From contig CAYGSN010000004.1 of the NCBI GenBank assembly GCA_964352675.1, forward strand, positions 51,844 through 115,843: a DNA stretch of 64,000 bases. Direction: 5' to 3'. Position 1 is the first letter of the stretch. Every line of letters begins with the position of its first letter. Positions 1 through 64,000 of this stretch are shown here, one piece after another. The position numbers and the translations under genes were made by a program. The notes under the pieces were generated by a model that saw nothing but the letters and a program-made list of their open reading frames with translations, had not been told where the DNA came from and did not search any database. The DNA is from an uncultured Pseudobdellovibrionaceae bacterium (GTDB taxonomy: Bacteria; Pseudomonadota; Alphaproteobacteria; Micavibrionales; Micavibrionaceae).

Positions 1-316
1 GACGATCGGGCTGGCGCACCGATGAAAATCCGTCGCCGCGATACGGATCATCCAGGAACATCAGCGGAATTTGATAGGCCTGGGCGATATGCCCGTCCTT
101 GACCGCGCCCAGATGCAGATGCGGGCAATAATCCAGCACCTCAAAAAATTCTTTTTCCACCGGAATATTCAGCTCCAGGTGATCCATATCCGCATATTCC
201 AGGCTCATCACCCCGCTCTGCGTATCGAACAAAATGCCGATGGCTTTCTGCATCAGATTTTCCGATGTGATCAGCCCGGCCTCACCTTTCTGCGTGAACA
301 GTAAATCAATATTCAT
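1..316 (-). CDS. hypothetical protein, N-terminal part only (gene continues past window start)
   Basis: Reverse-strand ATG at 316-314 opens an uninterrupted frame MNIDLLFTQKGEAGLITSENLMQKAIGILFDTQSG... down to position 1. It is missing from the ORF track only because no stop lies in the window. Divergent from the asnB-like gene. No motif recognised. Confidence 0.4.
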   Translation of the reverse strand, partial: MNIDLLFTQKGEAGLITSENLMQKAIGILFDTQSGVMSLEYADMDHLELNIPVEKEFFEVLDYCPHLHLGAVKDGHIAQAYQIPLMFLDDPYRGDGFSSVRQPDR

Positions 317-510
317 GGAGTGGATTTTATCCTCTTTATTGTTATATATTTGTAAGCTTAACATAGCTATTCAAGCCGTGCCATTACGTCCATCATTCCA
401 AAACAATAATTGCTTGATTTTATTTTTTCAGTAGGCGCGAGCGACGAAGAGTATAAACTAATACTTTGGGAGCGAAGCAACGCCCTGAAAAAATAAAAGG
501 AAGTAACTAT

Positions 511-2454
511 ATGTGCGGGCTCGCCGGATTTCTTGCTTTTGAGACAAGCCTTAAACGCTCCAATATGCATCAGATTGCGAAAAGCATGACCGATGCAATT
601 GTCCATCGTGGCCCGGACAGCCATGATATCTGGCAGGATGCGGATGTGGCGCTCGCGCTTGGTCACCGGCGACTGGCAATTTTGGATCTCAGCCCGGAAG
701 GGCACCAGCCCATGGCCTCCGAAACCGGGCGCTATATGATCGTCTATAACGGCGAGGTCTATAACCACCTGGAACTGCGGGCGGAGCTGGAAGGCGCGGG
801 AATACGTTTCCGCGGGCGCAGCGACACCGAAACCATCCTCGCGGCCTGCGAACATTGGGGCATCAACCGAAGCCTGCAAAAGCTCAATGGCATGTTCGCA
901 ATTGCGCTTTGGGATAAAAAAGACCGCGCGCTGCATCTTATTCGCGATCGATTGGGAAAAAAACCTCTTTATCTCGGGTGGTCGGGAAAGAGTTTTGTCT
1001 TCGCCTCCGAGCTCAAATCCTTTCATGCACATCCGGATTTTCAGCCCGAAATTGATAAACAAGCCTTTGGTATTTACATGCGATGCGGATATGTGACGGC
1101 CCCACACTGTATTTATAAAAATGTGTGGATTTTACCGGCCGGGCATCGCCTCACGATCGATTTGGCCGTAAATAGCCAAAAAATTGCGCCCGGTGATGAC
1201 CTGTCCGAAAACATGGAATCTTACTGGCATCATGGCCAGGTTTTACAAGCGGCGCAGGGCAATCCTTATGAGGGAAGCGAGAGTCAGGCCGTTGAAGAAT
1301 TTGAGAAATTACTCTCCACCTGCACACGCCAGCGCATGATCTCCGATGTACCGCTCGGTGCTTTTCTCTCCGGAGGGATTGACAGTTCCGCCATCGCTGC
1401 GATAATGCAACTTCACTCCCCAAACCCTATAAAAACCTACACAATCGGCTTTCACGAAGCGGGATTTAACGAGGCGGAGTACGCGAAAAAGGTTGCGGCG
1501 CATCTGGGAACCGATCATCACGAGCTCTACCTAAAACCCGGTCAAGCTCTTGATATCATTCCGACAATGCCTGATATATACGACGAACCTTTTGCAGATT
1601 TTTCCAGCATCCCGACTTTCCTTGTTTCCAAATTCGCGCGCCAGGATGTAACGGTGGCCCTGTCCGGTGATGGCGGCGATGAAATGCTCGGCGGCTATAA
1701 CCGTCACTTCATGGGGCCAAAAATCTGGAACAAAATCAAATACTTGCCACGCTCCGCCCGGCGCGCGCTGGCGGCCTCCATTCATGCCGTCTCGCAAGAA
1801 CGTTGGGACAAAACCCTGCCCGGGCGCCCGCAATTTGGCCGTGCGATGCATAAACTGGCTGATCTGCTGCCGATGCGCGGCCCGCATGAGATTTATGAGA
1901 GCCTCATAAACCATTGGGATCACCCGCCTTTTTCCTTTGATACCAAGCCCTTACCCCTGCTGCATGAAGACCACGGCGCGGTGGCGGGCCTCAATTTCGG
2001 TGAACAGATGATGCTCTGGGATACACTATCCTACCTGCCCAATGACATCCTCACCAAAGTTGACCGCGCCTCCATGGCTGTCTCGCTGGAAACCCGCGCG
2101 CCGCTGCTGGATTACCGGATTTTCGAATTTGCCTGGCGCTTACCGGAATCTTATAAGCTGCGGAATGGTAAGGGAAAATGGCTGCTGCGCCAAGTTCTGG
2201 GCCGTCATGTCCCACGCGAATTGTTCGAGCGCCCCAAACAAGGCTTTACCGTCCCTATCGGCGCATGGCTGCGTGGACCGCTACAGGATTGGGCCGAAGA
2301 TCTGCTCGGTGAGGATTCACTCAAAGCCCATGGCTTGCTGAATACGCATATGGTGCGCAGCCTGTGGGCCGCCCATAAACAGGGCAGCGCCGACCACACG
2401 ATGAAACTCTGGACCGCCCTGATGTTCCAGGCTTGGCACAGGCGATGGATGTGA
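511..2454 (+). CDS. asnB: asparagine synthase (glutamine-hydrolysing) family amidotransferase
   Basis: ORF 466..2454 opens at TTG. The internal ATG at 511 gives MCGLAGF..., and the Cys2 nucleophile of class II amidotransferases must follow the initiator Met. AAGGAAG lies 8 nt upstream. SGGIDSS PP-loop present. Full-length match in pattern to AsnB/WbpS-type enzymes. Confidence 0.9.
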   Translation: MCGLAGFLAFETSLKRSNMHQIAKSMTDAIVHRGPDSHDIWQDADVALALGHRRLAILDLSPEGHQPMASETGRYMIVYNGEVYNHLELRAELEGAGIRFRGRSDTETILAACEHWGINRSLQKLNGMFAIALWDKKDRALHLIRDRLGKKPLYLGWSGKSFVFASELKSFHAHPDFQPEIDKQAFGIYMRCGYVTAPHCIYKNVWILPAGHRLTIDLAVNSQKIAPGDDLSENMESYWHHGQVLQAAQGNPYEGSESQAVEEFEKLLSTCTRQRMISDVPLGAFLSGGIDSSAIAAIMQLHSPNPIKTYTIGFHEAGFNEAEYAKKVAAHLGTDHHELYLKPGQALDIIPTMPDIYDEPFADFSSIPTFLVSKFARQDVTVALSGDGGDEMLGGYNRHFMGPKIWNKIKYLPRSARRALAASIHAVSQERWDKTLPGRPQFGRAMHKLADLLPMRGPHEIYESLINHWDHPPFSFDTKPLPLLHEDHGAVAGLNFGEQMMLWDTLSYLPNDILTKVDRASMAVSLETRAPLLDYRIFEFAWRLPESYKLRNGKGKWLLRQVLGRHVPRELFERPKQGFTVPIGAWLRGPLQDWAEDLLGEDSLKAHGLLNTHMVRSLWAAHKQGSADHTMKLWTALMFQAWHRRWM

Positions 2455-2461
2455 TTAGACT

Positions 2462-3451
2462 ATGACTATGAGCATCGCCATCACAGGAGGAGCAGGTTTT
2501 ATCGGCAGCGTTTTGACGCGCCGCCTGGTTGATGCGGGCGAAGACGTACGCATCCTTGATATTCAAGCCTCCAAAGCCTTCCCCGATCTGCGCCGCGATA
2601 GCGATGTCACCGATGAAGCAGCGATGATCCGTGACCTCGAAGGTGTAGATGTGATTTACCATCTGGCCGCCGAGCACCGCGATGATGTGCAGCCCATCCA
2701 GAAATATTACGATGTGAATGTCGGCGGGGCGCAAAATGTTGTGGCTGCTGCCGAGGCGCACAATATCAACACGATTATTTTCACCAGCACAGTGGCCGTT
2801 TACGGGCTGGATGCCGGTGATCCGAAAACGGGATCAGTGGAAACAGATCCGGCCAATCCGTTTAATGATTACGGCCAGTCAAAGCTGGACAGTGAGAAGG
2901 TCTTCGAAGCCTGGGCGGCGAAAGATCCGAGACGCAAGCTGGTCACGCTGCGTCTGGTCGCTACATTCGGGCCGGATAATCGCGGCAATATTTATACGCT
3001 GATGGATCAAATCGCGCGCGGGAAATTCGTGATGGTCGGCAGCGGGCGCAATCATAAATCCATTGCCTATGTCGAAAATGTTGCAGCCTTTTTGCAGCAT
3101 TGCATGAGCCTGCCGCCCGGACTTCACACTTATAATTATGCCGATAAACCGGACCTGAACATGCGTGAAATGGTGGCCGATATCCGCTCTGCGCTTGGAC
3201 TGCCGGGGATGGGGCCACACGTGCCTTATGCGATTGGCCTGGCCGGCGGGATGACATTTGACGTCGCCGCGAAGCTGACAGGGCGCACATTCCCCATTAG
3301 TAAAATCCGCGTGCAGAAATTCTGCGCCAATACGATTGTGAATGCGGATAAGGTTCAAGAGACAGGGTTTCAAGCGCCGTACAGTTTGAGCGAGGGGCTG
3401 AAGACCATGATCGAGGCGGAATTCCCGACCGTTCAAAAAAACGCTGCATAA
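2462..3451 (+). CDS. NAD-dependent epimerase/dehydratase family protein
   Basis: N-terminal Rossmann motif ITGGAGFIGS. Length of 329 aa and layout are typical of the SDR sugar epimerase family. Its stop overlaps the next start (TAATG). Confidence 0.8.
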   Translation: MTMSIAITGGAGFIGSVLTRRLVDAGEDVRILDIQASKAFPDLRRDSDVTDEAAMIRDLEGVDVIYHLAAEHRDDVQPIQKYYDVNVGGAQNVVAAAEAHNINTIIFTSTVAVYGLDAGDPKTGSVETDPANPFNDYGQSKLDSEKVFEAWAAKDPRRKLVTLRLVATFGPDNRGNIYTLMDQIARGKFVMVGSGRNHKSIAYVENVAAFLQHCMSLPPGLHTYNYADKPDLNMREMVADIRSALGLPGMGPHVPYAIGLAGGMTFDVAAKLTGRTFPISKIRVQKFCANTIVNADKVQETGFQAPYSLSEGLKTMIEAEFPTVQKNAA

Positions 3452-4572
3452 TGTGCACGAAGCTTCTCTATATCATCAATCACATTGACTGGTTCTGGAG
3501 CCACCGCCTGCCGCTTGCCCAAGGCGCACAAAAAGACGGTTACGAGGTTTATGTTGCGGTTACAGACTCCACCAAAGATAAAAAACTGGCGCAGCAAAAC
3601 TTTACCGGGCTGGAGCTTCCGCCGTCTGATCAAGGCTTTACACCCTTAACCATTTTAAAAACCATCTGGGCGATGCACAAGCTGATGGCAGAGCAAAAAC
3701 CGGACATCGTCCATGCTATCACGCTGAAATACGCCTTTATGGCCGGGCTGGCCGCGCGCTCGCATCCGCATATCAAAATCGTACACACGATTGCCGGGCT
3801 GGGATATCTTTTTTCCGGCGAAGGCATGAAGCCAAAGATATTGCGCACACTCATCGGTCCTTTTTTAAAGCTGGCGCTTAAGGGCTGCAACACAGAGCTG
3901 ATTTTTCAAAACCCGGATGATATGAGCTTGCTGATTTCACGCGAATTTGCCCGTAAAGAACAATGTCATCTGATCCGTGGTTCCGGCGTGGATGTGCAGC
4001 AATTTGCGCCAACAGAAGGCGCAGAAGAAACCCCGCCGCTTGTCGTCATGCCGACGCGCCTTGTGCATGATAAGGGCGTAGCCGTGTTCGTGGAGGCCGC
4101 ACGCCTCTTAAAATCGCGCGGCGTTAATGCCCACTTCCAAATCGCCGGCGGCATCACCACCAATAACCCGCTGGCGATTTCACAAAAAGACATGGAAGAA
4201 ATGGTCGCCGATGGCGCGGCGCAGTGGCTGGGAAAAGTTTCTGACATGCCGGATCTGCTCGGCCGGGCCAGCCTTATTGCCTATCCATCTTATTACCGCG
4301 AGGGCATCCCCAAAGTTCTGCTGGAGGCCTGCGCCATGGGCAAGGCGATCATCACCACGGATCATCCCGGATGCCGTGAAGCCGTGGCACATAATGATAA
4401 TGGTCTTCTGGTCCCTATCAAAAATGCTGCGGCTCTTGCCGATGCCATTGCAGAGTTACTGCAGGATAACCAGCGCCGCAACAAAATGGGCCGGCGCAGC
4501 CGTCAGCGCGCGGAAGCAGAATTTGATGTCAGGCTGATCGTTGAAAAAACGCTAGAGGTTTATAAAGATTAA
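3451..4572 (+). CDS. glycosyltransferase family 4 (GT-B, group 1)
   Basis: 373 aa. C-terminal GT1 signature region PSYYREGIPKVLLEACAMGKAIITTD...NGLLV. Translationally coupled to the epimerase. Confidence 0.8.
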   Translation: MCTKLLYIINHIDWFWSHRLPLAQGAQKDGYEVYVAVTDSTKDKKLAQQNFTGLELPPSDQGFTPLTILKTIWAMHKLMAEQKPDIVHAITLKYAFMAGLAARSHPHIKIVHTIAGLGYLFSGEGMKPKILRTLIGPFLKLALKGCNTELIFQNPDDMSLLISREFARKEQCHLIRGSGVDVQQFAPTEGAEETPPLVVMPTRLVHDKGVAVFVEAARLLKSRGVNAHFQIAGGITTNNPLAISQKDMEEMVADGAAQWLGKVSDMPDLLGRASLIAYPSYYREGIPKVLLEACAMGKAIITTDHPGCREAVAHNDNGLLVPIKNAAALADAIAELLQDNQRRNKMGRRSRQRAEAEFDVRLIVEKTLEVYKD

Positions 4573-5270
4573 TTTCTGCGCGGATCGAAACGATTATTAT
4601 CAGCATCAGAACCTGTGATACGTAGAGCCTGCATAACATAATAATAGTTTTCTTTTATTGTTTCATCATCAGGATACGCTGCATACGCAATTTCTATATG
4701 CGATCTTGCCTTGTCAAATTTATCGCACATACAATAAATAGTAGCCAGATTAGCGTGTAAAAAAGGATCGCTTTTTTGATTCAGAGCCCGCTTTAAAATC
4801 TCTATGGCTTCATCGGTACGACCCAACCGCGCATAGCAATTTGCCGCATTCCCATACACATCAATATCATCATGCTCACAATCGGAAATTGATTCATAAA
4901 TCCGCACACCGGACTCAAAATCCTCCATCAGAACCGCACTCATAATATACGCCGAATAAGTAACGGATGCAGGGTCGATCGAGACAGCCGTTTCAAAATG
5001 TTTTCGAGCGTCTTCAGGACGATTTGAAAACATGAGAGTTTTTGCCAGATCATCATGGGCCTGCGCACTCATTGGCTCAATATCGACCCTTTTTTGTGCG
5101 TAAGAAAGGGCCTGATCCACACGCCCCAATCTCATAAATTGATATATTAACTCAGGATAAGGCTCCATATCTCGCGGATTTTTTTTAATCTGACTTTCCA
5201 GATCCTGAATACGCTTTTCACGCCCAGGACCAGTCGCATTTTCTTCCCATTGCTCATAAATATCTGACAT
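4569..5270 (-). CDS. tetratricopeptide (TPR) repeat protein
   Basis: 233 aa of repeated A/Y/L-patterned 34-residue helices, e.g. ANCYARLGRTDEAIEILKRAL and LATIYCMCDKFDKARSHIEIA. Visibly AT-richer than its neighbours. Its stop overlaps the GT4 stop (TTAA). Confidence 0.7.
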   Translation of the reverse strand: MSDIYEQWEENATGPGREKRIQDLESQIKKNPRDMEPYPELIYQFMRLGRVDQALSYAQKRVDIEPMSAQAHDDLAKTLMFSNRPEDARKHFETAVSIDPASVTYSAYIMSAVLMEDFESGVRIYESISDCEHDDIDVYGNAANCYARLGRTDEAIEILKRALNQKSDPFLHANLATIYCMCDKFDKARSHIEIAYAAYPDDETIKENYYYVMQALRITGSDADNNRFDPRRN

Positions 5271-5354
5271 ATAAAACCTCTGTATTTTTACAGAGGTTTA
5301 CAGCAAGTTATTAAATATGTCAATTTTTTATTGGTAAAATAAAGTCAACAAGCC

Positions 5355-6182
5355 CTAGAATGTGAACTGCTTCTCAACCGCATCCAGGCCCGCTTTGACC
5401 AGCACGTGGATTGGCCCACCCTGAAACTCTGCTGCCACATCCTGCGTCTTGGGAATTTTCACCGTTGCCTGGCGCTTATCGTTTTCATCAATCGTAACGT
5501 GCGGCAGTGCCGTCAAGCCTGCATCCCCGGCCGTCACAAAAACATCAAAGCTCTCAAACCCGCCTTGAGAAAACACCCGCAGGACCATGCCATCCGGGCC
5601 GCTGACGATCGTATTGATTTTTAATCCGGGCAAATCCTCCGGAGATGGCAAACGCCGCTTTGCCAATTCGATCTGCGCCCTGTTTTCGTGGGCCTGTTCT
5701 TCATCCAGATCAGCCGGCGCAGCCGATAACACGAAAGTCTGCGGAATACAGATATCCTTGCAGACCATGATATCCAGCTTCAATGCGATTTTGCTGGCCA
5801 GGCCGTTATCGGGAACCTTGATCTTTAAAGGCAGGGCCGCACGGCTCTTGTAACCAAAGGTCTGGAATCCAGACTCATCAAAACGATGTGGCACAGGCCA
5901 GAACACCGTGACTTCACCAATATTTTCAGACCCACTCCAGTCAAAGCGCGGGGGCAATCCGGCATCACCCGGCACACGCCAGTATGTGTGCCAGCCTTTG
6001 GTCAATTCCATCTCGAGAACAGCCTCAACCTCACCCTGCACGGCTGGGGCAGAAAGCAACCGTGCACGCACATAATCCGTACGTTCCCAGTCTTGTCCGG
6101 CCTGCGCCCCTCCGGACACAGCCAATACCAATGCGAATAAGACGCACACCGCTATTTTTGAGACAAAAGTCATAATCTTCAC
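5355..6182 (-). CDS. DsbD N-terminal-domain-like (DsbC/ScsB-type) periplasmic thiol-disulfide protein
   Basis: Signal peptide MKIMTFVSKIAVCVLFALVLAVSGGAQA. YWRVPGDAGLPPRFDWS and CKDICIP motifs are characteristic of the DsbD-alpha-like family. The first codon is GTG with GAGGAG upstream. Confidence 0.65.
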   Translation of the reverse strand: MKIMTFVSKIAVCVLFALVLAVSGGAQAGQDWERTDYVRARLLSAPAVQGEVEAVLEMELTKGWHTYWRVPGDAGLPPRFDWSGSENIGEVTVFWPVPHRFDESGFQTFGYKSRAALPLKIKVPDNGLASKIALKLDIMVCKDICIPQTFVLSAAPADLDEEQAHENRAQIELAKRRLPSPEDLPGLKINTIVSGPDGMVLRVFSQGGFESFDVFVTAGDAGLTALPHVTIDENDKRQATVKIPKTQDVAAEFQGGPIHVLVKAGLDAVEKQFTF

Positions 6183-6239
6183 AATACCGCTCCTCTTGAT
6201 TTATTCCTTCATTATAAAGCACAATGTGAGGGAAATACC

Positions 6240-6842
6240 ATGAGCGATAAAAAGAAAACGACAAACGGCGGCAAAGACGCCTATTTGACAGGAAAGCTGC
6301 TTCTGGCAATGCCGGCCATGGGCGATCCGCGCTTTCACCGTGCCGTTATTTTTATGTGCGCTCATAGCGAAGACGGCGCGATGGGGCTGGTCATCAATCA
6401 CGGATTGCCTGGCGTGGAGTTGGAACAGCTTTTGGAGCAACTCGGCATGACGTCGGATATTCAGATTGATTTAAAACAGCTGTCCTTGCCCTTGCTGGCG
6501 GGTGGCCCTGTGGATTCGGTGCGCGGGTTCCTGCTGCATAGCGGAGAGTTTAGCCAGGCCGATACAGTTAAAATCAACGAGTTCTATAGCATCACCGGAA
6601 CGATTGAAGCCCTGCGGGATGTCGCGCGCGGCAACGGGCCCGAAAATGTTTTGTTTATTCTTGGTTATGCCGGATGGGGGCCAGGACAATTGGAGCATGA
6701 ACTGCAGGACAATGCGTGGCTGGTTACCGAGCCGGATTCAAAAATCATTTTCGGCATACCCAATGACGAAAAATGGGAAAAGGCCGTGCAGAAACTCGGC
6801 TTTGAGCCGGGCATGCTTTCCGGCGCGGCTGGACACGCTTAG
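6240..6842 (+). CDS. YqgE/AlgH family protein (UPF0301)
   Basis: LLLAMPAMGDPRFHRAVIFMCAHSEDGAMGLVINH and GYAGWGPGQLEHE are the family hallmarks. Confidence 0.85.
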   Translation: MSDKKKTTNGGKDAYLTGKLLLAMPAMGDPRFHRAVIFMCAHSEDGAMGLVINHGLPGVELEQLLEQLGMTSDIQIDLKQLSLPLLAGGPVDSVRGFLLHSGEFSQADTVKINEFYSITGTIEALRDVARGNGPENVLFILGYAGWGPGQLEHELQDNAWLVTEPDSKIIFGIPNDEKWEKAVQKLGFEPGMLSGAAGHA

Positions 6843-6939
6843 AAGAAATAAACCCCTTTGGTGAATACGGTTTTCAATGTATCCTATTGCTCAGATGCAT
6901 TTCTTGTATCTGTCTATCATGCACAAAAAGGAAGTAACG

Positions 6940-7314
6940 ATGGCCGCACCAGAAAACAATACCGGTTTAAAACGTATTTACAACGCTTTCTTTTTTTCCA
7001 TGCACGGATTCAAGGCATGCTTCCGCACCGAAGAAGCCTTCCGCCAGGAAGTCTATCTGGCGCTAGTCATGATCCCGCTCAGTTTTTTTCTCAGCGACAC
7101 TGTGATTGAAAATGTATTGTTGTTGGGTGTTATCGCTCTTGTCCTGATCGTTGAAATTCTTAACACCGCAGTCGAGCGCGCGATTGACCGCATATCATTT
7201 GAAAAACACGAACTCTCTAAAGAAGCCAAAGACATGGGATCCGCCGCAGTATTCATTGCCCTTGTGCTGGCCGGCGTTGTCTGGGCGATGATATTGCTGC
7301 CGAAAATTCTTTAG
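6940..7314 (+). CDS. dgkA: diacylglycerol kinase
   Basis: Motifs FRQEV, VEILNTAVERAIDRIS and KDMGSAAVF. Three TM helices. I prefer the ATG at 6940 (GGAAG 6 nt upstream) over the ORF-track start at 6877. Confidence 0.85.
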   Translation: MAAPENNTGLKRIYNAFFFSMHGFKACFRTEEAFRQEVYLALVMIPLSFFLSDTVIENVLLLGVIALVLIVEILNTAVERAIDRISFEKHELSKEAKDMGSAAVFIALVLAGVVWAMILLPKIL

Positions 7315-7324
7315 GCCGTATTAT

Positions 7325-8587
7325 TTAAGCAGCCAGACGCTCCGAAATTTTCTCGTAAGACTCCATTTTCGAAAGCGGTCCCAGAGCCGCAACAGTCGGC
7401 TTGCCGCGGAAAATCTTTTGCGCAACATTTAGAATTTTTTGTACATCTATCGCATCAATCTTTTGTACCATTGCCTGTACATCCAAAACTTTGTCCCGGA
7501 ATATCAGATGCTTGGCTTGCTGATCCGCACGGCTCATCATTGATTCCCGGCCCATCAACATATTGGATCTCAACTGCGCCTTGGCACGTTCAATTTCCTG
7601 CTCATTTACCTCGCGCGTGATTTTCAAAACCTCATCACACACCACGGGAATGAGCTCTGGCAAATCATTCGGCCCTGTTCCTGCATAGATGCCAAACTGC
7701 CCATCATCTGCATAGCCGGAATGATATGAGAATACGGAATAGACCAGCCCACGCTTTTCCCGCACCTCCTGGAACAGGCGCGAAGACATGCCGCCGCCCA
7801 GAATGGTGGATAGCGCCTGCGCGGTATAATAATCCTCATCCAGACGCGAAATCCCCTGAAACCCAATAACAACATGGCTTTGTTCCAGATCTTTCTGCAG
7901 CCGATCCTCCCCACCTTTATAATTCGCCGCTTTTCTGCGCGCAGCATTCTGAGCAGGAAAAGCAAGAAAGACTTCGTGCGCCTTTGCTACAAATTCATCA
8001 TGATCGACATTTCCAGCCGCAGAGATCACTGTGTTTTCAGGAGAATAAAACTCGCTGACATAGTTCATCAAAGTCTCACGCTCCATGTTTTGAATAATGT
8101 CAGCCCGGCCCAAAATCGGTGCGCCGAAAGCCTGATCGGGATAAGCGACTTCGTAATAATTGTCGAACACCAGATCATCCGGCGTGTCGTGGCACATGCC
8201 AATTTCCTGCAGGATCACATGGCGCTCGCGCTCCACCTCCTCTTTCGGCATAACGGAGTTCTGGTACATATCGGCCAGAACCTCTAGCCCCAGCGCAGTA
8301 TCTTCCTTAAGCAAATGGATGTGATAGCTGGTCAGCTCGCGGCTGGTATAAGCATTCATGCTGCCGCCTACATTCTCAATCACTTCAGCAATCTGCGGGG
8401 CGCTGCGGGTTTTCGTCCCTTTGAACAACATATGCTCCACCATATGCGCCGCCCCATTATGCGACAGGTTTTCATTGCGCGTTCCTACGCCAACCCAGAT
8501 GCCGATCGCGGCCGTATCCACCGAGGGCACATGATCGGTAATCACGCGCAAACCATTATCGAGGATTGTGATTTTTATGTCTGACAT
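7325..8587 (-). CDS. M16 family zinc peptidase (pitrilysin / processing-peptidase-like)
   Basis: Inverted zinc motif HMVEHMLFKGT (HxxEH). About 420 aa. I chose the ATG at 8587 (MSDIKITILDNG), 4 nt after the thrC stop. The longer ORF-track start would overlap thrC. Confidence 0.85.
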   Translation of the reverse strand: MSDIKITILDNGLRVITDHVPSVDTAAIGIWVGVGTRNENLSHNGAAHMVEHMLFKGTKTRSAPQIAEVIENVGGSMNAYTSRELTSYHIHLLKEDTALGLEVLADMYQNSVMPKEEVERERHVILQEIGMCHDTPDDLVFDNYYEVAYPDQAFGAPILGRADIIQNMERETLMNYVSEFYSPENTVISAAGNVDHDEFVAKAHEVFLAFPAQNAARRKAANYKGGEDRLQKDLEQSHVVIGFQGISRLDEDYYTAQALSTILGGGMSSRLFQEVREKRGLVYSVFSYHSGYADDGQFGIYAGTGPNDLPELIPVVCDEVLKITREVNEQEIERAKAQLRSNMLMGRESMMSRADQQAKHLIFRDKVLDVQAMVQKIDAIDVQKILNVAQKIFRGKPTVAALGPLSKMESYEKISERLAA

Positions 8588-8591
8588 TGCT

Positions 8592-9983
8592 TTATCTCTC
8601 CAAAATATAGGCGCGTATGGCGCTTTGAACCGCTTGTAAATCATTGGGTAAAATATCGAACTGCTCTTTGCGTTCCATCAAATCGCCTAAATGATCCGGC
8701 AGGGCCGGACGCTGGCCGATGGCTTTTTCGACCGCATCGGGAAATTTCGCCGGGTGAGCCGTGGCCAGCGTAATAACCGTGCCGTGCCCGCCTTCGGATT
8801 CAAGCTGGCGCGCTGCATGCATCCCCACCGCGCTGTGTGGATCGAGGGTGTACTGGTTTTCCTCGTAAACCGCCTTGATTGTCGCCAACGTTTCTTCTTC
8901 GGAACTTCTAAATGCCTTAAACCACTTTTTTGCATTATGTAAAATTAAAGGTGGGGTAGTAGCAATTCGATTGTTTGAAAATTCCTGCATAAACCCCTTC
9001 AGCGCCTCCGCATCTCTTCCCAGCGCATCGAACAGATAGCGCTCGAAATTGCTGGAGATCTGGATGTCCATGGACGGGCTCATGGTCGGCTGAACCTCTG
9101 CCGTGCGCATCTCACCGGTTTCAAGAAACCGCGTCAGAATATCATTGCGGTTCGTGGCAATCGCGAGCGTTTTGATCGGTAGTCCCATCTGCCGCGCGCA
9201 ATAGGCGGCAAACACATTTCCGAAATTTCCGGTCGGCACAACAAAGGACACATCGCCATCCACCTGCAGCACCGCATGCACGTAATAGACAATCTGCGCC
9301 ATGATGCGCGCCCAGTTAATCGAATTCACCGCCGATAAATTCATCTCTGTGCGGAACGGCGCATCATTAAACATCGCCTTGACCAGATTTTGGCAATCAT
9401 CAAACGTGCCATCGAGCGCAATATTATGCACGTTGGGCGCATCCACCGTGGTCATCTGCCGGCGCTGTACGTCCGATACGCGCCCCTTCGGATGCAGGAT
9501 AAAAATTTCTACCCGGTCCGAATGGCGGCAACCCTCAATCGCCGCCGAGCCCGTATCGCCGGAAGTCGCGCCGATGATCGTCACACGCTCATCACGTTTG
9601 GTTAGAACATGATCAAATAACCGCCCGAGAAGTTGCAGCGCCACATCCTTGAACGCCAGCGTCGGGCCGTGGAACTGCTCCATCACATAAAGGTCATTCG
9701 AGAGCTTATGCAGCGGCAGCGGCGGATCATGGCGGAAAATATCCGGCCCGTATGCCTCCTCTAAAATCGTACGAAACGCATCGCGCTCAATGCATCCTTC
9801 CACGAAGGGAAACATCACCGCCTCGGCCACATCAATATAGGATTTGCCCCTCAGCGCCGCCAGATCAAGCGCTGGCCAGCTTTCAGGTACATACAACCCG
9901 CCATCAGGCGCCAGCCCGGCCAACAAGACCTGCTCAAATGTTTGGGGGTTACCCCCGCCGCGCGTGGAAATATAGTTGATCAT
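8592..9983 (-). CDS. thrC: threonine synthase
   Basis: 463 aa. MINYISTRGG N-terminus. PLP-lysine region HGPTLAFKDVALQ. Typical long-form ThrC. Confidence 0.9.
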   Translation of the reverse strand: MINYISTRGGGNPQTFEQVLLAGLAPDGGLYVPESWPALDLAALRGKSYIDVAEAVMFPFVEGCIERDAFRTILEEAYGPDIFRHDPPLPLHKLSNDLYVMEQFHGPTLAFKDVALQLLGRLFDHVLTKRDERVTIIGATSGDTGSAAIEGCRHSDRVEIFILHPKGRVSDVQRRQMTTVDAPNVHNIALDGTFDDCQNLVKAMFNDAPFRTEMNLSAVNSINWARIMAQIVYYVHAVLQVDGDVSFVVPTGNFGNVFAAYCARQMGLPIKTLAIATNRNDILTRFLETGEMRTAEVQPTMSPSMDIQISSNFERYLFDALGRDAEALKGFMQEFSNNRIATTPPLILHNAKKWFKAFRSSEEETLATIKAVYEENQYTLDPHSAVGMHAARQLESEGGHGTVITLATAHPAKFPDAVEKAIGQRPALPDHLGDLMERKEQFDILPNDLQAVQSAIRAYILER

Positions 9984-10104
9984 ACCGCTCTCTTTTTAAA
10001 GCTCCACAAGCTTTATAGCGCATTCTTTACAAAATCTTAAGCTTATTTTCGTATGATAAGCGGATAAAAAACTTAAAAAAACAAGGCAATAGAGGGTAAT
10101 AGGC

Positions 10105-11397
10105 ATGACAGAGGCGGCAACTCCAGCGCCTGAAGTGGTTTCTGCGGAACAAGCGCGGGACCTTTACCGTGTTGGTGTTTTATCCTCTCTCAATCTCGAT
10201 CGCTCCCCAGATTTAAAGGGGTTTAGAAGCCCTGATGGAACGGGCATTGGAGATTCTTCCTACGATCCTGAACACCAGACATACCAGCTAAGCTTTCGCG
10301 TGCCAGGTAAAGAAGATGAACATTGGCGCCAATGTAATGTTGGCGAGGTTGATCCCGCGACCGGCAATGTAAAAATTGATCCGCGCGGCGTCTTGTATGA
10401 ACGGTGTGAAAAGGATGGCACTCTTTACATAGGTGAAAATGGCCCAGAACGCATTGCCATTCGGATTGGATCCCGCAATACGCCCGGTGATCTCGCGGAT
10501 GCAAGAGGTATTGTTGCTGGCGATAGAGATGTTCTTGATAAAGTATTCAAAGAGGGGAAAAGCTTTGGTGAGCATGTTGCCGCTTATATCTCTGCAAGCG
10601 CGGAAACAAGGGATGGCAATCAAGGTAAAATTATTGTTGGTGCACATTCGATGGGTGAAAACAGTGCAATTACGACTGCTGCTGCTATCAATGAACAACT
10701 TGGGCGCTCTCCTGATAATCAAGTTAACAGAGTTATTGCAGCGCCGCTTGGGCCTGGCCAAGCCTTAAAAGAGGGAGCAAGATTTATTGCAGAATCTCAA
10801 GGGGCTGAAGCTACGCCAGAGCGTATGCAAGCTATCATGGATACAATCGCAGACGATACGGTGATGACACGACCGAAAGTCTGGACGATCATTTCCGAAC
10901 TTCATGTTGGACCAGAAGGGTATGAAGGCGGAAATGATATGTATGGACAGCAGCTGAGCTACAGTCCAACAAACTACCGCAGTTTAATTTTAGGGGATGA
11001 GGATGATTTATTTCTTACATCTGATGAATTCAAAAACCTGAATGTTCTAAGCCACAATACACAAGCCATGGTGAATGGTATGCTTGCGCATGGATTGCAA
11101 GACGCTCTAGAGCCTCGGGAAATTTTTAATGCAACGCATAAACCAAAAGGCTGGACCAGAGATCAATCCCTTGCTTACACGGATGAATTTAATACAGAAG
11201 TCACAAAAGCAATGGATTTGAAAAACATCTTCACCATGGTTGTGCAATTGGTTGAGGATGTCGTGGATTGGCTCAAAGGTACAGATCCCGAAGAAACCGC
11301 ACGCCGCAGTTTTGAAGATCACGAAATACCAGAAGACCCATCCAGAAATGTTGTCGCCAGCATTGGAAACAACAATGTCTTGAACCCGGCAGCCTAA
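10105..11397 (+). CDS. hypothetical protein with lipase/esterase-type nucleophile elbow (GAHSMGE)
   Basis: 430 aa with no signal peptide seen. The only recognisable element is IIVGAHSMGENSA (G-x-S-x-G). ATG preceded by GAGGG. Stop overlaps the pdxT stop. Confidence 0.5.
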   Translation: MTEAATPAPEVVSAEQARDLYRVGVLSSLNLDRSPDLKGFRSPDGTGIGDSSYDPEHQTYQLSFRVPGKEDEHWRQCNVGEVDPATGNVKIDPRGVLYERCEKDGTLYIGENGPERIAIRIGSRNTPGDLADARGIVAGDRDVLDKVFKEGKSFGEHVAAYISASAETRDGNQGKIIVGAHSMGENSAITTAAAINEQLGRSPDNQVNRVIAAPLGPGQALKEGARFIAESQGAEATPERMQAIMDTIADDTVMTRPKVWTIISELHVGPEGYEGGNDMYGQQLSYSPTNYRSLILGDEDDLFLTSDEFKNLNVLSHNTQAMVNGMLAHGLQDALEPREIFNATHKPKGWTRDQSLAYTDEFNTEVTKAMDLKNIFTMVVQLVEDVVDWLKGTDPEETARRSFEDHEIPEDPSRNVVASIGNNNVLNPAA

Positions 11398-11975
11398 GCT
11401 GCTCTTTTCTTGAAATCTTTGAGCATTTCGATAAACGCCACATGCATCGGCGAGGGGAAATCGAGCGTAAGCTCTGGATGAAAGGTCGTGGCCATATAAT
11501 GCCCACGCGAAACCCAGGCGGGTGTGTTTTCATGGCTGGCGTGAACCGTAACACTGCCATCAACGGCGCGGATTTTTGGCGCGCGAATGAACGACACCGG
11601 ATAATCCTCCACCGCGCTGTGATGACTATCGATCTGTACACCATAAGCATTACGCTCGACCGTCATCGGCAGAAGGGCGAAGGATTTTTGCGCCGGACTG
11701 GTCACCGTTTCGGCCATTAAAATACAGCCTGCACACACGCCCCAGACCGGCTTGGCCGCAAACTGTTTGCTAAGCACATCCCATAAATCAAAGCGTTCAA
11801 TGAGTTTGAGCATCGTCGTGCTTTCCCCGCCAGGCAGGATGAAGGCATCAACTTCAGCAAATTGTTCAGGAGTCTTAACCGCACGGAATTCCGCACCTGC
11901 TGCTTCAATATGCGGCCTGTGCGGATTGACTGCGCCCTGTAATGCCAATATACCGATTGAGATATTTGAAGTCAT
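11394..11975 (-). CDS. pdxT: pyridoxal 5'-phosphate synthase glutaminase subunit PdxT
   Basis: GILALQGA, LPGGESTT, VWGVCAGCILM (catalytic Cys) and FHPE motifs. Confidence 0.9.
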   Translation of the reverse strand: MTSNISIGILALQGAVNPHRPHIEAAGAEFRAVKTPEQFAEVDAFILPGGESTTMLKLIERFDLWDVLSKQFAAKPVWGVCAGCILMAETVTSPAQKSFALLPMTVERNAYGVQIDSHHSAVEDYPVSFIRAPKIRAVDGSVTVHASHENTPAWVSRGHYMATTFHPELTLDFPSPMHVAFIEMLKDFKKRAA

Positions 11976-11979
11976 TTTT

Positions 11980-12423
11980 TTACTTTGTCAAAAATCCGAC
12001 TGAGGCAATACCCAGCATAATTCCTATGATCTTGTACAAATCCAGGCTTTCCCTGAAAACACCGAAACCGACCAGAGTGGTCAGGATCAGGCTGCCGATC
12101 AACCATACAGCATTGGTCCTCACCAGCCCTCCATATTTAACCGCGTAGAAAAACCCGAAATTCACCGCAGCCAGGCCAATGGCGCCGCATAAAAGAAGCA
12201 AAAGGATATTCCGGCTCAGATAAAGCGTTGCTTCAGGCTGGAACTGTTTATATGCACCAAAGGCAAAAAGGTGGATGACAAAAGTCATCAACATCAAGAC
12301 GCCCATAAACACAAAGACATTTGATCGTTCTGTCCCGATTTTCACCGCCACGTCATAGGCCACAATGCCTGCAATCGAAAGCCCCACAAAAATCGCCCAG
12401 ACAGCCGTGCTAGCCATTATCAC
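11980..12423 (-). CDS. small EamA/DMT-superfamily-like membrane protein
   Basis: 147 aa with 4-5 hydrophobic helices. The C-terminal RESLDLYKIIGIMLGIASVGFL resembles the end of EamA/SMR repeats. The first codon is GTG and overlaps the GNAT stop (GTGA). An ATG at 12417 is the alternative. Confidence 0.55.
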   Translation of the reverse strand: MIMASTAVWAIFVGLSIAGIVAYDVAVKIGTERSNVFVFMGVLMLMTFVIHLFAFGAYKQFQPEATLYLSRNILLLLLCGAIGLAAVNFGFFYAVKYGGLVRTNAVWLIGSLILTTLVGFGVFRESLDLYKIIGIMLGIASVGFLTK

Positions 12424-12896
12424 CCTTCCAGATTCCGCATAAAGTCCGGAACATCATCAATCCGCAAAATTTCAGATTGATAAAATGTTTTTGCGCCTAG
12501 TTTTTTATACCAATCAATTGAACGCGTATTATCAGCTACGGGCGGCAACATAATCCCGTATTTACCTTTAATAGCAATATTTGCGATATGGTTAAGTAAC
12601 GCTTTGCCAATACCCTGACCGCGATGATCCGGATGCGTGTAGAGATCCTGAATTGTGATCATCGATTTCGCCGTAAATGTCGCATCGGCCATATTGTAAT
12701 TTGCAAACCCAACAACATGAGAGTCCTGCTCAGCTAAAAGCGTAACACTATGGCCGCGCTCAATCATCGCCGCAATAGCATCGGCAGCAGTATTGAAAGG
12801 CAGTCCCTCATGCTCTGCTTTTTCTGCAAACATCTCATAAAGTATTTGCGCATCGGCGGGCGTGGCTTTGGCTTCACGAATTACGATCCCGGACAT
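12420..12896 (-). CDS. GNAT family N-acetyltransferase
   Basis: Acetyl-CoA motif A HRGQGIGKALLNH. ATG at 12896 forms TGATG with the pdxS stop. The ORF-track start at 12902 is TTG. Confidence 0.8.
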   Translation of the reverse strand: MSGIVIREAKATPADAQILYEMFAEKAEHEGLPFNTAADAIAAMIERGHSVTLLAEQDSHVVGFANYNMADATFTAKSMITIQDLYTHPDHRGQGIGKALLNHIANIAIKGKYGIMLPPVADNTRSIDWYKKLGAKTFYQSEILRIDDVPDFMRNLEG

Positions 12897-13810
12897 CACC
12901 AACCCCGATTGGCCATCAACATAGGCTCGTCAATCTCCGAGATCTCCGTCCCGCGCATCGCCACGCCGTCCAACTCCTTGGATGCCTCAAGCACGATCTT
13001 CGGATCATCATAATGCGCGGTGGCCTTAACGATGGCCTTGGCAAATTTCTCCGGGTTATCGCTCTTGAAAATACCGGAGCCCACGAACACCGTTTCCGCC
13101 CCCAGCTGCATACACAGCGCCGCATCGGCCGGGGTCGCAATGCCGCCCGCCGCAAAGTTCGGCACCGGCAGCTTGCCCAGCTCACGCACAACACGCAGCA
13201 GTTCAAACGGCGCACCCAGATCGCGCGCCGCGCTCATCAGCTCGGCCTCATCCATATTGCATACCCATTTAATCTCGGCATTGATCTGGCGCATATGGCG
13301 CACGGCCTCGACGATATTGCCTGTACCCGGCTCACCCTTGGTGCGCATCAGAGCTGCGCCCTCGCCAATCCGGCGCAGGGCCTCACCTAAATTCTTTGCA
13401 CCGCAAACGAACGGCACTTTAAAATCTTGCTTATTAATGTGGAATTCCTCATCCGCCGGGGTCAGCACTTCGGATTCATCAATGTAATCCACGCCGATCG
13501 CCTCAAGAATTTGCGCCTCGGCAAAATGCCCGATCCGGCATTTCGCCATCACGGGGATAGAGACGGACTTCATAATTTCCTCGATCAGCTCCGGCGGGCT
13601 CATCCGCGCCACGCCTCCAGCTTTTCTGATATCGCTCGGTACGCGCTCCAGGGCCATCACCGCCACCGCGCCCGCATCCTCGGCCACCTTGGCCTGATCC
13701 GCCGTGACCACATCCATGATTACCCCGCCCTTGAGCATCTCTGCCAGGCCGGTTTTCAGGTTGATTACAGTGCCATTTGCATTGGTTGCCGGAGTATTGT
13801 TCTTTGTCAT
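12896..13810 (-). CDS. pdxS: pyridoxal 5'-phosphate synthase lyase subunit PdxS
   Basis: 304 aa. [30 protein letters not shown] and GEPGTGN blocks are near-invariant PdxS/SNZ sequences. Confidence 0.95.
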
Positions 13811-13978
13811 TGCTTTGTTCCCTTAAAATATGCGCGCCATTTATGCATATATGGAGCAAAAATGCAAAGATTCAATGTACTACCAGTATTTGGGGAATAA
13901 ATACCTAAAGGCCGCAACACATAGGCCTCAAATGGCTTCACAAGGACGGATAGAGAAGATTTACAGCTTAAGGAGCGT

Positions 13979-14866
13979 TTATTCAGCAGCCAGCTTGGAA
14001 TAAATATCCTCGCGGCAAGTTTCGTCCATCAAACGGTCTTCCCAGTCATGGCGGATCAGGTCATCGGCCATTCTCTGTAAACGGCCCTGATCGGAAACAA
14101 TATCCCAGCAATGCGGGCGGCGATGGCGCATTGTATCGAGCACCTGTTTGATATTAAAAATAACCGGCTGCAGGCCGCCATGGGCTTTGACCTTCGGTCC
14201 TAACACACGGTAAGGAAAACCAATCTGGCGCAAGGATTCCAGATGCGCGGGTTCCACCATCCAGACACAATCCAAAATGCGGGCTTCCATCGCCGCCTCA
14301 AAGGCGCCCTGAAGAAGCGCAGCCTGCATATAGGGGATACGGCGGCGAACAAAGGTCATACCGTCCATGCGAAAACCGCCATGGACATCCTGGTCATGAT
14401 AGGCAGAGAGAAATGGCCCATCAGCCTCACGTTTGCGGAAGCGCGGCGCCGTACAGAATCGTGAAATCTCGCATAAAGACAAGGCGCGGGAATCATATTT
14501 CAACAAGGGATGATCACAATGCTGCTGCGCCGGAAAACTCTCTGCGGGGGAATCGTCATTCGGTAAAACCACACGCAATGTCCCAACAGTTTCACGCGTA
14601 AATTTATGCATCAAAATGTAATGCACCGAGCGCTCATCATAGAGATCACGCTCGATATAACTGCCATCTTCATGAGGATCTTCCACCCCGTGTTCTTCGC
14701 AGTAAACCTTGAAACGCAGGCCGAACGCCTTCTTCTTCAACGCAGCGGTATCGGCGCGGATGAGCTCAAAACGCTTATAATACGCTTGTAAAAAAGAACG
14801 ATGATTAAGCAATTCCATACAGTCTTCAAGCAAGGTCGTGACTGGACCCTTATGTGGTTGTGGCAT
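13979..14866 (-). CDS. GNAT-fold acyltransferase resembling the PEP-CTERM/exosortase-associated N-acyl amino acid synthase family
   Basis: FELIRADTAALKKKAFGLRFKVYCEEHGVEDPHEDGSYIERDLYDERSVHYILMHKFTRETVGTLRVVLP matches, from memory, the N-terminal pattern of TIGR03694-type or autoinducer-synthase-like acyltransferases. Needs an HMM check. Confidence 0.55.
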   Translation of the reverse strand: MPQPHKGPVTTLLEDCMELLNHRSFLQAYYKRFELIRADTAALKKKAFGLRFKVYCEEHGVEDPHEDGSYIERDLYDERSVHYILMHKFTRETVGTLRVVLPNDDSPAESFPAQQHCDHPLLKYDSRALSLCEISRFCTAPRFRKREADGPFLSAYHDQDVHGGFRMDGMTFVRRRIPYMQAALLQGAFEAAMEARILDCVWMVEPAHLESLRQIGFPYRVLGPKVKAHGGLQPVIFNIKQVLDTMRHRRPHCWDIVSDQGRLQRMADDLIRHDWEDRLMDETCREDIYSKLAAE

Positions 14867-15042
14867 TTCCCAAACCCTTTCTTTGGCGTCTCTATCATGT
14901 AACCATCATCATGCTAAAACCCCCGTGAAAGATTTTAACATTAATTACATAATAATTATACGATCAGAGCCGTTAATGCCTCGTATATTTTACGGCGCAG
15001 TTAAAACGTATTTGATTTAAATTCCGGGAGTTTACGCCGCCT

Positions 15043-15264
15043 CTAGCAGCACCCACCGCGCGGGTTTGTGGTGTCGTCCTCATCATCGTCATGATGGTTG
15101 CAATGCGGGCCATGGACATGCTTTTCGCCCTTTTCCTCATGGGAATGATCGTGGCCGTGATTACAATGCGGGCCGTGCACATGACCGCCCGCAATTCCCG
15201 TCCCTATTGGCATGGTTGAGGAGGATAACAGGCTTCTTTTAATCCAGTCGGTTTTCTTGCTCAT
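15043..15264 (-). CDS. small His/Cys-rich putative metal-binding protein
   Basis: 73 aa. The last 46 residues contain 12 His and 4 Cys, with HVHGPHCNH at residues 28-36 and 49-57, an acidic DDDEDD run and a terminal GGCC. The DNA repeat is visible (caatgcgggcc..g..catg twice). Confidence 0.55.
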
Positions 15265-15335
15265 CTCTTGCTCTATCGCCTTTACGGGCGCTCCGTTTTG
15301 TGGTGTCTTATGCCTTTATACAACAAGGATCGAAG

Positions 15336-15566
15336 ATGAGTACAGATAAATTGAACGAAGCAATTGAAGCGGTTTACCAGTCCCTGGCCAATGATAACGA
15401 GGATATCGACCTGCACATCGCAAATCTGAAGGCCGTAATGAACGAGAAGGGCGAAAAAGAGGCCACATTCATCCCCGAACGCCTCAGCCAGAATAACCGC
15501 GCGGGCCGAAAAATGATGCAGGCCTATTTCAAAAAGCGCGGGGTAAAGGTTGTCTTTGCCTCTTAA
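15336..15566 (+). CDS. small hypothetical protein (76 aa)
   Basis: ATG at 15336 (MSTDKLNEAIEAVYQ...) with AAGGA upstream. Helical, charged composition. No known motif. Confidence 0.45.
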   Translation: MSTDKLNEAIEAVYQSLANDNEDIDLHIANLKAVMNEKGEKEATFIPERLSQNNRAGRKMMQAYFKKRGVKVVFAS

Positions 15567-16281
15567 AGAGCCCGCATTGCAGAAACAGGCGCCGCCGCCC
15601 ATGCCGCCCTATAACCCGCCCATGCACCGGGCGCTTTCGGTGGTATACATGGATGATGACCTGCTGGTGCTGTCCAAACCCTCGGGCCTGCTCAGCGTAC
15701 CGGGCCGTCATGCGGATTGTTACGACTCACTGGAGATCCGCGCGAAGAAAGCCTTTCCCGGCGCACTGCTTACCCACCGGCTCGATGGCGATACATCCGG
15801 CCTGATGGTCATGGCGCGCAACAAGCGGGCGCAAAGCCTGATCGGCAAGCATTTCCAGCGCCGCCTGATCGCCAAAACCTATATCGCGGTTGTCTATGGC
15901 CATGTGCAGGGCGAGAGCGGACTGATCGATCTGCCGCTGCGCTGCGACTGGCCAAACCGCCCGCGCCAGATGGTCTGTTATGAACATGGAAAACCATCCC
16001 AAACTGAATGGAAAGTGCTGGAGCGCGGGGTTTCGGAGGACGGCGTGCAATGGAGCCGGATGGAGCTCAAACCCCTGACCGGGCGCAGCCACCAGCTCCG
16101 CGTGCATATGCTCTCGCTTGATAAAGAAAATGGCGGCCACCCGATATTGGGCGATGAATTATATGCCGATCCTGTCGCGCTAAACGCCGCCCCGCGCATG
16201 TTGCTGCATGCACAAAGCCTGAGCCTCCATCATCCAAAGGATGGAGAACTGGTGACGTTTGAGGATAAGGCGGAGTTTTAG
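15550..16281 (+). CDS. RluA family pseudouridine synthase
   Basis: Catalytic motif HRLDGDTSGLMVMA, plus VVYMDDDLLVLSKPSGLLSVPG and GRSHQLRVH. The ORF-track start is TTG. The ATG at 15601 is an equally plausible start. Confidence 0.85.
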   Translation: MSLPLKEPALQKQAPPPMPPYNPPMHRALSVVYMDDDLLVLSKPSGLLSVPGRHADCYDSLEIRAKKAFPGALLTHRLDGDTSGLMVMARNKRAQSLIGKHFQRRLIAKTYIAVVYGHVQGESGLIDLPLRCDWPNRPRQMVCYEHGKPSQTEWKVLERGVSEDGVQWSRMELKPLTGRSHQLRVHMLSLDKENGGHPILGDELYADPVALNAAPRMLLHAQSLSLHHPKDGELVTFEDKAEF

Positions 16282-16290
16282 GTTTTTGAA

Positions 16291-16329
16291 CCAGACCACC
16301 TTGTTAATCCCGTGCACCTCGTTAATAAT
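16291..16329 (-). pseudogene. 13-codon remnant/duplicate of the guaA 3' region
   Basis: The reverse strand reads [13 protein letters not shown], against [13 protein letters not shown] in intact guaA (18124-18162). 32 of 37 nt are identical over 16293-16329 vs 18126-18162. That includes a perfect 20-mer ccgtgcacctcgttaataat (16310-16329 = 18143-18162). Confidence 0.7.
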
Positions 16330-16357
16330 CTTCATATTCCCAAAAAAACATCCATCT

Positions 16358-17155
16358 CTACGCATAGACAGGATTATAAAATAAATCATTATTTATTTTT
16401 TGGCGGCGCATATCTCGTAAATCAATCATGGAAAGCTTGCGATTCAAAAACTCTTTTGCGATCTCATCGTTAAAATCTCGATTGCGGGTATATCTCACTT
16501 CCAGATCTTTGTTTTGTTCAATTGGAGCCATATCTAAAATGCTGCGATCCTCAATTTTCTGAACCAAAGAGCTCTGCGCGGCTTTTACCGCACGCATCGT
16601 ATATTCAAATGGAGAGTGGTTATCTGGTTCCGGCAGTGCATGAAAAAGCATCCCGCCACTATCTAAACCTTTTGAGAGCATATGAATTGTAGAGCCAACC
16701 AAATGCGGATTATTATCATATAGCGCCCAAAAATTGCACGAAGACCCACGGTAGTAAGGAGAAACCCCCATATGGATATTAATCGCACGACTCTGCACCA
16801 AATCATCAACGAGCCAACCCTTAATATAGCTTGCTCCAAATACAACATATATATCGGAATCCAGTGCAGGTTCTAAAACGGCGCGCTCTACAAAATTCAA
16901 ATCTCCGCTTTTCAGATAAAGCGATTGCACATTATCTCCCAAAAATCCGATCTCTCCAAAAATCGATTTTTCTGCAGCCATAACATGCGCGAAGTAATCC
17001 TGCATCACGTCTGATTTTTTAAAAAAATCTGCAATTTTTCCTGGAAACACTGTGTTTCCCTCAATCACTGCGTAGCAAGAATCAGAAACTGCTGCCAAAG
17101 AACGAATGAGGCTAAGATGCCGTGGCTGATTACTTGTAAAGACCGTAATCTTCAT
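16358..17155 (-). CDS. formyltransferase-family protein
   Basis: AINIHMGVSPYYRGSSCNFWALYDNNPHLVGSTIHMLSKGLDSGGMLFH fits the Formyl_trans_N core (N-x-H ... D). Low-GC gene. ATGA overlap with the upstream deacetylase gene. Confidence 0.65.
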   Translation of the reverse strand: MKITVFTSNQPRHLSLIRSLAAVSDSCYAVIEGNTVFPGKIADFFKKSDVMQDYFAHVMAAEKSIFGEIGFLGDNVQSLYLKSGDLNFVERAVLEPALDSDIYVVFGASYIKGWLVDDLVQSRAINIHMGVSPYYRGSSCNFWALYDNNPHLVGSTIHMLSKGLDSGGMLFHALPEPDNHSPFEYTMRAVKAAQSSLVQKIEDRSILDMAPIEQNKDLEVRYTRNRDFNDEIAKEFLNRKLSMIDLRDMRRQKINNDLFYNPVYA

Positions 17156-18069
17156 GAGAGCTTCTTTATTATATTTGCATGATCTTCACGCGGGACTTCA
17201 TATGGTGATTTTATATCCTGAACCTCCATATTGGAACGAAACCCGATTTCAACGTTCAAAGATTTAAGGATGGAAATTGTATCATCGTTATAAGATCCGC
17301 AAGGGTGAGACATGGCCCAGATTTTTTGACCCGTTACATCCCGTAAAAAATTATAGTTCTGGATAAATTCTCTTTCTTGCTCCTCATAATTTAGAGCGCC
17401 CATCCTCATCGGATGAGAATGAGAGTGTAAGCCGACAACATTCCCCATACCAACCAAATCTTTCAAATGTTGCTCTGACATGAATAGCCTCTCCTTTGCA
17501 ACATGCTTATCATACTCATGAGTTGTCATCATATCATACATCAATGTCTTGTATTTTTCTGGACCTAAAACCATATCGCGCACATATCGAAACCGTCTAT
17601 CCATATCCGTATAAAAAGGAAAGCCACTCAAATAATCCGTGGGGTATGTCCCTTTATAGAATTGAAATTCTTCAGCGTCTTGTACTTGAAAAAGTTCAAA
17701 GAATTTTTGATAAAACTCCTCCAGAGATGCGAACTTTATGTGACGAAAATCCCTAAAAAACTCAAGATCGTCCGGCATATCTGTGAAAGCGCTGCTATAG
17801 ACAAAAAAATAAGCAAAAAGATTGCGTTTCTTTAAAACTGGAAGAGCCACATCTATTTGACATCTCAAGGCATCATCAAAACTAAGACAGGTTTCTTTGC
17901 CTGTAAGGCTTCCTTTTTTGATGCGCGCAGCAAACTCATACGGATTAATTAAATCATATTCAGAATCCAGATAATCTAACATGACCTCAAAATCAGAAGC
18001 ACTAATTGATCCCTGACCCGGAGCATGGAAATCATCGTGAAAATGGTGGAGCATGATCGCAAAACTCAT
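17152..18069 (-). CDS. polysaccharide deacetylase (NodB homology) family protein
   Basis: LSFDDALRCQ (Asp-Asp motif) and GLHSHSHPMRMG (His-His metal motif). Low GC. Starts 12 nt after the guaA stop. Confidence 0.7.
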   Translation of the reverse strand: MSFAIMLHHFHDDFHAPGQGSISASDFEVMLDYLDSEYDLINPYEFAARIKKGSLTGKETCLSFDDALRCQIDVALPVLKKRNLFAYFFVYSSAFTDMPDDLEFFRDFRHIKFASLEEFYQKFFELFQVQDAEEFQFYKGTYPTDYLSGFPFYTDMDRRFRYVRDMVLGPEKYKTLMYDMMTTHEYDKHVAKERLFMSEQHLKDLVGMGNVVGLHSHSHPMRMGALNYEEQEREFIQNYNFLRDVTGQKIWAMSHPCGSYNDDTISILKSLNVEIGFRSNMEVQDIKSPYEVPREDHANIIKKLS

Positions 18070-18081
18070 CAGAAAATACTC

Positions 18082-19668
18082 TCACTCCCACTCAATCGTC
18101 CCTGGTGGCTTAGAAGTCACGTCATAGACCACGCGGTTGATGCCGTGCACCTCGTTAATAATGCGCGTGGAGACACGCCCCAAAAACTGGTGATCGAAGG
18201 GGTAGTAATCCGCCGTCATGCCATCGGTGGATGTCACCGCCCTTAACGCGCAAACATATTCATAGGTCCGCCCGTCGCCCATCACACCGACCGTACGCAC
18301 GGGCAGGAGGACGGCAAAGGCCTGCCAGATTGCATCATACAGCCCGGCATTTTTAATTTCCTCCAGATAGACCACATCGGCCTTGCGCAGGATATCCAGT
18401 TTCTCCGCCGTGATCTCGCCCGGAATGCGGATCGCAAGGCCCGGCCCGGGGAAGGGATGACGCCTGATGAAATCTTCATTCATGCCGAGCTCACGGCCCA
18501 GCGCGCGCACCTCGTCTTTGAACAATTCACGCAAGGGCTCGACCAGTTTCAAATCCATATGCTCAGGCAACCCGCCGACATTGTGATGGCTCTTGATCGT
18601 CACGCTCGGCCCACCGGTGAAGCTCACGCTTTCAATCACATCCGGATAGAGTGTGCCCTGCGCCAGAAATTCGGCATCGCCCACGCGCTTGGCGCAATTG
18701 TCGAACACATCAATGAAAAGGGAGCCGATCAGCTTGCGCTTCATTTCCGGGTCGCTGATCCCCTCCAGACCGCTCAGGAATTTTTCGGATGCGTCCTCAT
18801 GGATCAGCGGAATGTTATAATGATCGCGGAACAACTCCACCACCTGCAGGCTTTCATTCATGCGCATCATACCGGTATCAACATAGATGCAGGTGAGCTG
18901 ATCGCCGATCGCCTCATGCAGAAGAATGGCCGTCACCGAGCTATCCACCCCGCCGGACAAGCCGCAAATCACCTTGCCCTTACCCACTTGTTTGCGGATT
19001 TTCTCAATCGCCTCTTCCTTGAACGCCGCCATTGTCCAATCGCCGGAACAGCCGCACACATTATGCGTGAAATTCTTTATAAGCTGGGAACCGTGGGGCG
19101 TGTGCACCACTTCCGGGTGAAACTGCGTACCGTAAAACCGCCGGTCAATATCGGCGATAAAGGCAAACGGCGCCCCAGGCGATTTGCCCAGAACCGTAAA
19201 GCCGTCCGGCAAATCGGCGACGTGATCGCCGTGGCTCATCCAGACCTGCTCATGTGCGCCTTTTTCCCAGACACCCTTCAGCACTTTGGAATCTTCCACG
19301 ATATCAACATAGGCGCGGCCGAATTCACGGCTTTGCTCCGCCTCAACGCGGCCGCCCAGCTGCTGAACCATGGTTTGCTGGCCATAGCAAATACCGAAAA
19401 CCGGTACACCCATATCAAACACAATATCCGGGGCGCGCGGCGAATCCTCATCCAGCACGCTGCACGGCCCGCCGGACAGGATAATCCCCTTCGGGTTATA
19501 GGCCTTGATCCGCTCATCCGGCGCATCGTTAAACGGCCAAATCTCACAATATACACCGCTTTCGCGCACACGCCGCGCAATCAGCTGCGTGACCTGGCTA
19601 CCGAAATCCAAAATCAGGATCCGATCGTGATTTTCAAGGGAAATAATATTTTCAGCTGTATTTGTCAT
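18082..19668 (-). CDS. guaA: GMP synthase (glutamine-hydrolysing)
   Basis: 528 aa. GATase motif ICYGQQ, PP-loop [10 protein letters not shown] and the conserved C-terminus KPPGTIEWE. Confidence 0.97.
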
Positions 19669-19798
19669 GCGCCAGTTTTAAACACGAAATTTGCAGCGCG
19701 CAATATGTGATTAAAAATTTCTTGCATTATGACCAAAAAGCTCTTAAAACCCTAAAGACATAATTTCAAACATCCGCACAAAACAAGAGAGTAAAACA

Positions 19799-21229
19799 AT
19801 GAGCACACCCACAACCCCCGGTACAAGCCCCGTATCAGTTCATGTTGAGCCGTCTGCAACACTTGCCATCAAATCCAAGATGGCCGCGCTGAAGAAAGCG
19901 GGTGTCGATACGATCGGACTGGGCGCGGGCGAGCTAAAGTTCAGCCTGGCCGCGCATATCCGAAAATCTTTCAGATTTCTGGCCAAAAAAATGGCTCTTG
20001 GCTACACCGCGGCACCGGGCCTGGAAGAACTTCGCCATGCCGTAGCCTTTAAAAACAAAATGGATTACGGGATTGACCATGACCCTAATTCAGAGATCAT
20101 GATCACCAACGGTGGAAAGGGAGCCCTGCTGGCGCTTTTGCTAACCACATTTGCCGGCAAGAACATCTCGGAAACATTCGACGGCAGAGACGAAGCGCTT
20201 TATGTCGGCCCTTACTGGCTGTCCCATAAACCTCTGTGTGACGTGTCGCAAGCCGTTATGAAGGTCGTGGATTGCCCCGCCAGCCAGGATTATAAAATCA
20301 CACCGGAACAACTGCGCGCCGCAATCACGGACAAAACGAAATATGTTGTTTTGACATCGCCCCACAACCCTGGCGGCACGTCTTACACAGAAGAAGAATG
20401 GGAAGCCCTTGCCGAAGTCTTGCGTGAATTTCCGGGCGTCTACGTTGTAACCGAAGACATGTATGAACACTATGTTTATGATGGCCAGAAGCGCTCTCAC
20501 CTTCTGAATGTAGCGCCAGATCTGAAAGACCGTGTCATCTCTATCAACTGTTTCTCAAAATCAGATGAAATGGCCGGGGAACGCGTCGGTATCATGACCG
20601 GACCCAAAAAGATTATCGGCCCGGTAAAGGCTCTTAACTCCAACATCGCCGGAAATGCGCCGGTGATCGGACAATATCTGGGCATCTCGGCCATTCTGGG
20701 TTACAGGCAGCTGAAAAAAGCTTTCAAAGACCCGGAGGCATTTAAGGAACAATTTACTGATCAGAACAAGAGACAAAAACTGGTCAATGCTTTCCAACGA
20801 ATCAGCGCAATTCGCGATAAAAAGATACCTGTTCTGGAAGGGTGGCGCGATAGAGTTCTTCATGAGCTCGAAGGAACAAGATTGCTAACTCCGAGGCCTG
20901 GGGGGTCCTTTTATGCCTTTCCTTCGGTTGAACAACTTAAAGGCCTGCGCTTTCCTGAAGACTTAAAACTGGCTGACGGGCTTACAGAAGAAAAACTCGA
21001 AAAACTCGGATTGAAATCATGGGCCGGCCGTGAAATCACCTGCGCCGCAGATTTTGCCGAAGCAGCGATGGTGCATGCCGGGGTGGGCATTGTACCGGGC
21101 GAAGACTTTGAGGCACCGGATTCCTTCCGGATTGCCTATGTTGAAGAAAGAGCGGTTGAAGCCGCACAGCGCCTGGCTGATCTGGCAAACATACTTGAAC
21201 AACCTCAACCAACAGGAATGGCCGCCTAA
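19799..21229 (+). CDS. class I/II pyridoxal-phosphate-dependent aminotransferase (long form)
   Basis: TSPHNPGGT, FSKSDEMAGERVG (PLP Lys) and FRIAY motifs. At 476 aa it is longer than typical AspAT-like enzymes, because of insertions after the PLP-lysine region. Confidence 0.7.
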   Translation: MSTPTTPGTSPVSVHVEPSATLAIKSKMAALKKAGVDTIGLGAGELKFSLAAHIRKSFRFLAKKMALGYTAAPGLEELRHAVAFKNKMDYGIDHDPNSEIMITNGGKGALLALLLTTFAGKNISETFDGRDEALYVGPYWLSHKPLCDVSQAVMKVVDCPASQDYKITPEQLRAAITDKTKYVVLTSPHNPGGTSYTEEEWEALAEVLREFPGVYVVTEDMYEHYVYDGQKRSHLLNVAPDLKDRVISINCFSKSDEMAGERVGIMTGPKKIIGPVKALNSNIAGNAPVIGQYLGISAILGYRQLKKAFKDPEAFKEQFTDQNKRQKLVNAFQRISAIRDKKIPVLEGWRDRVLHELEGTRLLTPRPGGSFYAFPSVEQLKGLRFPEDLKLADGLTEEKLEKLGLKSWAGREITCAADFAEAAMVHAGVGIVPGEDFEAPDSFRIAYVEERAVEAAQRLADLANILEQPQPTGMAA

Positions 21230-21292
21230 ATCTTTGGATAGAATTTATTTGCCGGGTTTTCGCCGCATGCAAAATGCGGTAAAGCTTTAGAA

Positions 21293-22153
21293 ATGAGCAA
21301 ACCAACGATTTCCTTCGAATTTTTTCCGCCCAAAAACGAGGCGATGGAAAAACAGCTCTGGGACGCTATGCCGGAACTGGCAGCCCTCGGCCCGAAATAC
21401 ATGACTGTGACCTATGGCGCGGCAGGATCAACCAAGGACGGCACGCTGGAAACGCTGCGCCGGGCAATTGGCGAAAATCCGGGCATTTCTTTTGCCTCAC
21501 ACCTCACGTTCCTGTCCACACCAAAAGACCAGCTGGATGAGTATATTGACGCTCTCTGGAATATAGGCGTGAAAGCAATTGTCGCCCTGCGCGGGGATTT
21601 GCCAAAGGGAAGCAGCTTTGATGATTTTCAGGGAGATGAGTATTACAAATGGACCTCCGAATTTGTTGAAGTGCTGAAAGATAAATACCCGTTTGAGATT
21701 ATCGTCGGCGCCTATCCCGAGAAGCATCCCGATGCACCCTCTCTGGATTCAGATATTGAGGCGCTGCGCAAAAAATGCGCCGCCGGGGCCGACCGTGCCA
21801 CAACACAATTTTTCTTTGATAATGATTGCTATTACCGCTTTGTTGAAAAATGCGAAGCGGCAGGAATTACAACGCCAATCAATCCAGGTCTGGTCCCAAT
21901 CTATGATTTTAAATCCTTGTGCAATTTTGCAGAAAGATGCCAGGCGGGCGTTCCGAATTGGGTTCATGCCAAATTTGAAGGGCTGGAGGACAGGCCGGAT
22001 GAGGCAATGAAAGTTGCCACAGACATGCTGGTAGAACAGGTTCTGGATTTACAATCGCATGGCATCCCTCACATCCATTTCTACTGCATGAACAAAGCCC
22101 CAATCACCCGCGCGGCCTGCGAAGCCCTCGGGTATATTACGAAAGCGGCTTGA
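21293..22153 (+). CDS. metF: 5,10-methylenetetrahydrofolate reductase
   Basis: ISFEFFPPK, MTVTYGAAGST, ALRGD and TQFFFD blocks typical of MetF. Confidence 0.92.
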   Translation: MSKPTISFEFFPPKNEAMEKQLWDAMPELAALGPKYMTVTYGAAGSTKDGTLETLRRAIGENPGISFASHLTFLSTPKDQLDEYIDALWNIGVKAIVALRGDLPKGSSFDDFQGDEYYKWTSEFVEVLKDKYPFEIIVGAYPEKHPDAPSLDSDIEALRKKCAAGADRATTQFFFDNDCYYRFVEKCEAAGITTPINPGLVPIYDFKSLCNFAERCQAGVPNWVHAKFEGLEDRPDEAMKVATDMLVEQVLDLQSHGIPHIHFYCMNKAPITRAACEALGYITKAA

Positions 22154-22218
22154 TTCCCAAAAAAAAGAACTCTAACCTCAAATACGCAATTTCATTTTTA
22201 ATTTAGGAGAAAAATCTG

Positions 22219-24555
22219 ATGGTCCTGGCAACTAATCTCGGCTTCCCCCGTATCGGCCCCATGCGCGAATTGAAGAAGGCTGTTGAAGCCTATTGGAAAG
22301 GCAACTCCTCGCAGGAAGACCTGCTGGCGGGAGGCAAGAGGCTGCGCGCCCAGAACTGGAAGCTGCAACAAGATGCAGGGCTGGATCACATCCCATCGAA
22401 TGATTTCTCTTTCTATGATCAGGTTCTGGATATGATCTGCACCCTGGGCGCCGTGCCCTCCCGTTATAATTTCTCCGGCGGGAATGTGGATCTGGACACA
22501 TATTTCGCAATGGCCCGCGGGGCACAACGCGATGGTATTGATGTCACCGCCATGGAAATGACCAAATGGTATGACACGAATTACCACTATATCGTGCCGG
22601 AATTTGAAGAAGGGATGGAGTTCAAACTTTCTTCCACGAAAATTTTTGATCAATTTGAAGAAGCCAAGGCACTTGGCATCACAACACGCCCGGTTTTAAT
22701 TGGCCCGGCAACGTTCGTCTTTCTGGGTAAATCCCGCTATGACGGTTTCAAGCATGAAAATGTGCTGAAAGCCTACCTGCCTGTCTATAATGAAATTCTA
22801 GCCAGACTCGCCGAAGCCGGTGCGGAATGGGTGCAAATTGATGAGCCTGTCTTTGCTCTAGACCTCTGCTCGATCGGACAAGGTGTTGTGAAAGCCGCCT
22901 ACGAAGGTCTGCAAAAACCCGATGATCTCAACATTCTTGTCGCCACTTATTTCGAAGGGTTGCGTGATAATGCGGATCTGGCCTTTGGTCTTCCGGTGGA
23001 TGGCCTGCATATTGATCTGTGCCGCGGGCCGGGTCAGGCCAACACCTCCGCTAATAAAGCGCAGGATCAGCTTGATCAAGCCTTGAGCAAAATTGGTGAT
23101 AAAACACTCTCCCTTGGCGTGGTTGATGGCCGGAATATCTGGAAAAATGACCTCTCTAAATCGCTTGGCTTTGTTGAAAAGGCCGCCGAAAAACTCGGCG
23201 GCGATAAAGTATTCGTAGCCGGCAGCTGTTCCCTGCTGCATACACCGGTGGATCTGAACAGCGAAACCGATATGGATGCGGAAATCAAAAACTGGATGGC
23301 CTATGCCACGCAAAAGCTTCATGAAATTGCGCTCATCGCCAAAGGCGCAAATGAAGGACGTGATGCAATTTCTGCTGAACTTTCTGCCAGCGATGCCGTG
23401 CAGCAAGAGCGCAAAACATCGACGCGCATCCACAATCAAGCGGTGAAGGACCGCGTTAAGGCGATTACGCCGGAGATGAAGAAACGCAAATCTCCGTTTG
23501 CCCAGCGTCAAAAGGTACAACATGCCGCGCTGGATCTGCCGCTTTACCCGACCACAACAATCGGCTCCTTCCCGCAAACGCCGGATATTCGAAAAGCCCG
23601 CGCGGATTTCAAGGCCGGGAAGATCGATCAGGCCGCCTATAAGCAGGCCATGAAAAATGAAATCAAAACCGTTGTTGATTATCAACATGATGCGGATATT
23701 GATGTGCTGGTTCACGGGGAGCCGGAGCGCAACGACATGGTCGAATATTTCGGTGAGCAGCTTGAGGGCTATAGCTTCTCTAAATTCGGCTGGGTGCAAT
23801 CTTATGGCTCACGCTGCGTAAAGCCGCCAATCATTTTTGGTGACGTGTCACGCCCGAACCCGATGACCGTTGAGTGGTCGAAATTTGCTCAAGAGCAAAC
23901 CGACAAGATCATGAAAGGCATGCTGACCGGGCCTATCACGATCCTGCAATGGTCGTTCGTCCGTGATGATCAACCGCGCAGCGAAACTGCCACGCAAATC
24001 GGTCTGGCCATTCGTGATGAGGTTGCCGATCTGGAAGCGGCAGGGATCAAGATGATCCAGATTGACGAAGCGGCCTTCCGCGAAGGTCTGCCGCTGCGCA
24101 AGGCGGACTGGAAAGCCTATCTCGATAACGCGGTTGAGAATTTCCGCCTGACATCGTGCTGCGTGGAGGACACCACGCAAATCCACACTCATATGTGCTA
24201 TTCCGAATTCAATGATGTTATTGATTCGATTGGCGGCATGGATGCGGATGTGATTTCGATTGAATGTTCGCGCTCGCAGATGGAATTGCTCGATGCTTTC
24301 GTGGAATATAAATACCCCAATGAAATTGGCCCCGGCGTGTATGACATTCATTCCCCGCGCGTTCCAACGACGCAGGAAATGGTTGACCTGTTGGACAAAG
24401 CCAAAAAAGTTCTCGATGAGCGTCAGATTTGGGTAAACCCGGATTGCGGCCTGAAGACCAGAGGCTGGGCTGAAGTAAAGCCTGCGCTGGAAAACATGGT
24501 CGCAGCCGCCAAAGAAATGCGCGCGAAGTCAAAGGCAAACAGCCAGGCGGCTTAA
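22219..24555 (+). CDS. metE: cobalamin-independent methionine synthase
   Basis: 778 aa. NLGFPRIG N-terminus. C-terminal zinc-site blocks HTHMCYSEF and WVNPDCGLKTR. AGGAGA Shine-Dalgarno sequence. Confidence 0.97.
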   Translation: MVLATNLGFPRIGPMRELKKAVEAYWKGNSSQEDLLAGGKRLRAQNWKLQQDAGLDHIPSNDFSFYDQVLDMICTLGAVPSRYNFSGGNVDLDTYFAMARGAQRDGIDVTAMEMTKWYDTNYHYIVPEFEEGMEFKLSSTKIFDQFEEAKALGITTRPVLIGPATFVFLGKSRYDGFKHENVLKAYLPVYNEILARLAEAGAEWVQIDEPVFALDLCSIGQGVVKAAYEGLQKPDDLNILVATYFEGLRDNADLAFGLPVDGLHIDLCRGPGQANTSANKAQDQLDQALSKIGDKTLSLGVVDGRNIWKNDLSKSLGFVEKAAEKLGGDKVFVAGSCSLLHTPVDLNSETDMDAEIKNWMAYATQKLHEIALIAKGANEGRDAISAELSASDAVQQERKTSTRIHNQAVKDRVKAITPEMKKRKSPFAQRQKVQHAALDLPLYPTTTIGSFPQTPDIRKARADFKAGKIDQAAYKQAMKNEIKTVVDYQHDADIDVLVHGEPERNDMVEYFGEQLEGYSFSKFGWVQSYGSRCVKPPIIFGDVSRPNPMTVEWSKFAQEQTDKIMKGMLTGPITILQWSFVRDDQPRSETATQIGLAIRDEVADLEAAGIKMIQIDEAAFREGLPLRKADWKAYLDNAVENFRLTSCCVEDTTQIHTHMCYSEFNDVIDSIGGMDADVISIECSRSQMELLDAFVEYKYPNEIGPGVYDIHSPRVPTTQEMVDLLDKAKKVLDERQIWVNPDCGLKTRGWAEVKPALENMVAAAKEMRAKSKANSQAA

Positions 24556-25196
24556 GCACGGCGCAGGGCGGCGACATCATCGCCGCCTGCCTCTGCCGAT
24601 TGCGGCTGAGCATTCTGCCGTCTTAAATCCAGAATAGAAGCACGGCGTTGCATGAAGTCTTCACGCCCGATGTAACCGGTCACGTCCTCGGCGTTACGCT
24701 GCAAAGCAGCTAGAGTTTCGGATGCGCCCTGCGGCAAAACAATGACACCAGGCGGCACAGCCGTTCCTGCGACATGGATCGCATTGAAGTGCCAATACGC
24801 ATCCCGCGCAATTGAGCACATATCGGTTGGGCGGCGCGAACGGCCGTCATTCGTCAAAATTGCGCTTACCCCTTCATCCATCGCGGCGTCGAATATCTTG
24901 CGGTCCGAAGCCCCCAGCCCCATGGCATATTCCGAAACCACAACACGGCCGAATGTTTGATGCAGCGGCAAGGTCAGCTTTCGGCCCAGACATTCGTCGG
25001 TGTAAATAATGAGATCAGAAGCGGGCGCTCCAAAAACTTCACAAAAGCGGTCAGGCCAGATCGTGGACAGAGCCGCAATCCCGCGATTAACAATCTTTCT
25101 ACCCCATTCCCGCTCGATCACTTCCGGACTTACGCCCCTCTCAAGCCGCTCAATAACGCCATAAACTTGCTTCGGAATTTTTTTGACAGGAAACAT
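24552..25196 (-). CDS. hypothetical protein with possible PIN-like (DUF5615/Mut7-C-like) core
   Basis: IIYTDECLGRKL...GLGASDRKIFDAAMDEGVSAILTNDG resembles the acidic-residue pattern of DUF5615 PIN-like domains. Weak assignment made by eye only. Stop overlaps the metE stop (TTAA). Confidence 0.35.
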   Translation of the reverse strand: MFPVKKIPKQVYGVIERLERGVSPEVIEREWGRKIVNRGIAALSTIWPDRFCEVFGAPASDLIIYTDECLGRKLTLPLHQTFGRVVVSEYAMGLGASDRKIFDAAMDEGVSAILTNDGRSRRPTDMCSIARDAYWHFNAIHVAGTAVPPGVIVLPQGASETLAALQRNAEDVTGYIGREDFMQRRASILDLRRQNAQPQSAEAGGDDVAALRRA

Positions 25197-25259
25197 ATTC
25201 TACTCAGTATTTTTATATTAAAAATTTCTTATAGACGACCCGCTCCGGCCCGTCAATCT

Positions 25260-26543
25260 TTATGGCAATCTTCTTAAAACAGCTGCGAAAAATCCATCCG
25301 TATTGTGACGGTGTGGCGTGAGGCGCATACAGGGTGATCCCAGCCCTAGCGCTTCATCGATGGGCGCGAGCTCAAACCCGTCATGGCGCTTGAGAAACGC
25401 CTCAACTTGATGCTCATTTTCATCGGGCAAGAGAGAGCATGTCGCATAAACCAACGTCCCGCCCGGCTTCACCGTATGTTGGGCCTTATCCATGATCTCG
25501 GCCTGAATGACGGTGAGCTCCTTCAGAGAGGGCCCATAAACGCGCCAGCGCATATCCGGGTTACGCCGCCACGTTCCTGTCCCCGTGCACGGCACATCCA
25601 AAAGCACAACATCAAATTTCCCATGCTGTTTCTTCAGCCATTTCGCATGGCGCGTTTCCGCCAGGCAGCGCACCTCGATAATATCGGCCAGCTGCGCTTT
25701 CTTGTAACGCAAACGGCCCTTCTCAAGGCGCCGCTCATCATTATCCATGGCTACAATCCGGCCCTTACGTTGCATCGCCGCGGCAAGCGCCAGTGTTTTG
25801 CCCCCGGCTCCGGCGCAAAAATCCAGCACCTGCATACCCGGCTGGGCATCACAGACATGCGCAATCAGCTGCGAGCCCTCATCCTGAATTTCGATCCAAC
25901 CCTTACTAAAGGCCTTGGTGCGTGAAATATAGGATTTCTTGAGACAGCGCACACCATAAGGGCTATAAGGTGTTTCGATACTTTCCACGCCATCGGCCTG
26001 CAGAAAGTTTTTAACCTTTTCACGATCCGCCAAAAACGTATTCACCCGCAAATCAAGCGTTGCAGGATTAAGCATAGCGGCCATCTCGGCCTCAAAACCA
26101 CCGCCGAAATAATTGCGCAGCTTTTCTTCATAAAGCGGCGGACATTCGGCGCGAATGGCATCGGGCATCTCGGGATGATTGAGGCCGCCATCAATTTTCT
26201 TTGTGAGGTTTAATTCCGCCGATGAGAGCTTTTCCGGCGCGTATTTCGATCCGTCAAATAAATCAAGCAGGCGTTTTTCATCCGCGCCCTCCCCCAGAAC
26301 ACTCCAGAACAACACCCGATTGCGCGCTGTATTTTCTGCGCCCGCTCGTTCCAGCCACCATCCCAAACGGGCATGGGCGCGCATAGTTTCATAAATGCGC
26401 TCCGCCACATTCGCGCGGTCTTTTGATCCGATATAACGGCGATGGCGCATATAATCCCCCACCACCAAATCCATAGGGACAGAGCTTTCGGAGACTTTCT
26501 CCAATATATCGATTGTGGCTTGAATGCGTGCTGAGGGTTTCAT
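25260..26543 (-). CDS. rsmB: 16S rRNA (cytosine-C5)-methyltransferase RsmB/Sun family
   Basis: SAM motif DFCAGAGGKT. Catalytic DVPCTGTGTWRRNPD and ATCS blocks. ATG at 26543 (MKPSARIQATI) is preferred over the upstream extension. Confidence 0.88.
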   Translation of the reverse strand: MKPSARIQATIDILEKVSESSVPMDLVVGDYMRHRRYIGSKDRANVAERIYETMRAHARLGWWLERAGAENTARNRVLFWSVLGEGADEKRLLDLFDGSKYAPEKLSSAELNLTKKIDGGLNHPEMPDAIRAECPPLYEEKLRNYFGGGFEAEMAAMLNPATLDLRVNTFLADREKVKNFLQADGVESIETPYSPYGVRCLKKSYISRTKAFSKGWIEIQDEGSQLIAHVCDAQPGMQVLDFCAGAGGKTLALAAAMQRKGRIVAMDNDERRLEKGRLRYKKAQLADIIEVRCLAETRHAKWLKKQHGKFDVVLLDVPCTGTGTWRRNPDMRWRVYGPSLKELTVIQAEIMDKAQHTVKPGGTLVYATCSLLPDENEHQVEAFLKRHDGFELAPIDEALGLGSPCMRLTPHRHNTDGFFAAVLRRLP

Positions 26544-26825
26544 GGAGCAACTTCTAAAGGAAAAGGCAGGGGAGAACAACAGCGATTTTCCGAAAACGAT
26601 TGATTTGTGGGCGGGACAACCCAATATCTATGCAGAGCGCATAAAATATGCTTTAATGGAGGAACACATGGAAAGGGGTTCACAAACCATGTCATCACAA
26701 GACTTCTTAAAAATCTGGGCGCGTGAAGCAAGCTCTCAACCGGGCCTTATGCTTGAGGTTCTTGAGTTTTCTGGCTTGAGCACAACACAGACCGGCACGA
26801 CGTAAAACATTTATCGATTCGGCGA

Positions 26826-28340
<1,515 letters not shown>

Positions 28341-28387
28341 TTAATTTGCAGGAGAGTTATAGCGGAATTTGAAGAAATGTAAAGGAA

Positions 28388-28804
28388 TTAATTGTTGCCG
28401 TAAATAAGCGCCCAAGCACCATGCATATCTGCAAAACTTACTTTCTGTTCCCATGGCACTGTTTCTGCGTCTAAAAATTCTATAATCGTTGGATCTTTTG
28501 TAGCATATCTTATTGGAACTTTAGCGCCTTCTTTAATTCGCCAGTAATAAGTTTTGATTATTTGCTGACGTTTTTGATATGGGGTGCCGTTTTGAGCTGT
28601 ATATTGAACATGAACGTAATAAAGCCATCTTGCTCTTCCGGTAGGCCCTCCTTGTGTTTTTTCATACTTTTCTAAAATGGTGGCATATGTTTGCTCTGAA
28701 CTTTCTGCAAGCATTGCTTCTTGGCTTTTTAGATCACTTTGGCGGAGAAGTATTAGCACTCCAACAACGATCAGTGCTACAGCAATTAATATATTGCGAA
28801 ACAT
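28388..28804 (-). CDS. DUF3592-like single-pass membrane protein
   Basis: N-terminal TM helix, then a beta-rich domain with the pattern YYVHVQYTAQNGTPY...GAKVPIRYATKDP. TAATG coupling to rlmE. AT-rich. Confidence 0.5.
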   Translation of the reverse strand: MFRNILIAVALIVVGVLILLRQSDLKSQEAMLAESSEQTYATILEKYEKTQGGPTGRARWLYYVHVQYTAQNGTPYQKRQQIIKTYYWRIKEGAKVPIRYATKDPTIIEFLDAETVPWEQKVSFADMHGAWALIYGNN

Positions 28805-29454
28805 TATTTTCTAAAACCCGTCGCGACCAGATACTGCTCCGAGCTTTCCTTGCGGCTGGCCGGGGGTTTGATATGTTTGACGGATTTAAAGCTTTTCTTC
28901 ATCTCCGCCAGCAGCGTATTTTGCGCCCCACCCTGAAACACTTTGGCCACGAACACACCGTCCTGCTTAAGCACTTCACAGGCGAAATAATACGCCGCCT
29001 CCACCACCGCCATGATGCGCAGATGGTCGGTGGCTTTGTGCCCAGTGGTGTTGGGCGCCATGTCGGAGAGCACGATATCCGCCGGACCGCCCAACATTTT
29101 TTTAAGAGTTTCCGGCGCTTCATTATCCATGAAATCCATCTGGATAAAATCAACATCCGGCAACTCGTCCTGCTCTAGCAGGTCCAGCGCAACAATCGTG
29201 CACCCTCCCTTTTCCGCCACCACCTGGCACCAGCCGCCGGGCGCACTGCCCAGATCAACCACCTTCATGCCGGGCTTGAGCAAATCCAGCCTCTCATCAA
29301 TCTCCTTCAGCTTGAATGCCGCACGTCCGCGATAGCCCTGCTTCTTCGCCTCCTCAACATAGATGTCATTAATCTGCCTCTTCAGCCACCGCGTGGATGA
29401 ATTTTTCCGCCCTTTGGCAGTTTTGACTTTCGATTTGGGTTTGTTTCTGGACAT
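28804..29454 (-). CDS. rlmE: 23S rRNA (uridine2552-2'-O)-methyltransferase RlmE/FtsJ
   Basis: WLKRQINDIYV, RGRAAFKL, VVDLGSAPGGW, SDMAPN and KVFQG blocks. Confidence 0.93.
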   Translation of the reverse strand: MSRNKPKSKVKTAKGRKNSSTRWLKRQINDIYVEEAKKQGYRGRAAFKLKEIDERLDLLKPGMKVVDLGSAPGGWCQVVAEKGGCTIVALDLLEQDELPDVDFIQMDFMDNEAPETLKKMLGGPADIVLSDMAPNTTGHKATDHLRIMAVVEAAYYFACEVLKQDGVFVAKVFQGGAQNTLLAEMKKSFKSVKHIKPPASRKESSEQYLVATGFRK

Positions 29455-29460
29455 TGCGCT

Positions 29461-29808
29461 TTATAGCACCATCACGAGGGCAAAAACAAACGCCGCCGTA
29501 AAAAACATCCCGATTGAGCCGGACAAGAATATAGAGTTATCCGTATCCGGTGAATAATGTGCCAATATGGCATAGGCTAGGTAAAATATGCTGTAGGTCC
29601 CCAGCCCCCTAGAAAACTGATTCACCGATAGAAACGGCAATATGCCGCCGGGAAATCCCGTTGATTCAATCAGTTCAATCATCAGGCGCATCATAATCAT
29701 GCTGGACACAAGAAAGCCCAGCGCGATCCAGCGCTGTCGCTTGTGCACCACAACCAGCATAAGTGGAATCCAAATCAGATCAATCCAGGGCCAAAGAGTT
29801 AAAAACAT
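29461..29808 (-). CDS. hypothetical integral membrane protein
   Basis: 115 aa with four hydrophobic segments. No motif recognised. Co-oriented with rlmE, 6 nt upstream of it. Confidence 0.45.
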   Translation of the reverse strand: MFLTLWPWIDLIWIPLMLVVVHKRQRWIALGFLVSSMIMMRLMIELIESTGFPGGILPFLSVNQFSRGLGTYSIFYLAYAILAHYSPDTDNSIFLSGSIGMFFTAAFVFALVMVL

Positions 29809-29871
29809 CGCTTTATTTGTGAAATCAGTGTCCTATATTGTTTTTTGCGCTATTATTGAGGCTACGAAACA

Positions 29872-31245
29872 ATGATGATTGAAAAGATGAAAAACATCAA
29901 ACGCTCTTTGCACCGCTCGGTACTTCTGTGCCTGATGAGCGTTCTGACGCTCCTGCCTGCGCAGACAAGCGCGCAGGGCGGGCTGTCGATCATCCGCGAT
30001 ACAGAGATTGAAAACACCCTGCGCGAATGGCTTTCGCCCTTGCTCACAGCGGCCGGAATCGGAGAGAAAAACGTTAATATCATCCTGGTGCAAAGCCCCG
30101 ATCTGAACGCCTTTGTCGCCGGGGGCGCGAATATCTTTGTCTATACCGGCCTGATTGACCGCACGGAAAACCCCGGAGAGCTTATCGGTGTTCTGGCACA
30201 CGAGCTTGGGCACATCGCCGGAGGGCACCTGATTGCCACGCGCGACGCGATCGAGCGCGCCTCTTATGAGAGTATTCTGGGCGCGGTTCTTGGCATTGGC
30301 GCTGCGCTTGCCACAGGCAATGGCGGCGCGGCATCGGCTGTTATTGCCGGATCGTCCAGCGTAGCGCAACGGCGCTTCCTGGCCCATAGCCGGGTTCATG
30401 AATCCAGCGCAGATCAGGCCGCCCTGCGCTTTATGAGCGATGCACATCTCAGCCCCAAGGGATTGGTTAGCTTCTTCCGCAAACTGGAATCTGAAGAACT
30501 TCTGCCCAGTTCACAGCAAAGCGAATATATCCGCACTCACCCTCTGACCCGCAACCGGATTGATGCGGTGGAGACAAAGGCTGCGGAGTCACCGTATTAC
30601 GACACAGCCTTTCCCGATCGCTGGGTTGAACAGCACGCACGGATGAAAGCCAAGCTGGCCGGCTTTATCAAACCACAGCAGGTGCTCTGGATCTATAATG
30701 AAGGCGATGATTCCATCCCGGCACGCTATGCCTATGCCATTGCCGATTACCGCGGCAACAATATCAGCAAGGCCCTGGAAAGAATTGATGCTCTTCTGGA
30801 GCGAGAGCCGGACAACCCCTATTTCCTGGAGCTTAAAGGCCAGATGCTGGTGGAATTCGGCCGCGTTGGCGAAGCCCTGTCCTCCTACGAAAAATCGGTG
30901 GCCCTGGCCCCCAATGCCGGGCTGATACGGATTGCCTACGGCCATGCCCTGATTGAATCCGGCGGCGGCGAGGAGGATTTGCGCAAAGCCGTGGACAATC
31001 TGGAGCGCGCTTTGCAACAGGAGCCGCGATCCCCGCGCGCACGGCGCCTTCTGGCCACGGCCTATGGCCGTTTGGGTGATGATGTACAGGCGCAGCTCAA
31101 CCTGGCGGAAGAGGCCATATTACAACGCGAAATTCCATACGCCAAAAGCCGTGCCGAATTTGTGGTGCAAAACGCAAAAGAAGGAAGCCGCGAATGGCTC
31201 CAGGCCAAGGATTTACTGAACCAGATCGAGAATACAAAACTCTGA
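29872..31245 (+). CDS. M48 family metalloprotease with C-terminal TPR domain (BepA-like)
   Basis: Signal peptide. Zinc motif AHELGHIAGGH. ESSADQ third-ligand region. TPR-like C-terminal half. Confidence 0.85.
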   Translation: MMIEKMKNIKRSLHRSVLLCLMSVLTLLPAQTSAQGGLSIIRDTEIENTLREWLSPLLTAAGIGEKNVNIILVQSPDLNAFVAGGANIFVYTGLIDRTENPGELIGVLAHELGHIAGGHLIATRDAIERASYESILGAVLGIGAALATGNGGAASAVIAGSSSVAQRRFLAHSRVHESSADQAALRFMSDAHLSPKGLVSFFRKLESEELLPSSQQSEYIRTHPLTRNRIDAVETKAAESPYYDTAFPDRWVEQHARMKAKLAGFIKPQQVLWIYNEGDDSIPARYAYAIADYRGNNISKALERIDALLEREPDNPYFLELKGQMLVEFGRVGEALSSYEKSVALAPNAGLIRIAYGHALIESGGGEEDLRKAVDNLERALQQEPRSPRARRLLATAYGRLGDDVQAQLNLAEEAILQREIPYAKSRAEFVVQNAKEGSREWLQAKDLLNQIENTKL

Positions 31246-31351
31246 TATTCCGTACGATTCACTGCTTTCAATTGCGCATTGTTTTTCAAACGCACGGGAA
31301 GTAAGCTACAATAGTCTTATAGGATAAATTCAAGCAGGAGCACTCTTCATC

Positions 31352-32104
31352 ATGTTCATTCGTAAAACCTTACTCATGACCGCCATTTTCAGCGCCATCG
31401 CTGTTTTCAGCGCCCCACAAAACGCTGCGGCTGAAAACTTCAGCGTCGCGCAGAAAGAAGAAATGGGCGCGATTATCAAGGACTACCTGATGAACAATCC
31501 AGAGGTCATTATCGAAGCTGTGAATGAATACCGCGAAAATGAAGAAAAACGCGCTGATTCAAAAGCCAAAGATATTATTAAATCCAAAATGGATATGATG
31601 ACGGCCGAAGGAATGCCCTCTGTAGGCAACAAGGATGCGGACATTACTGTGATAGAATTTTTTGATTACAATTGCGGCTATTGCAAGCGCGCTATCGGCG
31701 ATATCCAGAGCATCGTAAACGCGGATAAAAATGTGCGATTTGTCTTCATGGAAATGCCAATCCTTGGCCCCGCATCTTTCACGGCTTCACAATGGGCTAT
31801 GGCAGCGCATCAGCAGGGTAAATACTTTGAATACCACGCCGCCCTTATGAACCATCCCGGCGGAAAAGACGAAAAGACGCTGGAAAAACTTGCTAAAAAC
31901 GTAGGACTGGATATCGATAAGATGAAAGAAGACGCCAATTCCGAAGAGGTCGCCAGCGCCATTAAAAAAAGCAGCCTTCTTGCGCAAGAAATCGGCATCC
32001 GCGGTACACCAGCCTTTATCGTCGGGCAAGAGCTGTTTCGCGGCTACATAGGGCGTGAGGGCCTGAAACAGGCTATTCAGGACCAGCGCGAAAACCAAGG
32101 CTAA
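31352..32104 (+). CDS. DsbA family periplasmic thiol:disulfide oxidoreductase
   Basis: Signal peptide. Active site FFDYNCGYCKRA (CxxC). GTPAF cis-Pro loop. Confidence 0.85.
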   Translation: MFIRKTLLMTAIFSAIAVFSAPQNAAAENFSVAQKEEMGAIIKDYLMNNPEVIIEAVNEYRENEEKRADSKAKDIIKSKMDMMTAEGMPSVGNKDADITVIEFFDYNCGYCKRAIGDIQSIVNADKNVRFVFMEMPILGPASFTASQWAMAAHQQGKYFEYHAALMNHPGGKDEKTLEKLAKNVGLDIDKMKEDANSEEVASAIKKSSLLAQEIGIRGTPAFIVGQELFRGYIGREGLKQAIQDQRENQG

Positions 32105-32133
32105 AAGAACCAACCCAAATATAATAAAACATC

Positions 32134-32754
32134 ATGGCCCGCCGCCGCATCACAGCCACGCATTTCGTTTACGCCGTCATTGCCCTGATCGCGCTGTATC
32201 TGGTGTTCCAGATCTATGTGAGCATGGCGCTGCAGGCGCAGCTCAAAGTCGTTGAGGACGGGTATTACGTCGGCAATAAAAACGGTGATGTAAAAATTAT
32301 TGAGTTCATGAATTACACCTGCCATTTCTGTCACGAGGTCAACCCCGCCCTGATGGCGGCAGTGAAGGAAGATGGCAATGTACTCCTGGTTCCCCGGCCG
32401 ATTGCAGCCCAGGACCCGGCCAGCCAATACGGTGCAAAACTGGCCTATGCCGCCGGGAAACAGGGACAATTCATAGCCGTGCACAACGCGCTGTTTGAAC
32501 GTCAGAGCATCTATGACGAGCTGACCGCCAAAGACTTCTCCGCGCGTTTCGACCTTGATTTTGAGACGCTCAAAGAAGATATGGACTCAAATGATGTGTT
32601 CCAGTCCTATGCCCGTAACGGCAGCCTGTTTCAATCCATCGGCGCAAAAGGCACGCCTGCGTTTTTGATTAACGATACCACCCTGTTCGAACCCTCGGGC
32701 GCAATGCCGGGCAAGGACGATTTCTTAAAGCTTTTTCAGGAGGCCAGACAATGA
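32134..32754 (+). CDS. DsbA family thioredoxin-fold protein (membrane anchored)
   Basis: N-terminal TM anchor. Active site FMNYTCHFCHEV (CxxC). GTPAFLIN cis-Pro loop. Confidence 0.8.
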   Translation: MARRRITATHFVYAVIALIALYLVFQIYVSMALQAQLKVVEDGYYVGNKNGDVKIIEFMNYTCHFCHEVNPALMAAVKEDGNVLLVPRPIAAQDPASQYGAKLAYAAGKQGQFIAVHNALFERQSIYDELTAKDFSARFDLDFETLKEDMDSNDVFQSYARNGSLFQSIGAKGTPAFLINDTTLFEPSGAMPGKDDFLKLFQEARQ

Positions 32755-33218
32755 TGACCAAACGACTCTTTATTCTTGCTGCAATTTTGCTGCTTTCCCT
32801 ACCCGCACGGGCCGATATCGGCCTGGATATCGCCGATGCCCATGCCTATGCCACAACGCCGGTGCAGAAAAACGGCGCAGTGTTCCTGTCCATTTATAAC
32901 GGCGGGCCGGATGACGCCATACTTTCCGCCGAAAGCAATGTCGCGGAAACAGTGGAGCTGCATACCCACAGCATGGATGACCACGGCGTTATGATGATGC
33001 GCGAGGTGGAACGCTTCAGCCTGCCTTCCGGCCAGAACGTAAAGCTGGAGCCTGCCGGTCATCACATCATGCTAATGGGGTTGGAATCCCCACTCAAAAA
33101 CGAGGACACATTCATGATGACCCTGCACTTCGAGCATCACCCCCCGATGACGCTCACAGTCGAAATCGTTCCTCCCGGCACAATGCCGGAACATCACCTT
33201 GATAGCGGCGATGAGTAA
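32751..33218 (+). CDS. copper chaperone PCu(A)C (DUF461)
   Basis: Signal peptide. Met/His copper motif ELHTHSMDDHGVMMMREV ... GHHIMLMG. ATGA overlap with the upstream dsbA-like gene. Confidence 0.85.
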   Translation: MMTKRLFILAAILLLSLPARADIGLDIADAHAYATTPVQKNGAVFLSIYNGGPDDAILSAESNVAETVELHTHSMDDHGVMMMREVERFSLPSGQNVKLEPAGHHIMLMGLESPLKNEDTFMMTLHFEHHPPMTLTVEIVPPGTMPEHHLDSGDE

Positions 33219-33654
33219 ACTTCTCCTCCTTCACGGCCCGAATCTTAATATGCTTGGCCTGCGCGAGCCGGAGATCTATGGGACAACAACCCAGGACGAA
33301 ATCTTTGCCCTGTGCCATGAAAAGGCCCGGGAACTAGGCTTTTCCGCCCTTGAATGCCGCCAGTCAAACCATGAGGGCGAACTTGTCGGCTGGATTCAGG
33401 AGGCCGCACGTACCAATTATGCCGGCATGTTTATCAATGCTGCGGCCTATACGCATACATCCGTTGCGCTTCATGATGCGCTGAAACTCCTGAAAATCCC
33501 GGTGGTGGAGGTGCACATTTCCGATCCGTCCCAGCGGGAGGATTTTCGCCACCATTCTTATATCACTCCCCTGGCAGCGGCGGTTTTCAGCGGTCACGGC
33601 ACAAAGGGCTATGAAATGGCCCTGGAAAAGCTTGCGGACATAATCACCCCTTAA
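33211..33654 (+). CDS. aroQ: type II 3-dehydroquinate dehydratase
   Basis: LLLHGPNLNMLGLREPEIYG, CRQSNHEGELV, NAAAYTHTSVA and EVHISD blocks. ATG at 33211 overlaps the PCuAC stop by 8 nt. Confidence 0.95.
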   Translation: MSKLLLLHGPNLNMLGLREPEIYGTTTQDEIFALCHEKARELGFSALECRQSNHEGELVGWIQEAARTNYAGMFINAAAYTHTSVALHDALKLLKIPVVEVHISDPSQREDFRHHSYITPLAAAVFSGHGTKGYEMALEKLADIITP

Positions 33655-33749
33655 GATGAAAGCGCTTTGACTTTTCTCCCGAACTCCGTTAATCAGGACT
33701 TTGGGTTAAAAAACGGATACATAATCAAACAAAATCAAAAGAAAATATT

Positions 33750-34208
33750 ATGAAATTTGACTCCAAAATAATCAAGGAACTGGCCGGGCTTCTCGACGAA
33801 ACGGGCCTGAGTGAAATTGAGATTGCTGAAGGCGATCAATCTATCCGCGTCAGCAAGGGCAGCACCGTCATTGCGACCGCAGGCGGCTACAACGCGCCAG
33901 TGTCCATGCCGTCTGATCCGACATTACCACAAGCGGCCAATACGGCTGCGCCCGATACTGTGGCCCATGCCCATCCCGGTGCGGTCACATCACCAATGGT
34001 CGGCACAGCCTATATGCAGCCCGACCCGGACTCCTCGCCTTTTGTAAAAAAAGGCGACAGCGTAAAGCCCGGCGATACGCTTATGATTATCGAAGCTATG
34101 AAAGTCATGAATCCTATTAAGGCCGAAAATGCCGGAACAGTGACGCACATCATGGTTGAGGACGGCCAGCCGGTGGAATTCGGTGATGTCCTTATGGTCA
34201 TAGAATAA
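33750..34208 (+). CDS. accB: acetyl-CoA carboxylase biotin carboxyl carrier protein
   Basis: Ala/Pro linker followed by the biotinyl-lysine motif IEAMKVMN. Confidence 0.95.
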
Positions 34209-34227
34209 TTTAGAAAAACACTCGATC

Positions 34228-35580
34228 ATGGCCATCAAAAAAGTTCTCATAGCAAACAGGGGCGAAATAGCTCTTCGCATCATTCGCGCCTGCCGCGAAA
34301 TGGGCATCCAGGCCGTCGTGGTACACTCCACAGCGGACGCCAGCTCTATGGCGGTGCGCTTGGCGGATGAATCGGTCTGTATCGGCCCGCCCGCCTCCAA
34401 GGACAGCTATCTGAACATTCCGGCAATCCTGAGCGCGGCCTCTCTGGTCGGTGCGGACGCTATCCATCCCGGCTATGGCTTCTTATCCGAAAACACCCAA
34501 TTCGCCCGCATGGTGGAGGAACACGGATTTATCTTTATCGGCCCCACGCCCGAACATATCGAAAAAATGGGTGATAAGGTAACGGCCAAACAAACCGTCA
34601 AGGCGCTGGGCTTGCCTGTTGTTCCCGGCTCTGACGGCGGTGTCGAAGATGCGAAAGAGGGATTGAAAATTGCCGAGGGCATGGGCTTTCCTGTCATCAT
34701 CAAAGCCGCCAGCGGCGGCGGCGGAAAAGGTATGCAGGTTGTACGCTCATCCGAGGAATTTGCCGAGCTCTTTAACCGGGCGCGCAGTGAAGCCGAAGCC
34801 AATTTCGGCGACCGCACCGTTTATATCGAAAAATTCCTGGAAAAGCCGCGCCACATTGAAATTCAGGTTTTTGGAGATACGCACGGCAACGCCATCCATC
34901 TGGGAGAGCGCGATTGCTCGATCCAGCGCCGTCACCAGAAGCTGATTGAAGAAGGCCCATCGCCCGTCCTAAACGAGAAGGAGCGCGAGCAAATTGGAAC
35001 GCTGGCCGCTGAAACCATCCGAAAGATGGGATATCGCGGCGCGGGCACAATTGAGTTTCTCTACGAAGACGGCAAATTCTATTTCATGGAGATGAATACA
35101 CGCATACAGGTGGAACACCCTGTCACCGAAATGATCACCGGGATAGACCTGATTGCCGAGCAGATCCGCGTGGCGGCCGGCGAACCCCTGTCAGTCCAGA
35201 AAAACGGCGGTAAATTCCGTTTCCGCGGCCATGCGATTGAAATTCGCATCAATGCCGAAGACCCTAAAACATTCACCCCTTCACCCGGAAAAATCACGCA
35301 ATTCCATGCGCCGGGCGGGCTGGGCGTTCGCTTCGACAGTGCCATATATGGCGGGTATTCCATTCCGCCTTATTACGATTCCATGATCGGCAAGCTGATC
35401 GTCCATGGGAGAAACCGCGAGGAATGCATCCGCCGTCTGCGCCGCGCGATCAAGGAAACCGTAATTGACGGGATTAAAACCACCCTGCCACTGCATGACT
35501 GGATCCTGCAGCAGGACGATTTTCTCAGCGGCGATTACACCATTCACTGGCTGGAAAAAAAGCTGGCGGAGAAGTCCTAA
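34228..35580 (+). CDS. accC: acetyl-CoA carboxylase biotin carboxylase subunit
   Basis: 450 aa. [21 protein letters not shown] and [14 protein letters not shown] blocks. Confidence 0.97.
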
Positions 35581-35637
35581 ATCCAGTCATTTTCTCTAAA
35601 AATCGAAAAATCTTTTCAAATCTGGCATAATTAGCTT

Positions 35638-36309
35638 ATGCAGCTCATCCTGACACCGGAACTGATGATCGAAGCCTACCGCCAGGGGTTATTTCCCATG
35701 GCCTATAACACCGGAAGCCCCTATATTCACTGGATTTGTCCCGATATGCGCGGGCAGCTTTCGATTACCGGCCTGCATATTCCGCGCTCGCTCAAAAAGC
35801 TGCTGCGGCAAAATCTGGAAAGCCCGTCCTATGAAATCCGTATCGATACAGCCTTTAAAGAGGTGATCGATTCCTGCGCGGAAAGCACCACCGATCGCCC
35901 GGAAAGCTGGATCAACAAACCGATACGTGACGTATTTATTGACCTGCACAAACGCGGCGACGCGCACAGCATCGAATACTGGCAGAACGGCGTTCTGAAA
36001 GGCGGTTTATACGGGATGGAGATCGGCGGCGCCTTTTTCGGGGAAAGCATGTTTTCCCGCACGCCGAACGCCAGCAAGCTCGCGCTGGTGCATCTTACCG
36101 CCCGGTTGTGGGCCGGCGAGTTTGCCCTGCTTGATACGCAATTTGTGAATGATCACCTGAAACAATTCGGCGTCTATGAAATCCCGCATGCCGCCTATAA
36201 AAAAGAATTGCTTAAAGCTCTTGGAAAAAGCGCTGATTTCTTCTGTGCAGATAAAGCTGAGCATGAGATTTTAGCAGATTATCTGTATTTCCGCTCGGAA
36301 GACGCTTAA
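35638..36309 (+). CDS. aat: leucyl/phenylalanyl-tRNA--protein transferase
   Basis: GLFPM, HIPRSLKK, TWI-type WINKPIRDVF, GGLYGMEIGGAFFGESMFS and QFVNDHLKQFG blocks. Confidence 0.92.
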   Translation: MQLILTPELMIEAYRQGLFPMAYNTGSPYIHWICPDMRGQLSITGLHIPRSLKKLLRQNLESPSYEIRIDTAFKEVIDSCAESTTDRPESWINKPIRDVFIDLHKRGDAHSIEYWQNGVLKGGLYGMEIGGAFFGESMFSRTPNASKLALVHLTARLWAGEFALLDTQFVNDHLKQFGVYEIPHAAYKKELLKALGKSADFFCADKAEHEILADYLYFRSEDA

Positions 36310-36315
36310 AGCCCC

Positions 36316-36867
36316 CTAATTCGCAGGCAAGGTTTTGCTTTCGATATCCATGTCGGGCTGGGCCGGGACCTGGTCTTCGGCGATCTGGCCTTCATCGGCG
36401 CGGGCCTGATCATCTTTACCTTCCACCACAGTTTCGTCTTGCTCTTTGCTTTCCAGACAGTCCAACACCCACACATCGTAAATCGGGTGATCCATATATG
36501 AAAGGGCCGGAGATGAAGCGAACATCCAGCCGCTAAAGACCCATTCAGCCTTGCCTTGCTGCCCTTCGGCCTGGCCCGGCTCCTCCTTCACCTCCCAGAC
36601 CTGGAGAAATGAAGCGCTCTCGGGCTGCTCGATCGGCGGCGCCTTCCGACAGGACTGGACTTTGATATATAAAGAGCCAAATTTCACCGTACTGCCAACA
36701 TTGGCCTGGAATGTCGTCGTTCGCGCTGTGATCTTATCGATGGCACGCAGCTTGACCACCGGTTTATCTTCCATCACATCGGGATTTTGTCCCAGAACAG
36801 GGGAAATGCAAAAAAAGGTAAAAAGAAGAAAAACCGCAAACGCGCCGTTTTTAAGATTCATTGTCAT
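36316..36867 (-). CDS. DUF2155 domain-containing periplasmic protein
   Basis: Signal peptide after MTMNLKNGAFAVFLL. LRAIDKITARTTTFQANVGSTVKFGSLYIKVQSCRKAPP is the DUF2155 core. Start chosen at ATG 36867, overlapping the mlaD stop. ATG 36861 is also possible. Confidence 0.75.
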   Translation of the reverse strand: MTMNLKNGAFAVFLLFTFFCISPVLGQNPDVMEDKPVVKLRAIDKITARTTTFQANVGSTVKFGSLYIKVQSCRKAPPIEQPESASFLQVWEVKEEPGQAEGQQGKAEWVFSGWMFASSPALSYMDHPIYDVWVLDCLESKEQDETVVEGKDDQARADEGQIAEDQVPAQPDMDIESKTLPAN

Positions 36868-37309
36868 CGGTTTGCATGCTGAAGATAAACTGGCCCAGCA
36901 ACTGCTCGAGGTTCTGCGGCGCCTGCGTATATTCAACATGGCCGCCTTCGCCCAGGATATCCTCGGACCCGCCCGGCTCCAGCGACAGATAACGCCCGCC
37001 GAGCAGACTTTCGCTACTGATCAGAGCCGCTGTGTCCATCGGCAGCTTCACGCTGGAATCAACACTCATATAGACCCGCGCCAGAAAGGTCTCAGGGTCC
37101 AGCGCTACATCTGTCACAGTGCCGACTTTAACACCGCTGATCTGTACGTCATCACCCGGTTTCAGGCCGCCAATACCTGAAAAATCGGCAGAAATCGTAT
37201 AGCCGCTTACACTACCGACATTGGCCGTGTCATAGCTGAACAACAGGAAAAACCCGGCTATAAGGAGAACAAGCGCGCCCAAAACAGTCTCAATTACACT
37301 TCTTTTCAT
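36851..37309 (-). CDS. mlaD: outer-membrane lipid asymmetry maintenance protein MlaD (MCE domain)
   Basis: N-terminal TM anchor. MCE core ISADFSGIGGLKPGDDVQISGVKVGTV. Confidence 0.85.
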   Translation of the reverse strand: MKRSVIETVLGALVLLIAGFFLLFSYDTANVGSVSGYTISADFSGIGGLKPGDDVQISGVKVGTVTDVALDPETFLARVYMSVDSSVKLPMDTAALISSESLLGGRYLSLEPGGSEDILGEGGHVEYTQAPQNLEQLLGQFIFSMQTDDNES

Positions 37310-37416
37310 GTTGTCGCAGTCCTGAAATTAATAAAATCCAATATGATGATTTAGCCTAAATTGGGCAAAGTGTAAACGGTTCAAACATTTCACCTTTGTA
37401 AATATTCACCGATTCT

Positions 37417-37806
37417 CTACTCCGGGGGGCGCCAGGCTTCATAATCACCGGTGGCTTTATCGCGCTGTCCACCTTCCAGAACATGGCCCGGTGGGCGGTA
37501 TGCGCCTGTTGTTCCTGTCATATTCGGCTGATGCGGTTTTTGCCAGGGGCGGCGAAATGAATGCTCCCCCGGTACTTCATCGGTCTGATGATGAAGCCAG
37601 CCATGCCATTCCGGCGGCACAGAACTTGCCTCCGACGCTCCCTTATACATGACCCAGCGTCTCTCGCGCTTATAGCCCGGGCGCGCCTTGACCCGATAAT
37701 AAGTGTTGCCCAGAGCGTCCGTGCCGACCTTCGTCCCACCACTAAACATCGTGAAGAAGGAAATCTGCACGGGAGAGAGAACGCCAAGAAATCTGAAAAG
37801 GCCCAT
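37417..37806 (-). CDS. NADH:ubiquinone oxidoreductase subunit NDUFA12-like protein
   Basis: GTDALGNTYYR...RRWVMYKG...VPPEWHGWLHH is the NDUFA12/B17.2 signature. Start at ATG 37806 (MGLFRFL). Confidence 0.85.
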   Translation of the reverse strand: MGLFRFLGVLSPVQISFFTMFSGGTKVGTDALGNTYYRVKARPGYKRERRWVMYKGASEASSVPPEWHGWLHHQTDEVPGEHSFRRPWQKPHQPNMTGTTGAYRPPGHVLEGGQRDKATGDYEAWRPPE

Positions 37807-37893
37807 AATGCCGGAATCCGTTTGTTTTTTGCTTAATATCGCTATAAAGAGTAGGCTAGAATACATTAAAATACAAGCAAAGGATAGACGGTT

Positions 37894-38355
37894 ATGAGCT
37901 TGGAATCAAAACTACAGGAGCTGGGTTATAACTTGCCGGAAGTCGCCCCACCGGAAGCGAATTATATACCCTATGTGGTTAGCGGCTCTCACATCTATAT
38001 CGCCGGGCAAATTCCGTTTTTGAACGGAGAGAAAATGCATCTCGGGCGGCTGGGTGAAACGGCCTCCCTCGAAGACGGCATTGAGGCGGCCAAAGCCTGC
38101 GCCCTGAATATCCTGGCCCAGGCGAATGCCGCCGTAAACGGTAATTGGGGCAGCATACGTGGGTGCGTCAAACTGGGCGGATTTGTAAATTGTACGCCGG
38201 ATTTCACCGATCATCCGAAAGTCATGAACGGCGCCTCGGACCTGATTGTCTCCGTAATGGGGGAGCGCGGTCGTCATGCCCGTTTTGCCGTGGGCGCGCC
38301 TTCGCTGCCGCTGGGCGTTTGTGTAGAAATCGATGCGATATTTGAGTTCGTCTGA
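37894..38355 (+). CDS. RidA/YjgF family protein
   Basis: 153 aa. GSHIYIAGQIP and C-terminal VEIDAIFE, typical of the YjgF/RidA fold. Confidence 0.8.
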   Translation: MSLESKLQELGYNLPEVAPPEANYIPYVVSGSHIYIAGQIPFLNGEKMHLGRLGETASLEDGIEAAKACALNILAQANAAVNGNWGSIRGCVKLGGFVNCTPDFTDHPKVMNGASDLIVSVMGERGRHARFAVGAPSLPLGVCVEIDAIFEFV

Positions 38356-38536
38356 GTTCGCCTAGGTCAAACAGGTTCGGTCGGTGCAAAAGGCCATTCT
38401 ATCGTTTTGTTATCCAGAGCCGGAATATTTTCCTGCAGACCCTCGAAAAACTTTGCCGTGGGCACAATCCGGAACGTTTCCTTTTCTCTGTTAATATCCT
38501 GAGAAAAATACACAAAAAACAAAATTATGTCAGGTT

Positions 38537-39427
38537 TTAATCCGCTACAGCGTCCTTAAGCGCCCGCCAGTCCCGGTACATTTGCATCGCCGCCTCACGC
38601 CCGATCTGGGTATATTGCGTTACACCCTGCGAGGTATCGGATAGCTCGCGGCGAACAATATCTTCCTTGCCGCGAATCTCCTGAATATCCTCATGGCTCA
38701 GCCCATAATATACGGTCTTAATCCCGACTGAGATGATCAGCGCCTTGCCCATCATTGTTGGCTCACTGCTGACATAGAGGGTACAGCCCGATAAATCCGA
38801 CTTACCGATTTTTTCAGCAGCCTGACGGATCGCCATAACCTCCGCATGCGCCGTCGGATCAACGCGGGAAGAAATCCCGTTCACACCGCGCCCTAAAATC
38901 TTACCTTTTTCACTCGCTACAATTGCACCGAACGGACCGCCTTTTTTCGATTTCGCATTCTCATCGGCCAGGGCAATCGCCTTGCCGATCAAATCTTCAT
39001 GGGAAAATTGCGTGTCATGACTCTGAACCGCCAAAGGTTTTGATTTCAGACCCTTATGCCGCAGAGTACGGGATACGATCTGCAGCAAACGCTCCGGATC
39101 AACCGGCTTGTGCAGGACCTGCGCCACGCCCAGAGATGATGCCTCCATCAAAATGTCACTGGAATCATCAGAAGTCACAATGACCACCGGCAGCTGGATC
39201 CCCTGCACCACCAGATATCGCACAAACTCAAACCCGCCCTTGGGGGCCATATTGATATCGACAAACGCCATATCGACATCATGGTTGCGCATAACCTCAA
39301 TGGCGCTCTCACCGTCAATCGCGCCATGCACCGTATAGCCCTGCGTGCGCATGACGCTCATGATCAGCTCACGGCTGACTTCATTGTCTTCCGCAACAAG
39401 AATGGAAATGAAGCTGTTCTCACTCAT
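38537..39427 (-). CDS. response regulator receiver fused to a degenerate guanine/nucleoside-deaminase-like domain
   Basis: REC: ILVAEDNE (E13/D14), FVDINMAP (D57), VIVTSD (T85), HKP (K107). C-terminal part: KKGGPFGAIVAS...DPTAHAEVMAIR (CDA-fold HAE motif). The expected EPCPMC is EPTMMG, so both Zn-ligand cysteines are absent. Confidence 0.75.
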   Translation of the reverse strand: MSENSFISILVAEDNEVSRELIMSVMRTQGYTVHGAIDGESAIEVMRNHDVDMAFVDINMAPKGGFEFVRYLVVQGIQLPVVIVTSDDSSDILMEASSLGVAQVLHKPVDPERLLQIVSRTLRHKGLKSKPLAVQSHDTQFSHEDLIGKAIALADENAKSKKGGPFGAIVASEKGKILGRGVNGISSRVDPTAHAEVMAIRQAAEKIGKSDLSGCTLYVSSEPTMMGKALIISVGIKTVYYGLSHEDIQEIRGKEDIVRRELSDTSQGVTQYTQIGREAAMQMYRDWRALKDAVAD

Positions 39428-39465
39428 TCGTTTATTTAAGCATAAAAATCCCTTAGAATATACGG

Positions 39466-40182
39466 ATGAACATCCATCGCGCCCATTTTCTAAACAATCA
39501 ATCCGGTAACGCCCTGATTGTTATCCTTATGGGGATTGTGCTGTTTTCTGCACTCAGCTTTGCCATCGGCAACATGCTGCGTGGCGATGCCAACACCAAT
39601 GTGATTTCCGAACAAACCACACAGTTAAAAGTCGATGCAATCCTGGACTATACCCGGGCCTTGCGCCAAGCTGTTCAGGCGCTGAAGATCTCCGGCTGCG
39701 ATGAGAGCGATATCAGCTTCACCGTCACCGGTTCCGATGGGTACGAACATACGCCGCCCGCGCCAGATCGCTGCAAGGTGTTCCACCTCAGCGGCGGTGG
39801 AATGAATTATGTGGCTCCGCCCATCGAAGGGCTGGAATGGTTTTTTGGAACCTTTGCAGAAGTGCGGGATATCGGCACGACATGCACAAACAGCAGCTGC
39901 GCCGAATTATTCGTCTATCTGATTTTGAATGACGATCAACAATCAATTTGTCATGCGCTGAATGAAAAACTTGGAGTGCCTCTAAACATCAGCGCCGGTG
40001 CGATACCCAATGGAATCGCAGCATCGGCAAAATTCACGGGCACCTATATCCGCACCACCCGGATTGGACAAGGTGCGGTAGGCGCGAATGCACTACGCGG
40101 AAAATATGCGGGCTGCATGACTCAAACGCTTGCACCCGCCACAGTCACTTACGTATTTTACCAGGTGTTGCTGGCGCGGTAA
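39466..40182 (+). CDS. pilin-like hypothetical secreted protein (paralog of 46227..46931)
   Basis: N-terminal NQSGNALIVILMGIVLFSALSFAI hydrophobic helix with no Glu at +5. Shares ESDI-x-F, F-x-x-SGG, QQ-x-x-C-x-x-(L/I)N-x-x-(L/N)G-x-P and the C-terminal Y-x-FY-x-VL(L/M)AR-stop with the second copy. Confidence 0.6.
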   Translation: MNIHRAHFLNNQSGNALIVILMGIVLFSALSFAIGNMLRGDANTNVISEQTTQLKVDAILDYTRALRQAVQALKISGCDESDISFTVTGSDGYEHTPPAPDRCKVFHLSGGGMNYVAPPIEGLEWFFGTFAEVRDIGTTCTNSSCAELFVYLILNDDQQSICHALNEKLGVPLNISAGAIPNGIAASAKFTGTYIRTTRIGQGAVGANALRGKYAGCMTQTLAPATVTYVFYQVLLAR

Positions 40183-40188
40183 TGAAGA

Positions 40189-42501
40189 CTAATCTTCCAC
40201 TTTTTCTTCTGCGGCCGATTCCGACGGTTTTCTGGATTTGTGGGCTTTTGTATCAAACGTGAATTCACCGTCTTTGTAATCCACCTTCACCAAGCCACCT
40301 TTCTCGAGCTTTCCGAATAAAATTTCTTCCGCCAGCGGGCGTTTGATGCGCTCCTGGATGATACGGCCCAGCGGGCGCGCACCCATCGCGGGATCATAGC
40401 CAAGAATGGCCAATTCCTTACGCGCTTTTTCCGACAGCTCAATAGTGACATTTTTATCGGCAAGCTGGCCTTCCAGCTGGATAACGAATTTATCGACAAC
40501 CTTCTCAACCGTTTGCGGGGAAAGGTTTTTAAACGGCACAATCGCATCCAGACGGTTACGGAATTCCGGCGCGAACATCTTTGTAATCGCTTCGTTATCG
40601 GCGTAGCTCGCGCCGTCGTCACCAATTTCACGGCCAAACCCGATCGGCGTTTTCGCCAGATCCGACGCGCCCGCATTCGTGGTCATGATCAAAACCACAT
40701 TTCGGAAATCAATCGACTTTCCGTTATTATCCGTCAACTTGCCGTAGTCCATGACCTGCAGCAAAATATTGAATAAATCCGGATGCGCCTTTTCAATCTC
40801 ATCAAGCAGCAAGACACAATGCGGATGCTGGTCAATTTTATCGGTCATCAGCCCGCCCTGTTCAAAGCCGACATAGCCGGGCGGCGTTCCGATCAAGCGG
40901 CTCACGGAATGCCGCTCCATATATTCCGACATATCAAAACGGATCAGCTCAATCCCCATTGTCTTGGAGAGCTGGCGCGCCACTTCGGTTTTACCGACAC
41001 CGGTCGGGCCGGAGAAAAGATACGATCCAATCGGCTTTTCTGCATCGCGCAAACCGGCGCGCGCCATCTTAATCGAATCCACCAGCATGTCGATCGCCTT
41101 GTCCTGATCGTACACCATGGTCTTCAGGTCACGCTCCAGATTTTGCAGTGCTTCTTTATCATTCTTGGTCATAGTGGCGGCCGGAATTCGGGCAATCGCC
41201 GCAACAACGCCTTCAATATCTTCGCGGTCAATCAAGGTCTTGCGCTCATCTTCGGGCACCAGCATCTGCGCCGCGCCAACCTCATCAATAATATCAATTG
41301 CCTTATCGGGCAGCTTGCGATCACCCATATATTTATCCGACAGTTTGACCGCTGCGACAATCGCCTCATCGGTATATTCAATATTATGATGCTTCTCGTA
41401 GTAAGGCTTCAGGCCGCGCAGGATTTCGATTGCATCGTCGATACTCGGCTCATAGACATCAATTTTCTGGAAGCGACGAACCAGCGCGCGGTCCTTCTCA
41501 AAATAATTGCGGTATTCTTTATAAGTTGTCGAACCGATACAGCGCAAAGCCCCACTGGACAAAGCCGGCTTGAGCAGGTTTGAAGCATCCATCGCTCCAC
41601 CGGATGTGGCACCCGCACCAATCACCGTATGAATCTCATCGATGAAAAGAACGGAGCCATCAATATTTTCAACCTCCTGCAAAACCGCCTTGATTCGCTC
41701 TTCAAAGTCTCCACGGTAGCGTGTTCCAGCCAGAAGCGAACCCATATCCAGAGAGAAAATTATGCTGTCTTTCAGAACATCCGGCACATCGCCATCAACA
41801 ATTTTTTTCGCCAGACCTTCGGCAATTGCGGTTTTTCCAACGCCCGGATCACCGACATAAAGCGGGTTGTTTTTGGAACGGCGACACAGAATCTGTATCG
41901 TGCGGTCCACCTCTTTCTGACGGCCAATCAGGGGATCGATTTTCCCCTCTTTGGCTTTTTCGTTCAAATTCACACAATAGGCATCCAGCGCCTCGGATCC
42001 GGTTTTGATCTTCTTCTCATCGGCCTCATCCGTACCACGCGCAACTTTAGAACTGTCGTCCTGCGTCGGCACCTTGGCAATGCCGTGAGAAATATAATTC
42101 ACAGCATCAAAGCGAGTCATATCCTGTTCCTGCAGGAAAAATACCGCATGGCTTTCCCGCTCCGAAAACAGCGCAACCAGCACATTAGCCCCCGTTACTT
42201 CTTCACGGCCCGAGGATTGCACATGAATGGCTGCACGCTGCAACACACGCTGGAAAGCCGTCGTTGGCTTGGCCTCTTCGGCATCCTGGTTGGTCAGATA
42301 GGTCAGTTCGTTGCTGATATAGGTTTCCAGTTGATCCTGCAAATCCGGCAGAGAAATACCGCAGGAACGCAGCACCGCCATCGCATCCTGATCTTCGGTC
42401 AGGGCCAAGAGGAGATGTTCCAGCGTGGCATATTCGTGGGTGCGCTCTGTGGCAATCGCCAAAGCACGGTGGAGCGTTTGCTCAAGATTTCTAGATAACA
42501 T
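40189..42501 (-). CDS. clpA: ATP-dependent Clp protease ATP-binding subunit ClpA
   Basis: 770 aa with two AAA+ modules (GDPGVGKT and GPTGVGKTE Walker A). Clp N-domain. Immediately downstream of clpS. Confidence 0.97.
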
Positions 42502-42894
42502 CTACTCTTTTTCCATTGTGCATTGAAGGGGTTGTTCATTCGCGCGTGCGAAATCCATCACCTGTGCCACCTTGGTTTCGGCAATTTCATGGGTAAAAAC
42601 ACCGCACAGCCCGACACCACGTCGATGCACATGCAGCATAATATCGGTGGCTTCCTGACGGTTTTTACTGAAGAACCGCTCCAGAACATGCACGACAAAC
42701 TCCATCGGCGTATAATCGTCATTAAGCAAAAGCACCTTGTACATAGAGGGCTTTTTGGTCTTTGGCCGTGTCTTAAGCATGATCCCGGTTTCGGTCTGCC
42801 CGTCTCCGTCATCCGCATGACCGTCATCGCCGCCCTCGCTCATCACCGCGGGATACATTCTCTCATCTATTTCAACATACTGAATTTTTAACAT
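42502..42894 (-). CDS. clpS: ATP-dependent Clp protease adaptor ClpS
   Basis: Core [21 protein letters not shown]...[27 protein letters not shown]. The N-terminal extent is uncertain, with alternative ATGs at residues 13 and 18. Confidence 0.9.
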
Positions 42895-43032
42895 TCTGTC
42901 CTAAGCCGCTTTCCTGATATTCAAATCTATAAGCATCACCGTTAAAATAGCATTTCGGAGCATAATATCAATTTTATCAGGAATTAAACGGTTTGAAAAA
43001 ACAAATCTGCGAATTTATGGCGATATAATGGA

Positions 43033-43740
43033 TTATGCCGCAGGCGGTGAGCCGACGCCCTTTGACGGATTGCGGCCCATTCCATGCGCACTGTTCCACA
43101 CATCCCGGTCAAGAGCGTAAATAAAATCGCATCCCTGCAACGCCCCCTGCGCAACACGCGTCTCTATTTTCTCACTCAGGGTGCTTCTGCTCCAGCTCTG
43201 AGAATCCATCAGGATCGTTTCCAGTGTTTCATGGGCCACATCCAGAGAATGAAAAACTTGAAAAACAAAGGGACTATCATTAGATGCTTTTTGAAAAATA
43301 GCCTGGTAGAAGGGCTTGGGCGGCGCCGGGGCAGCCTCGTCAAATCCCAAAATTATGCTGAAATTCTTACGGGTGATATCGATCACCGCCATAAGATCCA
43401 TAGAAGCATTAATTGCCGCTTGCAGCCTTCTGTTCGGCGGGAGATATTCGAGCTGAACCAGCTTCCCGGATTGTTTGACGATACCGTCCCAGAAGCTATG
43501 CGCCAGGGCCTCCGGCAAATCTTCCGGCTTGTATTCCTCTCCGGACCTGAGGTTAAGACTCCCACGCAAAGAGGGGGAGGAATGATCGCGGATAATATTC
43601 ACATGTCTGCTTGTAAAGGGAAGCGCTTCAAGAACCGTTTTGACCGGAGGATCCGTTTGCATGCGCAGGTCAGAAAGCCAGACCAATCGCTCCGCAAGCG
43701 TTCTTAACTCTCCAAGAAAACCCTGATCAGAACCCTCCAT
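43033..43740 (-). CDS. hypothetical protein
   Basis: 235 aa from ATG 43740 (MEGSDQGFLGEL), with GGAGAG 4 nt upstream. The longer ORF-track start would run through the phasin terminator. No motif recognised. Confidence 0.5.
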   Translation of the reverse strand: MEGSDQGFLGELRTLAERLVWLSDLRMQTDPPVKTVLEALPFTSRHVNIIRDHSSPSLRGSLNLRSGEEYKPEDLPEALAHSFWDGIVKQSGKLVQLEYLPPNRRLQAAINASMDLMAVIDITRKNFSIILGFDEAAPAPPKPFYQAIFQKASNDSPFVFQVFHSLDVAHETLETILMDSQSWSRSTLSEKIETRVAQGALQGCDFIYALDRDVWNSAHGMGRNPSKGVGSPPAA

Positions 43741-43803
43741 TTTACTCTCCAAAAGCAAGTGAATTATATTATGAATAGTAGAGCAAGACGGTAAAGATAA
43801 CAA

Positions 43804-43840
43804 CAAAAAAGCCCCGCGCCATACACAGGCAAGCGCGGAG
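43804..43840 (-). terminator. rho-independent terminator of the phasin gene
   Basis: Reverse strand reads CTCCGCGC-ttgcctgtgtatg-GCGCGGGG followed by CTTTTTTGTTG, 30 nt after the phasin stop. Confidence 0.75.
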
Positions 43841-43870
43841 CTTCTTAAAAAAAGTAAATAGGCTGTATTT

Positions 43871-44518
43871 TTAAGCGGCCATCGACTCGCTGGCCTTACG
43901 GATGGTTTTATTCATCTGCTCATTCAGAGGCTCTGCCGCCTCGGTCAGCAGTTTTACGCCCATCTCGGAAATCTTGGTCGCGCTCTGCAGAAAGTCATCG
44001 TAATTTGCCTGCGCAATTTTACTCTGAGTTTCAGTGAACTCATGCAGACTTTTGCTGCTCATCACTTCTTTGGCCAAGCGCGTCTGTTTTTCGGTCGCAC
44101 TCTGGGCCAAGGTCATTGACGTGCGCATCAGGTCTTCAAAACCTTTGGCGAAAATCGTACCGGATTTCACAAACGCTTCCATGCTTTCACGTCCGATATC
44201 GGCTGCATCCTGTGTCAATTGGTCCATTTGTTTTTTACTCTTGCTCATCATATCCTCCATGGATTTCGGGTTAAGTTGTGGCGGTGTTAAAAGTTTTGTC
44301 TCAAGTCCTTGAAAGGGAAACACATTTGAAGTCGTTTTCGATGGCGCGACCTTACGCACAATGGATTCAGGCTTCGAAGACGTCGCTGTCTTTTTTGCTG
44401 CTGTTTTTGCAGGAGAGGTCTTCCGTTTTGTACGGCTTGCAGATGACTTGGTCGCAGGCTTTTTCGTCCGCGTGGTTTTTGCTTTCGTTGCCGTTGTTTT
44501 TTTCTTTGTTTGCGCCAT
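43871..44518 (-). CDS. phaP: phasin family protein with Lys/Ala/Thr-rich histone-H1-like N-terminal extension
   Basis: The C-terminal ~135 aa fit the phasin_2 pattern (MEAFVKSGTIFAKGFEDLMRTSMTLAQS...LHEFTETQSKIAQANYDDF). The N-terminal ~55 aa are KKTTATKAKTTRTKKPATKSSASRTKRKTSPAKTAAKKTA. Confidence 0.75.
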   Translation of the reverse strand: MAQTKKKTTATKAKTTRTKKPATKSSASRTKRKTSPAKTAAKKTATSSKPESIVRKVAPSKTTSNVFPFQGLETKLLTPPQLNPKSMEDMMSKSKKQMDQLTQDAADIGRESMEAFVKSGTIFAKGFEDLMRTSMTLAQSATEKQTRLAKEVMSSKSLHEFTETQSKIAQANYDDFLQSATKISEMGVKLLTEAAEPLNEQMNKTIRKASESMAA

Positions 44519-44542
44519 TTTTATCCTCTTTTATGTTGCTTG

Positions 44543-44640
44543 CTTGCAGGCAAGGAATTATGTTTTTTGCACTGCACAATAATTATAGTTCTAACATGAA
44601 AATGAAGCGCGCGTCAAGACATTTTTGCTGCACTGCACAA
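44543..44640. promoter_or_regulatory. TGC-rich repeated elements upstream of the phasin gene (candidate PhaR-type operators)
   Basis: Palindrome CTTGCAGGCAAG (44543-44554). Two exact direct copies of TGCACTGCACAA (44568-44579 and 44629-44640), each preceded by a T-run. All lie within 125 nt upstream of the phasin ATG. Confidence 0.45.
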
Positions 44641-44770
44641 AAAACTTTTATAAGAAAATCCTCAGGATTTTTTCCTAATTTTGTGGTATAATTATAAATG
44701 TGCGTGCGAATAGGTTAGTCTAAAAGAAAAAACTCCATAATCCGCTTCTTCTTAAAGGAAAAATTTCACG

Positions 44771-46210
44771 ATGCATTGGGGCCAAACTCATTGTTTTGAA
44801 AAGAATTTTTATATTTTGACGTTTTTCAAGCTGCTGCTAGCTGCCGCCCTTGTGCTGGCATTCCTGCTCAGCCTCCAAAGCCCGGCCTCGGCGAAAGGCA
44901 ACCCGAAATACGCCTCGATCGTGATGGATGCCGATACAGGCATGATTTTACACCAGCGCTATGCGGATAAGTCTCTGCATCCGGCCTCCCTTACCAAAGT
45001 CATGACGCTTTTGATGGCCTTCGAAGCCATTGATCAGGGACGGCTAAGCACACGCGATCGCATTCGTATTTCCCGCCACGCTACCAATATGGTCCCCAGC
45101 AAACTGGATTTACCCTCCGGCTCCACCATCGCCGTGGAAGATGCGATTTACGCACTCGTTACGAAATCGGCCAATGATATTGCCGTGGCCATGGCCGAGC
45201 ACCTGGGCGGAACCGAAAGCAATTTCGCACGCATGATGACTCGCAAGGCGCATCAGCTTGGCATGAGCGGCACCATCTTCCGCAACGCCTCCGGTCTGCA
45301 TGACGACCGTCAGGTTACAACCGCGCGCGATATGGCGAAAATGGCGCATTACGTGATCACAAAATATCCGCGCTATTACGAATATTTCTCCACTGCGAAC
45401 TTCACTTATAACGGCAGGAGCTATCACAATCATAACCGGCTGATGAAAACCTACGCCGGGATGGACGGCATGAAAACGGGGTATGTACAGGCTTCGGGTT
45501 TTAATCTGATCGCATCGGCCGTGCGGAAAAATCGCCGCCTGATCGGCGTTGTTTTCGGCGGACGCAGCGCGGCCACGCGCAATGCGCATATGGCGACACT
45601 TTTGGATGAAGGTTTCGCAAAGATGGCCGATATCCGCGTCGCCAGTGCCAATGTTCCCGTTCCCGCGCGCAAACCTGCCGTAGCGGTCGCTCTGGCCGCT
45701 TTAAGCAATTTAAACGCCACCGCCCCGGCCAGCGGCAAAGACATTGTTGATGCAGAAGATGCGGGTGAACAAAAATGGGCCGCTCTCAACCCGGCCCTGG
45801 AAAGCGGAATGTTCGGCCGCCTGATCGGAGAAGGGGATTACGATCCGTCCGTTTCCAAACGCATTGAAACAGGCCTGCTTGCCATTTCCGCGCTAAAAGG
45901 CGAGACCCTTCCCAAAGGTCTAACAGAACCTCAAAATACCCCAAAAACCCCCAAAGCTCTGCGCCGTGAGGCAGCCTTTGCACCATGGTCGATTCAGATT
46001 GGCGCCTTCCTGAGCCGCGCCGCAACCGACACGGCCCTCAACACCACGATAGATAAATTGCCGCCACAATACCGTTTGGCCAGTCGCACAATTGCACCTT
46101 TGAAAACAAATGAAGGCTGGCTCTACCGCGCCCGTCTCAGCGGCTATTCAAAAACCGAAGCTTTCAAAGCCTGTAGTTATATCGATGAATGTATTCCGGT
46201 TGCCCCCTGA
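44771..46210 (+). CDS. serine-type D-Ala-D-Ala carboxypeptidase (PBP5/6-like, S11) with C-terminal SPOR domain
   Basis: Signal/TM segment. SLTK (SxxK), SAN (SxN) and KTG motifs. C-terminal WSIQIGAFLSRAATDTAL...GWLYRARLSGYSKTEAFKAC is SPOR-like. Confidence 0.85.
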   Translation: MHWGQTHCFEKNFYILTFFKLLLAAALVLAFLLSLQSPASAKGNPKYASIVMDADTGMILHQRYADKSLHPASLTKVMTLLMAFEAIDQGRLSTRDRIRISRHATNMVPSKLDLPSGSTIAVEDAIYALVTKSANDIAVAMAEHLGGTESNFARMMTRKAHQLGMSGTIFRNASGLHDDRQVTTARDMAKMAHYVITKYPRYYEYFSTANFTYNGRSYHNHNRLMKTYAGMDGMKTGYVQASGFNLIASAVRKNRRLIGVVFGGRSAATRNAHMATLLDEGFAKMADIRVASANVPVPARKPAVAVALAALSNLNATAPASGKDIVDAEDAGEQKWAALNPALESGMFGRLIGEGDYDPSVSKRIETGLLAISALKGETLPKGLTEPQNTPKTPKALRREAAFAPWSIQIGAFLSRAATDTALNTTIDKLPPQYRLASRTIAPLKTNEGWLYRARLSGYSKTEAFKACSYIDECIPVAP

Positions 46211-46226
46211 TACCGCCACAGTTCCA

Positions 46227-46931
46227 ATGACCACAACATCTCATCCGGAATCCGGCAATATGCTGTTTCTGATTTTGTTGGCTGTAGCGCTGATCGGGCT
46301 TCTGAGCGCGGCCGTGCTGAGCACCAGCGACACCGAAGGCTCGAACATCGACAATGAAACACTCATTATCCGCACCTCGGAAGTGCAGCGCTTTGTATCG
46401 GAGATGGAGCGCGGGGTGCTGTACATCATTCAGAACGGCTATAGCGAAAGCGACATACGTTTCGCCCATCCCGATGCCCCATCAACCTATGGCGATTTGT
46501 CCGCCGATGCCGATCCGGCCGACCAGCTTTTCTCCCCCAGCGGCGGAGCGGCAGAATACAGAGGTGTCCCTTCCGGCATCAACGATGGTAGCGACTGGGA
46601 ATTCTATGGCGGCACAGCAGCGCCTGGAGTTGGCTCGGAAAGAGCGGACCTGCTTGCCGTTCTGCCCAATATCACCCAACAATTTTGTGAACGCATCAAT
46701 ACGTTGAACGGCCAGCCAACGGCCACACCACCCGATGATCCGGCCACTTGTTTTTACAGCGGATCGACAGGACGCTTTAACGATTCAACACAATTCGCCT
46801 CCTCTCCCAATACGATGGATGAAACAACATTTACCCAGGACTCAACGATTACGGCGGCACGCGGCGCAATGCAAGCCTGCGTCACCTGTGGCACAGACTA
46901 TCATTTTTATCATGTATTGATGGCGCGTTAG
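46227..46931 (+). CDS. pilin-like hypothetical secreted protein (paralog of 39466..40182)
   Basis: ATG at 46227, 17 nt after the carboxypeptidase stop (the ORF-track start at 46110 lies inside that gene). N-terminal ESGNMLFLILLAVALIGLLSAAVL. Shared family motifs and the YHFYHVLMAR C-terminus. Confidence 0.6.
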   Translation: MTTTSHPESGNMLFLILLAVALIGLLSAAVLSTSDTEGSNIDNETLIIRTSEVQRFVSEMERGVLYIIQNGYSESDIRFAHPDAPSTYGDLSADADPADQLFSPSGGAAEYRGVPSGINDGSDWEFYGGTAAPGVGSERADLLAVLPNITQQFCERINTLNGQPTATPPDDPATCFYSGSTGRFNDSTQFASSPNTMDETTFTQDSTITAARGAMQACVTCGTDYHFYHVLMAR

Positions 46932-47536
46932 TTGTTGGGCGGATCAGGTTCCAAACGAATGATCCGTGTTTCAGGCTTAGACATTTCGCGCAGATCTCCG
47001 CGCACCTCAAGCGTATAATCAAACCCGCCGACAAAGCGGCCGGTCTGCGTATCAACAAGACGCAGAGAAACATCCAGATCCTTGCGCGTACGCTCTCTAT
47101 ACGTGCCGGAAAGAATAAATCGCGGCTTGCGCTCTGCCTTATTAATGCCCTGCAGATAGACGCCATCCACCGCTTCACTCACCTCACTCATATCCACACT
47201 ATAGCCAAGTTGTGAGAGGCGCGTTCCCACCTGTTCGGGAATAACTTTTGCGATTGTGGTATAGATTTCCGGTTCTTCTATATCAGTCAGGGGCGAAGCC
47301 TTGATCACATCGCGATCCTTGCGCACAAAAGTCTCTGCCTGGTGGATCAGGTAATCCGCTGCCGCGTAGTTTTTCTCCACCAGATTGGTTCCGGGACGGG
47401 TAAAATAAGTATAAGCATCGCTTCCGGCCTTGCTCAATGCCGTTGTCACTGTTGCCTCACACCCTCCAACAAACAACACTGCGCAAAAACACACCAAAGG
47501 TAAACCCGCATATCTATAAGAATATTTTATACTCAC
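46928..47536 (-). CDS. putative lipoprotein (FlgO/LpoB-like pattern, weak)
   Basis: Lipobox LFVGGC. GTG at 47536 overlaps the stop of the upstream lipoprotein gene (GTGA). The ORF-track start at 47557 is also GTG. The later part (ILSGTY...LDVSLRLVDTQTGRFV) resembles FlgO-type domains. Confidence 0.5.
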   Translation of the reverse strand: MSIKYSYRYAGLPLVCFCAVLFVGGCEATVTTALSKAGSDAYTYFTRPGTNLVEKNYAAADYLIHQAETFVRKDRDVIKASPLTDIEEPEIYTTIAKVIPEQVGTRLSQLGYSVDMSEVSEAVDGVYLQGINKAERKPRFILSGTYRERTRKDLDVSLRLVDTQTGRFVGGFDYTLEVRGDLREMSKPETRIIRLEPDPPNN

Positions 47537-48132
47537 TGGTTCAAATCCCGATCCCACATTGAGTAATGATCATAACCGTATTCCGGCAACTTTGCCGCAC
47601 CGCGCAATTCGCCCAATGGCAACCCTTCGCGCTCAACCTCCAAAATCAAAACAAAATCCTGTAATACGCCGGGCACAACAGTACCATCTACCTGGCGAAC
47701 TTTTTTTGCTTTTGGAATTAAATTCACCACACCTTGCGGGTGATCGGCCAGATGATAGCCGCGCCTGCGGAACTCGTCGCGCAGCATATGATCATAGGTG
47801 GTAAAGAATGGCGTCTGGCCCGCGCGTTTTAACTCTCCGCTTTTTGGATCGAGCGGACGTTCATGCTGGCGAATGAAAACTTCTTTTTCAGCCAGCCTCA
47901 CATGGGATTCAAAATCATCAACCATGGTTTTAATCACATCGGCCCAGACATCCAGAACAGCCTGGTTTTCCACCGCGCTGTAATCATAGCCAATATCCGA
48001 TGCCTCCCCGCCGGGCGGTGATTTGTATCGTTTGTTGTGATGCTCATACCCGTCAGGCATAAAATTCGGCCCGTTAAAAGGGTGACAAGCGGCAAGAAAA
48101 ACCATCAAGGAAACAAAAGGGACAAAGCGCAT
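47533..48132 (-). CDS. hypothetical lipoprotein
   Basis: MRFVPFVSLMVFLAAC lipobox. 199 aa. No other motif. Confidence 0.55.
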   Translation of the reverse strand: MRFVPFVSLMVFLAACHPFNGPNFMPDGYEHHNKRYKSPPGGEASDIGYDYSAVENQAVLDVWADVIKTMVDDFESHVRLAEKEVFIRQHERPLDPKSGELKRAGQTPFFTTYDHMLRDEFRRRGYHLADHPQGVVNLIPKAKKVRQVDGTVVPGVLQDFVLILEVEREGLPLGELRGAAKLPEYGYDHYSMWDRDLNQ

Positions 48133-48223
48133 GGGGGACCTGTATATAAATCAAAGACAATACCGGCTTTGATTCTACCAAGACTTCGCTGGCAAATACA
48201 GCCCCTTGATAGACCAGGGAAGA

Positions 48224-48448
48224 TTATGCGCCCAGATGACCGGCTTTGCTGCGGCCCTGTTCACTCAGCCACAACAACAAACGGCCGGCATTCGGGCCGC
48301 AGGAGATCTTTTTAAAAGCCACATCGCCGGCCCGGATCGCCTGGCGCACAGGCTCTACCCCGTATTGGCGGGCAATATCCTCATAAAACTGCACAGCGTG
48401 CGGCGCACCGTAAAAACTCTCCAGCATATAAAAATCGGAAACAATCAT
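48224..48448 (-). CDS. small hypothetical protein (74 aa)
   Basis: ATG preceded by AAGGAG at 7 nt. No motif recognised. A Fur-like box lies upstream. Confidence 0.5.
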   Translation of the reverse strand: MIVSDFYMLESFYGAPHAVQFYEDIARQYGVEPVRQAIRAGDVAFKKISCGPNAGRLLLWLSEQGRSKAGHLGA

Positions 48449-48518
48449 GATACGGACTCCTTTGGATAAAGATTTAGAAAGAGCGCTAAGGGAAAAGCGC
48501 CGGATCGTTTCAAGGAAT

Positions 48519-48537
48519 GAAACTAATAATCATTCTC
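48519..48537. promoter_or_regulatory. candidate Fur box
   Basis: GAAACTAATAATCATTCTC matches the 19-nt consensus GATAATGATAATCATTATC at 15 of 19 positions. It lies 71-89 nt upstream of the 74-aa gene. Confidence 0.4.
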
Positions 48538-48615
48538 ATTTGGTGAGTAAAAAAAGTCAAGCCCAAAAATCAACATGAAGTATAAAAAGGAAGAAATCAC
48601 ACCATATATAGTATT

Positions 48616-50142
48616 CTAGGCCGCGCCTTTGATTTTGGAGATGGAGGAGGTCGTGCTATGGCCGTCATGCATGCCCATCACCTTGACCTGCCCGCCATAA
48701 GATTGCACCGTCGACGCTTCCGGGATCTCTTCCAGATTGTAATCGCCGCCCTTGAAATACACATCCGGCTTCAAGGTTTCGAGCAGCGCAATGGCGGTAT
48801 TATCTTTGCCCGCTTCTTCTGCGCCAAACAGCACCACCATATCGACCGCTCCCAGAGCGCCCAGAACAGCGGCGCGGGCATCCTCATCATGCACAGGGCG
48901 ATCCGGTCCCTTTAGTATACACACCGATTCATCACGGTTCAGCGCGACAATCAGCCGGTCGCAATTCTGCCGCGCTTCATTCAGATAGCTCACATGTCCT
49001 TTATGCAGCACATCAAAGCAGCCATTGGTAAAACCGACTTTCAATCCGCGTGCACGCCAGCGCTTCACATCCTCCGACGCTTCGTCCCAACCCTGTAGCG
49101 GGGCCTGGCGCGTCCGGCTTAATGACGATCTGGACGAATCATCCAGCGCGATTTGCAACTCTTCAAAGCGCACCGGCGCCGTGCCCACCTTTGTCACCAC
49201 AATACTGCCCGCCAGATTGGCCAGTTCCGCCGCCTGCAGCAACTCTGCGCCGGCCGCCATGCCTGCGGCAATTGTCGCAATCACCGCATCCCCCGCGCCG
49301 GACACATCAAACACTTCGATATCACCGACCGAACGGATATGGGCAGGGCTTTGTCCTTTTTGAATCACGCTCATCCCATCTTTGGAGCGCGTTGCGATGA
49401 CGGCTTCAATCCCGCATTCATTAATAATTTTTTCTGCCGCGGCAATGATGGATTCGTCATTGCTCACGGCCATGCCGCGCGCCGCTTCCGACAACTCTTT
49501 CTTGTTCGGCGTAACTACGGTCGCCCCTTTATAGATTGAAAAATCCGCGCCTTTTGGATCTACAATGATTGGAATGTCTTTGTCCTGCGCTTCTTTGATA
49601 ACGGTGTTCAAAATATTCTGCGTTAAAACACCCTTGCCGTAATCGGAAAGCAAAACCGCTCCAACACCGTCCAGCGCCTTTAAAACAGCCCTCAGCACCT
49701 TTTCATGAGCATCGGAAGAAATAGCCTGCTTGCTTTCCTGATCTGTACGCAATAATTGCTGGTGCCCAGCCAGAAAGCGCGTCTTTACGATGGTCGGCCA
49801 TACCGAATCGGTGATTAGAAGATCATCATCGAAGCCCAGGGTTTTAACCTTGTCCCGGACCAGTCGCCCTTCCGCATCGTCACCCACCACACTCACAATC
49901 CGGGCCTGCGCTCCCAGACCGGCCAGATTGGCCAGCGCGTTGCCTGCCCCGCCCAGCATACGCTCCTCCCGTCCGATAGAAAGCACCGGTACCGGGCTTT
50001 CGGGAGAAATCCGTTCAACCGTACCGTATACGAAACGATCCAGCATAATGTCACCGACAACCAAAACACGCTGGTTCTTAATGCGCTGCAATACATTGTG
50101 CAGAACGGCTTTTTCACCAGATTTTTCTTTGTTTTCAGCCAT
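48616..50142 (-). CDS. hldE: bifunctional D-beta-D-heptose 7-phosphate kinase / D-beta-D-heptose 1-phosphate adenylyltransferase
   Basis: 508 aa. N-terminal PfkB-type kinase (GAGDAV). C-terminal cytidylyltransferase (GCFDVLHKGHV). Confidence 0.93.
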   Translation of the reverse strand: MAENKEKSGEKAVLHNVLQRIKNQRVLVVGDIMLDRFVYGTVERISPESPVPVLSIGREERMLGGAGNALANLAGLGAQARIVSVVGDDAEGRLVRDKVKTLGFDDDLLITDSVWPTIVKTRFLAGHQQLLRTDQESKQAISSDAHEKVLRAVLKALDGVGAVLLSDYGKGVLTQNILNTVIKEAQDKDIPIIVDPKGADFSIYKGATVVTPNKKELSEAARGMAVSNDESIIAAAEKIINECGIEAVIATRSKDGMSVIQKGQSPAHIRSVGDIEVFDVSGAGDAVIATIAAGMAAGAELLQAAELANLAGSIVVTKVGTAPVRFEELQIALDDSSRSSLSRTRQAPLQGWDEASEDVKRWRARGLKVGFTNGCFDVLHKGHVSYLNEARQNCDRLIVALNRDESVCILKGPDRPVHDEDARAAVLGALGAVDMVVLFGAEEAGKDNTAIALLETLKPDVYFKGGDYNLEEIPEASTVQSYGGQVKVMGMHDGHSTTSSISKIKGAA

Positions 50143-50304
50143 TTTCCTGCTTTTTCCCCTAAAAACTCCAGAATTGTTAAGAATGCCCCGTTTTTATGCC
50201 GTTTTGTTAGGAATTCGTCAATCTTTCTCGTGTTTAATAAAGGGGTGGAAACGGGCAAACATGGCGGAATAGCTAAGTAAACACCAAAGGGACCAGATAG
50301 AAAA

Positions 50305-51288
50305 ATGAGTGGCACAAAGCAAGAAAATCACCAACCAAGAGTTTTAAAGCGCAAAAAGCGCGGCATCCTCCAGGACATGAAATATATGGTGAACCGCAGC
50401 CGCCTCGGCGAGCTTCTGGTGTCCAAAGGGCTAGTCTCCCCACAAGATTTACGTTTTGCTCTGGCCACCCAGAAGCAAACTCACAAACCTCTGGGCCAGG
50501 TTTTCATCTCTGAGAACATGATTTCACAGCGCGATCTGACATTACTTTTGATGCGTCAGACTTTGCTACGCATGGCTGCCGCGTTTTTGCTCTGCGCCGC
50601 TTCGATTTCCATTATCGGCGTTAAGCGCGCCAAGGCCGATTCGATCCAGGATGTGCCAGCCAAGATTTCTGTTGCCTTTTCACAAGCCAGCGCAGCCAGC
50701 TATCCGAAAATCGGATCTTATCCGGCGCTGTTCGGCTCGGCGGAAAAGCGCTCCGGCAATCTTGAGCCTTTTACAAAATGGACCAGCATGTTCAAACGTT
50801 TTGAGCGCGAATTAAACACGACCAGCGCGATGACCGTTATCGCTCAGTGGCAGGAAAATCTGCGCGACATTCAGGGCGGCTCCCTGAAGACAATGGCTGA
50901 CCGGGTCAACACCATGGTTAACAAGACACGCTATATCGTAGACTCCCGCAACTGGGGTCAAAGCGATTACTGGGCCACACCGGTTGAATTCCTGCAGCGT
51001 GGAGGCGATTGTGAAGACTACGCAATCACAAAATACACTGCCCTGCGTGCAATGGGCGTGCCGGAAGAGCGCCTGAGAATCGCCATTGTCCACGACAATC
51101 TCAAAAACATCCCGCATGCCGTTCTGGTGGTCTACACCAATGAAGGCACCTTTATTCTGGACAACCAGAATGAAGACATGCTGGACGGCGAACGCGGCAA
51201 GCGCTACCGTCCGATCTTCTCCATCAACCGTCAAGCTTGGTGGCTGCATACCCAGGGCGGGGACACGGTTCTGGCCTCTGCAGAATAA
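50305..51288 (+). CDS. MshEN-like c-di-GMP-binding module / TM helix / BTLCP (LapG-like, Peptidase C93) cysteine protease fusion
   Basis: Residues 33-85: RLGELLVSKGLVSPQDLRFALATQ-KQTHK-PLGQVFISENMISQRDLTLLLMRQ. Residues 86-106: hydrophobic helix. Then the BTLCP triad blocks GGDCEDYA (C236), PHAVLVV (H271) and ILDN (D286). Confidence 0.75.
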   Translation: MSGTKQENHQPRVLKRKKRGILQDMKYMVNRSRLGELLVSKGLVSPQDLRFALATQKQTHKPLGQVFISENMISQRDLTLLLMRQTLLRMAAAFLLCAASISIIGVKRAKADSIQDVPAKISVAFSQASAASYPKIGSYPALFGSAEKRSGNLEPFTKWTSMFKRFERELNTTSAMTVIAQWQENLRDIQGGSLKTMADRVNTMVNKTRYIVDSRNWGQSDYWATPVEFLQRGGDCEDYAITKYTALRAMGVPEERLRIAIVHDNLKNIPHAVLVVYTNEGTFILDNQNEDMLDGERGKRYRPIFSINRQAWWLHTQGGDTVLASAE

Positions 51289-51593
51289 GTATCAAGGTTA
51301 AGCAAAAAGATCCTTATCAAATATCGGGGGCACAGAGAATCGTCTGCGAATGATTCGCGATTCGGTCTGTAATAGCCCACAAGACGGTATTATAAGACCT
51401 TTGCAAAGCCCCCTTCTTGTCTCCTCTCGTCATCTTAACCCCGCCTTCCAACCGCTGGATATAGAGGATAAAATCCCTATTCAACTTTTTTTTGCTGTGT
51501 GTAAGCGCAGGGATATCTCTCTTAAGGTGCTGATTTTTCTCAATTCCGGTTATGCACATCACCCTTTTAGGAATATAATCATATGGACGAATA

Positions 51594-51641
51594 CCACGAG
51601 ATGTAGTAGCTTGGATAATAGATAAACACTACGGATAGTGG
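51594..51641. promoter_or_regulatory. tandem NrdR-box-like sites upstream of nrdA
   Basis: ccaCgAgATgTaGtag (51594-51609, 10/16) and acaCtAcggaTaGtgg (51626-51641, 12/16), scored against acaCwAtATaTwGtgt. The 32-nt start-to-start spacing is identical to that of the stronger nrdB pair. Confidence 0.4.
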
Positions 51642-51650
51642 TTTTCCTGC

Positions 51651-51659
51651 TTATCCACA
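51651..51659 (+). promoter_or_regulatory. perfect consensus DnaA box
   Basis: TTATCCACA, 87-95 nt upstream of the nrdA ATG. Confidence 0.5.
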
Positions 51660-51745
51660 TTCCCAAAAATAGTTCTTTGTAAAGAGTGCATCTCGGCCCA
51701 AAGACGTTATATATAAATAAGAAACCTGCATAAGGAGTAAGGCTC

Positions 51746-53593
51746 ATGTTTGACGTTGCGCAAATGGAGAGGGGTAATCGCGTCCAGATAGACCGGTCCC
51801 GCGATGAAAATCTCACCACATTCGGGAAGGCGACCCTGACCGACCGGTATCTGATGCCGGAAGAATCCTATCAAGATCTGTTTGCGCGCAACGGTATGTA
51901 TTACGGTGACGACAGCGAACACGCCCAACGTCTGTACGATTACATCTCCAAACTCTGGTTTATGCCCTCCACGCCCGTCCTGTCCAATGGTGGAACAAGC
52001 CGCGGCCTGCCAATCTCCTGCTTCCTTAACGAAACACAGGACAGCCTCGAGGACATTGTCTCCCTGTGGAATGAGAATGTCTGGCTTGCCTCGCTTGGCG
52101 GCGGCATCGGCTCTTACTGGGGCAATGTCCGCTCCATCGGTGAGAAGGTTGGCCGCAACGGGAAAACCAGCGGTATTGTACCGTTCATCCGCGTGATGGA
52201 TTCCCTCACCCTGGCGATTTCACAAGGCTCTCTGCGCCGTGGCTCTGCTGCGATTTACCTGCCTATCTGGCACCCCGAAATTGAAGAATTTATCGAGATC
52301 CGCCGTCCGACCGGAGGTGACCCGAACCGTAAAGCCCTGAACCTGCATCACGGCGTACTGGTCAACAACGCCTTCATGATTGCGGTTGAAAACGACGAGC
52401 AGTGGGCTTTAAAGTCACCTAAGGACAACAGCGTCGTTGATAAAGTTTCCGCGCGTGATTTGTGGATCCGCCTGCTGACCGCCCGCGTTGAAACCGGCGA
52501 GCCTTACATCGTTTACATCGATCATGTGAATGATCAAATTCCTGCGCACCACAAAATGGCCGGGTTGAACGTGAAAATGTCCAATCTGTGTTCCGAAATT
52601 ACGCTTCCTACAGGTGTCGATCATCTGGGCAACGACCGCACGGCGGTGTGCTGCCTGTCCTCGCTTAATCTTGAGAAATGGGATGAGTGGAAAGATCACC
52701 CAACCTTTATCGAAGATGTGATGCGGTTCCTGGACAATGTTCTCTCCGACTTCATTGCCAAGGCGCCGGATTCCATGAAGCGTGCAAAATACGCCGCGAT
52801 GCGTGAGCGTTCTGTCGGCCTCGGCGTGATGGGCTTCCACTCCTTCCTGCAATCAAAAATGATTCCGATGGAAGGCGTGATGGCGAAAGTCTGGAACCGC
52901 CGGATTTTCCAACACATTAAACGCCAGGCGGACGATGCCTCCGTAAAACTGGCTGAAGAACGCGGGCCATGCCCCGATGCGGCCGATTACGGCATCATGG
53001 AGCGGTTCTCGAATAAAATGGCCATTGCGCCGACGGCTTCGATCTCTATCATTTGCGGCGGCGCCAGCCCCGGGATTGAGCCCAATGCGGCCAATGCCTA
53101 TACGCACAAGACACTCTCCGGATCTTTCCCGGTCAAGAACAAGTTCCTGATGCAGTTGCTGGAAGAAAAAGGCCAGAACACCGAAGATATCTGGAGTTCG
53201 ATCTTCACCAATGAAGGTTCGGTTCAGCATCTTGATTTCCTGAGCCAGGACGAAAAAGACGTCTTCAAAACCGCCTTTGAGATTGACCAGCGCTGGCTGA
53301 TCGAACATGCGGCCGACCGCACGCCTTATGTGTGTCAGGCACAATCGCTCAACATCTTTCTGCCCGGCAACGTACACAAAGCCGATCTTCACCGTGTGCA
53401 TTTTGATGCCTGGAAGAAGGGCGTGAAGTCCCTGTATTACTGCCGCTCGAAATCTGTACAACGCGCCGAAAGTGATGCCTCATGGAAACGCGCCCAAGCC
53501 GATGATGACAGGCGCAATCAGGAAGAGGATCAAGGTGCACTCGGCGACGGCACCGGCGGAAGCATGTACGAAGAGTGCCTCGCCTGTCAGTAA
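51746..53593 (+). CDS. nrdA: class I ribonucleoside-diphosphate reductase alpha subunit (no ATP cone)
   Basis: 615 aa. PSTPVLSNGG, SCFL, NLCSEI (catalytic Cys/Glu region), PTASIS, YY C-terminal region and terminal CLAC redox pair. AAGGAG Shine-Dalgarno sequence. Confidence 0.93.
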   Translation: MFDVAQMERGNRVQIDRSRDENLTTFGKATLTDRYLMPEESYQDLFARNGMYYGDDSEHAQRLYDYISKLWFMPSTPVLSNGGTSRGLPISCFLNETQDSLEDIVSLWNENVWLASLGGGIGSYWGNVRSIGEKVGRNGKTSGIVPFIRVMDSLTLAISQGSLRRGSAAIYLPIWHPEIEEFIEIRRPTGGDPNRKALNLHHGVLVNNAFMIAVENDEQWALKSPKDNSVVDKVSARDLWIRLLTARVETGEPYIVYIDHVNDQIPAHHKMAGLNVKMSNLCSEITLPTGVDHLGNDRTAVCCLSSLNLEKWDEWKDHPTFIEDVMRFLDNVLSDFIAKAPDSMKRAKYAAMRERSVGLGVMGFHSFLQSKMIPMEGVMAKVWNRRIFQHIKRQADDASVKLAEERGPCPDAADYGIMERFSNKMAIAPTASISIICGGASPGIEPNAANAYTHKTLSGSFPVKNKFLMQLLEEKGQNTEDIWSSIFTNEGSVQHLDFLSQDEKDVFKTAFEIDQRWLIEHAADRTPYVCQAQSLNIFLPGNVHKADLHRVHFDAWKKGVKSLYYCRSKSVQRAESDASWKRAQADDDRRNQEEDQGALGDGTGGSMYEECLACQ

Positions 53594-53617
53594 GGCCCCT
53601 CTAAAAAGAATCCTTTG

Positions 53618-53657
53618 AAAAAGCGCCGGAAAATTCTTGGCGCTTTTTTTGTTTTTT
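53618..53657 (+). terminator. rho-independent terminator after nrdA
   Basis: AAAAAGCGCC-ggaaaattctt-GGCGCTTTTTTTGTTTTTT, 25 nt after the nrdA stop. Confidence 0.8.
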
Positions 53658-53848
53658 CAGGAACTTTTTTAAACCCGGGCTGTTGGGATACGCACGAACG
53701 ACAGGGGTGCTCCCTTTTTTAACAGCTGAGAACACACCCTTCGAACCTGCGTCAGGTAATGCTGTTGCAGGGAGTTGTTCAAAAGGAGCCTCGTACTCTT
53801 TATACAAGAGTGCGGGGCTTCCCTGTTTTGCAAAATTTTACTTGAAAA

Positions 53849-53896
53849 CCACAATATATAGTGTATTTTATACATTATAAGCACAATATATGCTTA
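53849..53896. promoter_or_regulatory. tandem NrdR boxes upstream of nrdB
   Basis: ccaCaAtATaTaGtgt (53849-53864, 15/16 to acaCwAtATaTwGtgt) and gcaCaAtATaTgcTta (53881-53896, 11/16, left half perfect). 32-nt start-to-start spacing. Confidence 0.7.
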
Positions 53897-54038
53897 TCCT
53901 AACCTGAAAATTTTCTTTGTTGTTTTATCCCCGCAATCCCCATGCCGGACCGAAGAAAAGACTCGGAAAAGCCTTTCAGGTCTCTACACTTTGTGCATGA
54001 AGTAAGAAACGATTCGAATTTAAAGAAGGAGTAAAACC

Positions 54039-55118
54039 ATGGGCGGAGAAGCCATTACCAAAGATGCCACCAATTCAAATTCACCCCTTTTACAGGAGCG
54101 CCACGTTTACAAACCGTTCCTCTATCCCTGGTGTTATGAGGCCTGGCTGACGCAGCAGCGCATTCACTGGCTACCCGAAGAGGTGCCGCTGGCCGAAGAT
54201 GTCCGTGACTGGAAGAAGAACCTGACGCCGTCTGAAAAAAATTTGATGACCCAGATTTTCCGTTTCTTCACCCAGGCCGATGTTGAAGTGAACAATTGCT
54301 ACATGAAACACTACTCCCAGGTCTTCGGCCCGGTGGAAGTGCAGATGATGCTCGCGGCCTTTTCTAACATTGAAACGGTGCACATTGCCGCCTATTCCCA
54401 TTTGCTTGACACGATCGGCATGCCGGAAACTGAATATTCCGCCTTCCTCGAATATAAGGAAATGAAGGACAAATTCGACTATATGCAGGATGTGTCGATG
54501 AAGGACCGCCGTGATGTTGCAAAAACCATGGCGATGTTCGGCGCTTTTACCGAAGGGCTGGCGCTGTTTGCTTCTTTCGCCATTCTCATGAATTTCCCGC
54601 GCTTCAACAAGATGAAAGGTATGGGGCAGATCGTAACTTGGTCGGTGCGCGACGAAACACTCCACTGTCTATCGATGATCCGCCTGTTCAACACGTTCAT
54701 TGATGAGAACCAAGATATCTGGGATGATGAATTGCGGGCTGAAATCACGGAATGCTGTAAAATCACGGTCGAGCATGAGGATGCCTTTATTGATTTGTGT
54801 TTCGAAATGGGCGAGATCGAAGGCATGGCCCCGGAAGATGTGAAACAATATATCCGCTATATCGGCGACCGCCGTTTGCAGCAGCTGAATATGGAGCCAA
54901 TTTACGGCGTCACCAAAAACCCGCTGCCGTGGATGGATGAGATGCTGAACGGCGCGGAGCACACGAACTTCTTTGAAAACCGTGCGACGGAATATTCCAA
55001 AGCCTCCACACAGGGCACATGGGAAGAAGCCTTCAGCAACGATATCTTCAGCGGAAATTACGGCAAGAAAATCGGCGGCACCGATGACGATAGCGGAGAA
55101 CAAGTCGCCGCCGAGTAA
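54039..55118 (+). CDS. nrdB: class I ribonucleoside-diphosphate reductase beta subunit
   Basis: 359 aa. Di-iron ligand blocks FFTQADVEV, ETVHIAAYS, FTEGLALFASF and RDETLH. Acidic C-terminal tail. AAGGAG Shine-Dalgarno sequence. Confidence 0.93.
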   Translation: MGGEAITKDATNSNSPLLQERHVYKPFLYPWCYEAWLTQQRIHWLPEEVPLAEDVRDWKKNLTPSEKNLMTQIFRFFTQADVEVNNCYMKHYSQVFGPVEVQMMLAAFSNIETVHIAAYSHLLDTIGMPETEYSAFLEYKEMKDKFDYMQDVSMKDRRDVAKTMAMFGAFTEGLALFASFAILMNFPRFNKMKGMGQIVTWSVRDETLHCLSMIRLFNTFIDENQDIWDDELRAEITECCKITVEHEDAFIDLCFEMGEIEGMAPEDVKQYIRYIGDRRLQQLNMEPIYGVTKNPLPWMDEMLNGAEHTNFFENRATEYSKASTQGTWEEAFSNDIFSGNYGKKIGGTDDDSGEQVAAE

Positions 55119-55167
55119 GCCGCAACATTTTAATACTGCGTACCCCTGATGATCAGGGAACACCAAG

Positions 55168-55224
55168 AAGCCGCCCGGCTATTCACGTATTCTTTTAGGG
55201 GATACATTTCGGGCGGCTTTTTTT
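55168..55224 (+). terminator. probable terminator after nrdB
   Basis: AAGCCGCCCG ... CGGGCGGCTT followed by TTTTTTT. The loop is unusually long (about 32 nt), which lowers confidence. Confidence 0.5.
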
Positions 55225-55244
55225 GTGCGCAAAAAGAACAGGGC

Positions 55245-56039
55245 CTAACCCGCCTTGAATTCTCCAAACGGGAAAGGAGCGATATTGGTGTGCTGCGGAA
55301 CTTCAACGCCGCGCACACATTCGGCAAGCACAGGAACGTGACTGTCGTTTAGCAAATTCACAACACCCGCAATTCTTTCTCCTATCTGAGCACGCACGAG
55401 CAATCCAGGCGCTTCATTAAAACCCTCCATTTCACGATGGATATAATCCGAAACTGTTTCTACCGCCGCCGTAACGATCGGATGATCGGACGGAAAATCA
55501 TGGCAGGAATCCTGCGCCGCGACAACAAGATGCATAACAGACATGCGTGCCAGGCTGTTTTTAAAGGCTTCCAGCATACCCCGATGCAAAACCTGGTGGT
55601 TGGGATACCTCTGTAGAATTTCATCGTAATGCCGAGTGATTTCGTCGGCCACAATGCGCAGCACGCCCACAGACACCTCAGCCCCGTCACAAACACTCTC
55701 CAGGGCCCTGTACATTTCCGTCTGAAAAACCCGCTGGTCCGCCGGAACGGAAGTGGCAAGATTGACGATCTCCATCACCCTGTCCTGGGGCAGACTGTCC
55801 ACCATTAAACCGGCGCAACGATCACCGATAATGCGCTGGACCTCCTCATCTTGGGGGAATTTCTTCAAAACATCTTTAAGAATCGAAGTATTCAGGGCTG
55901 GATATGCCTCAAGACCGAGAGCCTCCTCCACGGCAACAATGCCCACGGCTTCCAATTTATACCGTTTGATCACATCCGTAATCCGGGCAACTTCCCGCTG
56001 CCGGTTCCAAGGCTCAGTCAAAAGAGTATACGAGGCCAT
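55245..56039 (-). CDS. hypothetical protein
   Basis: 264 aa from ATG 56039 (MASYTLLTEPW), with GGAGGG 4 nt upstream. No recognisable motif. Confidence 0.5.
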   Translation of the reverse strand: MASYTLLTEPWNRQREVARITDVIKRYKLEAVGIVAVEEALGLEAYPALNTSILKDVLKKFPQDEEVQRIIGDRCAGLMVDSLPQDRVMEIVNLATSVPADQRVFQTEMYRALESVCDGAEVSVGVLRIVADEITRHYDEILQRYPNHQVLHRGMLEAFKNSLARMSVMHLVVAAQDSCHDFPSDHPIVTAAVETVSDYIHREMEGFNEAPGLLVRAQIGERIAGVVNLLNDSHVPVLAECVRGVEVPQHTNIAPFPFGEFKAG

Positions 56040-56170
56040 TTGCCCTCCGAATTTCATAAGTATGAGATAATTTTTATATTACCTTAAGAAAAATGGCAAA
56101 GTTTTTTGTAACAAAAAGTGCAATTTTTTCGAATTTGACGATATAAACGCATATAGAAAAGGCTTATTCC

Positions 56171-56593
56171 ATGCAAAAAATTCTAATTCTTCCTGTTTTA
56201 TTGGTGCTTCTCATGATTCCGGCCGTGCCGGGTATGGCCGCCCGAAACGCGCCTGAGCCAAAGCTTACAGGCGTTTTGTTTTACGCCGATTGGTGCGGCA
56301 ATTGCAAAATTCTGGAGCCAAATCTGGAACCGGTCCGCAACGCCGCGCTGGAAAACAGAGATGACATTCTGTTCATCAGGATGGATTTCACCGATAAACC
56401 CCGCATTCATCAATCGCTGCTGCATGCCCAGGCCCTGGGGATCGGCGATTATGTGCGGCAGCAAGGCAGCGCAACGGGATATTTCGTATTGCTGGACGCC
56501 GCCACCCATGAAGAGCTCGCCCGCTTTCACAGCGACAGCACGCAGGATGGTATCAAAAACGCTCTGGACGATGCGCTAAATCGCGAAGATTAA
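56171..56593 (+). CDS. periplasmic thioredoxin-fold protein
   Basis: Signal peptide MQKILILPVLLVLLMIPAVPGMA. Active site FYADWCGNCKILEP. Confidence 0.75.
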   Translation: MQKILILPVLLVLLMIPAVPGMAARNAPEPKLTGVLFYADWCGNCKILEPNLEPVRNAALENRDDILFIRMDFTDKPRIHQSLLHAQALGIGDYVRQQGSATGYFVLLDAATHEELARFHSDSTQDGIKNALDDALNRED

Positions 56594-56597
56594 ATCT

Positions 56598-57281
56598 CTA
56601 AGAGGCTTTGGGGAAAGGATAGGGACCTTTGGCGGAATCAAGGCCCGCATCATCCGCCATCTTCATAAGCTCAGCTTCACGCAGCAAACGGGTTGCAACC
56701 ACCCGCAAGGGATGATCTTCGGGGCGCTGCCTGCCGATCTGATCGCGTAGGATATCTTTATGCGCGTTATATTTCAAACTCTGCATCGGGCTGCTATAGC
56801 CCTTAGGCCCTGTATTAAATTGTTCCCTGACACAGTCCTCATAGCGCTCAACCAAAAACCCCATGATGCGCTCATAGGTTTTTGAAGAAACCCTGCCTGC
56901 ATCCTTCAAATCGTCCAGAACGTCTACCGTATCGGTAATATCGCCTGTCCGTTTATAATCCCTGTCGCCCCTTTTGAGCCATGTTTCCAGGCGGGACTGA
57001 CAATAATCCTGCAATTTTGATCCATCTGGTGCAATAACCAGAAATGCCATGATCGCTTTGATATCATGGCCATGAAGCTTAAAAGCTTTGTCAAATGCTG
57101 CTTCTTCCTTAATCACGCGCCGCGCACCTACCACTGCTGAGTCTGCGGTCAGGCGCCAATCCGCCGCGCGGGCAAAGACCGACCGGCGCAGAGGGCTATC
57201 CTCCAGCCCGGCAATGGCCCGGCCGCAAGCGGCAGCAAATAACCCTGAAACGGAACGTGTGATCGAAAAATTGTGTAACAT
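56598..57281 (-). CDS. hypothetical protein
   Basis: 227 aa, helical and charged. No motif recognised. Confidence 0.45.
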   Translation of the reverse strand: MLHNFSITRSVSGLFAAACGRAIAGLEDSPLRRSVFARAADWRLTADSAVVGARRVIKEEAAFDKAFKLHGHDIKAIMAFLVIAPDGSKLQDYCQSRLETWLKRGDRDYKRTGDITDTVDVLDDLKDAGRVSSKTYERIMGFLVERYEDCVREQFNTGPKGYSSPMQSLKYNAHKDILRDQIGRQRPEDHPLRVVATRLLREAELMKMADDAGLDSAKGPYPFPKAS

Positions 57282-57344
57282 ACTCTATATACTCAGCCTT
57301 TTAAAACAACAGCGCTTACTATAACACCCCTTAAATATTTATGT

Positions 57345-57380
57345 CAAACAAAGAAAAAGGGGAGTTCCATTGCCCCTTTT
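57345..57380 (-). terminator. rho-independent terminator after the dockerin-like gene
   Basis: Reverse strand reads AAAAGGGG-caatggaact-CCCCTTTTTCTTTGTTTG, starting 20 nt after the stop at 57401. Confidence 0.7.
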
Positions 57381-57400
57381 CCCATATTTTCACTCACCTT

Positions 57401-58246
57401 TCAAGGTGCGGGCATACCTCTGACATGATGAATAATATCCATCACATCACCCGCATCAATACGGCCATCCTGGTTCACGTCAAAATTACGAACCCGTTCC
57501 GGCTTTTCGACCACCGTGACCGATTCCACCCGGCCCGAAAACAAACGTCTCAAACCCACCGATTGATCGATCAGATCCAGACGTACGGTTGTGTTTTCCG
57601 GCACTTGTTCGAGATCACCGGTGAAGGCTTGAGATATCCCGACCAAGTCCTGATACACCGTATTCCCTTCAATAAAAACCTGATCCGGGAATGTTTGGCT
57701 TGGCCCGGTATTATCATTCGATTCATTGACAATCGAAAAATCGAAACTCTTCAGCGTGTCCGACGGATCGGCAACCGATGTGTCCTGCAACACGACAGAA
57801 ATCAGGTCACGCCCGCCATCTTGCTGAGATGCAGCCTGCAGGGCCGCTATACCGCGCGCAACTGTGCCGCTGAATTCGCTGCTTTCCAGCAACATTGGCT
57901 CATCTGCGCTAAAGGCTTCCAGCGTAAATTTCAGCGGGATGTTTTCATGATCCCTCAGCCGCTGCGGATCGGCCGCGACATTCAGTCCCGGATCGGCATT
58001 CTGGTCAAACGTCACGGTCAGACGCCATACCGGCCTGCTATCCTCACGGAAATCAAACTCGCCCGGCTCGTACGGATCCGCATCACCGTCAAGGTCCAGG
58101 ATCTCGACACCGTCGAAATGGCCCTGATAGATGATTTTTACCGGCTCGGCGATGGACGCTGATTCCGTCTCGGCAGGTTGAGCCTGCGCGCCGGATGCTG
58201 CGGCCACGATCGCACCTGCGGCCAGAGTGTTTTTAAGTGTGTTCAT
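57401..58246 (-). CDS. secreted hypothetical protein with C-terminal dockerin/EF-hand-like Ca-binding repeat
   Basis: ATG 58246 with AAGGAGAAG upstream. Signal peptide MNTLKNTLAAGAIVAAASGAQAQ. Acidic mature protein. C-terminal DVNQDGRIDAGDVMDIIHHV. Confidence 0.6.
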   Translation of the reverse strand: MNTLKNTLAAGAIVAAASGAQAQPAETESASIAEPVKIIYQGHFDGVEILDLDGDADPYEPGEFDFREDSRPVWRLTVTFDQNADPGLNVAADPQRLRDHENIPLKFTLEAFSADEPMLLESSEFSGTVARGIAALQAASQQDGGRDLISVVLQDTSVADPSDTLKSFDFSIVNESNDNTGPSQTFPDQVFIEGNTVYQDLVGISQAFTGDLEQVPENTTVRLDLIDQSVGLRRLFSGRVESVTVVEKPERVRNFDVNQDGRIDAGDVMDIIHHVRGMPAP

Positions 58247-58456
58247 CGATCTTCTCCTTTCATGAATGTTAAGACGTGATACACGCTCAACAGGATGACT
58301 ATAAAAATGCGCATAAAAAACCGGGCAAGTTTTTCCGTCTTTCACCCGGCAATTATGGCCGGGGATCGAGCGCCGCAGCTTTGCCGCAGAAAAGACAAAC
58401 GAAAATAATCCTGGAAAGCACTGTATGGCAGAATCTGCCTGTGGAAAACCTGACCT

Positions 58457-59674
58457 CTAGTTTTCATCCATTCCCATGGCACTCACTGTAAAGCCCCTGT
58501 CGCGCAGAATTTCAACGATATCATCAACATGCTGGCGATCGCGGGCTTCAATCACAACGTCCAGCTCCGCCCGCTTGAGCGGAACCGCCTGCATCATGCG
58601 CTGGTGAATCACCTCAATCACATTCGCCCCGGCCTGCCCTAAAATCAGTGCGATATCAGAAAGCTGCCCCGGCGTATCGTCAATCTCAAAACGCAGGCGC
58701 ATAATACGCCCCTGCCGCACCAGCCCGCGCAGGATCAGCGTAGAAAGCATCCGGCTGTCAATATTGCCGCCGCACAGCACCAGCCCAACCGTCTTGCCCT
58801 TGTAAAAATCCAGGTTCTTTTGGATGACGGCCAGACCCGCCCCGGCAGAACCCTCCGCCACCAGTTTCTCCGCCGAGAGAAAATCAAACACCGCACGCTC
58901 AATCTCCTGCTCCGTAGCAATATCAATTCGGTCCACCAGTTTTTTGATAACCTCCATATTGGCCTCCGACGGGTTTTTAACCGCAATCCCTTCGGCCAGG
59001 GTCGGGCCGCCCAGCTTCACATCATAACCCTCAAGGCTGGCCTTTACAGACGCATAGCTCTCAGCCTCCGCACCGACAATCTCAACCTCCGGCTTGATGC
59101 CCTTGATCGCTGTGGCCACCCCGGCGACCAATCCTCCGCCGCCGATCGGCACCACAACGGTATCCAGGTCCGGGCGCTGCTGGATCATCTCCAGGCCAAC
59201 CGTGCCCTGCCCGGCGACAAGATCCGGATCGTCATAGGGATGGATGAAGGTATATTCGTTTTCTTCTGCCAGGCGCAGGGTTTCGGCTACAGAATCATCA
59301 AACATATCACCATGCAGGACAACCTTGGCGCCGAAATCTTCGGTGCGCTGGATCTTGTTAAAAGGCGTGCCAGTCGGCATCACGATCGTCGCCGGTATGC
59401 CGAGATTTTGCGCATGATACGCCACGCCCTGCGCGTGGTTTCCGGCGCTGCAGGCAATCACGCCGCGCTTGCGGGCCTGAGCATCCAGCGTCAAAAGCTT
59501 ATTCAGCGCCCCGCGCGCCTTAAAGGCATTGGTGTGCTGCAGATTTTCCAGCTTCAGATACAGCTCAATCCCCATATGCAACGACAGGCGCGTCGCCCGC
59601 ACAATCGGGGTGCGGATCACGAAATCCTTGATGGCGCGGTTGGCGCGTTTGACGTCTTCAAATGTAACGGACAT
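58457..59674 (-). CDS. ilvA: threonine ammonia-lyase (threonine dehydratase)
   Basis: 405 aa. PLP lysine block HTNAFKARGA. GGGGL loop. C-terminal ACT-like regulatory domain. Confidence 0.88.
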   Translation of the reverse strand: MSVTFEDVKRANRAIKDFVIRTPIVRATRLSLHMGIELYLKLENLQHTNAFKARGALNKLLTLDAQARKRGVIACSAGNHAQGVAYHAQNLGIPATIVMPTGTPFNKIQRTEDFGAKVVLHGDMFDDSVAETLRLAEENEYTFIHPYDDPDLVAGQGTVGLEMIQQRPDLDTVVVPIGGGGLVAGVATAIKGIKPEVEIVGAEAESYASVKASLEGYDVKLGGPTLAEGIAVKNPSEANMEVIKKLVDRIDIATEQEIERAVFDFLSAEKLVAEGSAGAGLAVIQKNLDFYKGKTVGLVLCGGNIDSRMLSTLILRGLVRQGRIMRLRFEIDDTPGQLSDIALILGQAGANVIEVIHQRMMQAVPLKRAELDVVIEARDRQHVDDIVEILRDRGFTVSAMGMDEN

Positions 59675-59741
59675 GGCTTAGCCTCAATAAATCAAGGCCA
59701 CACCGTATAAAGAAATGCTCTGGAAATCAATCTGAGAATTT

Positions 59742-60419
59742 TTAGCGCCGCTTTTTACCGCGATCCAGCGTACGTTCATCATACAGGCCCGGTACAATAA
59801 CTCCACCTTCAACGTCGTAAGCTTCCGCTGCATTGCGAATAACTTCATCCTGAAGCTTCTGCATTTCTTCCGGCGTAAATTGCCCATAAGCCCCGGCCAG
59901 TTCCGGGACGTTCCGGCAACGAATGGAGGCATTGATATAGGGAGCAAGCTTCTTCACGCTTTCCTCCGGTTCCAGCTTGCTCGCCTCTCTGGCCAATCTT
60001 TCCGCTTCCCTGCGGCTAACCGTACGGCCGGGGAGAAATGCTGCTGCCTCTTTTTTTGAGTCTTCGATGACCTTGCGATCCTCCGCACGGCAAGGCATCA
60101 GAGCATCCATCTGCTTTCGCGCGCGTGCCAGCCGATCAGAGGGCGACTCCGTTTGCGGCAAATGCACATAGGGCGCCGCCTCAGGCAGTTGAGATATCGG
60201 GGTCTGGCCCTGGGGAAGCGCCGGAGCTTTGGCTGAATTGTTTTCAAGGAACAAACGCCGTTCGGCCGGATTCTGCAGAGCTTTTTTCTTCTGCGCATCA
60301 CTGGCCGCCTTGTTGCGGTCAGTACGTAAAAACAGTTCCTGCGCCTGCACAGCGCTATACCCGGCCGCAAATACGCAAGAAAACAACAAAACCGCTATTA
60401 AAAAATTCTTTTTTTTCAC
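59742..60419 (-). CDS. secreted hypothetical protein
   Basis: GTG at 60419 lies 8 nt after GGAGG and gives (M)KKKNFLIAVLLFSCVFAAGYSAVQA, a signal peptide. The ATGs at 60425 and 60437 are too close to, or upstream of, the Shine-Dalgarno sequence. No motif in the mature part. Confidence 0.5.
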   Translation of the reverse strand: MKKKNFLIAVLLFSCVFAAGYSAVQAQELFLRTDRNKAASDAQKKKALQNPAERRLFLENNSAKAPALPQGQTPISQLPEAAPYVHLPQTESPSDRLARARKQMDALMPCRAEDRKVIEDSKKEAAAFLPGRTVSRREAERLAREASKLEPEESVKKLAPYINASIRCRNVPELAGAYGQFTPEEMQKLQDEVIRNAAEAYDVEGGVIVPGLYDERTLDRGKKRR

Positions 60420-60764
60420 GCACATTACCTCCGGCATGAAACCGAAGCCTCTCTTTATAAGGTAGCGCGTTTGGGAGCGGTTTGTAAAATTTAAAACAGC
60501 GGACAACTTCTGCCCGGGCAAAATAATACAATGGCGGTACGGCTATATTTTTGATAGAATGGGAGGCAGTAAAATATTTCAAAGAAGGTTCTTTTGCCCT
60601 ATCCTGAAATTCCTTTTAAACAATCCTTCCTGCTCTGGCGCTCTTTTCGCACATCGCCCCCTGTATTCCTTAATTTCCCCTCCCTTATTCTGTCGTATTC
60701 CCCACCGTCCGCGGGCGTGTCTTCTTACGTCCGTTAAATCCCACATATACCAAGGAGATCTCTA

Positions 60765-61502
60765 ATGTCGAAGAAACCTCGCAAAGCCAGAAACAAAGAT
60801 CACAACATTGTTCACCCTGCCTTTGAAAATCGCGACTGGCATCCGTTAGACAGTGAAATTGACGGGCGTAGAGATCAAAAATACGTGAAGAATATAAAAC
60901 CGCGCTCCGAAGGGCAGGCAGCCTTGATGCAGTCCATCAAGGACAACTCCCTGACGCTGGCGATCGGTCCGGCCGGAACCGGGAAAACCTACCTTGCAAT
61001 TTCCTCCGCCGTCGAAGCATTGGAGAAAGGGCAAATAGAGCGCATCATTCTCTCCCGACCCGCTATGGAGGCCGGTGAATCTCTTGGCTTTCTCCCCGGT
61101 GATCTGGAAGAAAAAATGGCACCGTATCTGCGCCCTCTCTACGACTCGCTCGGCGACCGCATGGGCGGCAAGAAAGTCCGTCAGCTCATAACAGACGGCA
61201 CAATTGAAATTGCTCCGATCGGGTTTATGCGCGGGCGCACCTTGAACAACGCCTTCGTGGTGATTGACGAGGCCCAGAACTGCACCTACGGACAGCTTAA
61301 GATGATCCTTTCTCGTCTCGGCTGGCACTCTACCATGGTTGTCACCGGTGACCCGGATCAATCCGATCTTCTTGACGGTTTGTCCGGCCTGTCTGATATT
61401 GCGACAAAGCTTGAAAAAGTGCCGAATATTGCTGTATGCAGACTCACGCAAACAGATATTGTGCGCCATCCGCTGGTGGCCAAGATGCTGGATGTGCTTT
61501 AA
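60765..61502 (+). CDS. phoH: PhoH family ATPase
   Basis: Walker A GPAGTGKTYLA. Blocks LSRPAMEAGESLGFLPGD, VIDEAQN and GDPDQSD. AAGGAG Shine-Dalgarno sequence. Confidence 0.9.
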   Translation: MSKKPRKARNKDHNIVHPAFENRDWHPLDSEIDGRRDQKYVKNIKPRSEGQAALMQSIKDNSLTLAIGPAGTGKTYLAISSAVEALEKGQIERIILSRPAMEAGESLGFLPGDLEEKMAPYLRPLYDSLGDRMGGKKVRQLITDGTIEIAPIGFMRGRTLNNAFVVIDEAQNCTYGQLKMILSRLGWHSTMVVTGDPDQSDLLDGLSGLSDIATKLEKVPNIAVCRLTQTDIVRHPLVAKMLDVL

Positions 61503-62185
61503 GCGGGATTTTTCGGGTCGGGCGCGGCCGGATCATGCAGTGTAAACAGCGCCGGTAGTTTATCACGGAGTTCTGCCCTGAATCTGTCAGAATCAGGAAT
61601 CCATCGGCTACCGTCAAATTCTATCGCCCGGACGACCCCTAAAAACGTACCCGCTTCATCCACCACCAGCATATAAGGGATATGGTTGCCGTCGCTTTCA
61701 ATCACCGGGAGCTGCGCATACAGCTCTTGAAGACGCTCATCCGATCCTGTCAGTCCGATTGCGCCGATCTCCCTTACACCGTCTCGATCGGATCTCACGC
61801 CCATATTCTGCATCCATTCTTCCATATCTGAAGGTGAACGCCCTGTCTTACTGGAGATAATAACCGGAACAATGTCCAGCCCGTGCAGTTCATCGACCAA
61901 AGTCTGGGTTGCCGGCGGGCAAAAGACCGTGCAGGCTTTCGCCCCTGTTTCGGCACTACCGGTAAACCCGAAATAAATGATCAACGGCTTGCCTGCGAAA
62001 TGACGATAAGCATAGGCATCGTCAATTACCTGCCCCTCGTGATCAATCAGACCGTTCAGAGAAATTTCCAAACCATCCGCCTTTTGAATAGCATACGGCT
62101 CCGGCACGTCCTCATCACAACCGCCACCAAAAAAAATAGCGGCTGAAATAGCGCTTAAAGATAAAAACTGGCTTAGTCTACTCAT
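61499..62185 (-). CDS. SCO1/SenC-like thioredoxin-fold lipoprotein (atypical)
   Basis: Lipobox FFGGGC. GKPLIIYFGFTGSAETGAKACTVFCPP carries a CxxxCP motif with an insertion relative to the canonical FTFCPDVCP. A later NHIPYMLVVD may hold the conserved His. Confidence 0.55.
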   Translation of the reverse strand: MSRLSQFLSLSAISAAIFFGGGCDEDVPEPYAIQKADGLEISLNGLIDHEGQVIDDAYAYRHFAGKPLIIYFGFTGSAETGAKACTVFCPPATQTLVDELHGLDIVPVIISSKTGRSPSDMEEWMQNMGVRSDRDGVREIGAIGLTGSDERLQELYAQLPVIESDGNHIPYMLVVDEAGTFLGVVRAIEFDGSRWIPDSDRFRAELRDKLPALFTLHDPAAPDPKNPA

Positions 62186-62197
62186 CTTCCTTCTCTC

Positions 62198-62644
62198 CTA
62201 TCCCGGTCCATGTTTGATCATATTGGCAATATGCTCCGCTGCGGGCACACCCAATTGCTCTGCGGTGTTGATATAGCTCTGGATATCCCCTTGCGTGATG
62301 GTGTCAACCAGGTGTCCGACGGCTTCCATGCCTTGATGTACACCGATTTCCGCGACATTGGCCGCCCACACACCGTTCATGGCGTTCGTGCAGACATCCC
62401 ACAGAGCAGGGCCCAGCATCTTGATCCCTTCCCATGTCATCTGCAGCATATGTTCAAAACCGAGCGCCAAATTCCCGGCCGTCATGGTTGCCCCCACGGG
62501 CATCGCCGCCATCGCCGCCCCGGCCAGCGCCATCGGCGTCATCCACAGCGCGTGAAAAAACACATGTTTCAGCCCATGCATGGCAAAATGCTTAAATTTT
62601 TGAGTTAATGTCTTTTTCGGCTTTGCGCCGTCTGCCGCATCCAT
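62198..62644 (-). CDS. Met/His-rich hypothetical membrane-associated protein
   Basis: ATG 62644 (MDAADGAKPKK) with GAGAGGA upstream. Contains HFAMHGLKHVFFHALWMTPMALAGAAMAAMPVGATM. No known family recognised. Confidence 0.45.
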   Translation of the reverse strand: MDAADGAKPKKTLTQKFKHFAMHGLKHVFFHALWMTPMALAGAAMAAMPVGATMTAGNLALGFEHMLQMTWEGIKMLGPALWDVCTNAMNGVWAANVAEIGVHQGMEAVGHLVDTITQGDIQSYINTAEQLGVPAAEHIANMIKHGPG

Positions 62645-62722
62645 AGCGATCCTCTCTTCCTTAAAACCATTGATATGCAACGGTTGTCCGCGCGCATACG
62701 CTAATTGCAGTCTAAAATTGTT

Positions 62723-63136
62723 CTAAGAAAGAAGGGCGGGCGGGCCGTGCGCCTCATACGGTTTTTGGGCCAAAACAACAAAAGCTCCGGCGCGCAGGCC
62801 AAAGCTCAGATCATCCGGAACACCGGCGGGGGATACCTGCTGATAGCCGCCGGCCAGGAAATGCAGATCCGCCGCGGCAAAACAAAACGCGCAATCGGGC
62901 TGCGCCTGATGGTGATCTTGCGGCGTATCGGGCTGCGGGTCCGCAAACGGGTCCATCGCCGCCGGAACCTCCACCTGCCTGATTGAACCATCGGCGCCGC
63001 AAATCTGTATCCAGCTTTTTCCGCCGGACACAAACGCACAAGCAGGAGAAACGGTGGCCATCACCATCGCCACCATCAACACGACATATAAAAATCGTCC
63101 CCGCAAGGTCATCAACCTATTAACGGGGACAATCAA
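62723..63136 (-). CDS. DUF2946-like protein
   Basis: Signal peptide. WIQICGADGS and DCAFC motifs fit my recollection of DUF2946 (xC(T/G)xxG ... CxxC). The ORF-track start is TTG. ATG at 63112 is the alternative. Confidence 0.5.
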   Translation of the reverse strand: MIVPVNRLMTLRGRFLYVVLMVAMVMATVSPACAFVSGGKSWIQICGADGSIRQVEVPAAMDPFADPQPDTPQDHHQAQPDCAFCFAAADLHFLAGGYQQVSPAGVPDDLSFGLRAGAFVVLAQKPYEAHGPPALLS

Positions 63137-63162
63137 AAATTTGTCAATGCCGTGATAAAAAA

Positions 63163-63447
63163 TCAGGCCGCAGAAGGAGCCTCATCCAACCCCAGGCGCG
63201 CTCGTTCTTCAACATAGTGTTGATGGCGATCAAGCAATGCATTCGCCACAGCGCTTGCAGCACCTGCAAAACGTTGCCTGTGCGGGGCCCCCTTGGCATC
63301 CAGCACTTGTAATTTCCAGCCTTTATCGCCGGGTTCTCTAATGGCATTAAATTCGTCATTCACCTGCACGGTCAGGGTTTCAATACCCGTGTAACCGATA
63401 CCCTTACCGGGACCTGTATGCGAAACGCCTTCAGGAAGATCTGTCAT
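63163..63447 (-). CDS. small hypothetical protein (94 aa)
   Basis: ATG with AGGAG upstream. No motif recognised. Confidence 0.4.
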   Translation of the reverse strand: MTDLPEGVSHTGPGKGIGYTGIETLTVQVNDEFNAIREPGDKGWKLQVLDAKGAPHRQRFAGAASAVANALLDRHQHYVEERARLGLDEAPSAA

Positions 63448-63571
63448 TTTTTTCTTTCTCCTTTTTTCTTATATTTAAAACATAAATACAATTAAGCCGC
63501 AATCAAATCAAGTTTATAATCACAACTTTCGTTGCTGCTCTGCGGTAAAGTTTTGCTTTCTTTGGATTTAT

Positions 63572-63922
63572 TTAATCGGAAACCTTTTTCACGACCGAGG
63601 TTTTCAGATGCATCGGACCAAAGCCGGGCACCTTGGCGGCGATGTCATGATCACCAATCCATTCCTCCGGCGGCAGCAGGCGGATATTTGGCACCTTCGT
63701 GCCGACCTTGATCGCGCTACCCCCGACCTTCAAATCTTTCACAACCGTGACCGTGTCGCCATCGGCCAGTTCATTGCCCACCGCATCACGGAAAATATGC
63801 GCCTCTTCTGCGCTCTCGCCCGCCGCGCTCCACTCATGCGCGCATTCCGGACAGATGAGCAACGCGCCATCCTCATACGTATAGGCGGAAGAACATTTCG
63901 GACAGGCAGGAAGCTCAGACAT
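63572..63922 (-). CDS. phnA: PhnA/YjdM zinc-ribbon protein
   Basis: [31 protein letters not shown] zinc ribbon, plus [13 protein letters not shown]...GTKVPNIRL...[15 protein letters not shown] close pattern match to E. coli YjdM. Confidence 0.9.
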
Positions 63923-64000
63923 TGATTTTACCCTTCTATAAAGCACTGTTTTGCAATGCGTTTTCAGCTTCGTCAGTTCGTTTGCTCATTTTGATGGGGG

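Follow-up and report, generated by a model that had tools for sequence, protein, structure and literature searches.

The window, the whole 64-kb stretch of DNA that was analysed, holds a gene that joins three parts in a single conserved polypeptide: a c-di-GMP module of the MshEN_N type, one hydrophobic segment and a cysteine protease of the BTLCP family (Table 1). The initial annotation had proposed this three-part architecture and our analysis supports it; the open reading frame of 327 aa is present as claimed, and the peptide strings quoted from it were verified. Alignment with plain BTLCPs shows that the segment regarded as a transmembrane helix is positionally homologous to their cleavable Sec signal peptide. 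Because the helix and the A-x-A site behind it match these signals and the hydrophobic core is short, the most natural reading of the sensor is that it extends a signal peptide at its N-terminal side. We propose that the gene product is a precursor from which a periplasmic C93 protease arises, that its signal peptide is extended by a complete cytoplasmic MshEN_N receptor of ~85 residues, and that c-di-GMP gates its insertion or release. We give this proposal an even chance of being correct.

Table 1. Position of the sensor-protease gene, its parts and its divergent neighbour in the window.
Feature	Position	Strand	Basis
Whole gene: precursor of MshEN_N, signal-peptide-like helix and BTLCP protease	50305..51288	+	ORF list and sequence; 327 aa plus stop
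Basic N-terminal leader, residues 1-32	50305..50400	+	Includes conserved G20-I-L...K..L.R segment and Arg31
MshEN_N motif 1, residues 33-56, RLGELLVSKGLVSPQDLRFALATQ	50401..50472	+	All fixed positions of the Wang 2016 motif
Five-residue spacer, residues 57-61, KQTHK	50473..50487	+	Length as in the MshE definition (PMC5013675)
MshEN_N motif 2, residues 62-85, PLGQVFISENMISQRDLTLLLMRQ	50488..50559	+	Conservation in 115 sequences
Hydrophobic segment, residues 86-106	50560..50622	+	h-region of a signal peptide, or membrane helix; runs on from the final helix of motif 2
c-region with putative signal peptidase I site, K107 R108 A109 K110 A111 / D112	50623..50640	+	A-x-A conservation
Subfamily-specific N-terminal segment of the mature protein, residues 113-172	50641..50820	+	YPALFG..EKRS.NL..FTKW..MF.RF
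BTLCP / Peptidase_C93 catalytic domain, residues ~173-320	50821..51264	+	PF06035 and LapG structures, by sequence and fold
Catalytic codon Cys236	51010-51012	+	
Catalytic codon His271	51115-51117	+	
Catalytic codon Asp286	51160-51162	+	
hldE, bifunctional heptose kinase/adenylyltransferase, divergent neighbour	48616..50142	-	PfkB and CTP_transf_like domains
Divergent intergenic region common to the gene and hldE	50143..50304	.	Conserved block 50193-50239

The MshEN motif is defined as two 24-residue copies of RLGxx(L/V/I)(L/V/I)xxG(L/V/I)(L/V/I)xxxxLxxxLxxQ with a 5-residue spacer (Wang 2016, PMC5013675). Residues 33-85 match NCBIfam NF053729 ('c-di-GMP_motif, MshE-related') with E=1.7e-15 and 56.5 bits against a cutoff of 38, and the match spans model positions 1-53 of 53, the full length of this 53-residue curated motif. 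By sequence they also match the solved structures of MshE (5HTL, E=3.5e-5) and PilF (6F8L, E=3.7e-7). The AlphaFold model, in which pLDDT is about 95 over residues 40-90, superposes residues 33-85 on c-di-GMP-bound MshE (5HTL) over 54 columns with an rmsd of 0.8-1.0 Å and 42% identity. A four-helix fold of two hairpins like that of liganded MshE is found in the AlphaFold model and by Foldseek, where the E-value of the 5HTL match is weak (0.18) because the query was the full-length protein. The claims that motif 1 satisfies every fixed MshEN position and that motif, spacer and second motif follow the 24-5-24 tandem layout proved correct, the former being supported also by the NF053729 match.

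An alignment of 115 homologues indicates where the constraint lies. In motif 1, R/K33, G35 and L49 occur in all 115 sequences, L53 in 113, G42 in 111 and Q56 in 107; in motif 2, G64, L82 and Q85 occur in all 115, L78 in 114, L63 in 110 and P62 in 100. The spacer between them is variable. Residues R9/L10/G11/L25/L29/Q32 of VcMshE correspond to R33/L34/G35/L49/L53/Q56 of the window protein, and L39/G40/L54/L58/Q61 to L63/G64/L78/L82/Q85; all mapped ligand-contact positions in both motifs are at least 93% conserved. On this alignment, nearly all c-di-GMP-contacting residues of MshE are retained, and the N-terminal module would bind c-di-GMP in the cytoplasm. Constraint on MshEN_N (pairwise identity 53%) is close to that on the N-segment of the mature protein (54%), as expected if the module is translated. 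The module thus resembles the MshEN domains of MshE, PilB, PilF and NfrB (Wang 2016, PMC5013675) in its two motifs, its spacing and its identical ligand-contact residues, but differs from them in that MshEN_N stands alone without MshEN_C, and in that its output is a signal peptide and an exported protease rather than a cytoplasmic ATPase or glycosyltransferase.

One check suggested in the initial annotation, hmmscan against PF05157 (T2SSE_N), failed: there was no match even at E<=10 with either the whole protein or residues 1-102. Wang 2016 equate T2SSE_N with the complete MshEN domain, comprising N and C subdomains (PMC5013675), and PF05157 is silent because only the 53-residue MshEN_N, and no MshEN_C, is present. 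The dedicated 53-residue model is positive, so an MshEN-type match does exist. The PF05157 miss was therefore rejected as a refutation, being contradicted by NF053729, by the sequence matches to solved MshE and PilF and by the structural superposition, and the identity of the sensor stands. Since PF05157 misses stand-alone MshEN_N, Pfam-based censuses of c-di-GMP receptors would undercount such modules.

Motif 2 has Pro where MshE has Arg38, and in the window protein Asn71 occupies the turn Gly/Ala position. These two substitutions could lower the affinity for c-di-GMP. They also bear on the idea that the module no longer binds c-di-GMP at all and acts instead as a structural or protein-interaction element that lengthens the signal peptide, for instance to slow or target export in the manner of other extended signal peptides. 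Binding has been lost in some MshEN homologues, XpsE among them (Wang 2016, PMC5013675), and a GGDEF/EAL gene is not consistently adjacent to the fusion gene. However, XpsE lost eight ligand contacts (PMC5013675), whereas the Leu, Gly and Gln contacts are all kept at 93% or more in the 115 sequences of this family. The relaxed motif of Wang 2016 permits Pro at position 1 (PMC5013675), and motif 2 is compatible with it save for Asn71, which lies outside [GAS]; Ala or Ser is the family majority there. Together with a NF053729 score above the curated cutoff and a 0.8 Å superposition on the liganded structure, this makes loss of binding unlikely.

The ATG at 50305 is the earliest start codon downstream of the preceding stop, and inspection of the gene sequence revealed no other ATG, GTG or TTG before Met25. 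Because conservation starts at Gly20, upstream of Met25 and Met28, this ATG is the sole usable start, as had been annotated. The leader forms a helix at residues 21-30 in the AlphaFold model. G20 and R31 are each at least 90% conserved among 20 homologues; in the 115-sequence alignment G20 is still at least 90% conserved and R31 occurs in 96. Translation from an internal codon at or near Met90 would reduce the gene to an ordinary secreted BTLCP with an unexpressed upstream frame. Met90 does lie immediately ahead of the hydrophobic stretch, and start calls vary between database entries, P0001 beginning at Met28. Nevertheless, Met is found at position 90 in only 8 of the 115 homologues, the 55 residues ahead of it show protein-level conservation that follows a precise ligand-binding pattern, and tblastn matches in 80 genomes start at residues 1-22. 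Such an artefact is scarcely credible, and these alignments already effectively refute it.

The 327-aa protein contains one hydrophobic segment only, residues 86-106, as had been stated. In the AlphaFold model it belongs to one continuous helix of residues 75-103, which is followed by a flexible stretch with pLDDT <50 at residues 104-112. Its uncharged core is 12-17 residues long in the homologue alignment, with a median of 15, and composition alone is conserved, pairwise identity being 34%. This low identity fits an h-region and is not what a specific signalling helix would show. Directly behind the helix, position 109 is Ala in 110 and Ser in 5 of the 115 sequences, position 111 is Ala in 114 and Ser in 1, and position 112 is Asp or Glu in 102; the -3 and -1 residues are thus small in every sequence. 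Every column of the helix and of the A-x-A site has its counterpart in the Sec signal peptides and cleavage sites of the nearest plain BTLCPs, and the A-x-A column is found in P0147, P0152, P0170, P0125 and P0159. Distant fused members at 38-45% identity that have no Lys-Lys also keep the site (P0139, AQA/D; P0141, SYA/G). With R84 and R89 ahead of the helix, a core within the roughly 8-17 residues usual for an h-region and small -3/-1 residues, the region has the features of a Sec signal; this signal-peptide-like h-region and A-x-A site sit 85 residues from the N-terminus. Signal peptidase cleavage is putative, following from the -3/-1 rule and from homology.

Two properties of this region are atypical for a Sec signal: its n-region is 85 residues long, and its c-region contains Lys-Lys. 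In the Micavibrio-type family core the c-region is strongly basic (K107, K108, R/K/H110), which might disfavour cleavage or translocation. A twin-arginine (Tat) signal was considered because of this basic c-region and was rejected, since the sequence has no RR motif. A lipoprotein signal was also rejected: Cys97 has no lipobox before it, and only 37 of the 115 sequences have Cys at this position.

One weak point of reading residues 86-106 as a signal peptide is that, if R89 snorkels, they could be a stable membrane-spanning anchor. In that case the protein would be an uncleaved type II (N-in/C-out) signal anchor, and c-di-GMP would alter oligomerisation, localisation, stability or the position of the helix and thereby access to the substrate. 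The continuous helix 75-103 would form a rigid link between the ligand site and the membrane segment, the segment of 21 aa is long enough to cross the bilayer with R89 snorkelling, and the conserved basic K107-K108-x-R/K/H110 directly ahead of the putative site is unusual in cleaved Sec signals. The precursor necessarily has the same topology. On the other hand, an anchor leaves unexplained why every one of the 115 sequences, and the distant members too, should have small -3/-1 residues, and a median uncharged core of 15 residues is short for one. The homology of helix and site to the cleavable signals of plain relatives and the helix identity of 34%, which argues against specific helix-helix signalling, also speak against it, and the characterised BTLCPs LapG and HvyA are soluble periplasmic enzymes. 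We regard a stable anchor as possible but lean away from it. Accordingly, the earlier claim of an N-in/C-out membrane helix holds for the single segment, but with its short core, A/S-x-A site and signal-peptide homology this segment is not obviously a stable anchor. Likewise, sensor and protease do belong to one polypeptide, but their covalent linkage across the membrane may be a transient precursor state only, because the core is short, A/S-x-A is conserved and helix and site align with plain BTLCP signals.

Under the signal-peptide reading, we suggest the following mechanism. The cytoplasmic N-terminal module would bind c-di-GMP. The last ligand-binding helix (L78, L82, Q85) would lead straight into the short hydrophobic segment, and because no linker separates the two, ligand occupancy may alter how, or whether, the segment engages the Sec machinery. 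Occupancy may also alter the presentation of A109-x-A111 to signal peptidase I. As a result, c-di-GMP would set the amount of free, active protease in the periplasm; high c-di-GMP could mean either retention or release of the protease. In function, such a precursor would correspond to LapD-LapG sequestration but within one polypeptide, working through export or processing without a separate receptor. Our literature searches, aimed at the fusion and not at such a mechanism, turned up no ligand-gated signal-peptide processing, and we know of no mechanism of this kind.

A related scheme also assumes cleavage. The precursor may be bifunctional: cleaved constitutively, it would leave a 111-residue MshEN_N-helix fragment that persists in the membrane as a small c-di-GMP receptor or buffer, with the protease unregulated and produced in a fixed ratio to it. 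All the evidence for cleavage applies equally to this scheme, MshEN_N is conserved to the same degree as the N-segment of the protease, and Wang 2016 Supplementary Table 4 records MshEN_N proteins, stand-alone or tandem, from other bacteria. Yet the constant attachment of the sensor to one protease would be left unexplained, and the L092 locus has lost the sensor while keeping the protease gene, an indication that the sensor is there for the protease. Moreover, signal peptide peptidases normally break down a cleaved signal peptide quickly. We consider the bifunctional precursor very unlikely and return to c-di-GMP gating of the protease precursor itself.

The C-terminal part is a protease of family C93. 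PF06035 (Peptidase_C93) gave a clear match in the suggested hmmscan (E=5.2e-23, 82 bits against a cutoff of 27), and the LapG structures 4FGO and 4U65 were matched by sequence with E=5e-21 and E=1.6e-18, respectively. LapG is also the best structural match, with 31-35% identity, a Foldseek E-value of about 1e-10 and a TM of about 0.7. The annotated triad of Cys236, His271 and Asp286 was confirmed: it is invariant in the 115 homologues, as are D235, E237 and D238, and it aligns with the LapG triad region. GGDCEDYA keeps acidic residues on both sides of the catalytic Cys, in the DCED motif that the protein has in common with LapG. The segment of 60 residues at 113-172, with its FTKW motif, lies outside all alignments obtained with LapG, PF06035 and NF045674. 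E147, F156, K158 and W159 in this segment are invariant in the 115 homologues, and the segment is also present in plain alphaproteobacterial-type BTLCPs. Against the LapG equivalog model NF045674 the protein scores 104.6 bits with a cutoff of 320, and only positions 42-193 of 221 align. The description 'LapG-like' therefore holds at the level of family C93 but not for LapG proper, given the missed equivalog cutoff, the extra segment 113-172 and the lack of Lap genes nearby. By these comparisons the window protein is not a LapG orthologue.

As outlined for Pseudomonas fluorescens and Legionella pneumophila (PMC3032545, PMC4359373), a cytoplasmic c-di-GMP signal governs a periplasmic protease in the Lap system. 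The window protein would follow the same logic from cytoplasmic c-di-GMP to periplasmic protease. However, LapD, with a HAMP domain and degenerate GGDEF-EAL domains, is a separate protein that sequesters LapG, whereas here MshEN_N is in cis. Also unlike the Lap system, no lapD, LapA-like adhesin or T1SS was seen in the window or in the examined flanks of more than 80 related loci. In the 64-kb window this follows from motif scans and Pfam scans of large ORFs, which are likewise consistent with the earlier statement that the window has no GGDEF, EAL, lapD or lapA gene. In the related loci, lapD, adhesin and T1SS genes are absent from the recurrent gene families within about 9 kb at 80 loci and, in 8 further contigs, from the called genes over a distance of 6-10 kb.

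The best 120 of 2734 homologues cover 89-100% of the window protein, and 114 of these 120 close homologues have the sensor. At 80 of 80 genomic loci, the tblastn match runs from residue 22 or earlier to the end of the protein. Judged from these matches, the fusion is not a one-off but a clade-wide family of Micavibrio-type Alphaproteobacteria. The nearest plain relatives are short BTLCPs with a signal peptide, of the HvyA kind. At the L092 locus, the syntenic orthologue P0136 has lost motif 2 but still starts with an ordinary signal peptide. In this comparison the sensor is a detachable accessory of the protease. Source names among the listed homologues are only 'transglutaminase-like cysteine peptidase' or hypothetical protein.

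The initial annotation knew of no described example of the sensor-protease fusion. In the papers searched, including the Micavibrio c-di-GMP literature, we also found no description of a fusion of MshEN_N with BTLCP, LapG or transglutaminase. Wang 2016 Supplementary Table 4 lists many MshEN fusions, none with BTLCP/C93 (PMC5013675). It catalogues an MshEN_N-Peptidase_M23 fusion, NlpD AM1_1153 of Acaryochloris marina, which is uncharacterised. Compared by this catalogue entry, the Acaryochloris protein also has MshEN_N N-terminal to a cell-envelope hydrolase, suggesting the same design principle, but it belongs to the M23 metallopeptidase family and to a different phylum. Because such a fusion is catalogued, second-messenger control of export or maturation at the signal peptide itself could be a general principle; we suggest its operation throughout Micavibrio-type predatory Alphaproteobacteria only tentatively.

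So far, c-di-GMP control of periplasmic proteolysis has been understood through the two-protein LapD-LapG paradigm, and MshEN modules have been known chiefly as regulators of cytoplasmic ATPases and glycosyltransferases. A sensor in cis, ahead of the export signal of the protease, would be a third solution, and protease delivery is probably under c-di-GMP control. If occupancy governs export or processing, a cytoplasmic second messenger would have a new route across the membrane in the form of compact, receptor-less inside-out signalling. With its predicted c-di-GMP binding, the family would give an entire clade of epibiotic predators a c-di-GMP effector that had so far gone unrecognised.

HvyA of Caulobacter crescentus is a periplasmic BTLCP with a Sec signal, encoded at the capsule locus (Ardissone et al. 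2014, PMC4241560), and is controlled by abundance through transcription and through proteolysis in G1 (PMC4241560). Compared by description, it resembles the window protein, which would likewise be a tightly regulated alphaproteobacterial periplasmic BTLCP with a Sec signal, but its signal peptide is plain and it has no nucleotide-binding module. Both proteins are encoded near surface-polysaccharide genes, the capsule locus in Caulobacter and hldE and, at the L084 locus, GT2 and DegT genes here. The recurrence of hldE, the one locus with GT2/DegT and the HvyA precedent point weakly to a substrate associated with the envelope or surface polysaccharide rather than a LapA-type adhesin.

hldE lies divergently upstream at 70 of the 80 loci and likewise in the distant members L086, L087 and L092. 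This conserved pairing hints at regulated cell-envelope remodelling in the predatory life cycle. In a clustering of the 80 loci, the recurrent neighbours are all housekeeping genes: hldE, pyruvate kinase, nrdAB, ileS, a CDF transporter, lipoproteins, dacC and phasin. The neighbourhood points to no partner or substrate, and the conserved synteny may simply mean common descent. An operon or partner gene was rejected as inconsistent, the 8 further contigs giving one adjacent GGDEF gene (L089, 16 bp downstream) and one sugar-modification cluster (L084). These organisms do have enzymes of c-di-GMP metabolism: 4 loci are flanked by ORFs that bear GGDEF or EAL signatures, the L089 gene included, and a cNMP-EAL phosphodiesterase is present in Micavibrio (PMC6717892).

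In the region upstream of the gene, a CtrA box (TTAA-N7-TTAA) was sought because hvyA is under CtrA control, and it was rejected because it occurs in only 5 of 70 intergenic regions. A sigma-70 consensus scan of both strands of the intergenic region gave no match, and a sigma-70 promoter and terminator scan around the gene gave nothing exceeding shuffle expectation. The sequence TTCGTCAA is found in 43 of the 70 intergenic regions, and a conserved block is visible in a 45-sequence alignment. By inspection, the block at 50193-50239 is most plausibly the promoter of hldE, which would lie on the minus strand (TTGACG, 17 nt, CATAAA).

The 327-aa product of the plus-strand ORF at 50305-51288, which the initial annotation had read correctly together with its peptide strings, does carry the MshEN-type module proposed there at residues 33-85. 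NCBIfam model NF053729 ('cyclic di-GMP-binding domain-containing protein, MshE-related'; 53 positions, cutoff 38 bits) matches these residues end to end with 56.5 bits (E=1.7e-15), and plain sequence searching also matched them to solved MshE (5HTL, E=3.5e-5), Thermus PilF (6F8L, E=3.7e-7) and also PilB ATPases. We built an AlphaFold2 model from 115 homologues (mean pLDDT 84; ~95 across residues 40-90), and in Foldseek its N-terminal module and MshE with bound c-di-GMP superposed to 0.8-1.0 Å, with 42% identity across 54 columns. The Pfam profile PF05157 (T2SSE_N), named as a check in the initial annotation, gave no match in the fusion protein. T2SSE_N represents the whole MshEN domain with its N and C subdomains (Wang et al. 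2016); the fusion protein has just MshEN_N, a subdomain of 53 residues. With positive results from both the dedicated model and the structure, we do not take this miss as a refutation.

MshE contacts c-di-GMP through R9, L10, G11, L25, L29, Q32, L39, G40, L54, L58 and Q61 (Wang et al. 2016), and the conserved motif residues of the fusion protein correspond to them one to one. Among the 115 aligned homologues, motif 1 keeps R/K33 (115), G35 (115), G42 (111), L49 (115), L53 (113) and Q56 (107), and motif 2 keeps L63 (110), G64 (115), L78 (114), L82 (115) and Q85 (115). MshE Arg38 is replaced by Pro62, which the relaxed motif of Wang et al. permits; the second turn has Asn71, a departure from the motif, where most of the family has Ala or Ser. 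It is improbable that the module is binding-dead. In a search with the N-terminal fragment, DUF4388 (PF14332) gave a weak sub-cutoff match over motif 1 (E=0.0044), a sign that a motif of the MshEN_N type may be part of DUF4388.

Searching 5.8 billion proteins yielded 2734 relatives, of which the best 120 are 286-384 aa long, cover 89-100% of the query and, one identical protein apart, share 53-63% identity with it. The best 80 loci from GTDB species genomes, complete M. aeruginosavorus chromosomes among them, all match from query residue 22 or earlier through the end. They are nearly all named Micavibrio, Alphaproteobacteria, Rhodospirillales or 'Pseudobdellovibrionaceae', a mixture that arises because NCBI taxonomy puts Micavibrio under Bdellovibrionales. 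Of the 150 best representatives in a library clustered at 50% identity, about 20 have the sensor motif, and these reach down to 38% identity; the remainder are short plain BTLCPs without it. Judged from these alignments, the fusion is a conserved family whose N-terminus is translated. Three secreted proteins, P0192 (417 aa), P0207 (453 aa) and P0220 (428 aa), have two tandem BTLCP-like domains each, and the first copy appears to be without the catalytic Cys motif and looks degenerate.

Position 90 is Met in just 8 of the 115 homologues, so no internal start is conserved there, and conservation of the family begins already at Gly20; it is thus very unlikely that translation begins at an internal codon. 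Downstream of the preceding stop, the first start codon is at 50305, and inspection showed no further ATG, GTG or TTG before Met25; we therefore take 50305 as the start. The identical public protein (P0001, 300 aa) is annotated from Met28, which drops the conserved Gly20-Ile-Leu helix and a basic patch, and is probably 27 residues too short. Start-site calls vary between database records of the family.

The segment after the module had been read as a transmembrane helix. It is indeed the only hydrophobic segment, but it resembles a signal peptide. Its uncharged core is 12-17 residues long across the family (median 15) and is followed by K-K-A-x-A-D/E. At the putative cleavage site, -3 is Ala in 110 and Ser in 5 of the 115 homologues, -1 is Ala in 114 and Ser in 1, and +1 is D/E in 102; the -3/-1 rule appears to be still under selection. 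Signal peptidase I is known to cut behind a short h-region when small residues occupy -3 and -1, and it can also cut signals that are internal. Residues 104-112 have pLDDT below 50. When the fused proteins were aligned with the nearest plain BTLCPs (P0147, P0152, P0170, P0125, P0159 and others), which have ordinary N-terminal Sec signal peptides, the hydrophobic stretches and A-x-A boxes of both fell in the same columns. Distant fused members have a classical site without lysines (...VAQA before D in P0139, ...ASYA before G in P0141). Pairwise identity is 34% in the helix, against 53% in MshEN_N and 65% in the c-region; the helix is conserved in composition alone. P0136 (262 aa), a syntenic orthologue with the same divergent hldE and conserved intergenic block, is a natural variant without the sensor: motif 2 is lost, only a remnant of motif 1 is retained, and what is left at the N-terminus is an ordinary short signal peptide. 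Together, the short core, the A-x-A box, the plain-BTLCP alignment, the distant members, the helix composition and P0136 indicate that the fusion probably arose by attachment of the MshEN_N module to the n-region of a cleavable signal peptide. A stable anchor with a tethered protease, as initially proposed, has the basic c-region and the long helix in its favor and is a possible but doubtful reading beside these signal-peptide features.

We observed the architecture, found it conserved and found its helix homologous to a signal peptide, and we propose c-di-GMP-controlled release of the protease, a model that we hold with belief and doubt in equal measure. The MshEN_N module would bind cytoplasmic c-di-GMP. 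In the AlphaFold helix 75-103, the last ligand-binding helix (75-85) runs unbroken into the hydrophobic segment, so ligand occupancy may affect both the seating of the short segment in the membrane or translocon and the presentation of A109-x-A111 to signal peptidase. Cleavage at this site might instead be constitutive and leave an independent sensor fragment, which we consider quite improbable. Under controlled release, c-di-GMP would set the amount of soluble protease. The outcome would be functionally like the sequestration of LapG by LapD; LapD is a separate receptor, whereas the fusion protein has none. A gated signal peptide, a possible but doubtful reading, would if true be a categorically new mechanism.

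Wang et al. (2016) listed ATPases, GT2, REC, CheA, CheX, kinases, AAA_31/EpsG, TrxB and Peptidase_M23 as MshEN/MshEN_N fusion partners; BTLCP/C93 is absent from them. The initial annotation knew of no described example, and our full-text literature search likewise found no description of an MshEN_N-BTLCP fusion, although its coverage is incomplete and absence is not proof. The source names shown for the relatives are either 'transglutaminase-like cysteine peptidase' or hypothetical protein, with no other designation. Both parts are already known, as is the general concept of BTLCP proteolysis under c-di-GMP control.

Residues 198-297 match PF06035 (Peptidase_C93/BTLCP) with 82 bits (cutoff 27). 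The top PDB sequence matches are two solved LapG proteins (E=5e-21 and 1.6e-18), LapG ranks first in Foldseek with the AlphaFold2 model (E ~1e-10, TM ~0.7 on target), and the C236/H271/D286 triad and acidic DCED motif are invariant in the homologue alignment. The LapG-like claim thus holds for catalytic residues and fold, but the protein scores 104.6 bits against the 320 required by the LapG equivalog model. Segment 113-172 (60 residues; YPALFG..E..S.....FTKW) is strongly conserved and also occurs in plain BTLCPs of the same radiation, but none of the LapG alignments includes it. Nothing Lap-like was found among the window neighbours (hldE, nrdAB, D-Ala-D-Ala carboxypeptidase, phasin, lipoproteins) or large ORFs (asnB, metE, Clp ATPase, guaA, guaB and similar). 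To our knowledge, HvyA of Caulobacter is the sole functionally studied alphaproteobacterial BTLCP. Its gene lies in the capsule locus, and the enzyme is exported by Sec to the periplasm, with an abundance tightly confined in time (PMC4241560). From the equivalog shortfall, the extra segment, the Lap-free neighbourhood and the HvyA precedent, we class the protease as a C93/BTLCP member, not as LapG. On weak evidence, an envelope- or polysaccharide-linked target may be slightly likelier than a LapA-type adhesin. A sugar-modification cluster precedes a distant fused gene (locus L084), a setting that recalls the capsule locus in which HvyA is encoded.

Signatures of GGDEF, EAL and HD-GYP were absent from a scan of the 64-kb window, in agreement with the earlier reading for GGDEF and EAL. 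These Micavibrio-type organisms do possess enzymes for c-di-GMP turnover: a cNMP-EAL phosphodiesterase is known from M. aeruginosavorus (PMC6717892), and ORFs with GGDEF or EAL signatures are present in four of the fetched loci. Only at L089, the locus of a marine relative (P0146, 40% identity), does a c-di-GMP enzyme gene adjoin the fused gene.

Across the 80 loci the fusion gene is monocistronic, with divergent hldE on one side in 70 and pyruvate kinase, nrdA, ileS or CDF-transporter genes as convergent neighbours; hldE is again beside distant members in L086, L087 and L092. Of 70 related intergenic regions, 43 share a conserved block, which is also present in L092. Its minus strand reads TTGACG, 17 nt, CATAAA, and it is probably the hldE promoter; a simple scan for sigma-70 promoters did not flag it. 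The cluster upstream of hldE is syntenic in 18-54 of the 80 loci, and all four of its products are envelope proteins.

Coordinates of features in the window and in fetched loci of relatives
Feature	Location	Strand	Remark
Syntenic cluster	window 44771-48132		upstream of hldE
D-Ala-D-Ala carboxypeptidase	window 44771-46210		
273-aa protein	window 46110-46931		no Pfam match; pilin-like hydrophobic N-terminal segment
FlgO-like lipoprotein	window 46928-47557		
Putative lipoprotein	window 47533-48132		
hldE	window 48616-50142	minus	divergent neighbour
Conserved ~47-bp block	window 50193-50239		hldE/BTLCP intergenic; TTT.TGC...TTTGTTA.GA.TTCGTCAATCTTT.T...GTTTAAT
Region dropped by Met28 start	window 50305-50385		P0001
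DUF4388 match	window 50395-50475		residues 31-57
Sugar-modification cluster	L084 249-3574	same strand as fused gene	acyltransferase, NUDIX hydrolase, DegT-type aminotransferase, family-2 glycosyltransferase (GT2)
Fused gene	L089 8001-8921		P0146
GGDEF-domain gene, 354 aa	L089 8937-10001	minus	convergent, 16 bp downstream of fused gene
Sensor-less orthologue	L092 3452-4240		P0136
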